NCBI GenBank assembly: GCA_008369845.1
Contig: MRSU01009471.1
Location: 1-47,891 of the forward strand
From: Trichomonas gallinae
Taxonomy: Eukaryota
Direction: 5' to 3'
DNA: 47,891 bases
Program-made: the position numbers and the translations under genes
Shown: one piece after another, positions 1 to 47,891 of the stretch
Layout: every line of letters begins with the position of its first letter
Position numbering within the stretch: position 1 is the stretch's first letter
Notes under the pieces: generated by a model
The model's database searches: none
What the model was told of the DNA's origin: nothing
What the model saw: the letters and a program-made list of their open reading frames with translations, nothing else

Positions 1-344
1 CACGGATTTTAAATTGTCATATCAAATGAATACATAATTCATAGTAATTTCCCCTACTTACTGTGGTAAATTTTGTATATAATAATGAAAATTAATATTT
101 CCCTGAAAAAGATACCCTCTAGCATATCATACTTATCTGATGAAAATAATTAACATAAACTAAGTAATATATGCAAATTTGCATAACCATAACTTGATTA
201 GGCATTTGAACTTTAAAAAGAAAAAAAAATTCATATAATTAAGGTTCGAACCTTGAACCTTTGTGGACAAATCAAAAAGCAGTGTCAAAAATGATAATAT
301 AATTATTTACATGACAAAATATTTTTTATTGTCAAAAAAAATAA

Positions 345-731
345 ATGCAGTGTTTTATTTGTTCTGAATCTCAACCAGCTTTTCATCTAAGTTTCATGAA
401 TGAGGCTGAAGTTGGTGATAATGTTGTTGTTAGCAGATTCAATCATCATCCAAAGCAGATATTCACTGTTTACTCGGATTATATTTTATCTTCTCATTCT
501 GGTAATTGCCTCTCTGCAAATGCATCATTCGAGGAAGGATCTGCAATTGTTGCTGATAAATTTAATAATAACCCCTCACAATTTTTCAGATTTCATCCTG
601 ATGGAACAATTCGAAACAATTCCGGAATGATTCTTGTTGTCAAAGGCCCATTAAACGATAATGCTCAAGTTGTGCTCGTCAATGCAAAAGAAAACAACAT
701 TTTCAAATGGAGAGTTGTAACCAGAAAATAA
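345..731 (+). CDS. Small ricin-B/beta-trefoil lectin-like protein
   Basis: 128-aa ORF with three QxF/W-type subrepeats (PKQIF, PSQFF, IFKW) and a GNCL motif. Confidence 0.7.
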   Translation: MQCFICSESQPAFHLSFMNEAEVGDNVVVSRFNHHPKQIFTVYSDYILSSHSGNCLSANASFEEGSAIVADKFNNNPSQFFRFHPDGTIRNNSGMILVVKGPLNDNAQVVLVNAKENNIFKWRVVTRK

Positions 732-1038
732 GAATACTGACTATAACTGCATGTTAATATGAGCGGCTCTTTGGAATGGAAATTTGAAAATAATTAGATA
801 AAACTAATACCAAAATTCCAAAATAATGGAATTTTTTGATAAAAGGCGGTAAAATTATATGTATTGTTGGAATAAATAAGCATGGTAACGAATTTTATCT
901 TGAAACTTATATTTTTGAGAATTACTCAATATTGTCTAATATCGCAATTTGGATGTCAAACAGACGCGTAAAGTGACATTTAGGCGCAATTTATTGCGCA
1001 ATGACATGTATTAAAGCCCAAGCTTCGAAAAATTTTTG

Positions 1039-1337
1039 AAGTTTACATGACAAATATATTGAATGCCAAATGTAAAGTGTCAGTTTTGATAACTTTATAT
1101 ATCCATTGAATGCAAAGCTAATATTTATAGTATAGACTCTCTGTAGCCTAAATATATCATATATCCGAAATAATCTTATTTTGTATCAATAAGTTTACAT
1201 GACAATTTATATTGAATGTCAAATGTAAAGTGTCAGTTTTGATAATTTTCGAAATCTTTTAGATAGAAAGCTAATATTTATTGTATAGACTCTCTGTAGT
1301 CTAAATATATCATATCTCCGAAATAATCGCAATTTTG
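1039..1337. repeat. Two-copy tandem duplication, period ~152 bp
   Basis: AAGTTTACATGACAA...AAATGTAAAGTGTCAGTTTTGATAA...GTATAGACTCTCTGTAG...CCGAAATAATC starts at 1039 and again at 1191. Confidence 0.9.
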
Positions 1338-1498
1338 GGATAAAAAATCTATAATCGCTCAATTTTCCGGTAGATTTTACAAATTCCCACAAAAATAAAA
1401 TTTTTCGGTAGAGCGAAAATTGTTTTTTTAATTTTGTTCTGTGTCCTTATTGGTTCAAGTTTAGTCAATTGTTTGAGATTCACAAAAAAAAATTAAAA

Positions 1499-3493
1499 AT
1501 GTTTTGCTTGTATCTCGCTTTTTCATATGCGAGGACCAACTGGAATCGCGCAAAATATGAGAATGATATATGTCAAGGACAGATCAATGTAATTGATGTA
1601 CTATTCATTAATCAAGACTCTGGTGTAGATAATGGTGGCGCCATTTCTATTAGAGGATGCACAGGCACGCTTACGATGGACATTGTTACGTTTCAAAACT
1701 GTGTCACGCGGTCAACAGGCGCAGCAATCTTTTTAGAATGTAACAAATATGATGTAAATGCTCAAAAGGTTTGTGTTTATAGATGTTCTACCGATCAAAA
1801 CTGTCAGTATGCACAATTCACATCTTCTCAAGGCTCATTTCAGCATACACTTACATCAATCGCTGATTGTACGAATTACCAAGGCGCTACAGTATTTCAG
1901 ACTAAATCATACAAAACACCATCGATATCCAACTGGAATATCTCATTATCAGCAACAATGAAATCATTTTCATATATGATGGAGCAGACACCAACAATTT
2001 CATACTTTAACTTCCAAAACTGCCCATGCTATAATGGTTTTACAATTGGCTGGACGTTAACAATGAATTATGCGAACTTTGTTGACAATAGAATTCAGAA
2101 TCGATACATGATGTATCTATCAGGTGCTTCTCATTTCAAGTATTGTTTCTTCAAGAATAACAATGGTTATTATGCTCATTCTCAATCTTTGACATTGACG
2201 GATTGTTATTTCGATCAATTCCTTGAATCGGGTCCAAATCTTCAGTTAACACGTTGCCAAACATCTGGTGAAGTATTTCCAACTAACTTCGACATTTATG
2301 CTGCCGATAGATGCAAAGCTATTCCTTATGTAGGTGAGCAACCTATCGCACCAGAAAATCCACCAGCAACACCGATGCCAACGCGTTCTCCAGAGCCAAC
2401 AAACTGGCCAGAACCAACAGCGACACCAGTCCCACCCAGTACCGGAATCCAAGATTATAAGTTAGAATATCAATTCATAACATCTACTCCCAAGACAATT
2501 TCATCTCCATCTTACCGTATTCTAGTGCATGACTGCATTTTCTTCAAGTTTAATAATGCAGTTCCCCTTGTAATCAATGGAAATGTTAAAATGAGGCTAG
2601 AAATGTGGGAAACATCTTTCTACAACAACAAAAATACCAATATCCATGACTATGATCCAGGAGGTTTTGCATTTTATCCTTCTGTTTCCGATCCATGGTG
2701 CTCTGTACTTGTTAATAGAACATGTGGTTATCTATTGAATACATTACACTCATGTTTTGCTTATACAAAATGCCCTTCTAAGGATGGACTCAATCACGTC
2801 AATCTTTCATCAATTACGCAGTGTGGTCCTGAATCTGACAATGCAGAAAAATATAATACTGTTCACTTCGAAAGCGGACAACGTATTTTCAACAGCTGGA
2901 ATTCATCAGACTGTACTGTAACTGATACTGCTGGAATATATACAACTAGTAATGACAAATCAATAGCAGCCAATATTCTTTATGCAACCTTTTTCAATAA
3001 TCATGCAAGAGGATACATGGTTCTTAACTGTGCAAATACAAAAATTCTTTATTCGCATATTAATGTAATTGATAATAAATCTGATCAAGGTGAACTTTTC
3101 CTCGCAGCTGGTTGTTATTTTAAACTTGACCAATCTTATATTTTTGGAAACCAAGTTAAGGATAACAAATTGTTAACATATACTCCTATTAGAAAGGATG
3201 AAATTCAATCAGATGTTCTGATCACAAACTGCTTCATTCAATCAAACTTAGATACTACAAAATGTACTTTATCTGATTGTACAATGACAACATCCATGGC
3301 CTCCATCAAGCTCACACATTTCGCAAACCAAATTTGCAAAGTTCAAGTATCCGCACAACCATTGGCTCCAGCCCCAACGTTCATGACAAGATGTATGCAA
3401 TTCGATGCATCTGAACCTAATAAGAAGTTCCTCAAAGTTAAATCAACTAAGGTCGGAATGGCTTTAGCCGCATCCGGATTAACTTATGTATAA
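1499..3493 (+). CDS. Secreted/surface Pmp-like right-handed beta-helix protein with a Pro/Thr linker
   Basis: First ATG at 1499 followed by a short signal-like peptide (MFCLYLAFSYA); GGAI/GAAI and FxxN/FxNC motifs; central PENPPATPMPTRSPEPT linker separating two Cys/Asn-rich halves. Confidence 0.7.
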   Translation: MFCLYLAFSYARTNWNRAKYENDICQGQINVIDVLFINQDSGVDNGGAISIRGCTGTLTMDIVTFQNCVTRSTGAAIFLECNKYDVNAQKVCVYRCSTDQNCQYAQFTSSQGSFQHTLTSIADCTNYQGATVFQTKSYKTPSISNWNISLSATMKSFSYMMEQTPTISYFNFQNCPCYNGFTIGWTLTMNYANFVDNRIQNRYMMYLSGASHFKYCFFKNNNGYYAHSQSLTLTDCYFDQFLESGPNLQLTRCQTSGEVFPTNFDIYAADRCKAIPYVGEQPIAPENPPATPMPTRSPEPTNWPEPTATPVPPSTGIQDYKLEYQFITSTPKTISSPSYRILVHDCIFFKFNNAVPLVINGNVKMRLEMWETSFYNNKNTNIHDYDPGGFAFYPSVSDPWCSVLVNRTCGYLLNTLHSCFAYTKCPSKDGLNHVNLSSITQCGPESDNAEKYNTVHFESGQRIFNSWNSSDCTVTDTAGIYTTSNDKSIAANILYATFFNNHARGYMVLNCANTKILYSHINVIDNKSDQGELFLAAGCYFKLDQSYIFGNQVKDNKLLTYTPIRKDEIQSDVLITNCFIQSNLDTTKCTLSDCTMTTSMASIKLTHFANQICKVQVSAQPLAPAPTFMTRCMQFDASEPNKKFLKVKSTKVGMALAASGLTYV

Positions 3494-3927
3494 ATAATTT
3501 GTTTATATTGTTTAATAAATAGGGTCTTTTTTTAATTCACTAAGAAGATATCATCCTGTTCAATAAAAAATAAAAGAAGCGGTGAACATTTCCTCTCAGT
3601 ATATATATAAATATAGTAATAGTCATATTAATAAATATATAATAAATATATATAGTAATAGTAATATGCGTGAAATGAATAATGTTCAAATAGTTCCATT
3701 CATTCATATTTAAATACTACAAAACCAAAAATAAAATGATATTAAAAATACCTACTGAAAATGATTGTTATTATTGATCACCAATCTAATTATCATCATA
3801 TTCTTTTGTTTCTGATTTATTCTATTTGTTTTTATGGTAAATTACAATACATTAATAAAAACAATAAACAATATCACTACAAAAGAATTTTTTCATAAAT
3901 AAATTACAAACAGTTTATTTTGGTTGA

Positions 3928-4659
3928 CTAATAAATTCTATTCGGGGAAGGTATATTAGGCTTTGGTGGGCTTGTTTGTTTGTTTGATAAGCTTGAAAAT
4001 ACATTTCGTCCAACAACAAGTTCAAGTGAAGGAGCTTTCTCCAATCTTGGTTTAACTTCTTCTTTGACTGGTTTTTCCTTTCTCATCGAACGTTTTAATA
4101 ATGGAACACCAATTTTCATTTTTTGGCTTTTTCCTCTGTATCCACGATCATGAGCATAGGCAGATTGCTCATTTTCTTTTTCAATCTTAAATTTGGCGAC
4201 ATCATCAATCATACATCTAATTTCTTTAAATGACTCATACATTTGATCGTGAAGATTATCAATCTTCTCCTCGAGTCTGTTTATTTCATCAACGATTGAT
4301 TGTTCTTCTTGAGTAACCATTTGTTTCAAAGATGCAGAAAGCTCCGTTGAAGCCCTCTGAAAGCCTAAATCAACATACTGCCTGTTGGCCTTTTCGATGA
4401 GCTTCTTAGTTGAAGATTTTGATGCTAATGAAAATTTAATTCCTGTTAATATTTCATCTATCGCTTGAGAATGGTCTTCTGGGAAATTTTCTGGAAAATA
4501 GGAATCTTTCTTAACTGCGGTTTCGTCTTTGTTGATTTGTGCATTATCCAAATCAGAAATTGACTCAGTTATATTACTCAATCCGAGCTCAAGGTCATCA
4601 AGCCTCTTATTGAACTCTTCCTGGATCTGAGCAATTAACTGTGTTAAACTTGATGACAT
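3928..4659 (-). CDS. Hypothetical coiled-coil protein
   Basis: 243-aa ATG-initiated ORF with heptad-rich N-terminal two thirds. Confidence 0.75.
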   Translation of the reverse strand: MSSSLTQLIAQIQEEFNKRLDDLELGLSNITESISDLDNAQINKDETAVKKDSYFPENFPEDHSQAIDEILTGIKFSLASKSSTKKLIEKANRQYVDLGFQRASTELSASLKQMVTQEEQSIVDEINRLEEKIDNLHDQMYESFKEIRCMIDDVAKFKIEKENEQSAYAHDRGYRGKSQKMKIGVPLLKRSMRKEKPVKEEVKPRLEKAPSLELVVGRNVFSSLSNKQTSPPKPNIPSPNRIY

Positions 4660-5228
4660 TTAAAAAAATAAAAAACGAAAATTTGCAAAAAAACGAAACA
4701 AAACTTTTCGTTTTTTGATTAAATTTAGAATTATTATATCATATTATCCGCTTAATTTTCATTTTAACAACAATTTTCATTTTTTAAAAACATGGAATAG
4801 GAAATAATAGATGTTATAGCAAAATATATGTATATATATATGGGATTTGTATTGATATCCTTTATCAAAATTCCGAAGTATTATAAATCAGTCAATATCT
4901 TACATAAACATTAAGTAATTAATAAATTTACCAGTGTAATGCAAATAAAAGCTAAATTATGTTCAAATTATCGATTTGAAATGATGTTAAATAATTTCAA
5001 AAATCATAATTTTCTAAATCTTATATGAAAAAATGATATTTTTTCATTGTCATTCTTTGAGTTAAGAAAAAAATTAAATATTATGTATTCTTATTAGAGC
5101 ATGGAGATATTAACAAATTCGCGCAAATTTTATTGATCATTCTATTAATCAATATTAAAATTTTATTGTTGATGGGGAAAAAGATTAAATTATATAACGA
5201 AACTTTAAAACAAAACAAAATATAATAA

Positions 5229-6479
5229 TCAGTCCTCTTCAATTGAAGCAATATCATCTAGTTTCATAATACTATCAATTGCAGCTATGTAGAAATTCTC
5301 AGCTTCTTTAATAACAGATGATATCTGTACTTCATGCCACTTCTGGCAGAATTTCGCAATTGCAACTGCATTTGAGGGAGGCGCGAGCGAAGTTAGACCT
5401 AAAAACAAAGTCATTGTATCATCGAAACTTAATACTCCAGTTTCGGATCCAAAATATTGTGCGAGCTCTTTCAAAGCAGTAACGACGTGAATCATCAAAT
5501 CGATCGGATTTGTAAGAAATTCGAGCTTTTTCATAAGAGTGCATTGCTTTGACTTGAACATTGATGATAAAGGAAGGCCTGGCGTGTAGTAAGACTTAAT
5601 ATCTTCCGATAATTTCAATTCTTTTGCTGATTGTTTCGCAAAGTCTGCGCATCGTTCTAAAAATTCGAGATTTGCATTTTTATAACGATTGAGATCAGAT
5701 TGGACTACATAAGACTCATCAAATAAAAATCTAATAATAGAAGTGTAAACTATTGCTTGGTGAATTGGATGTGTTATTCCCAAGTCCTTATAAACCTGAC
5801 TCGCGTACTCACCAATTGAAACAACAGCAAATTTCGGATCACCAAACGCAATGAAATTTGCTAAAGGGAAAATCATTGTTTTGGATGAGTGCCAGCGAAG
5901 GAACATCGAAACTAATGAATCTATGGAATTTGGCTCAATGTAATTTAATTTTTCATCATATTCTTTTGCGTAATTGATTAATTCGTTTTTAATCTTGAAC
6001 TTTATTTGAGAAATATCTGTTTTGTTCTCAAGTATTGATATTTGCCTAGAAATTTGAAGTTTGCGCTTTTTAATTTCATTATATTCTTCATTTCCCGAAT
6101 TTGTTCTATTAACTTCTTCTATGTATTTTTTAGCATTAAAATATATATTAGGATTTGACTGAACCATTTTGAGTAGGAAATTGTTCATATCAATTGAGTT
6201 TTGCAGGAGAAAAGTTTCGTAATCAAATTTTGCTTTTGTTAACAGTTTATGTTTATGACATAAATAGTATAATGCAGGATAGATATGCGTGAAAACAGGA
6301 TTGGCTTCTCTATAAACTTTATTTCTAAACTTCGCATCAAGTTTTCTTGCACTATTCGTATGTAACTTTATAGAATTTTTGAGTCTATCAGCAGATTCCT
6401 TTTGTTTTGCAGGATTCGGGGTATCTAAAACAGTCATATATCGCTTCAATGTAGGACAATGCCGAAGATTAGGTATCAT
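5229..6479 (-). CDS. Protein with C-terminal VPS9-like (Rab5 GEF) domain
   Basis: 416-aa ORF; TNPIDL...LSFDDTMTLFL resembles the VPS9 (G/S)ADD core; AAAGGTGACA immediately upstream of the ATG. Confidence 0.6.
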   Translation of the reverse strand: MIPNLRHCPTLKRYMTVLDTPNPAKQKESADRLKNSIKLHTNSARKLDAKFRNKVYREANPVFTHIYPALYYLCHKHKLLTKAKFDYETFLLQNSIDMNNFLLKMVQSNPNIYFNAKKYIEEVNRTNSGNEEYNEIKKRKLQISRQISILENKTDISQIKFKIKNELINYAKEYDEKLNYIEPNSIDSLVSMFLRWHSSKTMIFPLANFIAFGDPKFAVVSIGEYASQVYKDLGITHPIHQAIVYTSIIRFLFDESYVVQSDLNRYKNANLEFLERCADFAKQSAKELKLSEDIKSYYTPGLPLSSMFKSKQCTLMKKLEFLTNPIDLMIHVVTALKELAQYFGSETGVLSFDDTMTLFLGLTSLAPPSNAVAIAKFCQKWHEVQISSVIKEAENFYIAAIDSIMKLDDIASIEED

Positions 6480-6879
6480 TTGTCACCTTTATGTAAAATT
6501 TCGGATATTTGTCAAAAAGTGTTATTCTTATTTTATAAAATCGCGAATAACTTTGTTTCTTTAACTTATTATGATTAATCATTATTACATTAATTATAAT
6601 AAAACATAGTGAAAACATATTATATATATTTGATTAAATAAATCCTTTGATATTACTGATTTTTCAAAAATATATTTCATTATCATCTAAAATTTGAAAC
6701 TAATGAATGGCTAAAATGGAATAATTGCAGTCATGACTTTATAGTGATATAATATAAAATAGTTAATATCATAACAATTCTTTTGATTCAGCTTCATTTA
6801 TAACAAATTTTGTAAAATATTAAATAACAATGATTGCTAATGCTAATAATCGCATAAAAAATTGAATTTTAGAAAAATA

Positions 6880-6887
6880 AAAGTGAC
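6880..6887 (+). promoter_or_regulatory. AAAGTGAC core-promoter-type element
   Basis: Ends 2 nt before ATG 6890; same octamer at 25940-25947 just before ATG 25954; variant on the minus strand before ATG 6479. Confidence 0.5.
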
Positions 6888-6889
6888 AA

Positions 6890-7552
6890 ATGTTTTATTT
6901 CTTTGTTTTTTATTTTTCGCAAGATTTCGACTCAACAGGATTGTTTCAAAGGTATTACAAAGACAATATATTCGTTATAGATGCCAGTGGATCATCCAAA
7001 CAGAAGATAAATGGAACAAAACAGATGACTTTACCTGAATATTCTGTTTATCCATTTGATAAAAAGTATGACTGGTGTTCTAATTGCATTAAATCATATT
7101 CTGGTCATCCATGGGTTATTTTCTCACTTAAATCGGGAAAAATCAAATTCGATAGCTATTTTATTCGTACTGGATGCTGTGTTGATGGATGCTGCTGTGA
7201 AGACTATGGATACTGCATTGATTGTTGCCTTTACAGCTGGTCTCTTCAAATTTCCGATGATAATATTACTTGGAATGATGTTCATCGTGTGGAAAAGGAT
7301 ACAGAAATGAAGAGATGCAAAGAGAAAACATATAAATTTGATAAAGAATACACAGCGAAATTTATCAGATTATATCAAAATGAACATTGCCCAGGCCGCC
7401 CACCATGCATTTCTCTCAATAAAATAGAGTTTTATGGAAGTATTGTAGACTCAGATTTCAATAAAGAAATTGAATTTTCTAATGATGAGCTCGATGACGA
7501 TGATATTAGCATTATTGGCCATATATCGCGCAATGGAAATGTTCAGAATTAA
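6890..7552 (+). CDS. F5/8 type C (discoidin/galactose-binding-like) domain protein, Cys-rich
   Basis: Hydrophobic N-terminus; SWSLQISDDNITW, AKFIRL and IEFYG motifs typical of this fold. Confidence 0.75.
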   Translation: MFYFFVFYFSQDFDSTGLFQRYYKDNIFVIDASGSSKQKINGTKQMTLPEYSVYPFDKKYDWCSNCIKSYSGHPWVIFSLKSGKIKFDSYFIRTGCCVDGCCCEDYGYCIDCCLYSWSLQISDDNITWNDVHRVEKDTEMKRCKEKTYKFDKEYTAKFIRLYQNEHCPGRPPCISLNKIEFYGSIVDSDFNKEIEFSNDELDDDDISIIGHISRNGNVQN

Positions 7553-7678
7553 ATTTATCCTGTTTTAATGATTTTTAGAATAATTTATTCAATATGTTTT
7601 AGTCATGATTTAATCATAGATTACAGCTGTTGTGTTGAATAAAAACTTAGTAATTTAACGAGAAATAAAATAATAATT

Positions 7679-8905
7679 TTAATCTTGTAAAATTTTAACC
7701 GTAGGTCGCCTTCTTCCACTCAACGTTGCTTTACGATATACTTGTTGTTCTGGAGGAGGTACATAAACTTCATTATCATCAACAACTGGGCGAACAATAT
7801 CATCATCGGAATATTTAGGCTGAGGAACAGGCTGTCTTGGCTGCCTTGGCTGTGGAGCTCCAAACGCAACATTTAGCGATTTCTTTGGCTGTGGTGGTGG
7901 TTTGGCTGGCTCTGGTGGCTTTGCAATCTTAAATTCAGCCTGTGAAGCAGAAATTTGTTTGAGCATGCTAACCATTTGTGTATTTCCAGATTTGGCAATG
8001 GTTTCGATGAACATTTTAAGATCCTGAGCACCGACAGCATCACCGTAAAATTCTTCATATCCAGAGCGGCAACTCGAAGGAGTATCGCGGTCATCTGAAA
8101 GGATTTTTGGTGGTTGGCGTGTTGGCCTATTTGCTGTTGCCATCTGAACAGTCGCTGCAGGAACGAATGGAATCGTCTTGAATTTCAGGCGCTCTTTGTG
8201 CCTTGACATCATGTTAACGACGTGGCTCCATTTGAGAGGTGGAACCATTAAGGCGAGAATATCTTCTGGTGAAGAATTATATTTGTCAATATCCTCATGA
8301 TCTTCGAAAACCTCTTTGAAGTGAGTAATCATTTTTTCAAGTACATGGACGATGAGAACGGATTGGCTTAAAGCGTCTGGTGAATCTGGGCGCTCGCAAA
8401 CAATTAAATTCGGTCCGAAACAGACAGCGATATTCTTTGCTGGCATATAATTTATATCATCATGAGAAGCAATCTCATTTAAGTACTTAATAAGATAGCA
8501 AAGCGTATGATATCTTCCTGGATCTAATTTCTTCATTAAACCCTTAAGTTCTGTGATTAATTTGTCTTCCGCATTGATCTTAGCAATCTCAATGATGTTA
8601 TTGTAAAGTCTGAATGGAATAATCGGATCATTTGTTGCCATAGATCTGAAATAACGCTTTAATGTCGTAGCTAATGTGTGAACATTGGAGTATGGTGTCC
8701 AATCAGTGATTCTGCCGTTGTCAATCACTTCAATAAGCTCTTTAATTTGTTTGTCAGATCCATTTAATCTGAAAACTCCTTCTACCTTTTCAGCGCCGAG
8801 CTTCTTGAGTGTGGCAATCAAATCAGAGACTATGAAGGGGATCTTTCCCTGGTAAGCTTCAGGTGGTTGTTGCCAGAAATGCGCTTTAAAATCCACTTCA
8901 CTCAT
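7679..8905 (-). CDS. RhoGAP-domain protein with Pro-rich C-terminal tail
   Basis: EGVFRLNG arginine finger, LKRYFR, NYMPAKNIAVCFGPNL; first ATG (MSEVDF) at 8905. Confidence 0.9.
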   Translation of the reverse strand: MSEVDFKAHFWQQPPEAYQGKIPFIVSDLIATLKKLGAEKVEGVFRLNGSDKQIKELIEVIDNGRITDWTPYSNVHTLATTLKRYFRSMATNDPIIPFRLYNNIIEIAKINAEDKLITELKGLMKKLDPGRYHTLCYLIKYLNEIASHDDINYMPAKNIAVCFGPNLIVCERPDSPDALSQSVLIVHVLEKMITHFKEVFEDHEDIDKYNSSPEDILALMVPPLKWSHVVNMMSRHKERLKFKTIPFVPAATVQMATANRPTRQPPKILSDDRDTPSSCRSGYEEFYGDAVGAQDLKMFIETIAKSGNTQMVSMLKQISASQAEFKIAKPPEPAKPPPQPKKSLNVAFGAPQPRQPRQPVPQPKYSDDDIVRPVVDDNEVYVPPPEQQVYRKATLSGRRRPTVKILQD

Positions 8906-9422
8906 TTTTTTTCTAAATTTCGTGATTTGTCTTGTTGCGATTTTTTCGTGTCCATTCGCAGAGACAACATTTAAAGGGTCTATTTTTACTAAAATTTTGC
9001 GAAAAATCAAAAACTTTCATCTCACTTCTGACAACCTAATAATTTTGATAAGATTTTAAGGTAAATGACATTTATATGTCATAATAATGCTATAGTTAAA
9101 TTGTCCGCAATTTTTTTTTCATTTGATTAATCCTTAAACTTTTCTTGTATATCTAGAACATAATAGATTTTTATATCTCAAATATCTACAGAAAAACCTT
9201 CAACGACCGAAAATAATTTTTTTCTATTCCAAAATATGATATTAGAGAGATTTTAAAGTTGAATCATAATTTAAAATAGTCTATTTGTTTTAAATTATTT
9301 CTCCCAGGTGATTTTAATTGATTTAATTTTTTATTTACATGACAAAATAAGAATTTATTTGTCATATTTGGAATTTACCTGTCAAAATAATGATTTATTT
9401 GTCATTTTTAGAATTTAAAATA

Positions 9423-10916
9423 ATGGATGAATTATCCACGCAGATCATGAAAAACTTAGTTGAAGGTGATTTTGAAGCTGCAACCAGAAAATTTCTTGAA
9501 CTATCACCTGATCAAAAACAATTTCTTCCAAATATTTTTTATGATGTTTTAAAAAATCGATTTTTCATCACTAGTAACCTTAAAAATATAGCTTATTTGC
9601 ATAGATTACTTGCACTGGTATCTATTACAGACGTTGACATTTTCAATCAAATTATGACTTTTAATTTAACAAATAAATCCAATGATGACTTATATTTCTT
9701 TGTATGCTGCCTGCAAAGAATGTTCTTCAAATGCCCAGAATGCAATTTTAATTGTAATATTCAAGATTTTTATAAAAAAATCAAGAAACATCCTAATTTT
9801 ATGGATTATTGTTATGCACATTTTATTTTTAGATGGGATATTTTTATATCAGAACATCCAAATGCCGAAAAAATCTTAGAACAAAAAGATAATTTTGAAA
9901 TATTGACAAACATGAATGATTACACACAATTAGCTAAATTCAATGAGTATATGACTCAAGCATCTCAATCCATTAATAATAATTCAAAAATCGATTTTAA
10001 TTTATTAGTCAACGAATTTATTCAAAAACTCGAAGAATTGAAAGTCGAAACTAATGAATTATTTAAAACATTCGAAGATTTCAAATTTATTTCAGTTATG
10101 AAAGATAATTATCAAAATATTGTAAATATGGTTGACAAATCTTTAAGTTTTCCAAAAATCAAAGAGATTATTGAATGTTTGAAGAATTCAGCTGATTATG
10201 ACGAAATAATGAATGATATATTTAATAGTATTAGAAATAGTCTTTATAATCCTACCATAGTTTTGATTTTATGTCAAATATATTCTTTAATCAAAAGTTT
10301 GAAGAAGTACAAAGATAAAAATGACCAAAAACATTACGATTTAACTTTGAAGAAAATTAATAAAATTCCAAAAAGCGATATCAGCAGTCAAGAGTCTTAC
10401 AACAAATTCGTTTATATCCCGGAAAGTATAATTAAATACAATAACAGCAAAGAATCCAGAATTTATCAGTTTTCAGAAACTTTTACAAAGAATTATTATG
10501 TTTTACGTCAAAGATTTCTGGGATATGTTTTATCAAAGACAATAGATGGGCATATGTCATCAGAAAGGATAGATGAAGCACTCGATAGCTACGAAAAACT
10601 AGAAAACTTCGTAAAATCTTTTGTTTCGAGCAATTTTTTGTTCAATCGCATAAATACAAATGATGATGTTATTAATGTTGATCATGAACAGCTTTGGAGG
10701 TTTGATTCCTGCTTCCTTAATGACTTGCCAGCAGAGAAGTTAAAAGGCATTATTTTGTCGAAGCAAGACGAAATCGATGAAGCGAGTAACGGAAAGTGCT
10801 GCTATTGTAACATTCACAACTCAAAAGTGAAATGCCAGAAGTGCAACTCGATGATATGCAGTAAATGTCTCGAGAAAACAAATAATAGATGCCCACTATG
10901 CTGTAATCATTTTTAA
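9423..10916 (+). CDS. Helical protein with C-terminal RING-like zinc finger
   Basis: C-terminal CCYC-x8-CQKC-x4-CSKC-x7-CPLC; start placed at MDELS (9423), with 9390 as an alternative. Confidence 0.7.
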   Translation: MDELSTQIMKNLVEGDFEAATRKFLELSPDQKQFLPNIFYDVLKNRFFITSNLKNIAYLHRLLALVSITDVDIFNQIMTFNLTNKSNDDLYFFVCCLQRMFFKCPECNFNCNIQDFYKKIKKHPNFMDYCYAHFIFRWDIFISEHPNAEKILEQKDNFEILTNMNDYTQLAKFNEYMTQASQSINNNSKIDFNLLVNEFIQKLEELKVETNELFKTFEDFKFISVMKDNYQNIVNMVDKSLSFPKIKEIIECLKNSADYDEIMNDIFNSIRNSLYNPTIVLILCQIYSLIKSLKKYKDKNDQKHYDLTLKKINKIPKSDISSQESYNKFVYIPESIIKYNNSKESRIYQFSETFTKNYYVLRQRFLGYVLSKTIDGHMSSERIDEALDSYEKLENFVKSFVSSNFLFNRINTNDDVINVDHEQLWRFDSCFLNDLPAEKLKGIILSKQDEIDEASNGKCCYCNIHNSKVKCQKCNSMICSKCLEKTNNRCPLCCNHF

Positions 10917-11722
10917 ACTTCATTTTACACATTTTTGATTTATCATGATTAGTTTTTTTTTCTGATTCATTATAATAAAGGAGAATTTGTTGATGATATC
11001 AATATTGTGAGTTGATTTGATATTATAAAAAATGCAATCATAATTGATAATAATGCATTTCTATTTGCATCAAATATCAATCATGAAATCCTATTGATTG
11101 GCTTAGCAATCATTGTGCCATAACTTGGATTACTTTGCATTCTATTTTGATTTATGAATTCAGGAAAATTGATGTATATATTTAGTATACAAAATTTTAT
11201 AAATCATATTTATAGGGAGCCGCATAAATAATAAAACATACAAAAAACATATTTTCTTTTCCTAAAACTATAGCAAAATATAATAATCACTTTCTATAGC
11301 TCGCTGTGCTCACTATAAAAAGAAACTTACATTTTGTAAATATTAGTATGCAAAACATGTGGTTTATGTATCATGTAAATTGATGCTGTAATCACATTTT
11401 TAGGGAGAGCATTATAATGCAACTGCAGAAATAATTAGATACTGACTTTATTGATTCTCTGAATGACAAAATAAACTGACACATCACGTAAAAATTTGTC
11501 ATTATTCAAATATTTAATAATCAAAAAGATGAGTTTTATTATATATACTTAAGATAAACGGTACCTGTAAATACCTCCTACACACTGAAGAAGTCTGAAT
11601 CTGCTATATATGGTTATTGGATGATTGGGAAGAATTTGCAGGACAGAATAATTTACATGTCAAAAATCTGATGATCGCGAAAATTGAATTTAATCAAAAT
11701 TTTTGACAATTTTATATAAAAA

Positions 11723-11727
11723 TCATT
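11723..11727 (+). promoter_or_regulatory. Initiator-like TCATT
   Basis: Matches the trichomonad Inr consensus TCA(T/C)(T/A) and ends 6 nt before ATG 11734. Confidence 0.5.
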
Positions 11728-11733
11728 CTTTTG

Positions 11734-12642
11734 ATGGAAAATCAGTGTGAACATATCCAAGACGTCGACGTTCTTGAAATATTCAAGCCGTACCACGAGG
11801 TTTCATCATACTTATGGAACTTATCTAAAGAAAATGTTAATACAGAAGAATTAATCAAACTAATTATTGACAAAATCGAGACTCGCTTTGTATCACCAAC
11901 ATTCATATACAATTTAATCTTTGTTATTACTATGTACAGACCGCATTTGTCTCAAATCATGAATGTTATTTGCAAATCATTGTGCACGAAGTATAAAAGA
12001 GTATATCGTGAAGTTAGTTTCCCATTTCTCACAAAAATAACATGTTTCAGGCCAACAGAATTAAATAATATACTTTTAAATGATGATGTTGATGAATACA
12101 TTCAATATCTTACACGCAAATTCGCAAATCCAGATATTTTGGACTTACAAGCATCCTGCCTATATGGATCAATTAATTGCTTTAAATATATCATCATGAA
12201 TCTTGATAAAGATTTAGAAACTGCGAAATATTATGCGATAATATCAGGAAACCTCGAGATGATTCGCATTTTATATAACAGTGGAGTCTCTTTCGATAAG
12301 TGTTATAGAATGGCTGTCGTTACAAATCGAAATGAAATTGCTGATTGGATTTATGATAACTTTGGAGACAATGAGAGTAATGTATTTGAAGCACTTGTCG
12401 TAAAGAACTATCAAGCCGTAAGTTTTTATATGAATAACGGTGTAAATCCAGAAGATTTAGCTTTTAATCCAATAATGGTTGCAAGCCAAGAGAACAGCCC
12501 AGAAATCATCGAGTACTTCATGACAAAAGGTTTTGCAATTGAAGAAAGCCAAATTAATTTTAATATTTTGGTATTCTTTGTTATCAAACAATATTCAGCA
12601 TTTTTCAATGACATTCATCCTATATTCAAGGAATTCATTTAG
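11734..12642 (+). CDS. N-terminal part of a DUF3447-type ankyrin-repeat protein; coding signal ends near 12552 and the rest reads into a spacer
   Basis: ASCLYGSINCFKYI, AIISGNLEMIRIL, AVVTNRNEIADWI motifs, then NPIMVASQENSPEIIEYFMTKG; after EESQ the sequence becomes low-complexity I/F/N. Confidence 0.8.
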   Translation: MENQCEHIQDVDVLEIFKPYHEVSSYLWNLSKENVNTEELIKLIIDKIETRFVSPTFIYNLIFVITMYRPHLSQIMNVICKSLCTKYKRVYREVSFPFLTKITCFRPTELNNILLNDDVDEYIQYLTRKFANPDILDLQASCLYGSINCFKYIIMNLDKDLETAKYYAIISGNLEMIRILYNSGVSFDKCYRMAVVTNRNEIADWIYDNFGDNESNVFEALVVKNYQAVSFYMNNGVNPEDLAFNPIMVASQENSPEIIEYFMTKGFAIEESQINFNILVFFVIKQYSAFFNDIHPIFKEFI

Positions 12643-12734
12643 TTTTTCATGATATTCACTTGTTATTTTATGAATTTCATCAATCTCATATACAGCTGCG
12701 AAAATTAATCATATAATTTTAGTATTCGTTATAT

Positions 12735-12827
12735 ATTTGTATGACACCTCTAATTATTGCATGCAGACACGGAAGCTTAGAAGCTGTTAAATTCTTGATT
12801 TCTTCTGGCGTCAACATCAATACTGGC
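12735..12827 (+). CDS. Isolated ankyrin repeat module 2 of the split gene
   Basis: CMTPLIIACRHGSLEAVKFLISSGVNINTG is an intact consensus ankyrin repeat, in a different frame from module 1. Confidence 0.8.
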
Positions 12828-12924
12828 ATCGTTTTTCACTTTCTTATAGAGCTCATTCTCGTGCAAAGTTTGATGAAGTTGCGAAAATTGTTCATTTTTG
12901 TTTTTATTCAGTTTATTTTCAATT

Positions 12925-13026
12925 CAGACAACTCCATTAATCACTTCGATATTCTCACATAATACAGATATCGCTAAGGCTCTTATTGAAAATGGAGCTA
13001 ATGTCGAAGCAAAAGCACTTCTTGAA
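12925..13026 (+). CDS. Isolated ankyrin repeat module 3 of the split gene
   Basis: QTTPLITSIFSHNTDIAKALIENGANVEAKALLE. Confidence 0.8.
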
Positions 13027-13184
13027 ATTCAATTTGTTTTTAATGATATTATTCATTATATGATGAAGGACAAGATAGCTTGTATATTTATCATAGATAT
13101 ATATGCTAATTCATTTATAATTCATTGCATTCATCATTATTTTTATTCAATTCAACAATAAATTTATGAAATTCATTATTGTTT

Positions 13185-13274
13185 CAAGCAACTGCTCTCA
13201 CTGCTGCGATAATAACCAAAAATCTCGATTTAATTAAGTTTTTGCTTGATCACGGTGCAGATAAAGAAAATGGA
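13185..13274 (+). CDS. Isolated ankyrin repeat module 4 of the split gene (not in the ORF track)
   Basis: Manual translation QATALTAAIITKNLDLIKFLLDHGADKENG; in-frame TGA just upstream at 13167. Confidence 0.8.
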
Positions 13275-13460
13275 GTAATTCATTATTATTCTCATTATAT
13301 TCATCTTTAAATTACAAAATTCATTGTTGTATCATCAAACAATTCATTACATAATCATCTCATTCATCAATTTGCTATGATATTCATTTTTCATTTTCGG
13401 AATTCAACAATTTTCTTAAATGATTCATTATTTTGCCTATCACATTCATCATTTTAAAAT

Positions 13461-13535
13461 AAAGAGCTTCCTTATGATATCGCAATGCGTAACTACTTCA
13501 AAGAGGCTATCGATTTACTTGCACCAAAGGATTGA
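13461..13535 (+). CDS. Terminal capping ankyrin module 5 of the split gene (not in the ORF track)
   Basis: Manual translation KELPYDIAMRNYFKEAIDLLAPKD followed by TGA (13533-13535); PYDIA...AIDLL is a typical C-cap repeat. Confidence 0.75.
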   Translation, partial: KELPYDIAMRNYFKEAIDLLAPKD

Positions 13536-13785
13536 TATGAATATTAAATTAACAACTATTTTATAACTATTTTATAACATAAACAATTTTATTTCACCCA
13601 AATATTTTGATACTATGCATATTGCTAGGCAATATATATTTCTTCAATGAATTTTAATTAATTTTTCGCTACACTAGCAGTTATTGTAGGTAACATATTA
13701 TATTTATCAAAAATACCAAATTTCAGCTATTATCAAATGCACTCAAAAAAATAACAAAATGAAGCACGAAAACTCAAAATAATTA

Positions 13786-14200
13786 AAATTATCAATGATA
13801 ATCGATATTTAGCAAATTCAAAACTTATTTATTAAGTCATAATCTGTTCTCATCAGCTATAAAAACAAAATATTACTTATCTTTATATGAAACATAAAAA
13901 AATCAATGACAATAGAGATTTTGCAACTGAGAAACTGATTTGTTAGGATAGTATATACTATAACAAGCAATAAAAATAATATGATGATTAATTTTATTTT
14001 TCACAAAAATTATCAATGACAATATATACTTTGCAAATGATAAACTCATTTTCTACACTATTATCTATTATCAATAGTAATGAAAATAATATAAAAATAA
14101 TTTTATTATTCATGAAAAATTTATCAACGACAACAGAGATTTTGCAAATGAGAAACTAGTTTATTTTGCCATAATACATACAAAAAAGCGAATAAAATCG
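13786..14200. repeat. Degenerate tandem repeat, ~109-bp period, about 4 copies
   Basis: Core ATCAATGACAATAGAGATTTTGCAAATGAGAAACT variants begin near 13786, 13896, 14005 and 14115. Confidence 0.8.
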
Positions 14201-14270
14201 GCTGATGTATGAAGAAGAAGGTGAAAAAACGTGCAAAATAATCGTCATCTTAATAAAAAATTGATTTTGC

Positions 14271-17036
14271 ATGAAAGGAAAGGTCCCCATTTCATTTGAA
14301 ACTGAAGGTGGGGTCCTTGAAGAAGCCAAGGCAGCGTTCAACTCAATGTCCGAAGTTTTCACAAAAGATAAGCATTATCAAAAATATCAATACGGAATTC
14401 AAAAGATGTTTGAGTTTTTTAAGGATGAATACGACAAAAACATAAAATTGCTCACAATGGTACAAGAAATGAATGCGCAAATAGTTTTTAATGCTACGAA
14501 AATTAATTTAATCATGAAATCAACATATTCTGATAATGAATCATTGACAAAACTCAAGCAAGATTTCGATGAAGCTACATCCATGGTGCAATCAATCCAT
14601 AAATCCGAAATTCGATCAAAGCAAATATTGAAATCTTTACGAGAGCAGCTCGCACAGCTCACACAGCAAGTTCAGAGTGGCCAAGCATTCAATTTTGGCA
14701 CTCAAAACTCGATTTTTGAGATTTCTCAAGATGTTAAAAATCTAAGAAACGAAAAACAAAAAGATTTTGACGAACTAACTAAAATAAAGGAGTCAATAGA
14801 GACAGAAAACGTTGAAATGAAGAGTGTAACAGAAAGACAAGCAATTTTAACAAATGAATTAAATAAAGATACAAAAACTATTTCTTCTGTAGAAAAAAGA
14901 CTGACAACTTTAACAGCTGAAAATGAGGAGACAAGCAACGCAATTATTGAATTAAAGCCAATTGTTTCTGATATTTCAGGAAAAATTGAAAATGCAAAAA
15001 AATCTAAGAACGAATTAACAGAAAAGATCAATGTACTTAAGAACACGAAGGTGGACGTCACGAATTCATACAATACAGTGCGAAATGAGATGAAAGCGAG
15101 AAAAGATAGATTATCAAGGAGAAAAGAGCATTTAAGCGAGGTAATTCGCTTCCAATCACACAAAGAAGCGAGCATACAGTCAATAAAAGAGCAAATCCAA
15201 TCTATAGAAAAAGATATTTCAGATTCTCACGAATTGCTTAAAGAAGCGAATGCGAAGAATGGTGAACTCACAGTAGCATTAGAAGACGAAATAAAGAAAT
15301 CCGACATGATTTCAGAAGAAAAAGTCAAAGTTAGGAACCAAATCAAAGAACTTCGTCCACAAATCATCGAAGCATCAATAAAAGTATCATCAGAGCAGAA
15401 CGAAAAGGTTGTCATGAACAGACAACTCAGTGGAGCTCAAGCATCTCTAGCGGAAGTAGCACAATTACAATATGATGAAAAACACGCGATGCAAGAAATA
15501 AAAAACGCGAATTCGACACTGAAAAGCGAAACAGCGACTATGAAAGGCACCATGCAAGCGGACAAAGATAAAATTATCCAAATTTTTACCGAGATCGATA
15601 AAACGCGAACATCAATTTTTAAACTTCAAGCAGCAATAAACGCAATAGAAGACTCAAAGCTTGTCACAGAACAAGAGAACGAGCACCTAATGAAAGAGCA
15701 CGCGATACTGATGTCTAAGTCTAACAGACAAACAGATCTATCGGAACAGTTAAGAGAAGAAAGGAATAACTACGCTAGGCTTCTCAAAATAAAAGAAACA
15801 GAGAACCAGGAACTGATGCAATCAATTAACGAACTCGATCACCAAATACAGAAATACACAGCTGAAAATCAAAACTTGTTCGACGAAACTATAAACAGCC
15901 ACTTCAAAACAAGAGATTCAAATGATAAAATAGAAGACTTGAATTCAGAGATAAACCAATATAAGACCTCAATACAGAAAATCGAGAGAATCATTTCACA
16001 CCTTCAAGCGGAAAACACAACATTAAGCTACATCATTAACGAGTCGAACACTGACATGTTACTCGTGCAAAAAGAGACAACTGCACTAAACAAAACTGTC
16101 GCTGATTTAACTGAGCTCAACAAGTCAAGGATCCAACAAATTGAACAACTCAGGGCTGACATACAAACAAAAACGTCTTTCATACTTAAATCTGCCGCCC
16201 AATATAAAGAAAAACTCTCAGAATTAGAAAATCTCAACAGCCAACTTCAAAAATATAAGGATCTAACAGTAAATCTTGAAAATAAAGCAGAGAAACTGAA
16301 CCAATTGCAGTACACACACCAAAAAGTATCATCGCAGCTAGTTATTGAGAAAAGAAAATATATTACATTGATTCACGAGCTCGCAATTCCTCGAAATGTA
16401 CACCGCTGGCAGGTTATGGAGGCCGTCGACCCAGGATACGTTAAGAACATCAGGTATAGGATGATGCTGACAGACAAGCTTGACGACGCGCACAGAGAGC
16501 TCGAGCAATTGCAAAAAGAAAGAGATGAACTCAAAGAAAAATTGACAAAGAGTGAGGCAGAGTATGAAGCATCAATGACGAGAGAACAAGTCCGCACCTA
16601 CATTAACCGCTACAAAGAGGACGTGAAGCGGATGGACGACATGATAGCTGAGATGCAGATGCAGGTCAAAGGCCAGTTAAAGCCTTTGAAGGACTCTGAC
16701 AAAGAAGTTTTGGATCTTAGAGGAAGAGTCAATAAAAGAAGAGAAGCAGCGTCGTCCATCAAAAACGAGATCTACACAGAGACTCACAGCTTAGGAGAGC
16801 CAGAGGCATGGTTCATCACAGAAGGAGTTCCAGCGCCGGCAATAACTGGTGGTGGATTCTTGGCGTCATTGACTCCACCAACAGATACAAGAAAAGTTAC
16901 AAAGTCAAACGGTCTGATGGTTGGCGTTGCTCCAATATTGAGAAACTCGCGCTCAAACTCTATGTTCTCGACAGCAAGATCAACCGGAAGACCTTATAGA
17001 TCAAAAAGAACAATATTACCACCAATGCCAGAATAA
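14271..17036 (+). CDS. Long coiled-coil protein, CFAP58/CCDC147-like (flagellar)
   Basis: 921 aa of continuous heptads; PRNVHRWQVMEAVDP matches the recalled CFAP58 NVHRWxxLExxDP motif. Confidence 0.7.
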   Translation: MKGKVPISFETEGGVLEEAKAAFNSMSEVFTKDKHYQKYQYGIQKMFEFFKDEYDKNIKLLTMVQEMNAQIVFNATKINLIMKSTYSDNESLTKLKQDFDEATSMVQSIHKSEIRSKQILKSLREQLAQLTQQVQSGQAFNFGTQNSIFEISQDVKNLRNEKQKDFDELTKIKESIETENVEMKSVTERQAILTNELNKDTKTISSVEKRLTTLTAENEETSNAIIELKPIVSDISGKIENAKKSKNELTEKINVLKNTKVDVTNSYNTVRNEMKARKDRLSRRKEHLSEVIRFQSHKEASIQSIKEQIQSIEKDISDSHELLKEANAKNGELTVALEDEIKKSDMISEEKVKVRNQIKELRPQIIEASIKVSSEQNEKVVMNRQLSGAQASLAEVAQLQYDEKHAMQEIKNANSTLKSETATMKGTMQADKDKIIQIFTEIDKTRTSIFKLQAAINAIEDSKLVTEQENEHLMKEHAILMSKSNRQTDLSEQLREERNNYARLLKIKETENQELMQSINELDHQIQKYTAENQNLFDETINSHFKTRDSNDKIEDLNSEINQYKTSIQKIERIISHLQAENTTLSYIINESNTDMLLVQKETTALNKTVADLTELNKSRIQQIEQLRADIQTKTSFILKSAAQYKEKLSELENLNSQLQKYKDLTVNLENKAEKLNQLQYTHQKVSSQLVIEKRKYITLIHELAIPRNVHRWQVMEAVDPGYVKNIRYRMMLTDKLDDAHRELEQLQKERDELKEKLTKSEAEYEASMTREQVRTYINRYKEDVKRMDDMIAEMQMQVKGQLKPLKDSDKEVLDLRGRVNKRREAASSIKNEIYTETHSLGEPEAWFITEGVPAPAITGGGFLASLTPPTDTRKVTKSNGLMVGVAPILRNSRSNSMFSTARSTGRPYRSKRTILPPMPE

Positions 17037-17462
17037 TTCAATATGTTTTTAATAAAATGTTTGTATTTATTAACTTTTACATCAAAACAATTTAACTTAT
17101 TTTATATACTGAGATGTAGCATAGAATAATCTTTAGATGGCGATCATCCATTATACTGATATTGAAAATAAATGAATTAAAAATTTGACCAATATTCTTT
17201 CATTTTATCGATGATCTTTCTTATCTATTCAATATATCACTGAAATGGTATTAATTTATATTTTTGTCATGATAACTTTACATTTGACAATATTTGATTT
17301 ACAATATACGATTATTTTGTAAACATTTCAAAATTATATTTCATGTTCTAATGGCTGTTTATCATATATGAACCATAAATATCATAAAATTAAAAGGCCA
17401 CAAAAGTGCCCGAAAAAAGACGATAGAATTTGACAGCCATATATATTTATTGCATCGAAGCT

Positions 17463-17594
17463 GTATGTATTATTAAATTTTTGTTAAAGTTGTTAGCTTT
17501 GAAGAGCACAATCCAGCTCATCTGAATCATGATGAAGGAACGTCCGAGCTCAACACTTTAACAAAAAAAAAATTATTAAATTACTAACACACAG
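17463..17594 (+). other. Spliceosomal intron (132 nt) in an apparently non-coding transcript
   Basis: 5' GTATGT at 17463 and exact fused branch point/3' splice motif ACTAACACACAG at 17583-17594. Confidence 0.8.
17495..17550 (+). ncRNA. Intronic box C/D snoRNA candidate
   Basis: C-like TTGAAGA 17499-17505, D' CTGA 17522-17525, C' ATGATGA 17529-17535, D-like CCGA 17544-17547; closed by AGC/GCT and a long flanking stem TTTTTGTTAAAG/CTTTAACAAAAA. Confidence 0.75.
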
Positions 17595-17936
17595 AATTTA
17601 TAACTAACCAAGAGTCATATTGATTTATTTCTATTACTATTTGCCTATCTTTCTTAATTAATTAAGGTGCCACCTTAGCTGAAATATTTCTTCGAATAAA
17701 AATTTCAACTTTTTGTATTACTTCTTTATTCTATTTTCATTACTGCAATTGAGCATTAATATTTGATGTTTAAATATCAAATATTATGAATTTATATTTT
17801 CATTTTCTGAATATAACAGTTTTTCTCAATGTGAAATCTTACATCGTAATAAATATTTGGAAAGGATTCAAATTAGATAAATTTGAAAACATTTTTAATA
17901 AACATGAATAAAATATTAATTAAAAATAAACAAATG

Positions 17937-20552
17937 TTAGTTCTTTGCTCCGTTGTCTTTCAAAACTTCCTTGTATTTCTTCTTATCCCAAAAGCCAATA
18001 TACTTAGAGTCCTTGATGACGGCCATTGGTGTTTTTCCGTCGTGATTCTTCTCTTCTAGATTTATTCCATTAACTTTAACTAAATATTGAACAATCTCCA
18101 TGCGGCCGAGGTTACAAGCTGCATGCAAAACAGTGTCACCTGTGTTCGTCTTCAAGTTTATGTCGTATTTAGAGAGACCACATAAATATTTCATGATAGG
18201 CAGAGAATTGTTCATCACCGCCCAATAACCTGCCGACCATTTATTGTTGTTCGTCGCTAAAACGTTACAGCCGTTCTCAGCGAGCGCACGCATGAGTGGA
18301 AGATCTCCTTTATAAGCTGCGTTGAGGAATGATGTATTTCCGACATCATCTTTAGCTTCAGTTAATTTCTTTTCAACAGCAAACTTTATTGCATCATTGT
18401 CGTTTTCTTTTTGGCATTTCTTGAGGACGTGGTAGATCTGGTCGAAGTCATTCATTGTTGGGCGAAGCTTCTTCAACTTCTCTGTGTTCTCAGATGGTTT
18501 CTGTTGCTCTTGTGGTTGATTTTGTTGAGTTTGATTATTATTTGTAGGTTGTTGAGGTTTTTCTTCTTTAGGCGGTGATGGAGGTTTGAGGAAACTGATA
18601 TCGTAGCGAGGGGTACCGATAGCTTTGAGCTGACTCGTGAGACTATTTTCCTTTTTCGGAGCAAGTTTTGGAAGATTGGATAATGCTTGTGGTTTCTCTT
18701 GTACTTGTTTCTGCAAGCTTGAAGTGGATTGTTTGAGCTTTGGAAGTGAGTTTTGAGTGTTTAATTTTGATGGTTGAACTTCAACCTTCATTTCATTAGG
18801 ATTAATGAAATTCTTTGGATTTTGAGACTGTACAGCTGATGCATTGCCACTCAATGTCCACTGAACTGGTTTGTAGGCTTCATGCATTTCTTCGATCTCG
18901 AGTTCATCGATGATTTTGATTGGATTTGCTGGAACCGGAGGTGGAAGAAGTGGTTTATTCTTCTCAGGAAGCGGTGGAGGCATCAGCCACTGATTTTTTG
19001 ATGGATCTTCTCTGGGGTCAATGTGCTTGTTAGGGTCATAAGCTTGGGCTTCATACATGCGAGGTATATCGTTTTCAGATTGATCTATAAGCCTCTTATA
19101 TTCTGGATATTGATTTTCAGATTTTGGAGTTTTTTCGACTTCTCCGTTTGGATCTACTTGTTTGACTTTATCTTGTGTAATTTGAGCCTCTGGTTGTTGA
19201 TTTTCAGATTTTTGTAATTCGTTATTGATTTGTTGAGGGCTAATAAGCTTTTCATTAGATTGTGTATGTATTTCTGATTGGTTTTGATTAATATTTTCTG
19301 CTTGTTTCTGTTTAATATTATTTTTGTCCGATTTTTCTTCTGATTTTTGCATATTTTCGATTGCATTATCGTTCTTTTGTTCATCTTCTTCGACGATTTT
19401 TTCTGTTTTTGTTTGATTTTCTGATATTATTTTTTCAATTGCTTGTTTTTCAACTTTTTCGGCGGCAGGAGGCCAATCTTTTGCCATTTGTATGTGTGCA
19501 TTAAAATTTACTTTCTTAATGGTCTCCTCCTTCTTTTGCTCTGCATTTTCATTTGTATTGGCCGCCGAGAGAGCTGAATCGTTATTCTTCGGCGGCAATG
19601 AGGCTTTTTTTGGAGAGCTGTTGTTATTTTGCGTGTCTTCTTGCTGATTTTCGTCTTTCCGTCTGCTCGATAAAACAATCGGTTTTGTGTCTGTTTTCTT
19701 CGTGTTCTCTAGTTTAGGCATGTAACTTTCCTGGTTCCCTTGTTGCTGTGCATTCTCTTGTTGTTTCTGTTTGGCTGATGCTAGCTTCGTTTTTTTAGCT
19801 TTTAACGCTGCGATTTTCTTTTTCTTTTCTTCGTCGTCTTTATCTGTTTCTTTTTCTGCTGGTGGTTCTTCTTCAACAGGAAGGTCAAGCTTTACTCTAT
19901 ATTCGTTTAATTCTTCTTTTTGCTTTTTAATTGTTGCATCACGTTTTTTAAGCATGCTTTTGAGTGTTGCAATATCCTTTGTCTTCTTTTGTACTTGAGG
20001 AAATAGATCGTCAATTTTATCCCTGAGCTCGTCTGTTTCTTTTTCTTTTGCATTCAAAAGTTCTTTGAGTTGGTTGATTTCTTCATCTTTTTGATTCACA
20101 GCATTCATAATTCCAGAATGTTCACCCTGCTGCTGTGTTAATTCGCTTTTATTTTGAGAAATCGAAGTATGTAATATAGTAATTTGGTCTTTTAACCTCT
20201 GAATTTCTACGTCTTTCGCATGGTTTACTGATAATAATTCGTGATATGATTGATAAACTGATTTAAGTACGGGAGATTTTAAAGATTTGAAAATTATTGA
20301 TAAAAGTTCTGCCACTTTTGTGAAATCATTACTTGTGACTACTTTGAGGTGCTGAATTATTTTGAAAATTTCGACTGATTTGAATTTTGCTTTGCATTCT
20401 GTCAAAAATCCAATTGCTTGATTGATTTGTAGATCAGTTAGATCCAAAATTTTGCAGACATCAGGTAGCGAGAAAACATCTATGAACGTGTGATTCTGCA
20501 GATACACGCTGATGTTCTCGGCGACCGATTTATGATCGACCGATGTCTGCAT
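17937..20552 (-). CDS. Coiled-coil/low-complexity protein with C-terminal ankyrin repeats
   Basis: GNTSFLNAAYKG, KWSAGYWAVMNN, GDTVLHAACNLG, GKTPM repeats; Q/E/K/P-rich middle; first ATG (MQTS) at 20552. Confidence 0.85.
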   Translation of the reverse strand: MQTSVDHKSVAENISVYLQNHTFIDVFSLPDVCKILDLTDLQINQAIGFLTECKAKFKSVEIFKIIQHLKVVTSNDFTKVAELLSIIFKSLKSPVLKSVYQSYHELLSVNHAKDVEIQRLKDQITILHTSISQNKSELTQQQGEHSGIMNAVNQKDEEINQLKELLNAKEKETDELRDKIDDLFPQVQKKTKDIATLKSMLKKRDATIKKQKEELNEYRVKLDLPVEEEPPAEKETDKDDEEKKKKIAALKAKKTKLASAKQKQQENAQQQGNQESYMPKLENTKKTDTKPIVLSSRRKDENQQEDTQNNNSSPKKASLPPKNNDSALSAANTNENAEQKKEETIKKVNFNAHIQMAKDWPPAAEKVEKQAIEKIISENQTKTEKIVEEDEQKNDNAIENMQKSEEKSDKNNIKQKQAENINQNQSEIHTQSNEKLISPQQINNELQKSENQQPEAQITQDKVKQVDPNGEVEKTPKSENQYPEYKRLIDQSENDIPRMYEAQAYDPNKHIDPREDPSKNQWLMPPPLPEKNKPLLPPPVPANPIKIIDELEIEEMHEAYKPVQWTLSGNASAVQSQNPKNFINPNEMKVEVQPSKLNTQNSLPKLKQSTSSLQKQVQEKPQALSNLPKLAPKKENSLTSQLKAIGTPRYDISFLKPPSPPKEEKPQQPTNNNQTQQNQPQEQQKPSENTEKLKKLRPTMNDFDQIYHVLKKCQKENDNDAIKFAVEKKLTEAKDDVGNTSFLNAAYKGDLPLMRALAENGCNVLATNNNKWSAGYWAVMNNSLPIMKYLCGLSKYDINLKTNTGDTVLHAACNLGRMEIVQYLVKVNGINLEEKNHDGKTPMAVIKDSKYIGFWDKKKYKEVLKDNGAKN

Positions 20553-21349
20553 ATGATATTGTAAACCATTCAATATGTTAACACAATGAATTTTTACTTT
20601 ACAACTATTTAATATTTGTGAGCTTTAGCAATTTTTTGTTTACATGTCATAACACTTAATTTCATCACCAATAGAATGATATATTCATATTAAAGATAAT
20701 TTTAGGTTAATTTTATGTCATGAGTTTGATGAAGAGTGTCAAGTTTTTGTTTACATGGCAAGATTTAGAATTCCTTACATCACATTAATTTTTATCGGTT
20801 TTGTTATGTTGGGCTATTATATAATATTTGTAACAAAACTTATTTTTGAGACGACTATCAAAAGTTTGAATGGTCTACAAAATTCAATATGTTGAGCATC
20901 AATTAGGAAATTGCATTTTACAAATAATACAAAAGTCTATTTTTTCATATGAACCACTTTTGTTTACACGTCAAAACATTTTTACATGTCAAATTTTGAT
21001 CTCTCTTTATATCATCATCAAAAACACATATAAGACTTCAAATATCGTATTTAAACAAGAAGGTTGAGTATACCCGACCACAACAAATTTCCATTAATAC
21101 TGGAGTACCACATCAAGAATTTTTTTGGGACAATGGTTTACGAGGGAAATTCTTATAACTTGAATATCAAAGCATTAGATTAAATACATGGTGTTTATAA
21201 TAACCAATTGTACATATGCTACACATAAGTGAATCATATACTCCTAAAATTGATATTGCAATTTTAATCATCATAAGTTTGTGCATGAATTCATGTAAAG
21301 AGTCTTGAAAAGAAATTATAGAAATAGCCTTTATAAATAATAAAAAACT

Positions 21350-24300
21350 CTATTGTGTTAGTTTGGACCATGCCTTAACAACATCTGCACGGACTCCTTC
21401 CTCGTCGATCCAGTACAAATACTGTTCGAGCAGGAATTTTGGATTCTTCTTGTATTCGTCTATAAACTTCGCTTTGCTTGCGACGTCTTTGTTCTTGAGG
21501 ATAGAAACAATAGCTAATCTCTTCTGCAATAATTTGTGCGACTTTGCATCAGTGAGATTTGAAATATCTTTGGAGGACATCGCCTTAATGAACTGCTTCA
21601 AAGACTCAAAGACTTCACCACGCAAAAGTGCTTGAGCGAAATAATCATGTTTGTTCTCGGTTACTTCGCACGGAGTTGCAGGGATAGGCCACTTTCCTGC
21701 AACAAGGACAGCATTGTTGTCGTAATTCCTGTATTCACCCTCTGTCTTGGCAACAACTCTGTCGCTCTTTGCGTCATAATATGGCGTCTGCTTCGTCGTT
21801 TTCTCGAGGAACAATGGCGAGCCTACCAACATCAGCCACTGTGGTGCAATCATCGACGGCATCTGCAGTCTCGTTCTTCCTTCGCTAACGACACTGTCCG
21901 TGTATACAACGAACTTTGGAGGCTGCTCTGTTAGTTGAGAAAAGCCTGGCAAAAATGCTTTGGAGCCGTCCAATAAAACATATTCTGTGTTCTTGACGAA
22001 TCTCGCGACATGATCTGGGAATCCGCAGAGAATTGCCTGCCTCAAAAGATTGCCTTGCTTTGAGTCTGTTGGCTCTAAAGGTCCAACATCAATCTCGACG
22101 TTGTTTTTACGCAATAACCTTGAGAGCTGGTATCTGATGTTTTGAATTTCATCCATAGCCTTCGTGCGCAATTGATTGTCGATGCAGAACTGCTCACGGT
22201 CTTCTTGAGGAGTCCACTGCCACGCGCAGAACATCTTCATAGCATAGATGATGTCTGAATTATCAGGATCAATGTCTATTGCGTTTTCAGATGTTTTGTC
22301 TGTTCTCTCAAATGGTTCACGAACAGATAAAACAGAAACAATGACTGCAGCGTAATCAATCATCTTGTTTGCCTTGGCCATGATCAATACTTTAGCTAGA
22401 CGTGGATCTAATGGGAATCCAACCATAGTACGACCGAGTGATGTGATCTTTTTATGGCCTTCAGTTTCAATTGCGCCGAGATGCTGAAGAATCAACTCGC
22501 TTGAGTCGATGTTCTCCTGGTTGATAGCTGTTGGGAATGGGAACTTGGAGATGTCGTTGAGGCCCATAGATTTGAGGAGAAGAACAACTTCTGTGATTGG
22601 CCTTTTGAGGATTTCTGGAGGCGAATAATCTTCGAAAGCGTTTTTCTGGAATTCTCTGCTATAAAGCCTGAAGCAGTAGCCTTTCGCTGTTCTACCTGCT
22701 CTACCCATTCTCTGTGTAGCACTGGCCTTGGAAATATATTGGACTCTCGAATTTACGTTTTGTTTTGAGAAATCGTAAACTCTGACCTTCTCTAAGCCGC
22801 TGTCAACAACATAGCGGACACCTGGGATTGTAAGTGATGTTTCTGCGACGTTTGTTGAGAAAATAATGACTCTTTTGTCTTTCGGTGGATCAACGAAAAC
22901 TTTTTCTTGCTCATATGGATCCAAAAGTGAATAAAGCGGCAATACAAGCATTGGCTTTCGACTGGTAACAGCTGGAAGCACGCCAGTAACCATTTCTTCA
23001 AGATTTGGAATTGGCGGCAAAGCTCTTTGCCTGTTCTTCTTATCATCCGTGAAACTGTCATCATCCAAAATTTCTTCGTTTGCTTCATTTTCAACTTTTT
23101 CTTCATTCTCAGCGTTTTCTTTTGGTTTTTCTTCTGTTTCTGGTTTCTTTGGTTGCTGAGATTTTTCGACTTTTACTGTTGGTAATGATCTGAAATATTG
23201 AACAAGTTCATTAATATCTGATTTTCCTGGAACGAAGACGAGTATTGATCCATCTGGAAGCATTTCATGAAGATGATCAACGAGATTTTTAATGTATTTG
23301 TTAACGTTATCTGGGCTTGGCGTGTTAATAAGATATTGATCAGTAACAGGGAACATCTTTCCTTCAACTTTGACTTCAACTGGAGGCTCATCAAACAGTT
23401 TCTCGTTCTTCGTGAAGTCCTCCGATCTAAGTGTAGCAGACATGATGATTAATTTTAATGGTTCTTGATTTGGATCGCTGTTATGTCTTTCTCTTCTCGT
23501 TTTTACGATCTTTGAGAGCAACCCTATAAGAACATCAGTGTTAACAGTTCTCTCGTGTGCTTCATCGATAATTACGACTGAATAACGCGAAAGTAATAAA
23601 TCTGATTCTAATTCTTTCAATAAAACACCATCAGTCACGAATTTAATTATAGTGGCGTCAGTGAGCAAATGCTGGTCACGTATCTGATAACCAACTTCGG
23701 CTCCATGCCTGAAATTCATTTCGTAAGCAACTCTTTTAGACATGTTTATTGCTGCGACTCTTCTCGGCTCTGTTATAACTATTTTCCCTTTAGTCTTGAA
23801 TGTTCCGTAGCCTGCTTCGTATAGAAACTGTGGCACTTGTGTTGTTTTACCTGAACCCGTGTCACCTTGGACAATTAAGATATCATTTTCTTGTAAGTGG
23901 CCAATTATGTTTGTTTCCTTGTCAATTATCGGTAATTCGCTGCGTAGTTTGATAACATCTGGTAATCTGTTTAACATCACTGTTTGGTTCGGTTTTGCAT
24001 CTTTTAGTGAAATTCTGTTTGGCATGTTGCGTTTTTCTAGTTCTGGTCTTGATGGTGGTATGAGTGGTTTAAGAGGAGCTGCTGGAGTTGGCTCTACTGG
24101 CTTTTCTTCGACTGCTGTAGAAATTGTTGTTTCAATTGGTATATATGCTGGCATTGACGCGACTTTTTCGGCTTTTTCTTTCTTCTTTTCGATTTTTTCG
24201 ATGATTTCTTTGTCGTAAGGAAGATTTAATTCTCTGAGATGTAAAGCTTCTTTGTAAAGCTGATTTTCTGTTTTCCTGACACCCATACTCGATGATGGTT

Positions 24301-24592
24301 GGAGAATTTCCTTTGTTTGTTCGTCAACTTTGTTTTGTACATATGATGCGATGACATCATTAAGTCTGGCGCTCTTTTCATGTTGTGCACGTAATTTCTC
24401 TTTCTTTAATTTTGCTTTTTCGCTTGTGTTTGATATCGCTTTCTCTTTGATTTCCTTTTGTCTTAATTTTCTGAGCTGATGCTTGTTTAATTTCTGTTTT
24501 TGTTGTTCTGGACCGCCTTGCTCAGGATCTATGACGACATCTGCATTATCACCGAGTTCCTTCTTCAGTTCCTCGCTGATAATCTCGCTCAT
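21350..24592 (-). CDS. DHX37: DEAH-box RNA helicase, DHX37/Dhr1 (Ecm16) family
   Basis: GDTGSGKTTQVPQFLYEAGYG, TEPRRVAA, DEAHERTVNTDVLIGLLS, LKLIIMSATLR, TNVAETSLTIPG, QRMGRAGR. Confidence 0.88.
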   Translation of the reverse strand: MSEIISEELKKELGDNADVVIDPEQGGPEQQKQKLNKHQLRKLRQKEIKEKAISNTSEKAKLKKEKLRAQHEKSARLNDVIASYVQNKVDEQTKEILQPSSSMGVRKTENQLYKEALHLRELNLPYDKEIIEKIEKKKEKAEKVASMPAYIPIETTISTAVEEKPVEPTPAAPLKPLIPPSRPELEKRNMPNRISLKDAKPNQTVMLNRLPDVIKLRSELPIIDKETNIIGHLQENDILIVQGDTGSGKTTQVPQFLYEAGYGTFKTKGKIVITEPRRVAAINMSKRVAYEMNFRHGAEVGYQIRDQHLLTDATIIKFVTDGVLLKELESDLLLSRYSVVIIDEAHERTVNTDVLIGLLSKIVKTRRERHNSDPNQEPLKLIIMSATLRSEDFTKNEKLFDEPPVEVKVEGKMFPVTDQYLINTPSPDNVNKYIKNLVDHLHEMLPDGSILVFVPGKSDINELVQYFRSLPTVKVEKSQQPKKPETEEKPKENAENEEKVENEANEEILDDDSFTDDKKNRQRALPPIPNLEEMVTGVLPAVTSRKPMLVLPLYSLLDPYEQEKVFVDPPKDKRVIIFSTNVAETSLTIPGVRYVVDSGLEKVRVYDFSKQNVNSRVQYISKASATQRMGRAGRTAKGYCFRLYSREFQKNAFEDYSPPEILKRPITEVVLLLKSMGLNDISKFPFPTAINQENIDSSELILQHLGAIETEGHKKITSLGRTMVGFPLDPRLAKVLIMAKANKMIDYAAVIVSVLSVREPFERTDKTSENAIDIDPDNSDIIYAMKMFCAWQWTPQEDREQFCIDNQLRTKAMDEIQNIRYQLSRLLRKNNVEIDVGPLEPTDSKQGNLLRQAILCGFPDHVARFVKNTEYVLLDGSKAFLPGFSQLTEQPPKFVVYTDSVVSEGRTRLQMPSMIAPQWLMLVGSPLFLEKTTKQTPYYDAKSDRVVAKTEGEYRNYDNNAVLVAGKWPIPATPCEVTENKHDYFAQALLRGEVFESLKQFIKAMSSKDISNLTDAKSHKLLQKRLAIVSILKNKDVASKAKFIDEYKKNPKFLLEQYLYWIDEEGVRADVVKAWSKLTQ

Positions 24593-24959
24593 AGATTTTA
24601 TAAAATCCTAGAATTTTAATTGAACAACTCTGTCTGAAAGAAATGTCTTGATATTTTGTCACGTAAATTATTTACATGTCGATAACCTTAAATTTTTTTT
24701 TTCGTTTTCTTTTGAAACTTTGAGTTTTTGTGTATGCAATCTTGATGATGTACGAACAGTTTCATTCGTTTTTCTAGGCTGGTTTTGCAAAGAGTTTAAT
24801 TATAATTTTCTGAATTCATTATGTCACTTTTTTAAAAATTATTATAAATGGAACCTTTTGAGAATCAAGATATTGACCATTCACAACACAGACGATTTTC
24901 AATTTTCCAGTCACAGCTGGTATTTTCAGTGACTCAAGATTAAAATGAAAATAAAAATA

Positions 24960-25723
24960 TTGAAGATCCAAAAAAATGCGTTTGGCGAAATCTATAATAT
25001 TTTCAATCTCATTGAAGCAGCTTCAATGATTTTGATGCTATGAACTTTGCTGTTAAAACGAATAGAATGTAAAAAATATTTGATTTTTCAATTGGACAAT
25101 GCAATTTCCAGCTCGTCACATATTAGAATTCGATGGAAACAATTTTTATAAAAGTAAATTCTATAATGATTATGATTGTGAGTTAATGAGAGCTATCCTC
25201 AAAGTTCGACGTTTTGCTGTTAATGACGTTTTGTTAGATGCATTATTTATTGATCAGCATGAAGTTGTGAAACTTCTTCTTACCTGGAATAAATTTCAAC
25301 GCAAAAGATGACTGGGATAATATAGCTTAGATTCTTTCTTCAGCATTTGGCCGTCAAGAAGTTGTCCAACTCCTTCTCACAATTCCTGGAATAGATGTCA
25401 ATGCAAGAGATCATTGGCATAATACAGCTTTGATTTGTGCTTCATTTAATAATCATCCAGAAATTGTCAATCATCTTCTCAAAATTCCTGAAAAAGATGT
25501 TAATGCAAAAGATAAATGTAATAATACAGCTTTGATTTATGCTTCAAAACTTGGTTATCATGAAATTGTCAAACTCCTTCTCATGGGTTCTGGAATATAC
25601 GTCAATACAAAAAACGATGAAAAGAAAACAGGTTTAATTAGTGCTTTAGAAAATGATCATCATGAAGTTGCCAAACAACTTCTCTCATATCCAGGAATAT
25701 ACGCATATGATAATCTTGATTAA
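24960..25723 (+). pseudogene. Ankyrin-repeat pseudogene related to the 17937-20552 family
   Basis: Fragments NAFGEIYNIF / NDFDAMNFAVK echo NDFDQIYHVL...NDAIKFAV; frameshift near 25283 and in-frame TAG at 25328-25330 inside otherwise regular PGIDVNA(K/R)D repeats. Confidence 0.75.
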
Positions 25724-25953
25724 ATAATGATTCATTGATTCTATTAATTGTTAGCCAATCAAGAATAATACGACTCAAATTTGAGCCCATTTTCCAAAGG
25801 TGTTGACACCTTGTCTTCTTGGCAGAATCCTTCCGAATTAAAGCTATAGATACAGTAGGGCCATAAGAGTCACATAATAAATTTTCTAAATATAATGTAT
25901 TGATGATTATGATTTTTTAATATTTTCAATATTTAAGGAAAAGTGACATAAAT

Positions 25954-26712
25954 ATGCTTATTTCATTTCTTATATTCATTCGAAATCTGAATCACACAAT
26001 GCTTGCAGATTTCAGTAATGTATCTGTTGAGCTTCCGCCGTATTACAACTTCCTCGAAGAGTACCCAGAATGCGATTTTGGACCATTAGTCCAAAACTGT
26101 GGATGCTGCTACGTTTACTCCGCAATTAAGTCTCTCGCTCATCGATACTGCAGAGCTTTACGCAAAAGAGTTCAATTTTCTGCTCAATATATAATTTCAT
26201 GCGATTTATTTAATTTAGGATGCGGCGGTGGAAATGAGAAAGCCGTATTTTACTACTTGGAACAACATGGAGTTCCAGATATTGAATGTTCTCCATGGAG
26301 AAATATTAGATCTCACGATCAAGAAGTTTGCACGAAGTGCGTGAATGGCAAAACAATGAAGCTCTACTACGCTAAAAAACGAAGTACAAAACATTATCGC
26401 GGAATTGATAATATTAAAAAAGCAATTATGCTCGAAGGTCCACTCAGCGCTTCAATTGTTAGTGATTACCGTTTTGTTTGGTATAGAGATGGACTTTATA
26501 CGTCTTCAATTGATTCATCAACATATGATGATCAAGCGAATCATACTGTTGAAATTCATGGATGGGGTACCCTTGAAAATGGTACACAATACTGGATTGT
26601 TCAAAATGCTTTTGGGCCAATTTGGGGTCAAAATGGTTTAATGAAACTTCGAATGGGAACAAATGAAGGCTACGTTGAGACATATATGCTTGCAGCACAG
26701 CCAGATCTTTAA
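25954..26712 (+). CDS. Papain-family (C1A) cathepsin-B-like cysteine peptidase
   Basis: CGCCY (catalytic Cys region), SAQYIISCD, GCGGG, ANHTVEIHGWG, YWIVQNAFGPIWGQNG. Confidence 0.88.
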   Translation: MLISFLIFIRNLNHTMLADFSNVSVELPPYYNFLEEYPECDFGPLVQNCGCCYVYSAIKSLAHRYCRALRKRVQFSAQYIISCDLFNLGCGGGNEKAVFYYLEQHGVPDIECSPWRNIRSHDQEVCTKCVNGKTMKLYYAKKRSTKHYRGIDNIKKAIMLEGPLSASIVSDYRFVWYRDGLYTSSIDSSTYDDQANHTVEIHGWGTLENGTQYWIVQNAFGPIWGQNGLMKLRMGTNEGYVETYMLAAQPDL

Positions 26713-26998
26713 TTTCAGACAGATATAATATTTTATTTTTGTTGTTTATTGATTGAACCAATCATTGCATATATTTGTATTTATGTCATCATTTCTTGTT
26801 TGATTTAGTATGATAAATAGATTTTTTATTTCGAAATGTTTTCTTTTTTTTTCCCAAAATAAGAAACATGAATTAACATGAAATGAAATAATGAAATGAT
26901 TAGATAAGTAATTTATTGATATAATACAACTTTATAACGATATTGTTAATTAAACTATGAAAAATATTAAAAATGAAATGATATAAGAACAATATCTC

Positions 26999-27688
26999 TT
27001 ATATATCTTCACTCCATATCTCTAAGTTTTCCTGCAGAAGCCTAATGCAGATCTCAGAATCCGGTTTAAATTGTTCTTCGCAATCTTCTGCAGCTCTGAT
27101 AGCGTTCTGTGTAATATTTCTAGCTGATGATATGTCATTTTTGATGTCAACTAAATATACGCAATAATTCAATATAATTCCTAAATATACAGGATGAGAA
27201 GGCTGAATGACATCTCTTGCTAACGAAATTGCCTTCTTGTAGCAACCTTCTGCATTCTGTGCTGATTGAATTTTAAGATCACCAACTTGAACTTCTGAAT
27301 CATATCTAAAATAATCTGCTTTCATTTTTTCATAAAACACTGTTGTAATCGGAGAATCTGAAGCAGGTAGTAATAGTTCGTTTGCAATTTGAATAATATC
27401 CATGCAGTAATCATGTATGTTCGCACGTAGTCTGTTAACAATTTCTTCAAGTATTTGTTTTTTATCTTCTTCTATTATCGCATCAACGCACTGCGTTAAC
27501 ATGAGAACATCTTGCCTTCTACGAGACACAGCCTCGTGATATGAAGAAGATAAAAATATTCTCTGGTCATGGTTTAACGATGGATTAATTTGAATGAGCT
27601 GGCGAGCATATCTCACAGCATCGTCGTAACGACCGAGCTCTAAAGATTTCTGGACCATAAAAGTCAGGTCGCTTTCGGCGTCGGTCAT
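26999..27688 (-). CDS. Divergent 14-3-3 protein
   Basis: RYDDAV, VFYEKMKADYFRY, PSHPVYLGIILNYCVY, IRLLQENLEIW. Confidence 0.9.
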   Translation of the reverse strand: MTDAESDLTFMVQKSLELGRYDDAVRYARQLIQINPSLNHDQRIFLSSSYHEAVSRRRQDVLMLTQCVDAIIEEDKKQILEEIVNRLRANIHDYCMDIIQIANELLLPASDSPITTVFYEKMKADYFRYDSEVQVGDLKIQSAQNAEGCYKKAISLARDVIQPSHPVYLGIILNYCVYLVDIKNDISSARNITQNAIRAAEDCEEQFKPDSEICIRLLQENLEIWSEDI

Positions 27689-28804
27689 TTTTCTAAAAAA
27701 TTGATTGCTCTCAAAATGTAATGATTAAAAGAATATAAAACATATATAAAAAACCATGCAAAGAAATTCAGTAAGATAACGATTATTGTAAAGTTGACGG
27801 TTTTTGTAACATTTTTCCTTGGATAATGAAATAAAAATATACTTAATTATGTTTTTTGATGGCAATTCTAAATCCAAGACTTCAAAGCGAAATCTCAATT
27901 ATTTCAAATGTGCTTCTCTAAAAATCAAAATTACAGACAATGGGAATAAAAAAATTAGATTGTCTATCATATGTGCAACTAATTAAAATCTAAATAAGGC
28001 CATAGAATTTGATATGCATTTCTCATCGAATGATAAATAAAGGCTTTTGAAGTGACAAACATGAGAAATAAATAGAGAACAGACACTATAGTCTATTGGC
28101 AAAGGAAAAATAAATTTATAGAAACATGTCAGAAAATTGATGAATTTCATCTTCCAAAAAAAATTCCTCCAAGTCTATTCTATATATAAGGGATTTTCAG
28201 ATCCATCTAATCATGTAATTTTAAAAGAATACAACAAAAGCAGCAGGATGAATCAAATAACAATAAGAAAAAACCTAAAATTATATAGTAAAAAGTGAAA
28301 CTATATATGTCTATATTACAAATCCGGGATTTCAGGAATTAGTAAAAATGTAGAGAAAAAAATAAATAAATTTGACCGTGCGTAAAAAGTGAAGTTTTTC
28401 AAAGAAACCAAACGAATAAAATCATTTAAAATAATTTAGTTTTATGGATAACTTCCATATCTATATATTGATAATATCAACACTCAAAAATATCTATAAA
28501 TTAAATAGTTTTTTTGAAAAGAAAATCACAGAAAAAGTGATTGAAAAAACAGACTTTTTTTGTACAACGTGCTTATAATAATAATATTTTGGCAATTCGC
28601 AGCAACTCGTTTTAGTGGAGCGAAACATGTTCCAATATAGATTGATGCATGTTGCACATTGATATTCTTGGTCAGATTTTGAAATATCCATTAATATCAA
28701 TTAAAAAGTTTTAAAATTGTGTTTATAGGTTATAAGCAGTTTAGATTTTGTTTGTTTTTGTCGAAAAAAATTGAAAAATTAGGCTAAAAGTGTCAAGAAT
28801 ATAG

Positions 28805-29725
28805 ATGGTAAACGAGTTTGATCTTGACGAAGTTATTGCGACAATCCGCCGCGGCGAAAACCTTGAAGAAGGTATCTTCGTTGGCTTGATGATGAAGCTC
28901 ATGGAAGTTCTTACTTGCGAAAGCAACCTTATTGAGCTGACTTCGCCAATTACAATTTGTGGCGATGTTCATGGCCAACTTTACGATGTCTTCAAGCTTT
29001 TCGAGGCTGGTGGTGATCCAGCTTCAACGAAATATTTGTTTATGGGCGATTACGTTGATCGCGGTTATTATTCACTTTTAACATTCGCTTACTTAGCCGC
29101 ACTCAAGCTCAGATATCCAGGAAATGTATACTTGCTCCGTGGAAACCACGAATGCAGACAAGTCAACCAAATGTACGGTTTCTACGCAGAATGCGTCAAT
29201 ACTTACGGACATAGCGGCGTTTGGAACCTCTGCAACGAAGTATTCGATTTGCTCCCTTATTGCGCCTTGATCGACGGCGAAATTTTCTCTACACATGGCG
29301 GATTGTCTCCAGAAATTCCGTTAATCGACAAGATTAACTCCATTTACCGTGTAGAAGACGTCCCAGCCACCGGTCCCTTCGCTGACCTTACCTGGAGTGA
29401 TCCTGACGAAGGTTGCTGGAATACAAACCCACGTGGAGCTGGCCACTTGTTCGGTGAGAAGCCAACACAGGAATTCTGCCACAATAACGGTCTTCGCTTC
29501 ATTACTCGCTCCCACCAGTTGGTTATGAAGGGATATGAGTGGCATTTCAATGGATTGCTTGTCAACGTTTGGTCCGCACCAAACTATATGTACCGCAGTG
29601 GAAACCAGGCCAGTGTAATGAAATATAAGGGCCAAGGAGAAAACGAACTTGTATTATTTGAACCATGTCCACCATCTGAAAGAAAAATACCAGCTGAGCT
29701 TCCAACGTCAGGATATTTCATGTAA
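28805..29725 (+). CDS. PPP Ser/Thr phosphatase, PP2A/PP4/PP6-like catalytic subunit
   Basis: GDVHG, GDYVDRG, LRGNHE, HGGLSP, WSDP, RSHQ, SAPNY; C-terminal YFM resembles the YFL tail. Confidence 0.95.
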   Translation: MVNEFDLDEVIATIRRGENLEEGIFVGLMMKLMEVLTCESNLIELTSPITICGDVHGQLYDVFKLFEAGGDPASTKYLFMGDYVDRGYYSLLTFAYLAALKLRYPGNVYLLRGNHECRQVNQMYGFYAECVNTYGHSGVWNLCNEVFDLLPYCALIDGEIFSTHGGLSPEIPLIDKINSIYRVEDVPATGPFADLTWSDPDEGCWNTNPRGAGHLFGEKPTQEFCHNNGLRFITRSHQLVMKGYEWHFNGLLVNVWSAPNYMYRSGNQASVMKYKGQGENELVLFEPCPPSERKIPAELPTSGYFM

Positions 29726-30176
29726 TGCTATTACCGCAATTACATTTATTATTCTGCTAACAAAAATATTTGTTAATTTGTTGATATCCAAATAAACTGA
29801 TATTATCTGGTCTTATATCTTAAACATAAATACATTAAATAATTATTTTATTTTTTAAAATTTATTTTTTATCTATTTCCATTAAAACAATGAAATATAT
29901 AACATATGCAATTCCAACATCATGATTTAAATGTGTCCGAACAAGATTTACTTTTAGAATGAAAATATTTATATTCGAAATTTGGATTTGAATGGTCAAA
30001 ACGTTTTCGGAATGATGGAGCTTTTATATGAAGTGATTATGAGCAGGATAAAAGAGAAAAAATTAAATCCACAACAATTTTTAATGAATAGTAAAATAAT
30101 TGTTTTTGGCATGCATGAATTAATGTGAAAGTAGCAATTTTAATTAAAACCTAAAAACGACAGAGAGCTGTGGATT

Positions 30177-30797
30177 TTAGCAGCATCCCTCCTTCTTACC
30201 GTTCTTCTTTGTGTCTGTAACATTAACACTGCCCTGAACACTGCCTGGTGGCGTAACAGCAGCAGCAATTTCGCCTGTACCAACCTTACGAAGAAGATCA
30301 GCACCAGTCTTGATGAATGTCTCTTCGATGCAGGTATTTTCGAGGGCTGATGTTTCAATATACTGAAGTTCATGTGTTCTAGCGAATTCTTCTGCTTCTT
30401 CTTTAGAAACAACTCTGTTAGCAGCAAGATCTGACTTATTACCAACGAGAATAACTGAGCAATGTGGATCAGCTTCCATGCGGGCATCTCTGAGCCAGCG
30501 TGGAAGTTGGTCGAAGCTCTTTCTATCAGTGATATCGAAAACGAGAACGACACCAAGTGCAGACCTGAAATAAGCCTTAGCAATTGTGTAGAAACGCTCC
30601 TGTCCGGCTGTATCCCAGATCATCATTTTAATTGTGCGTCCGTTGATTGTTGTGATGTGTGTGAAATATTCAATACCGACTGTTGATTGTGTTCCCTTTA
30701 CGAACTTGTTCTCAACAAGACGTCTAAGGATACTGGTTTTGCCTGCACCTGAGCAGCCAATAACGATGAATTTAAATTGGATCGGTTGGTCCGCCAT
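30177..30797 (-). CDS. Rab-family small GTPase
   Basis: GCSGAGKT, TVGIEY, WDTAGQERF, YFRSA, NKSD, ETSAL, C-terminal CC. Confidence 0.95.
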   Translation of the reverse strand: MADQPIQFKFIVIGCSGAGKTSILRRLVENKFVKGTQSTVGIEYFTHITTINGRTIKMMIWDTAGQERFYTIAKAYFRSALGVVLVFDITDRKSFDQLPRWLRDARMEADPHCSVILVGNKSDLAANRVVSKEEAEEFARTHELQYIETSALENTCIEETFIKTGADLLRKVGTGEIAAAVTPPGSVQGSVNVTDTKKNGKKEGCC

Positions 30798-31742
30798 TGG
30801 AAGAAAAAATTAGTCAAACCGCTACGTAAAAAAATTTTTCACATAAACCGTCGGATAATTTTTCTCTTTTTATTGCATTTTTATTTTATTTTTAGATTAT
30901 TTACACAATTCTATATTCATATTTTAGTTTTTAAAAATTTTTCATTTTCAAAAATCATTTTTATTTTATATTTAAATATAATAATTTATACTATTATATA
31001 TCTAAATTTCAATTTTAAAAGTTTTTTAAATATCTTAACTTTTTAATTCATTTTGATTGCATTTTTAAATTGTTTACAATATTGTATAATTATATTTTGG
31101 ATTTTTAGGTTTTTCGCGGATTATTTATTATTGCGGATTTTTATCACAGTATTTGAGCTGTTTCGTGCTTTAGGATGATTTTATATAACTATTATATGCT
31201 TGTTTCAGTTGTCTCTGACTGCTCAATCGTTGGAAATTATCAAATTTTTTTCGTGGTTAGCAGTCTCCATCGTTAATTATTGTAATATAAATCGCTTTAA
31301 TGAATATATTAATAACGATTAATTATCGGAGATCTGATCTTTAAATTTTGATTAATCGAAATTGAGCACTTAACCTCATATGCTTTTCTTTATCATATTA
31401 ATATTAGCAATTACAAGATATGCATAATATCAATTGTACAACAACGAACTTCCATTTTTATTTGAATCTTTTGTTATTACAAAATAATTATCTTTGTTAT
31501 CCATTCTACAGAGAAATAGTTTCACTTTTCACCATAGAATATAGGTGTTAAAAGAAAATTATTTATGAAATAATTTTTTTTCAATATTGTGACTTGAGTA
31601 TATGCTATATGTGCATTCTAATGTAATGTGATAGTAAATTATGTTGAATTAATATCTTAGTATTAGTTTTTAAAATAGAAAATTTATATACTAAACAAAA
31701 TTGCTAAACAGATATTATACAAACAATACATTAACGAAAAAT

Positions 31743-32477
31743 CTAGTCTGTAATAGTTACAAACTCTTGAACTTCAATTCCACAAATAGGGCAAATCATT
31801 TCGGATCCAGGTTCTCTCTTCCAGCATTTAAAGCATCCAACAGGACAATGACATGGATATGCAAAAACTGTTGCACGATTTTCACATGGGCAAATTGGAA
31901 GATTCTTGATTTTCATGTTTAAGTATTTATCAACCTTCCTGAAATCCTTTGAATCTAAAAGCATAGGATGAACATCCATAAAAGGCTTTTGAATATCGAT
32001 ATTTAGTGATTTTTGTAGATATTCCATATATTCTGTAGATTCCTTTTCAGATTCAACAATATGTTTCGTTCTATTTTGTTGGTTTGTATTTAAATGCAGA
32101 GCAGCATTGGCGCGTTGAAATCTTTTCATAAATAACAAATAAAAAGCTGATTCGAGTTTCTTAATTTCATTAATAGCATCATTTGATTGAGGTATTTGTG
32201 TAAGAAGATCAATTGAATGCGAAATTATTGGAGAAAATCTCTGATCTTTTTCTACTTTGTCTAGATTATTAAGATTTGCAATGCATTTTGATTTTGCGAA
32301 GTCAAAGTTTTCTGTATTTAAGTATGCTAAGCAACTGTTGACATTTTGGAGAAAAATATTGCAAAATTTGCCTAATTTATCAAGCTTGTACTTGCTTTCC
32401 TCCGGAAACTGCGAATTTAACATGTATTCGTCTACGATTTTATAAACATTTGCTATGTTATATTCAAAATCTTCCAT
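31743..32477 (-). CDS. Protein with C-terminal RING-like finger
   Basis: CPC...PCHC...CFKC...CPIC at the C-terminus; Inr-like GTCACTTT upstream on the minus strand (32490-32497). Confidence 0.7.
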   Translation of the reverse strand: MEDFEYNIANVYKIVDEYMLNSQFPEESKYKLDKLGKFCNIFLQNVNSCLAYLNTENFDFAKSKCIANLNNLDKVEKDQRFSPIISHSIDLLTQIPQSNDAINEIKKLESAFYLLFMKRFQRANAALHLNTNQQNRTKHIVESEKESTEYMEYLQKSLNIDIQKPFMDVHPMLLDSKDFRKVDKYLNMKIKNLPICPCENRATVFAYPCHCPVGCFKCWKREPGSEMICPICGIEVQEFVTITD

Positions 32478-32957
32478 TTGTTTTTTTGAAAAGTGACTAA
32501 GATTTCACTTTTTTGTTTTCTTACACTAATATAGTCATTTCATATCAAATGGTTTTATATATTTCAACTTTTAAATGCCAAAAATATATAAATTCACTAA
32601 CATTATAGTTAAATTTCTATTATTTTAGTTAAATTCGAAATTGATTTTGCTTTTATTGTTATTTCTAAACTATCTATTTGATTATATTTTAGATTATTTT
32701 TAAATATATTAATTAGTTGTTTACATCTCATATTACACAGTGTTTTATTATAAATCAATATTGTTTCGATTTTACTTCTAATTATTTTTTATTATTTCAT
32801 TTTATACATGTAAATATCTATTGTCAAGTACTTAATGTTATATAGTTATAACATTCAAATTAAAATTTTCAAAAATATGAAATATTTTTTTTTGTTAAAA
32901 ATACGTTTTTATGTATGTTGTTCATTGTATTTCACAGTATTCATATGTATTTATTAT

Positions 32958-34220
32958 TTATTTCTTGTCTGTGTTGAAGCGGTATGATTCAATATTTGGT
33001 TTGCTTCTTGAAGCGCAGAAAATCCAAGCATCATCGTTAGAGAATGTCAGGAAGTTGACTTCTCCTTCGTGAAGCTCCTCAAGTGCTCCAGCAACTTTTC
33101 CATCTTTGAGATTAACAACAGTGAGCTTAGCCTTGCCTGAAACAATAGCAATTGTTGGGCTGTAGACAGAAGCAACGACAAGTCTGATGCCTTTGATCTC
33201 CCAGACGTTTCTTGCCTTATTTTGCTGAATCTTTGATGTATAAACTGTGAGAAGGCCGTCTGATGTAGCAACAACGAGTTCGCCTGTCTTAACAGAATAA
33301 GCCATGGATGTGATTGATACCTTTGTTGGGACAGTGCAGAACTGCTTGAATTCGCCCTTCTTATAATCATAAACTTCAATTGAAGCTCCAACAGCGAAGA
33401 AAATGCGGCTGTGGTCTGGTGTCGGTACTGCGTGCATAATCTTCTTTCCTTCGAATGAAATTGTTGTAAGAAGCTTTCCTTCAACATCATAAACGACAAA
33501 CTTGTTATTATCGACTAAAAGGCCAATATATTCTGCCTGTGGATGAATAACGAGAGCTGTGCATGTTGATTTGTAGACATTTTCGACTTCAAGACGATCT
33601 TTGATATAAAATTTGGATTCTTCATCGAGAGCAGTGTCTGCAATGACAAGTTTCTTGTGTACATTCTCTGTGTAAACAATCTTGATGCCATTTGATCGCA
33701 TAAATCCAGCATTTGTCACTTCAAACTTATCGAGCTCGAAATGTTGTGTGAGCATTGATGGTGAAATGTGGAGGAATTCGGTGAAGAACAAGTGGAACAT
33801 TCTATCTTTTGTAACAACACTCAAAAATCCTTCATCGTTGATCATCATGCATTTTGCAGCGCTATCGTTTGTAGTAATAGGAAGCTCAGAGCGTCCCTTG
33901 TTACGTCTGATAACGTTTGTTTGCTTCTGTTCGCGCTTAATTACTTTCTTTGGCTGTTCTTTTGGTCTGTTCTTCCATTCTTCTTCAGCAATCTGCTGTG
34001 CTTGGTGCTGAGGAAGTATTTTAGCAGACTTTTTAGCATTAGGATGTGGTCCTCTTTGTTTTTTAACGCGTTTATTTGTATTCATTCCTGGAACGTTCTG
34101 TGCATCAATTCCAGCCATCTCCATCACTTCCTCCTTGTGTTTGTATATGTAAACGCATGAGCAAATGAAGAGAATGCCTAAAAGTACCATAGCATATGGC
34201 ATCCATTCAAAATTCACCAT
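32958..34220 (-). CDS. Membrane-anchored WD40/beta-propeller protein
   Basis: N-terminal TM helix (YAMVLLGILFICSCVYIY), basic linker, WD-like blades (LHEGEVNFLTFSNDDAWIF). Confidence 0.7.
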   Translation of the reverse strand: MVNFEWMPYAMVLLGILFICSCVYIYKHKEEVMEMAGIDAQNVPGMNTNKRVKKQRGPHPNAKKSAKILPQHQAQQIAEEEWKNRPKEQPKKVIKREQKQTNVIRRNKGRSELPITTNDSAAKCMMINDEGFLSVVTKDRMFHLFFTEFLHISPSMLTQHFELDKFEVTNAGFMRSNGIKIVYTENVHKKLVIADTALDEESKFYIKDRLEVENVYKSTCTALVIHPQAEYIGLLVDNNKFVVYDVEGKLLTTISFEGKKIMHAVPTPDHSRIFFAVGASIEVYDYKKGEFKQFCTVPTKVSITSMAYSVKTGELVVATSDGLLTVYTSKIQQNKARNVWEIKGIRLVVASVYSPTIAIVSGKAKLTVVNLKDGKVAGALEELHEGEVNFLTFSNDDAWIFCASRSKPNIESYRFNTDKK

Positions 34221-34795
34221 TTTTTTCTGTTTTAAATTTCTTTACCAATTATAAATTTTTGTGTTTTTGAAATCAACACATACTATTTCTCGGTAAATTT
34301 TAAATTTTTAGTCATTATGATCCAAACAACAAAAACGTAGAAATTTTCTGACATTTTACATGTCATAAATCATTAGTTTCAAAAAAAATTTATAATTTTA
34401 ATAAATTTTAAAATGATGTGGAGATTTATCTTCTCAATGAAATACTTTCTAATTAAAGCTATAGATACAGAAGGACCTATAATATTAATTGGATTGCAAT
34501 CAATACTCAAAGAATTTCATTGATGATTTTATGATTTATTTTTTAAATAATGATTTTTTTTATAAATATAATTTGAATATTAACCTTAATTTTACATGGC
34601 AAAATATATTTTGCCTAATGATAGAATTTTGTTTTATTTTCATATATCTATATATTTATATTGTTTATGAAAAATTAAACAAATGACTATTTTACGCATA
34701 TAAGGATCTATGTATAGTAGTAAAAACCATTAAAAATGTCTCTTAAACTGAGTTTTGAAAGCAAAATGAAGTTGAGGAAAAATTTGACAAATTTT

Positions 34796-37700
34796 ATGGA
34801 GGATTTTAGGTTCGCAGGAAACTTGAATATTGAGGTGTTAAATGAAATGGTTTCCATGATGAACCCTCCACCAGGCACATCACCTGATTATATCGAAAAA
34901 ATTAACGAATATTTAACAGAGTTTATTCATCGCGAAGATGTTAACATGTTTGCAATACCAGCTTTGCAGTTAAATATATCTCCACAATCTAAATTTTATG
35001 TATTACAAGCAATAAGAAATTTCATCAAAGAAAAATGGGCAATTCAAGAGAAAGAATTCCAAGAATCGTTAAAATCATTTATATTTCAGTTCATTATAGA
35101 TATTATTAATGGAAATTTGCCAAATTTTTTGATAAAAATTGCAAATCAAACTTTAGTCGACTTGATAATTCTCGAATGGCCTCAGAACTGGCCAAATGTA
35201 CTACCAGATCTACTGAATACATCATCAATTTCGCCGCAAATCTGTGCAAATATTTTTGATATTTTAAATTGCTTAAGTATTCAAGTGAAAGAAGCAGAAG
35301 AGAACTACATTACAATACAAAGAGCCAATGAAGTTAAAAATTTCATTCAAGAAAATATCGAAATGATTATTAGTTTTATCCTCACAACAACTTCACAACA
35401 AACTGATGTAAATTACATAAAAGCTGGACTATTATGCATTAAAAGCTACATTGAATTCCTTACAACTCAGCAACTTTTCCAAACTGAATTATTGCAAAAT
35501 ATTCTTAATCAATATGCAAATCAAGCTACATATGAAATAGAAGTCATAGAAATCCTGTCAGAAGTGTTATCTTCTGCTCAAATTACTGATGAAACTCAAC
35601 AACAATTTGTTGATATTTTTGTTCTCACGACAAAAATGCTTTACTCTGCTGTGGGCGAAGACTTTTCAAAAGCACCACAACTTCTCAATGATGAAACTTT
35701 CATTCACATATTTGTTACTGAATTTACAGAAGTTGTTTTGCAAACTCAAGAATATACGTATAATGAAGAGTTTGAGGCTGCTTATAATCAGATAATGCAG
35801 TGGATGGTTTATATTTCAGCGAATTCTTCGGATGATATTTTTTCTTTAACATTAGATTATTGGGCTTGCGTTCTTAGAAACGTATTTCCAGGCATATTGA
35901 TGGAAGATTTAGCCTTGTCAGACGTTGTTGAGAGCGTTTGCATGCAGCTTTTAAAAATATTTATCGAAAGAATGCCGCAACCGCTTGTTCAAAGGTCCAT
36001 AATCGACGATGATGAACGAGTGCACAATATTTACCAAAGCAACACCTCTCTTGGCAGTGATTATTTTAATGCTCAACAATGTGTTGCTCTTTTAACTAAT
36101 TACTACAAACAGGAGATGCTATCATTGATAACTGCTGCATATGAGGTCATAGATATCAACGATTTGTCAAGTTTTCCAAGTTTATTATGGATTACCGGCG
36201 CTGTAGGCAGTTCATTGCCCGTTGAAGACTGCGAGGAGTTGTTTCCGATAATTCTGCAGAATTTGTTTGGAATTTCCAATTCAACTGAAGAAATCCAAAT
36301 AAAATATCTATGCGCGAAAGGAATTTGCTTCATTTCATGGAGTTTTTACAAATATTTGCAGCAACAAGACCATTATGTAATCCTCAAAGCTGTTATATCT
36401 AAAATACTTGAGTTCATGGTTGAAGAGGACTCAGAGCTGCAGCTCCATTGCATTGTCGCGCTGAGATATTTCAGTTCGCACATGAAGAAGATTTTCTGGA
36501 ATTCGCCGATAGAAGGAGAAAAATCACTTTTATATTGCATCGTCGAATCGACAGACAATATTCTATCTCACCTAATGCAAGAGTATGTCCCTGACTTCTA
36601 TGAGGCCTTAGCTATATTCGTGCAAGGCATTCCTGCGAGCTCAGAGAACTTCGATATTACTCCTTTGACGCTCTGGGGAAATGTTATTTCAAAAATCGAA
36701 GGACTGCTTGGAAACACGGAAATAGATGAGGAAACTAAACTAACAAATACATTGACCATGATGAAAGCATTTATAAGGATTTCTGCATTCTGCAAAGCAA
36801 GTAATTTTCCGTATTTGCCAATGTTTTTGAATAACGCGATCCAACTCTATCTAAGTTCATCAGAGACACTTCAAAATTATATAACAGATACTGGACTTGA
36901 TCAAAGAGGCACTTTACTGCTTGCAATTAATTCTCAAATTTTAACAATACTTGATAAAATGCTAGCATACGGCAGCAATCTCGAAATATCTAAAGACACA
37001 GTCATGGTGGTAACATTGAACCAAATAATCGATGATTACTTCAATCTAAATCCATTTGCACGATCTCCAAATATATTTTGGCTTCTGAATTCTATAATTA
37101 AAAAATTCCCAACTGATGTAACACCTTTCCTGCCGAAAATACTTGATAAAGTATATGTCCCTACAATGGCAATGATCAGTGACTTCAAATCGTTCAATGA
37201 GTTTCGAAGACCTTTCTCAATGTTTGTCGCAAGTTTGATGTCGCGACAAAAAATTATAGAAGAAGTTGGTGAAAGTGGTACTGACGAATTACTTAATTGC
37301 TTGAAGTTCTTTTGCAATCATCAATATCAGCAGGTCCATGACCATGGTTTGAATGGAATTTACAACATTGTTTTCGGTGCATATCATGATATAAGAACGG
37401 AAACAGCAGCTCTTGCTTTTCTCGAGAAAAACTTTATGGACATAGTATTTTTCTTGTTCGATTTAATTCTTAACATCTCCTACAAGTTTTCATTTGACTA
37501 TCAGGTGTCGACAATCAAGAACATTTTAGGACACGATTACGCGAAAGCCCACGCTGCAGAGATATTCACGAAATTATGCGAAAGCACAAACGTTGATCCA
37601 CATTTTATTAACTCTTTGTTGGAAATTTTGTTTGGTGACAGTGTAGATTTGAGTGAGGCAAGAGATGCATTGAAGACTCTTGTTATACTTGTCACCAAGA

Positions 37701-37867
37701 TTTCGCCGACAGATCCTGATTTGAACAAAGAAGAACAAAGGATTTTGGCAACTCAGTTCTCCGAAAAATTCAAAAATATTCCTGGTTACACAGCATCTAA
37801 CGCTTTGTCTAATGGACCCCAATTCGACTTAGCGCAAAATGTTTCCTCTATTTCAATCAAGTGCTGA
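34796..37867 (+). CDS. Importin-beta superfamily exportin (CRM1/Xpo1-like)
   Basis: SKFYVLQAIRNFIKEKW (IBN_N), LIILEWPQNWP (Xpo1 domain), LDYW, HEAT-like helices; upstream in-frame ATGs at 34736 and 34766 are alternative starts. Confidence 0.8.
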   Translation: MEDFRFAGNLNIEVLNEMVSMMNPPPGTSPDYIEKINEYLTEFIHREDVNMFAIPALQLNISPQSKFYVLQAIRNFIKEKWAIQEKEFQESLKSFIFQFIIDIINGNLPNFLIKIANQTLVDLIILEWPQNWPNVLPDLLNTSSISPQICANIFDILNCLSIQVKEAEENYITIQRANEVKNFIQENIEMIISFILTTTSQQTDVNYIKAGLLCIKSYIEFLTTQQLFQTELLQNILNQYANQATYEIEVIEILSEVLSSAQITDETQQQFVDIFVLTTKMLYSAVGEDFSKAPQLLNDETFIHIFVTEFTEVVLQTQEYTYNEEFEAAYNQIMQWMVYISANSSDDIFSLTLDYWACVLRNVFPGILMEDLALSDVVESVCMQLLKIFIERMPQPLVQRSIIDDDERVHNIYQSNTSLGSDYFNAQQCVALLTNYYKQEMLSLITAAYEVIDINDLSSFPSLLWITGAVGSSLPVEDCEELFPIILQNLFGISNSTEEIQIKYLCAKGICFISWSFYKYLQQQDHYVILKAVISKILEFMVEEDSELQLHCIVALRYFSSHMKKIFWNSPIEGEKSLLYCIVESTDNILSHLMQEYVPDFYEALAIFVQGIPASSENFDITPLTLWGNVISKIEGLLGNTEIDEETKLTNTLTMMKAFIRISAFCKASNFPYLPMFLNNAIQLYLSSSETLQNYITDTGLDQRGTLLLAINSQILTILDKMLAYGSNLEISKDTVMVVTLNQIIDDYFNLNPFARSPNIFWLLNSIIKKFPTDVTPFLPKILDKVYVPTMAMISDFKSFNEFRRPFSMFVASLMSRQKIIEEVGESGTDELLNCLKFFCNHQYQQVHDHGLNGIYNIVFGAYHDIRTETAALAFLEKNFMDIVFFLFDLILNISYKFSFDYQVSTIKNILGHDYAKAHAAEIFTKLCESTNVDPHFINSLLEILFGDSVDLSEARDALKTLVILVTKISPTDPDLNKEEQRILATQFSEKFKNIPGYTASNALSNGPQFDLAQNVSSISIKC

Positions 37868-38260
37868 TTATATATATATGTCAATATTATTATTTGTTTG
37901 TTTTTTAAACATTTGTTATCATATGATTATCTTCTATTGTATAAATCAATTAAAAACTAAAGTTTATTGTGGCTTTAGAGCTTGATCACTTGTTCTTTTC
38001 CATACGTAGAAAACCTGATACTCAATGATGCAGATGCATTTCTTCTTGGATGATTTCTCCCAAGTCTTGAATTAAATGAATTCATCGATTGTTTGCAAAA
38101 AGTATTTTATTTTTCCATTTACTAGAGTGATATTTGTTTTATTGAAATATTATCTCATTATGTTCAATATTGAAATATTAATCTCAAATGGTTTTTTCCA
38201 CATAATTAAATCAAACAACAAATTAAAAATAACATGAAAATTTTAATGATAAACATGTAA

Positions 38261-41200
38261 TTACTCTGATATTCCAAGTCTCGTCTTCATTCTATGAATC
38301 TCCTGTATTCTTCCTTGATCGCGGAGCGTTTCAAATACGTGTTGGATTGAATCATCATGATTATTTTCTTTCAGCCATTTAGTGAATGTTATAAAACTGG
38401 AATCGACCATAGTTTTTGTAGCTTCATCTAAAAGGCCTTTATTGAAAATTGATTCGCAAATCTTTCCGTCGTCGAATCCGAACATAAACGGAATATCAAA
38501 ATGGCACTTCTGTATGAGGATGTCAATTGTTGTATCTCTTATTGCATTATCGCCAATATGGCTGCAAAATTCGCAAATTTGCTTCGGCCATCCTGAATCT
38601 GACAATCTAGAAATGACATTCGACATAGATATCGATTCATCATTCAAGAAGAACTCGGAAATAGGAATAGTCGAGATAGAAACTGTATCAAGGATATCTC
38701 TGAATACAGTGAAATGTCTCGCTTTGAAAGGAATGACTGTATTTTCTTTGTTAGCCATTTCTGAGAATCCATATGATATTGTCTTCAAAAATATCGACTG
38801 TATCTGCGCGTTTCTAATCAAAACTTTTTCGCGCATGAAATCATGAATGTTTTGGAGCAGGAACAATTTGTGATTTCTATAAACAGATTTCAAGACTTTA
38901 ACAGCAAGAACTTCATCTTCAATTCTATACAGCTTCATTATCTCCATCAGTGCCATTGCAGCGCCATCATTTTCATTTATTTTCGATGATAACTCGTCGA
39001 TTGTTTGTTTAATATTTCCCTCATTGAACATTTCATCTGAAGCATCCATTCCGAAGACTTCTAGGATTCTTCCTATGTATATTGTTCTCTGCTTCATTAA
39101 AAGTTCGTCAAAGTCTCTCGTGTAGCATTCTGAGATGTCTTTTTCGTCAGCCAAAACGAATAAACACTGCAAAGCTTTTGCGCGGCTTCTATATGACTTG
39201 TTTTGGTAGATAAACAATAATAACCATTTCACTGCATTCTTTATCTTCCAGACTCTCATTATGAACAAAGCTCTTTGCACATTCACTTGATCATCGTGAA
39301 CTTCATGTTCATAGGCTGTTTCACTGAATATTGAAGTTTGAGGTGTAATTGTTGATGCTTTGTTTTCTGACAGCCAAGTATTGACTAAATGTTCTCTAAT
39401 CTTGGAAATTGATAAACCATTTGATTGCGCCAAGCCTTTCATGATTGAATGGAGCTGATAACCAAGCTTTTCTTGGAGTTTTGTGCTTGAATATAATTCG
39501 CAGATGATTCTAGATGGATCATTCATGTGTGACTCTTTTGCTTGATCTTGAAACTCTTTGTGTGATAAAATCTCTTTGATCTTGATTTCGTTGACTTTGT
39601 TTATTTCTCCAATAGCTTTGTAGAATGATATAAGATTGGTAAACTTGAATCTTGGGGCCAACTGATGAATCATAACTTCTTTGCTGCTCTTGGATGTCAA
39701 TAAAGCTATCATTGGTGCATAATCGTTGAAATTAGCTGACCTCATCTTTTTAATCATTAAATGAAGAATTATTTGGTCAGTTTTAACATTTAATATACTT
39801 GATAGCGCAATCATTATATTGATATTGTCATGGGTAACTGCTTCATTGATGATTTCCAGTGGATTCTTCATTAGTTTGTGGAAATCAATCGAAACTAAAT
39901 CGCCGTCAATTAATACTCCTAAAATCGTCATTTGTTTTTCGTATGAAAGATGATTCATTAATAATATGTGGTATATCAATAAGAGCTTCTTGTGGTCATG
40001 TCCATCTATGATGTTAAGAAGTGGAATAAGAAGATCTGAGACATCTTTTGAGTTCATTAAAGTTAACGATTGAATGGAAAGAATTAATTTGTCCGTGTTA
40101 TCAGATAAAAGCCCATCTTTGATGTCCTCAGGTTTTATTGGGTAATCGAATAATATCAAACTGAAGAACTTCTGGAAGTTGTTGTCTTTCAAGTAAGTCT
40201 TCAAGTTTTCGAAATCTGCATGCTCTTTTATTAAGTTGAAAATTATGTTTCTATTTGTTTCAGGAATCTTAACTAATCCTTTGAGAACAGCAATGCTATT
40301 GGATATTTCTATAACTTTGTCTGCTGTTGTGCATTTTATTGCTGCTTCGAGTAATTTCAACCAAAGATCAATTGTCAAATCAAGCGGAAAATTCTTCGAT
40401 GATTCAATTAAATATGACAAACAAATTTCCCAGTTGAAATTGGTCAGATATGGTAATATTCTTGGTATTACATCATTAGCGTGTGCCTGGAAATCAGGAT
40501 ATGTGCTGATTATGTCTATTACGCTTTCTTTTTCGAAAGAAAGAGTTTGAACTAGATCAGAAAAATAATCATATCCAAATTTGTTGATTAACTTGATGAA
40601 CAATCTCTTCTTGATCTCATAAACCTGGTAATCCTCATAGCTTATGACCTCCTTGTACTGTGTAGCTAGTTTGTAAATTGGAATTATTTCTGTCATTTCC
40701 TTAAAATCTTCAAGTTTTTGCGCGTAATTTTGGGGATTTTCTGGCTGTCCGTTTGCGAGTTGCTTAAGAGATCCGTAATAGATTACATTCTTTATTGATA
40801 TTGTGTCTGATGATGGGCAACGCTTCAATGGGCTTCCAACTGAATCCTGTTGTGAAAAGTTCTCATTTGAATTTGATCTGAACAATTTTGGCCTCGGAGA
40901 GAGTTTTGACCTGATATAATTGTTAGGACTAGTTGTGAAAGAGATATTGGTCGACTTTGCATAATCTTTAATCGCTGATAATTCGTTATCATTTTGAAAA
41001 GTCATTTTTTCAAGAGCTGCTGCGAGTTTTGTTTGATCTTGAATGTAATTCGAAAGGATACTGATCTTCTTTGATACATCCCAGTCTCTTCTTACAACAG
41101 AATCAATTATTACGTCGTCCAAACTTAAATTATTCGATTGACAAAAACTAATTGCGTGAGCTCTGATAAATTGGATCAATTTTGTAGATGTTGTACAACT

Positions 41201-41845
41201 GTTCATCAAATTTGTAATAAAACTGTATTTATCATATCGAATATATTCTGAAAGTGGAATTGGCACTGTTAATTTCAGGTCTTTGAGTTCAATTATAGAT
41301 GTTCTAAGATTTGTAAGTTGTTCCCATGCCTCTTGTATTGATTGATCTGGAATATTTGGAACTAATCTTCTGTAATTTTGCCAAATTTCAGTAAGTTGCT
41401 GTGTATGCGAGTACTCATCGTATGAAAATGTCGAATGTGTTGTGAATGTAGCTGAAACTAAAAGATATGCATAACGAACATCTAAAATTTTATGTGTATG
41501 CATAACAATCCACTGAATTGGAATCTTGTTGACCCATTGACAAATAAATGGTAGATAAATCTTTGGATTGCTCTTTGCTTTTGGCGAATGATTGAAAAAT
41601 TTCAGAAAATAAATGAGTAATTCAGGATGTCGACGACATAAAACTACTGCTAAACTAATAGGAACGTTTTCGAGAATGCTTTCGATGCTATTTTCTAAAG
41701 GTTTTTGTTGAAATTCTTCTAAACTTTGTTGTATGTATTGTGGGAAGAGAATATTGTATGTACCTTCAATAATTAATATCTCTTTTGGTGTTTTTTGTCC
41801 GCTGTTATCAGCTATGTTCTTTTTTCGTTTCGGAATTTCTTTCAT
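38261..41845 (-). CDS. Large alpha-helical protein, probable Rod/KNTC1 C-terminal homolog
   Basis: 1194-aa ORF; RAKALQCLFVLADEKDI and collinear motifs resemble the Rod C-terminal domain as recalled (no search run). Confidence 0.55.
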   Translation of the reverse strand: MKEIPKRKKNIADNSGQKTPKEILIIEGTYNILFPQYIQQSLEEFQQKPLENSIESILENVPISLAVVLCRRHPELLIYFLKFFNHSPKAKSNPKIYLPFICQWVNKIPIQWIVMHTHKILDVRYAYLLVSATFTTHSTFSYDEYSHTQQLTEIWQNYRRLVPNIPDQSIQEAWEQLTNLRTSIIELKDLKLTVPIPLSEYIRYDKYSFITNLMNSCTTSTKLIQFIRAHAISFCQSNNLSLDDVIIDSVVRRDWDVSKKISILSNYIQDQTKLAAALEKMTFQNDNELSAIKDYAKSTNISFTTSPNNYIRSKLSPRPKLFRSNSNENFSQQDSVGSPLKRCPSSDTISIKNVIYYGSLKQLANGQPENPQNYAQKLEDFKEMTEIIPIYKLATQYKEVISYEDYQVYEIKKRLFIKLINKFGYDYFSDLVQTLSFEKESVIDIISTYPDFQAHANDVIPRILPYLTNFNWEICLSYLIESSKNFPLDLTIDLWLKLLEAAIKCTTADKVIEISNSIAVLKGLVKIPETNRNIIFNLIKEHADFENLKTYLKDNNFQKFFSLILFDYPIKPEDIKDGLLSDNTDKLILSIQSLTLMNSKDVSDLLIPLLNIIDGHDHKKLLLIYHILLMNHLSYEKQMTILGVLIDGDLVSIDFHKLMKNPLEIINEAVTHDNINIMIALSSILNVKTDQIILHLMIKKMRSANFNDYAPMIALLTSKSSKEVMIHQLAPRFKFTNLISFYKAIGEINKVNEIKIKEILSHKEFQDQAKESHMNDPSRIICELYSSTKLQEKLGYQLHSIMKGLAQSNGLSISKIREHLVNTWLSENKASTITPQTSIFSETAYEHEVHDDQVNVQRALFIMRVWKIKNAVKWLLLFIYQNKSYRSRAKALQCLFVLADEKDISECYTRDFDELLMKQRTIYIGRILEVFGMDASDEMFNEGNIKQTIDELSSKINENDGAAMALMEIMKLYRIEDEVLAVKVLKSVYRNHKLFLLQNIHDFMREKVLIRNAQIQSIFLKTISYGFSEMANKENTVIPFKARHFTVFRDILDTVSISTIPISEFFLNDESISMSNVISRLSDSGWPKQICEFCSHIGDNAIRDTTIDILIQKCHFDIPFMFGFDDGKICESIFNKGLLDEATKTMVDSSFITFTKWLKENNHDDSIQHVFETLRDQGRIQEIHRMKTRLGISE

Positions 41846-42773
41846 TAAAATTTTATGAACTGCTTGATCTTTAATTGCAATGATTTAGATGATTTCGAAG
41901 GCATATAAATGAATGCCAATAATTTTTTGGAGATTCGAAAAATTTTAAACGTACACATTTTATTTTGAAATAAATCTAAAATCAAGGAACCTATCAGCAT
42001 CACGAGCTTTGAACGCATAATACCGCAACAATTGGAGCTTATTAAGTGATTTATTTGACATTATATCCATTGAACCGAGTTTATTCATCGAATGAAAAAT
42101 ATTCATTTGAATTGATTTCAATTCGGAATAGATTAGCATTCCAAATTCATGCTTTCCTATTTATTACGCATATTCATGATATCAAAAGTATGATAAGATT
42201 GGATTTTTTGAAAATATAGATATTAATATAAAAAGCATATATTATATAAAGCATCTATATTACATGTATTGCATATATCAAGCTGATAAATCTTTGTTTG
42301 CATAGATTAATGAATAAGCTCATAATAAATCTGGTATCAATAGTTTTTGATTCGTATGATTCTCATATAATACTGAAATGATGAACAAAAAACTATATCT
42401 TTAGGAAAATTATTTGCATTCGGAACTCAACATATTTACAAGCTCCAAATCCATCATGGTTACTATATGTATTTAGTTGCATCGCTCAATAGGACAAATA
42501 AAACATTCTCAGATATTGATAAATTTTTTATCAGCGAAAACAATGTTAATCTTGCCAATATATATCAAATATATTATCTACCGCATTATGCCTAGTTAAA
42601 TGCTATCTTCCTCCATGATATCCAGAAACGAAATCTATTTGATGTCGTAATTACACAGTTTGATTGAAATTCTAGAGATAAAATGAATTTTTTCAGAATA
42701 TCATCGGTTACACAGTGAGGCAAAGCAAGCATTTAGGAAATTAGGATCTTCGTAGAAGGCACTTTACGGTAAA

Positions 42774-43724
42774 ATGCTAGCATTCACGCTAGAAAATCCC
42801 AGTATGGGCACTTTGAACATCACGGAAAAAAAAGAAACAGGCTATACAATGTATACTTTAGGTTATCCATGTCCTAGCAGTTTTTCTTGCACATCATATG
42901 TAACCACACTGCCTGTTGGTAAGTATAAGTTTGAAGTAATAGGAGCTGGAGGCGGTGATTCGCATTCGTCCAGTGGTAAAGGCGGTTTTGGCGGTATAAG
43001 TATTGGGTACTATGAAACTGCATCATCTACTCTTGCTTTCTTCAATATTGGCGGCAAAGGAGCTAATGGATATGATTATTACGGCAAACCCCAGAACCCT
43101 CCAGGTGGATTCAATGGAGGTGGAAGTGGAGGACGTCACATATCACGAACTGATCTTAATTCAGGAGGGGGAGGTGGAAGTTCGGATGTCAGAATTTTGT
43201 CAAATGACATTTCGAAAAGAATAATCGTCGCAGGAGGGGGCGGCGGTTGTGCCCCTGATACTCAATTTTCAGGTAATGGAGGAGGTATTTCAGGAACCCC
43301 CGGAGTAGCTGGCCATTCATCATATTCTCTTGGTGGTGGTCCAGGAACCGATAGAAACGGTGGTTTTGGTTATAATTCGGAAAATTATGGTAAATTTTTT
43401 TACGGCGGAAAGGGAGCCACGAATATAGATGCATCTGGAAGTGGAGGTGGTGGAGGTGGCTACTATGGAGGCGGTGGTGGATCAACCACCTCTCAAACAG
43501 ATAGATGGGCTGCCTCTGGAGGTGGAGGAAGTGGATATATTGGCGGTGTGCAGAGTCTAGACCGCTATGGTATTACTGCTTCCACTTCAACATATTTAAA
43601 TTCTGGTAATGGCCTCATTAAGATCACAATTTTGACTTCAATTCTATGCGATTTAGTTTGTTCAAATGAACGAATAGTTCATGGAGCTCCAATATTGTGT
43701 ATTATGTGTATCCTACTGCTGTAA
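42774..43724 (+). CDS. Glycine-rich protein (ALK/LTK-like Gly-rich domain family)
   Basis: GKYKFEVIGAGGG, GGFNGGG, GGGGSSDVR, RIIVAGGGGG, GGGYYGG, GGGGSGY, GNGLIKIT. Confidence 0.85.
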   Translation: MLAFTLENPSMGTLNITEKKETGYTMYTLGYPCPSSFSCTSYVTTLPVGKYKFEVIGAGGGDSHSSSGKGGFGGISIGYYETASSTLAFFNIGGKGANGYDYYGKPQNPPGGFNGGGSGGRHISRTDLNSGGGGGSSDVRILSNDISKRIIVAGGGGGCAPDTQFSGNGGGISGTPGVAGHSSYSLGGGPGTDRNGGFGYNSENYGKFFYGGKGATNIDASGSGGGGGGYYGGGGGSTTSQTDRWAASGGGGSGYIGGVQSLDRYGITASTSTYLNSGNGLIKITILTSILCDLVCSNERIVHGAPILCIMCILLL

Positions 43725-43938
43725 AATGAAAATTGTTGAATTTTTTAATTCAATATAAGATAATTGTTGTTTAATAGTATTGAGATATAAATATTCTAAT
43801 ATATGAATCTAATTTTGAAAAATATAAAGTAAAATAGAAGATAAATAGATATTATTACTATCTTGAATTAAACATACGTACTGCTATTTATTCGTTTTAC
43901 TACCGGTCAAGTATGTTTATACTAAACAGTAAATTTAA

Positions 43939-43991
43939 ATTTCAATATACTAATTCGATTTCTATTGATTTCAATATACTAATTCGATTTC
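43939..43991. repeat. 24-bp direct repeat, two copies
   Basis: ATTTCAATATACTAATTCGATTTC at 43939-43962 and 43968-43991. Confidence 0.85.
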
Positions 43992-44187
43992 ACATATTCT
44001 TCGATAGATATCGTTACATGTTTATCTGATTAAATCAGAAAAATTGAATTGTTTTCAACAATCTTTGAATATCTATGGATAAATAATTGGAAAATATATA
44101 AAAATAGTCAGAAGAAAGTCTAAGATAGTTATTGGCCATAACAGAAACGATAATATAAATTTAATATACAATAATTACAATAATATA

Positions 44188-44874
44188 TTACTGTGGGTAA
44201 TCAGGCATCTTCTTCTTGAAGTATTCCCTTAAAGCATAAAGCGTCTTAGGAGAGAGAGTCTCAACATTAATAACTAAATTTTCATCCTTATTATCATTCG
44301 AAATATCAGGAGCAATGATTTTTGCGACCTGTTTCAAGTCATAGTCTGATCGTGATGCAAAAATAGTACGGCTCGCTTCAATTAAAGCATCTAATTCTTT
44401 TGTCGTGAATTTGTTGTATTCTAGTGGAGTATAAGGAAGTTCTGGCAGGAATGACAACTTAGAACCCGGTGGCGGGGAGTATAGCATCTTATCGATCTTT
44501 TCTTTCCAGCCATAAACGTTTTTGATCCAGCCGTTAATTTTGCGAATGAAATATTTTCTTTTTAGCTTTTCAAAATGTTTCTGCATGTGTCGTGCGATGC
44601 AAGCGACGTAGCTGTCGTGACCATTATATAATTCACAATTTGACCACACTAAATTTACGTCTTTCTCCCATTGCGCGACGTTTTGGTATTCATTGTTTTT
44701 CAATCTGTTTAATATTGAATTTAAATCTTGAGGATTTTTAACATGCTTATTATAATTTGGATAAGCTTCTTCATTCTGATTGATTGGCTCATCGAACAGC
44801 ACTGCTCCAGGGAGCAGTAAAAGCTTCCGGGTTATCTCCTCGCATATTGCAAGGTCGGCTTGATTACCGGACAT
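44188..44874 (-). CDS. Bromodomain protein with ET-like C-terminus
   Basis: FDEPI...YPNY...NPQDL...WSNCELYN; C-terminal INVETLSPKTLYAL. Confidence 0.88.
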   Translation of the reverse strand: MSGNQADLAICEEITRKLLLLPGAVLFDEPINQNEEAYPNYNKHVKNPQDLNSILNRLKNNEYQNVAQWEKDVNLVWSNCELYNGHDSYVACIARHMQKHFEKLKRKYFIRKINGWIKNVYGWKEKIDKMLYSPPPGSKLSFLPELPYTPLEYNKFTTKELDALIEASRTIFASRSDYDLKQVAKIIAPDISNDNKDENLVINVETLSPKTLYALREYFKKKMPDYPQ

Positions 44875-45245
44875 TCGATGATGGTCTGAGAATAATAAAA
44901 AAAACTTTTGATTTTTTTTATATCTTTACGCATATTACACGAATAACTGGTTCTGCGTACTATACATATGCATTTGTTCGCTGTTATTCAAGTTTTGATA
45001 TCAATTGAAAAATATTATTTCAAATTAGAACTAAATTAATCTTATTAGACATAATTTCATAGCCGGTAAACTTCATATTTATATTATTCAGTACCAATTA
45101 TATTTTTTCATATTATCAAAATAATTTTTATATATATATTTCAACTATGCAATTTTAAATTTGAATGATCTAGCAATTAAAATAAGCATATAATATATTA
45201 GAATAATTTTGATATGGAAAATAGATAAAATTAGATTGATAACTA

Positions 45246-45752
45246 TTATTGTAAACGTGTGGTGGATGCGTGTATTTGGGAATTCGATGCTTTCATTCTT
45301 AAGTAATAATTTTGCTGAATTGTTCGAAGTTCGTACAGTTCATCATCTTTGAAATTAATCAATTCATTAACTAGCCTTTCACAACCAGCTTTGATTGTCT
45401 GTATTTCGTTATTTAGAGATTGAACTTGATATTCAAGTTGTTCTTTGGAATTTGAATCGCCTAATAAATTCTTTTTCTGGACAATCACTGATTTTCTTGA
45501 TTCTAAGGCATCTTTTTCTTTCTTCAATAAATTAACTTGAAGAATTAATGGACCATCTTCTTGAACTGTCTTTTCAATGTGCTCTGATGCTCTCTGGAAG
45601 TCTACAATTTCACAGTTGAATTTTGAATTCTGAAGAACTTCAGATAAGCAAGATTCTTGCATGAATTCGTTCTTTAGATTGTTCATTCTCACTTTCTGTG
45701 ATATATAGACCTCTTGGATCCTTTCTAGGAGCACAGAATTTGCTTCGCTCAT
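45246..45752 (-). CDS. Hypothetical coiled-coil protein
   Basis: 168-aa ORF from ATG 45752, heptad-rich. Confidence 0.65.
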   Translation of the reverse strand: MSEANSVLLERIQEVYISQKVRMNNLKNEFMQESCLSEVLQNSKFNCEIVDFQRASEHIEKTVQEDGPLILQVNLLKKEKDALESRKSVIVQKKNLLGDSNSKEQLEYQVQSLNNEIQTIKAGCERLVNELINFKDDELYELRTIQQNYYLRMKASNSQIHASTTRLQ

Positions 45753-47541
45753 CAAATTTTAATCAGTGCATCAAAATTAAATGAAAAAAAATTGACAAAA
45801 ATGATGTGAATTATAATTTAGTTTTTTTTTTTTTTTTGAATATATATTGATTTTATTTGCAAACTAAATCCAGCGATTGATTTATATAAAAAATTAGAAC
45901 ATATTGATATTGTTTATGAGATATAATATCGCTAATTATCAAATCATAATTTATCCATTAAAACAAAAACAAATAATAAGGGTCAAGCAACTCAAATAAT
46001 TTCTGTGATTCACACTATATCTACTCCAATGAAACCAGGAGATGAGTATAAACATATGTCAATGAAAATGACTGTACTATCGATTCGTAAACAACTCGAG
46101 GAACCTTGTCTGTTTAGAAAAGAAGTCCACATTTGGACAATACTAAAAACCTAATGACCTTATAACACCTGGAGAAACAGTTGATGATGAAATTGCATAA
46201 TTTCTATTGCCAATTTAATAATAGTCCTGTAACAGTTACATGGATTAATGAATTAGATGCAAGTGGCGATGCAACAGATCCTGATAGTGCCCAAGTTATT
46301 ACTTTCTTTGTGCAAATTGAAACAGACAATTATACGAACCTGACAACATTCATCTCTTCAGATAAGATTGAAACACATCCGTTCTTTTGCAAAATTAAAG
46401 ACAAACAATTTAAACCATGCCGCAATACAATTGATTTTCGATGTCAATGCAGAATAACTCAAGGAAGGCGTTAGCAACTCATTGTTCAACTTGCACAGTG
46501 TCAGCAAAGAAGAAAGATTCTTTTCGGCATTGCGAACTTATTGTCTTGCAGGAAATGGTGCAACACTCACCTATATAAAAGGACTTAAATAAGAAAACAG
46601 TGCTACATTCGAGATGAGAACAGAAGAATCGACCGGTCAATTGAAGGCAACATTATGCAATTTTTGAGGAAAAAGCTCAAAAATTCCCTAAATATCACTT
46701 AGAACCATCAAATCTCTTAATGCATGCTACGTAGTGAAAGACAATCATATCCCAAAATATAGCGAAAAATTAATTACTTGCAAGCCATTTACGGGCGCGA
46801 AAATTTTATTGATGCAATATATGATTATTTTCATTTTACAATAGAATGAAATAATCTTGTGTCGCATAAATACAATTTTGCCAATTTTGTCAAAATGGCA
46901 ATAGCATTAATTTATATTGCAGTGCAATAGAATGTCTATTTATACTGCATAATATTGAATAAAAAAGAATTCAAAAAAATCAGGAATATTTTTTTTCCGA
47001 TTTCTTCGGATTTAAATCGAAATATGGGCACTATTTCTACAATTAATAGATATAAACTGCAAAAGATCATTTTATAAAATACTGCCAACAATTAAAAGTG
47101 ACAGATTTTATTCTAAAGTTAATGTTAATAATAATGAATTTAATTTCGTGCGCACGAAAGTTTACAATTTTGTCGACATTCACTATTTTGCCTTAAGAAA
47201 TATATTTTACATGAATATTTATATTTTTGAATCGTGTGGATTATAGCATTATTCATCGATCATGACTTTCCTTCTCCTATTGAAAAATAACAATTGCCAA
47301 AATATTTTTCTGAAATTCAATCTTTTTTTGATTGAATTTTTGACAATACGATTAACCAGAATAAATTAATCATCCTTGTTTCGCACGATTTCCATGGCTT
47401 CCCAAAATTGTAGGTAACTTTTGATTAATTTTTTGACAGTTAAAATCGTTACATAGAAAATGAATATTCTCAATGATATCATTTGGATCCTGATTTTATG
47501 AAATTTTATAAATTTTGTGTAAATAATCAAAAAAAAATATC

Positions 47542-47891
47542 ATGCTTTCCTTACTTGTTGGATTAGCAATATCAAAGTCAACTGGGTATCAAGCGCCTAG
47601 TGATTCATCGAAAACTGCGTTTGATATTACGGTAGATGGTTCTTCAGTCACTAATGGCGAAGGCTTTTATGTTGCCTTCCGTGAAATAGATGAAAATAAT
47701 GAACCAGGTGCTTACCAATATATTAAATGGAATACAAATCGAGCTCTTGAAGTTGCAGATAAGTACAAAGTTTCGGTCAAACAAGAAGATGATAAAGAAG
47801 GAAGCAAACGCATTTATTTCTCTGTCCAGAACCTCCAGCTTGGCAAACCACTTAAATTCAACCTTGGTGTATTTGCTGATGCATATTTTGA
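47542..47891 (+). CDS. 5' part of a secreted/surface protein that runs off the window
   Basis: Manual translation MLSLLVGLAISKSTGYQAPSDSSKTAFDITVDG...FNLGVFADAYF, open to the window end; signal-peptide-like start. Confidence 0.75.
   Translation, partial: MLSLLVGLAISKSTGYQAPSDSSKTAFDITVDGSSVTNGEGFYVAFREIDENNEPGAYQYIKWNTNRALEVADKYKVSVKQEDDKEGSKRIYFSVQNLQLGKPLKFNLGVFADAYF

Follow-up and report, generated by a model that had tools for sequence, protein, structure and literature searches.

Fixed-length units in the ankyrin loops of parabasalid genes: candidates for serial skipping during expression

Short non-coding blocks lying within conserved reading frames, at many sites, are known from T4 gene 60 and from Magnusiomyces mitochondria, and the bypassing of T4 gene 60 depends on the nascent peptide (PMC7026636, PMC5009743). 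Introns offer further points of comparison with the units described here: those of Trichomonas belong to the same organisms, are likewise AT-rich, and measure 23-28 nt (type B) or 56-196 nt (type A), while those of Stentor (15 nt) and of the Bigelowiella nucleomorph (18 nt) also have a tiny, near-invariant length that suggests a ruler (PMC12316389). In T. vaginalis, 923 frameshift-split genes were noted in 2007, and long poly(A) reads show adjacent ORFs carried on one mRNA, with ankyrin genes among the commonest (bioRxiv 10.64898/2026.08.31.748405). Here, we describe ankyrin genes in which the hairpin loop is interrupted by units of about 17 nt. The phenomenon is real, recurs across two parabasalid lineages and lies outside every family tested, and the sequences make it very probable that expression involves removal or skipping of the units, by one route or another.

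The window, meaning the whole stretch analysed, is the 47,891-nt Trichomonas gallinae contig MRSU01009471.1, and the gene occupies positions 11734-13535 on its + strand. Three-frame translation recovers modules 1-5 in order and thus bears out the five-module DUF3447-ankyrin order read in the first-pass annotation. Just 5' of the ATG lies an Inr-like TCATTCT (11723..11729, +), whose sequence we take to approximate the Trichomonas Inr consensus. Module 1 (11734..12552, +; 273 codons) comprises a DUF3447-like N-terminal part and degenerate ankyrin repeats, and is 38-39% identical to T. vaginalis TVAG_139130. Each of the next three modules is a single intact ankyrin repeat: module 2 (12741..12833, +) with TPLI at 12744, module 3 (12925..13026, +) with TPLI at 12931 and six loop codons, and module 4 (13188..13277, +) with TALT at 13191. 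Module 5 (13461..13535, +) is a capping repeat, LPYD...APKD (13467-13535), with its TGA. Modules 1-4 match Pfam ankyrin families (module 5 is too short for the scan), with an Ank_2 match over its cutoff; the match of module 1 to DUF3447 (E 0.0008, 19.8 bits) falls short of the gathering score of 26.9, and the closest named relative of module 1 carries the DUF3447 annotation. Among the downstream modules, only module 2 contains an ATG. The DNA comes from a Trichomonas other than T. vaginalis G3: a Rab encoded in the window falls into a 90% identity cluster with T. vaginalis RabA3, while TVAG_139130 matches module 1 at just 39% identity.

The intact modules had been contrasted with a decayed ankyrin pseudogene at 24960-25723 (+), and this contrast is confirmed, since there a 1-nt shift and a stop lie inside repeats and the 7-codon loops are intact, as in ordinary decay. 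On the - strand, 17937-20552 encodes a protein of 871 aa in which the loops of the C-terminal ankyrin repeats are free of interruptions, so that the units are absent from some ankyrin genes of this genome. An Rfam scan gave no match inside the window ankyrin gene, none of 3 candidates was a homolog of the module-3 ORF, and relatives of the N-terminal alignment were found in 0 of 65 genome-contig and 0 of 144 viral-contig stretches.

The TVAG_139130 and TVAG_445390 ORFs both end in the ankyrin loop that is interrupted here. Compared with module 1, two close relatives show 7-8 changes over the 273 residues that precede spacer 1, as against 4 changes over the 29 residues of the read-through tail (p 0.014-0.02). 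Among the best 150 of 3992 family representatives, several end in G/E/V-I/V-H/Q-Y/F shortly past GxxxN, the residues encoded by NNN ATT CAY; a filter for spacer-like tails was passed by a modest 12 of 113 relatives, 5 of them with the motif, the other examples having been picked by eye. In one pair from a 90% cluster, one member reads through a unit in frame (six codons of loop and six of unit, followed by two more and TPL) and the other stops, probably through one extra T.

The four spacers were originally placed at the ankyrin hairpin loop and described as shifting the frame or holding stops, and both points hold: three are frameshifting, and spacer 4 keeps the frame and contains two stops. 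From the GxxxN/E motif to the next T/L, the gaps are 200, 109, 182 and 198 nt for spacers 1-4, with refined skip starts at 12553, ~12834, 13027 and 13278 and refined ends at 12734-12740, 12924, 13187 and 13460. The implication that each spacer is a single block has to be given up, as spacers 1, 3 and 4 are chains of ~20-nt units. Spacer 1 (12553..12740, +; 3' end uncertain within 12734-12740) parses into ~9 skip units, with starts at 12553, 12573, 12593, 12613, 12633, 12654 and 12675, and spacer 3 (13027..13187, +) into ~8, with ATTCA at 13027, 13109, 13129, 13150 and 13171. Spacer 4 (13278..13460, +) holds nine ATTCA-started units (13278, 13299, 13319, 13342, 13362, 13382, 13402, 13423 and 13444) spaced by 21, 20, 23, 20, 20, 20, 21 and 21 nt, the final one being exactly 17 nt long, T-ended and two codons 5' of the capping repeat. 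Across the whole 47.9 kb, chains of at least three ATTCA at 20-, 21- or 23-nt spacing occur only in these three spacers, and spacer autocorrelation at lag 20 has a z of 4.2.

The parse model allowed 16-19-nt skips with 1-2 codons between them; it imposed whole codons, and its motif had been seen beforehand. Under it, spacers 1, 3 and 4 score higher than all of 400 dinucleotide shuffles and all of 1000 NTTCAN-keeping shuffles, whereas the parse of spacer 2 (12834..12924, +; ~90 nt, with TTTCAC at its start and ATTCAG at 12906) is not significant, 253 of 1000 motif-preserving and 76 of 400 dinucleotide shuffles scoring as high. The 30 parsed skips measure 17 nt (16), 18 nt (11) or 19 nt (3), and 19 of them start with ATTCA. 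Motif and length weights were set after inspection of the data, so the non-circular evidence consists of the test of phasing and of the G content of the triplets lying between skips. The predicted single codons are indeed G-rich (18 of 84 nt, against 23 of 347; null parses give 9%), which could belong to the signal and not to coding. The three clearly motif-marked first skips begin on a codon boundary. The gaps in the window are not exact multiples of 17; the 21-nt spacing could be 18+3 or 17+4, and Trichomonas may either keep the single codons or drop entire 20-21-nt units. The folding z-scores of spacers 1-4 were -2.55, -0.07, -1.53 and -0.11, with no common structure among the four folded spacers, and the end pairing of spacer 3 (z -1.5) was taken as chance.

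Other loci with this architecture, which the first-pass annotation had suggested looking for, do exist: they belong to another parabasalid, and their unit is held sharply at 17 nt. An alignment of module 1 led to 23 metagenome loci (L001-L023) out of 200 candidate stretches. Their S7 scores 219 bits against PDB 5xyi (next entry 120) and their L11 335 bits against PDB 5xy3 (next entry 207), entries that we take to be T. vaginalis ribosome structures; the source is another, unplaced parabasalid, a distant relative of the window's Trichomonas. The contigs are long and gene-dense, and the 3' motif of type A introns is absent from 170 kb of them. A profile scan found 152 loops shorter than 99 nt, or 145 unique loops without 7 duplicates, of which 41 measure 21 nt, 91 measure 38 nt, three 55 nt, one 52 nt and nine other in-frame lengths; no other frameshifting length and no 39-nt loop occurs among the 145. 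Loop length thus follows the rule 21 + 17 per unit. The 91 38-nt loops are spread over 20 loci and group into 66 sequence clusters, with a mean identity of 38%. Two loci are repeated in a second assembly (L007/L008 and L014/L015), so the interrupted loops are not an assembly artefact. Intact and interrupted loops are mixed within single genes, L017 having 11 interrupted loops among 15 repeats and a capping repeat at its end.

The genes beside these arrays are unbroken: stop-free stretches of at least 130 aa cover 84% of 133,666 non-array bases, and 18 of 20 chosen neighbouring ORFs have a Pfam match, many across whole domains. Among the genes examined, the units are confined to ankyrin loops. 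A DNA pattern combining ankyrin with two ATTCA units matched 2 viral and 22 prokaryotic loci, of which only the two viral ones have ankyrin repeats, with ordinary loops; these viral genes (L024 and L025) are near-identical, L025 being 4 nt shorter with one repeat match lost. Elsewhere, the paralogs P0017, P0023 and P0024 are mosaics with halves in common, consistent with gene conversion or chimeric assembly. In L002 (6491-7110), a 17-nt unit was copied along with six tandem 116-nt repeats, and its sequence has drifted while its length has not. L006 (~560-600) and L007 (~1205-1245) lie in near-identical genes that part where a loop is interrupted and carry different repeats from there on, which suggests repeat shuffling with breakpoints at the unit.

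What exactly is skipped can be read from the stops in the 38-nt loops. In the upstream frame, no stop falls on loop position 10 (6.5 expected) or 13 (4.9 expected), and in the downstream frame there is 1 at position 33 (10.1 expected) and none at 36 (12.3 expected); between 15 and 33, stop avoidance is not consistent. Coding-type constraint therefore extends up to both edges (positions 1-15 and 33-38) around a neutral middle, so that the skipped piece is most likely positions 16-32, 17 nt with 49% T. GG at positions 33-34 occurs 9 times (1.9 expected). Excising 16-32 leaves one stop across 91 loops, in the L013 loop near 4962, which holds GTAAGT and may use another register. Starting the skip one base later, after position 16, leaves 5 stops. 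Register 19-35 leaves none and is disfavoured by the residue at -2, which is polar or Gly in 18 of 91 loops for this register, in 47 of 91 for 16-32 and in 37 of 41 intact loops. The edges carry weak signals, T at +2 and a pyrimidine as last base, with an ATTCA start in Trichomonas: T occupies position 17 (an NT start) in 67 of 91 interrupted and 3 of 41 intact loops, and a pyrimidine precedes the last two codons in 88 of 91 and 14 of 41, respectively. Seven double loops were examined (4 from the scan, 3 added by eye); read as skip-codon-skip, they have NT at the first start in 6 of 7 and the pyrimidine end in all 7, whereas back-to-back skips have NT in only 2 of 7. One codon between skips gives the 20-nt period. 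Unexplained is an excess of L/F two residues before TPL after a skip (37 of 91, against 3 of 41 intact loops).

Are the repeats beyond these units functional? When the scan tolerates stops, 177 of the 178 modules that score highly contain none, the lone exception being a terminal stop. Paralogous pairs, picked by similarity, give a dN/dS of 0.40 where they lie downstream of skips (48 pairs) and of 0.29 where they lie upstream (10 pairs). Neutral evolution of the downstream modules, an outcome considered from the start, is thus not what the ratio of ~0.4 shows, and these repeats are under purifying selection. The same figures bear on another view, in which the locus would be a pseudogene in decay or several independent mini-genes started from TCAT initiator-like motifs. 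The ATTCAT of the units presumably does resemble the Trichomonas initiator. Many pseudogenes are also expressed in Trichomonas (PMC4223856), but 17 nt is too short for a terminator plus a promoter, ATG is limited to module 2, and with the quantised length also against it we regard this view as largely refuted and very unlikely.

It could instead be supposed that the downstream repeats are silent cassettes for recombination or DNA-level excision, only the first module being expressed in place. The split of L006 from L007/L008 at an insert, and the duplication of L002 units together with their repeats, speak for such a history, but the intact loops differ from what excision would leave (L/F at -2, p 7e-5), the arrays finish in ordered capping repeats with stops, and donors would gain nothing from an exact 17-nt length and edge signals. 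We consider this improbable. The early suggestion of a possibly undescribed processing system gains from the recurrence, the fixed 17-nt unit and the purifying selection, and loses its option of DNA-level excision, which is disfavoured.

Equally improbable, in our estimate, is that the units are translated with one -1 frameshift each (17 = 18-1; 20 = 21-1), producing longer hydrophobic loops. A stop-free path of this kind exists in 90 of 91 single loops, and diphthamide genes are absent from parabasalids (PMC6143161); yet one blocked loop is no significant shortfall from the ~2 expected under conservative shuffles (P 0.31-0.37), looser shuffles giving P 0.047 and 0.005. No fixed shift site works, since 8 loops have an upstream stop at position 19 and 9 loops a downstream stop at position 21. 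Loops of 39 nt are missing, and lengths of 35, 41 or 44 nt occur in 0 of 91, against 9 length variants among 50 in-frame loops. In the window, the downstream frame of spacer 3 opens only after the upstream frame has closed, and two in-frame stops lie in spacer 4.

Splicing in its ordinary form fares worst. The GT..AG pairs pointed out earlier in spacers 1, 2 and 4 (12571-12722, 12831-12927 and 13275-13466) exist as claimed, and spacer 3 indeed offers no frame-restoring GT/GC..AG within 30 nt of the loop that gives a loop of at most 16 codons. As junctions the pairs do not hold up: the GT at 12571 is not kept in two close relatives, where the codon is K or I, and GT..AG occurs in 0 of 91 units of the other parabasalid. 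GTATGT and ACTAACACACAG are, as reported, absent from the spacers, the only ACTAACACACAG in the window being at 17583, with GTATGT at 17463. Ordinary GT-AG spliceosomal introns are hence the least probable explanation, and a most doubtful one. The type A-like intron that these two motifs delimit (17463-17594) lies outside any long ORF and contains a weak C/D-box snoRNA sR14 match (17495-17549; Rfam, E 0.018, below gathering); a snoRNA may thus be encoded here within an intron of a non-coding or UTR host.

In light of this, how might the units be passed over? We propose, with a probability of roughly 0.45, that the ribosome steps over each 17-18-nt U-rich unit on uncut mRNA, probably reading a single codon between consecutive units, and so joins the separate repeats into one full-length protein. 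The trigger would be a freshly made ankyrin repeat in the exit tunnel together with an NTT(CA) context in the A site, and the mRNA would loop out while the P-site tRNA stays paired, because no landing codon matches. A failed skip would enter the unit and produce a short F/I/L/Y-rich tail, as the annotated ORFs end. In its full form, as a fixed ~17-nt skip without codon match, triggered by nascent ankyrin, used dozens of times per mRNA and separated by single codons, the proposal is somewhat more tentative. The argument is that the edge signals are too weak for an AT-rich genome, that neighbouring genes are unbroken and that interrupted loops differ little from intact ones at the synonymous sites of their flanks, which favours a peptide context; the encoded ankyrin repeat is the likely source of that context, and this points towards the ribosome. 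The long poly(A) reads across adjacent T. vaginalis ORFs, the 923 frameshift-split genes and the absence of diphthamide genes from parabasalids also count in its favour. The first skipped codon is I/V/L/F in 64 of 91 loops and never a stop. A take-off codon with a matching landing codon occurs in 1 of 91 (3.2 expected), with no excess at lags of 14, 17, 20 and 23, and take-off stem-loops were not found (mean pair probability at most 0.18; mean MFE z -0.07 against insert shuffles), so that a hop of this kind would be without precedent. Against it, ~30 serial skips in the window gene and 11 in the L017 gene demand very high efficiency, which RNA excision, done once, meets more easily. The phase 0 of single units may be inherited by repeat duplication.

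The other serious candidate, quite possible though we would not bet on it, is that the units are tiny motif-poor introns, cut serially from RNA by a ruler and leaving 3-nt micro-exons; the ruler might be a ribosome-positioned nuclease with a ligase, or a variant spliceosome. Every sequence-level result fits, uniform length and U-richness are typical of such introns, and one-time removal suits 11-30 events per gene. Default STAR settings score gaps <21 nt as deletions. As motif-less junctions were also discarded in the published pipeline, with 99.7% removed (PMC12316389), and filtered out in bioRxiv 10.64898/2026.08.31.748405, introns of this size could have gone unnoticed. On the other side, no unit has GT..AG at any 17-nt offset (0 of 91), a frame-restoring GT..AG is possible in only 23 of 91 loops, CTAA is depleted (1 against 6.1 expected in 91 units), there is no conserved structure, and the 5' and fused branch/3' motifs of trichomonads are unusually strict (PMC12316389). 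Weaker evidence comes from proteins: no processed form appeared in homolog and cluster look-ups, and among 241 candidates of 166-529 aa neither the window protein nor TVAG_139130 had a longer, continuous counterpart.

Should the ribosomal skip be correct, nuclear genes would be read in a new way, and a programmed hop of fixed length would mean that a large class of apparently broken ankyrin genes is functional, with repeat number set at translation. By either route, parabasalid ankyrin genes would be mis-annotated as truncated, and part of the 923 frameshift-split T. vaginalis genes, a puzzle since 2007, would have a testable account. The ankyrin hairpin forms part of the binding surface, and the units put a variable element there. 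T. vaginalis is genetically tractable, and long-read transcriptomes exist.

We found no prior description of such units in the full-text literature, among the matches listed, most subscription papers lying outside it. The available parts of PMC13735942, PMC4223856, PMC12289875 and PMC6679479 do not mention ankyrins, and those of bioRxiv 10.64898/2026.08.31.748405 do not describe the unit structure. Whether the skip is ribosomal or an RNA cut-and-join, a motif-poor ruler of fixed length in one protein-repeat loop matches no tested family. Transposon- or IES-like ends would show a direct-repeat excess, which the 91 units, in their 66 clusters, lack. The non-spliceosomal introns of IRE1/XBP1-HAC1 and of tRNA and the nonconventional introns of euglenids are short, non GT-AG and structure-defined, whereas here no conserved hairpin and no covarying or paired ends were found. 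Stentor and Bigelowiella nucleomorph introns have GT-AG ends and are genome-wide, and the units are neither. In contrast to type A and B introns, the units are below the 23-nt minimum, have no GT..AG or 3'-fused CTAA branch (ACTAACACACAG or TCTAA..AG) and occur many per gene, when the entire T. vaginalis genome has 63 introns (PMC12316389). Stop readthrough of the kind considered for split genes could not restore the frame over three of the four window spacers. Compared, finally, with T4 gene 60 and Magnusiomyces, where blocks also interrupt conserved frames, the units have no landing codon that matches the take-off codon, no A-site stop and no stem-loop; they lie in nuclear genes, have a fixed length of 17-18 nt, form serial chains with single codons between and, among the genes examined, keep to the loops of ankyrin repeats.

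Follow-up and report, generated by a model that had tools for sequence, protein, structure and literature searches.

A conserved compact C/D snoRNA in an orphan Trichomonas intron, likely spliced from a non-coding host and predicted to guide LSU rRNA methylation

A non-coding gap in a contig of Trichomonas gallinae (MRSU01009471.1) holds what we read as a conserved compact box C/D snoRNA in an orphan intron, likely spliced from a non-coding host and predicted to guide 2'-O-methylation of a G in the large subunit (LSU) rRNA. By the window we mean the whole stretch of 47,891 nt that was analysed. We put the probability of the complete reading at about 0.55, and its parts are not equally secure: judged from sequence, the RNA is very probably a real snoRNA, its release by splicing is probable, and the G is a moderately favoured candidate for the methylated position.

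The intron and the RNA within it

The element lies in a 900-nt non-coding gap with convergent genes on both sides. Upstream, a 921-aa ORF for which no Pfam family was matched (14271..17036, + strand) ends 426 nt 5' of the intron; on the other side is an 871-aa ORF with ankyrin repeats according to Pfam (17937..20552, - strand). Both are separate from the element. Of six window proteins looked up, two fall in 90%-identity clusters with proteins of T. vaginalis G3, with which they share 196/206 and 201/228 residues, and the other four had no entry in the collection; the window thus belongs near T. vaginalis.

The initial annotation had nested the RNA in an intron, and a type A spliceosomal signature of 132 nt is indeed present around it (17463..17594, + strand), running from GTATGTA at 17463 to ACTAACACACAG; the introns of its two Trichomonas orthologs measure 130 and 128 nt. 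Type A introns of Trichomonas are defined, in the part of PMC12316389 devoted to them, by a GTATGT 5' motif, a fused ACTAACACACAG 3' motif and a length of 50-196 nt, and positions 17463-17594 have all three. The 3' 12-mer (17583..17594, + strand) occurs as a single exact copy in the 47,891 bases, with GTATGT 132 nt away, and by the same published consensus it would fuse branch point and 3' splice site, with A17587 as the predicted branch nucleotide. A second ACTAAC (17603-17614, + strand) begins 9 nt past the 3' splice site and matches the 12-mer at 9 of 12 positions; among the three metagenome introns described below (L001, L002 and L003), ACTAAC also stands 8 nt past the 3' splice site in L003 and is absent from L001 and L002. 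A looser branch-like word followed by AG is found in intergenic sequence at 32596-32608 (+ strand).

Once folded, the intron leaves 42 single-stranded nt between its splice sites, inside the effective distance of 25-44 nt given for long T. vaginalis introns, which fold into stems, in the relevant passages of PMC6679479. In the four introns that we measured, effective lengths were 42, 39, 22 and 27 nt, within or near that range, and 18-39 nt separated the branch A from box D.

No coding host could be found for the intron, and this option was ruled out: the longest ATG frame within the gap is 41 aa, the 60 nt 5' of the intron contain no ATG, and 3' of the intron TAAA first occurs at +103 and ATG at +172. 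With no AUG up to +172 in the joined exons, the host transcript would code for nothing. A possible start is offered by the Inr-like element CCATA (17437..17441, + strand), which fits the HCAHW motif as defined in the promoter section of PMC7370421 and would place the start at A17439. HCAHW stands at -26 relative to the 5' splice site in the window, at -25 in L001 and L002 and at -30 in L003; with a background of 0.036 per nt and an inferred start site, the element is suggestive only. Exon 1 would then be a non-coding stretch of 24 nt (17439..17462, + strand). Exon 2, also predicted to be non-coding, would span 17595..17730 (+ strand), its end placed from the first UAAA (17697-17700) by the 10-30 nt rule in the text of PMC13548475, for a putative host of ~150 nt of joined exons.

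Within the intron, the sequence statements of the initial annotation all hold. Two arms on the + strand, 17478..17497 (whose last three nucleotides are the AGC of K-turn stem I) and 17548..17567, fold into an outer stem enclosing 50 nt, and the C–D'–C'–D core occupies 49 nt of these. Box C (17499..17505) is a degenerate TTGAAGA, the same in both Trichomonas orthologs and CTGATGA in L002; box D (17544..17547) is a degenerate CCGA, shared with the Trichomonas orthologs and several sister introns and CTGA in L002. With one deviation in each of these boxes, tandem G-A pairs and a 3-bp stem, the terminal K-turn can form, and in L002 the two boxes are canonical. The D' guide (17506..17521) pairs with LSU rRNA through 17510-17521, placing C17517 at D+5. 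It runs into a K-loop-like motif (17522..17535) that consists of D' CTGA (17522-17525), a 3-nt loop and C' ATGATGA (17529-17535); the L002 copies of these internal boxes are more degenerate. Between C' and D lies an 8-nt D spacer (17536..17543) that varies among orthologs and is probably no guide. U17521, directly 5' of D', could pair with A17535, the last A of C', and a U before D' is present in most sister RNAs irrespective of target pairing.

The 90-nt hairpin has a folding energy of -25.8 kcal/mol (z -3.95), and none of 200 shuffles was as stable. The stem does not fix the strand, because the reverse complement is about as stable (z -3.91), and the 59-nt core, folded on its own, does not stand out (z -0.43). 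A four-box pattern designed after the RNA, and hence post hoc, occurs once in the window against 0.005 times per shuffled window (200 shuffles). Rfam gave no match in the window at gathering threshold. With E-values up to 10, the gap gave eight matches, of which the three with the lowest E-values and one more are C/D families on 17494-17552, and a search with a 71-nt stretch gave 12 matches, all of them C/D families; the sub-threshold matches include sR14 (E 0.0023) and SNORD29 (E 0.078).

Orthologs and the predicted rRNA target

Orthologs of the intron stand in S3 Table of PMC12316389, which collects intron-like sequences without RNA-seq validation: a T. vaginalis intron of 130 nt (row 18, chr_IV 5931296-5931425 in strain G3, listed as 'inactive' and 'Not assembled, Low coverage') and a T. 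stableri intron of 128 nt (row 16, 'inactive', 'No SJ reads'). The window intron differs in sequence from both copies. Sequences from this table were compared by eye, and the counts that we take from them come without a computed control. By this comparison 46 of the 49 core nucleotides are identical between the window and T. vaginalis; the boxes and 15 guide nucleotides are invariant, none of the three changes touches a box or the pairing guide, and the intron flanks have diverged, so that boxes and guide are better kept than flanks. Also by eye, both Trichomonas orthologs show a compensatory change in the outer stem, with G-C in place of A17487-U17558. S3 Table describes the T. stableri ortholog as overlapping an annotated gene, which we count against our main reading.

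A scan of metagenomes for a 5' splice site, a D box and the 3' 12-mer in combination gave three loci (L001, L002 and L003), and the same pattern gave none in viral contigs. Box C, D' and C' were no part of the pattern, yet all three loci have them too. In L002, an intron of 93 nt keeps the guide and its register, together with canonical boxes C and D and both splice signals; the long stem is absent. L001 corresponds by eye to row 16 of the T. vaginalis list. L003, from the same assembly as L002, contains a SNORD31-like RNA (E 6e-5, below gathering threshold) whose D+5 falls on the G of what we take, from its sequence context, to be the U31/snR67 site, and which serves as a register control. 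The locus adjoins a gene for CK2-beta, and since the only named relative among the seven matches of this protein is Histomonas (40%), L002 and L003 probably come from a distant parabasalid. The window has no neighbours in common with any of the three loci, and each of their introns could sit in the UTR of a neighbouring gene, which likewise counts against the main reading. The same 12-nt guide occurs in T. vaginalis, T. stableri and L002, and its register is identical in the four organisms. Conservation in three other organisms supports the C/D snoRNA identity originally proposed.

For reference rRNAs we used a search of bacterial assemblies with an SSU motif, which gave four matches; three of these are eukaryotic rDNA contigs (L010, L011 and L012), and L009 is without rRNA. 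The LSU genes of L011 and L012 are ~2,750-2,810 nt long and 86% identical to each other, and from their short size and sequence features we take both to be trichomonad rDNA, distinct from the host's own. The presence of rDNA that is probably trichomonad inside bacterial assemblies (L010, L011 and L012) likely reflects binning contamination, and the three contigs are handy as full rDNA units. In viral contigs the SSU motif found two loci (L004 and L005), neither with rRNA, and an LSU motif found three (L006, L007 and L008). On two contigs from giant-virus bins the exact 23-nt LSU motif (L006 3722-3744, L008 7001-7023) lies in flanks unlike those of a normal LSU; L006 had no Rfam rRNA match, and L006 and L008 were scanned yet left out as rRNA references.

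In both L011 and L012 the best site for the guide is the LSU sequence GUGAGCUGGGUU, with D+5 on its second G (L012 G5169). The duplex comprises 12 bp, two of them G-U, with eight consecutive Watson-Crick pairs around the target and an energy of -17.6 kcal/mol; the best duplex outside the target region reaches -9.4 kcal/mol in these two references. On these rRNAs of related organisms the guide has the form of a C/D antisense element, that is, 10-21 nt directly 5' of D or D' with a Watson-Crick pair at +5. Both the 12-bp duplex with two G-U pairs and the placing of an LSU G opposite C17517 by the D+5 rule, which had been proposed on an assumed host sequence, were thus reproduced on two trichomonad-type LSU rRNAs other than the host's own, methylation itself being a prediction. 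Taken by itself, a match of 12 bp is no rarity: the duplex score is attained by 5 shuffled guides in 1000 and by 10 of 350 other CTGA-preceding 16-mers in the window (~3% of CTGA sites), and by energy the guide duplex ranks fourth of 351 such 16-mers. It is therefore conservation that carries the case for a snoRNA.

The predicted G is flanked by an A and a C, and a further C lies 13 nt past that A, a spacing that fits yeast Am2946, Cm2948 and Cm2959 as tabulated in PMC8817022 and given in PMC11542601. The yeast neighbours named in the initial annotation, Am2946 with snR71 and Cm2948 with snR69, were correct. The tables of these two papers give no methylated G between the equivalents of Am2946 and Cm2948, and none is listed at the site for yeast, human, plants or Dictyostelium, which we count against the G; the available portions of PMC13542104 and PMC8860606 contain nothing on this methylation site. 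The 8-nt D spacer had no convincing sense-strand rRNA match in the reference rDNAs, and a D-box guide function for the window RNA was dropped on this ground. In L002 the D spacer (1550-1563) could pair over 9-11 nt with LSU rRNA, which would put an A (L012 A3346) at D+5; the L002 RNA may be a dual guide and the Trichomonas RNA a single guide.

We propose the following course of events. Pol II would start ~24 nt 5' of the 5' splice site, at the Inr-like element, and the outer stem would bring the splice sites to their 42-nt effective distance and preform the terminal K-turn. The major spliceosome would excise the intron, the lariat being debranched and trimmed to about 56-59 nt, and the joined exons (~150 nt, no AUG) would be discarded. 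Snu13, Nop56, Nop58 and fibrillarin would assemble on the RNA, and the D' guide would set the G opposite C17517 for methylation. The most economical history would be a one-nucleotide shift of a guide of the snR69/snoR69Y type.

Sister introns and competing readings

The type A part of the T. vaginalis list in S3 Table has 20 rows, of which rows 27 and 31 were set aside (no consensus ends, overlap with genes). By eye, every one of the 18 remaining rows has a box resembling C and a terminal box resembling D, 16 of them combine C/D-like boxes with at least 10 nt complementary to L012 rRNA, and this complementarity nearly always lies directly 5' of a D'-like box. The exceptions are row 7, without a clear D', row 16, with a mismatch at D+3, row 3, with 9 nt, and row 14, with none; rows 6 and 16 are circular evidence, because the search motif was derived from them. 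The 18 rows group by eye into about 14 families, and the equivalent count for T. stableri is 14 of 17. Plain D+5 in sister RNAs leads to positions that we recognise, from their sequence contexts, as presumably those of yeast Cm1639, Gm1428, Gm1450 and Cm2337, numbered as in the table of PMC8817022. In T. stableri, rows 11 and 13 place D+5 by eye on the A adjacent to the predicted G, and row 4 places it on the C that follows 13 nt later, positions that fit the Am2946/Cm2959 spacing. Row 3 of T. vaginalis and rows 19-20 of T. stableri contain a longer C/D RNA whose complementarity to the 5' part of the SSU (L012 828-836) spans 9 nt and presumably resembles domain A of U14. Rows 7 and 17 of T. 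vaginalis have 10 nt complementary to L012 5245-5254, which we take to be the sarcin-ricin loop; in row 17, with a degenerate D', D+5 would land on a tetraloop G (all by eye). In S3 Table of PMC12316389, 14 of the 18 T. vaginalis sister introns are listed with 'No RNAseq evidence'. The consensus-ended 'inactive' type A introns look like an unrecognised class of snoRNA hosts, and most of them likely share the same snoRNA-intron design in T. vaginalis and T. stableri.

What else could account for these observations? The same intronic snoRNA might methylate the next C, the equivalent of Cm2948, through a +6 register or a bulged U17521, as the parabasalid counterpart of snR69/snoR69Y, its target unaltered. 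This C is methylated in yeast, plants and Dictyostelium according to the tables of PMC8817022 and PMC11542601, and use of +6 is on record for Dictyostelium in the first of these; moreover, the 20 T. stableri rows, inspected by eye, include guides directed at the A and at the equivalent of Cm2959, and none in strict register for this C. We nevertheless consider methylation of the C unlikely, given that sister RNAs, which mostly share the U 5' of D', arrive at known sites by plain D+5 and that the register of the window guide does not vary among the four organisms. A guide with two sites is quite improbable. Its second site, 32 nt upstream in the LSU on the 5' side of the A-loop helix, gives a 12-bp duplex of -16.2 kcal/mol on L011 and L012 alike, and either a second G would be methylated or folding of the peptidyl-transferase centre would be chaperoned. 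Only 1 of 300 shuffled guides gives two sites as good, and a conserved U, held in a wobble pair at the main site, has a Watson-Crick partner upstream. Against this, a D+2 mismatch and G-U pairs on either side of D+5 make the upstream site a poor methylation substrate, the L002 guide is better at the main G (13 bp) and weaker upstream (-11.9 kcal/mol), and likeness between the two rRNA sites could alone yield the second match.

The remaining readings question the intron rather than the target. A real snoRNA might arise by trimming of a capped precursor that is not spliced, or the splice signals might serve only first-step cleavage or recruitment. Box D lies just 18-39 nt from the branch A in four introns, and the vertebrate optimum for this distance is longer. 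Junctions of the orthologs and sisters were also not validated by the published RNA-seq, as S3 Table of PMC12316389 records, which we count against splicing. A first exon of ~24 nt and a short, unstable non-coding product would, however, evade split-read mapping and so would explain the missing junction reads, and the 5' heptamer and fused 12-mer, including the final AG, are near-perfect in orthologs and sisters, which were chosen by these motifs; incomplete splicing thus seems to us rather improbable. That there is no snoRNA at all, and that an ordinary or dead intron has a stem merely to shorten its splice-site distance and box-like words by chance, we regard as very improbable. Stem formation is known for long T. 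vaginalis introns (PMC6679479, in its treatment of such introns), Rfam gave no gathering-level match and the duplex alone is not rare, but the conserved part is the loop and not the stem, L002 retains guide and boxes without a long stem, and there is no coding host to interrupt.

Returning to the main reading, an snoRNA released by splicing that guides methylation of the G, the window RNA appears to be one of many snoRNA introns, which likely exist to release guides. A broader joint reading, to which we give somewhat less than even odds, is that parabasalid C/D snoRNAs come largely from mini-genes (a ~25-nt exon, one snoRNA-filled intron and a throw-away exon 2), that about a third of T. vaginalis long introns serve ribosome biogenesis rather than mRNA (18 of 57, from 39 validated and 18 'inactive' introns), and that the window RNA adds a lineage-specific methyl group on a G of the peptidyl-transferase centre through a one-nucleotide shift of an ancient guide. 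If true, introns serving ribosome biogenesis would give an intron-poor lineage a strong reason to retain its spliceosome, and the methylated G would be one not listed in other eukaryotes. The idea that snoRNA release helps to keep splicing alive in intron-poor genomes becomes directly testable outside fungi and animals, and a possibly lineage-specific modification is predicted beside the catalytic centre of the ribosome.

Relation to known systems

As we read the sequences, this would be a familiar type of system in a lineage where it was not expected, one that reinterprets published 'inactive' introns and offers a new candidate methyl site. Intronic snoRNAs in Trichomonas had previously been called 'highly unlikely'. 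A 2012 study of T. vaginalis snoRNA caps could include some of these RNAs. Eight C/D snoRNAs from T. vaginalis, those of Chen et al. 2009 (PMC2817412), are of the same RNA class and from the same genus. The open literature, to which our search was confined, held no report of trichomonad intronic snoRNAs or of a methylated G at the site, and the guide motif was absent from five supplements of PMC13548475 and from two of the six supplementary files of PMC6260720. The 'inactive' type A introns of PMC12316389 include the orthologs, listed there merely as unvalidated introns; the main text of that paper uses the word 'snoRNA' zero times and, in its passages on 5' UTR introns, mentions small nucleolar RNAs only as a general possibility. 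The available part of PMC13548475 repeats the 'inactive' label and makes no mention of snoRNAs.

SNORD29/U29 is the best-scoring Rfam match, with 22.8 bits for the window and 25.2 bits for L002 against a gathering threshold of 48 that neither reaches. Like SNORD29/U29, snR71 (Am2946) and snR69/snoR69Y (Cm2948), the window RNA directs a D' guide to the same LSU stretch, and these families are grouped in Rfam clan CL00051 (PMC3511168, in its clan data). The window guide is one nucleotide shorter before D' than the SNORD29 consensus and hence sets D+5 on the G between the two known sites. It differs from SNORD29/U29/snR71, whose D+5 falls on the A (Am2946/Am4493), by pointing to the next G, and from snR69/snoR69Y, whose D+5 falls on the C (Cm2948), by having that C at +6; T. 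stableri has a separate guide in the U29 register besides the ortholog of the window RNA. The archaeal box C/D sRNAs sR14, sR1 and sR44 give the lowest Rfam E-values and share a size of ~55 nt, strong D'/C' boxes and a 3-nt loop. The likeness is in boxes and size and not in the guide, and unlike them the window RNA is eukaryotic, intronic and probably single-guide.

UHG and GAS5 are vertebrate non-coding snoRNA host genes. Yeast has intronic snoRNAs in hosts with degenerate or non-coding exons (Mitrovich et al. 2010, as cited in the passage of PMC4202332 on such hosts). The window resembles the yeast and vertebrate hosts in that an intron appears to be kept for its snoRNA between exons that are non-coding. 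It departs from them in that each tiny host would hold a single snoRNA, in that the genome has no more than 63 validated introns, in belonging to another eukaryotic supergroup, and in the 18-39 nt that separate box D from the branch A in the four introns measured.
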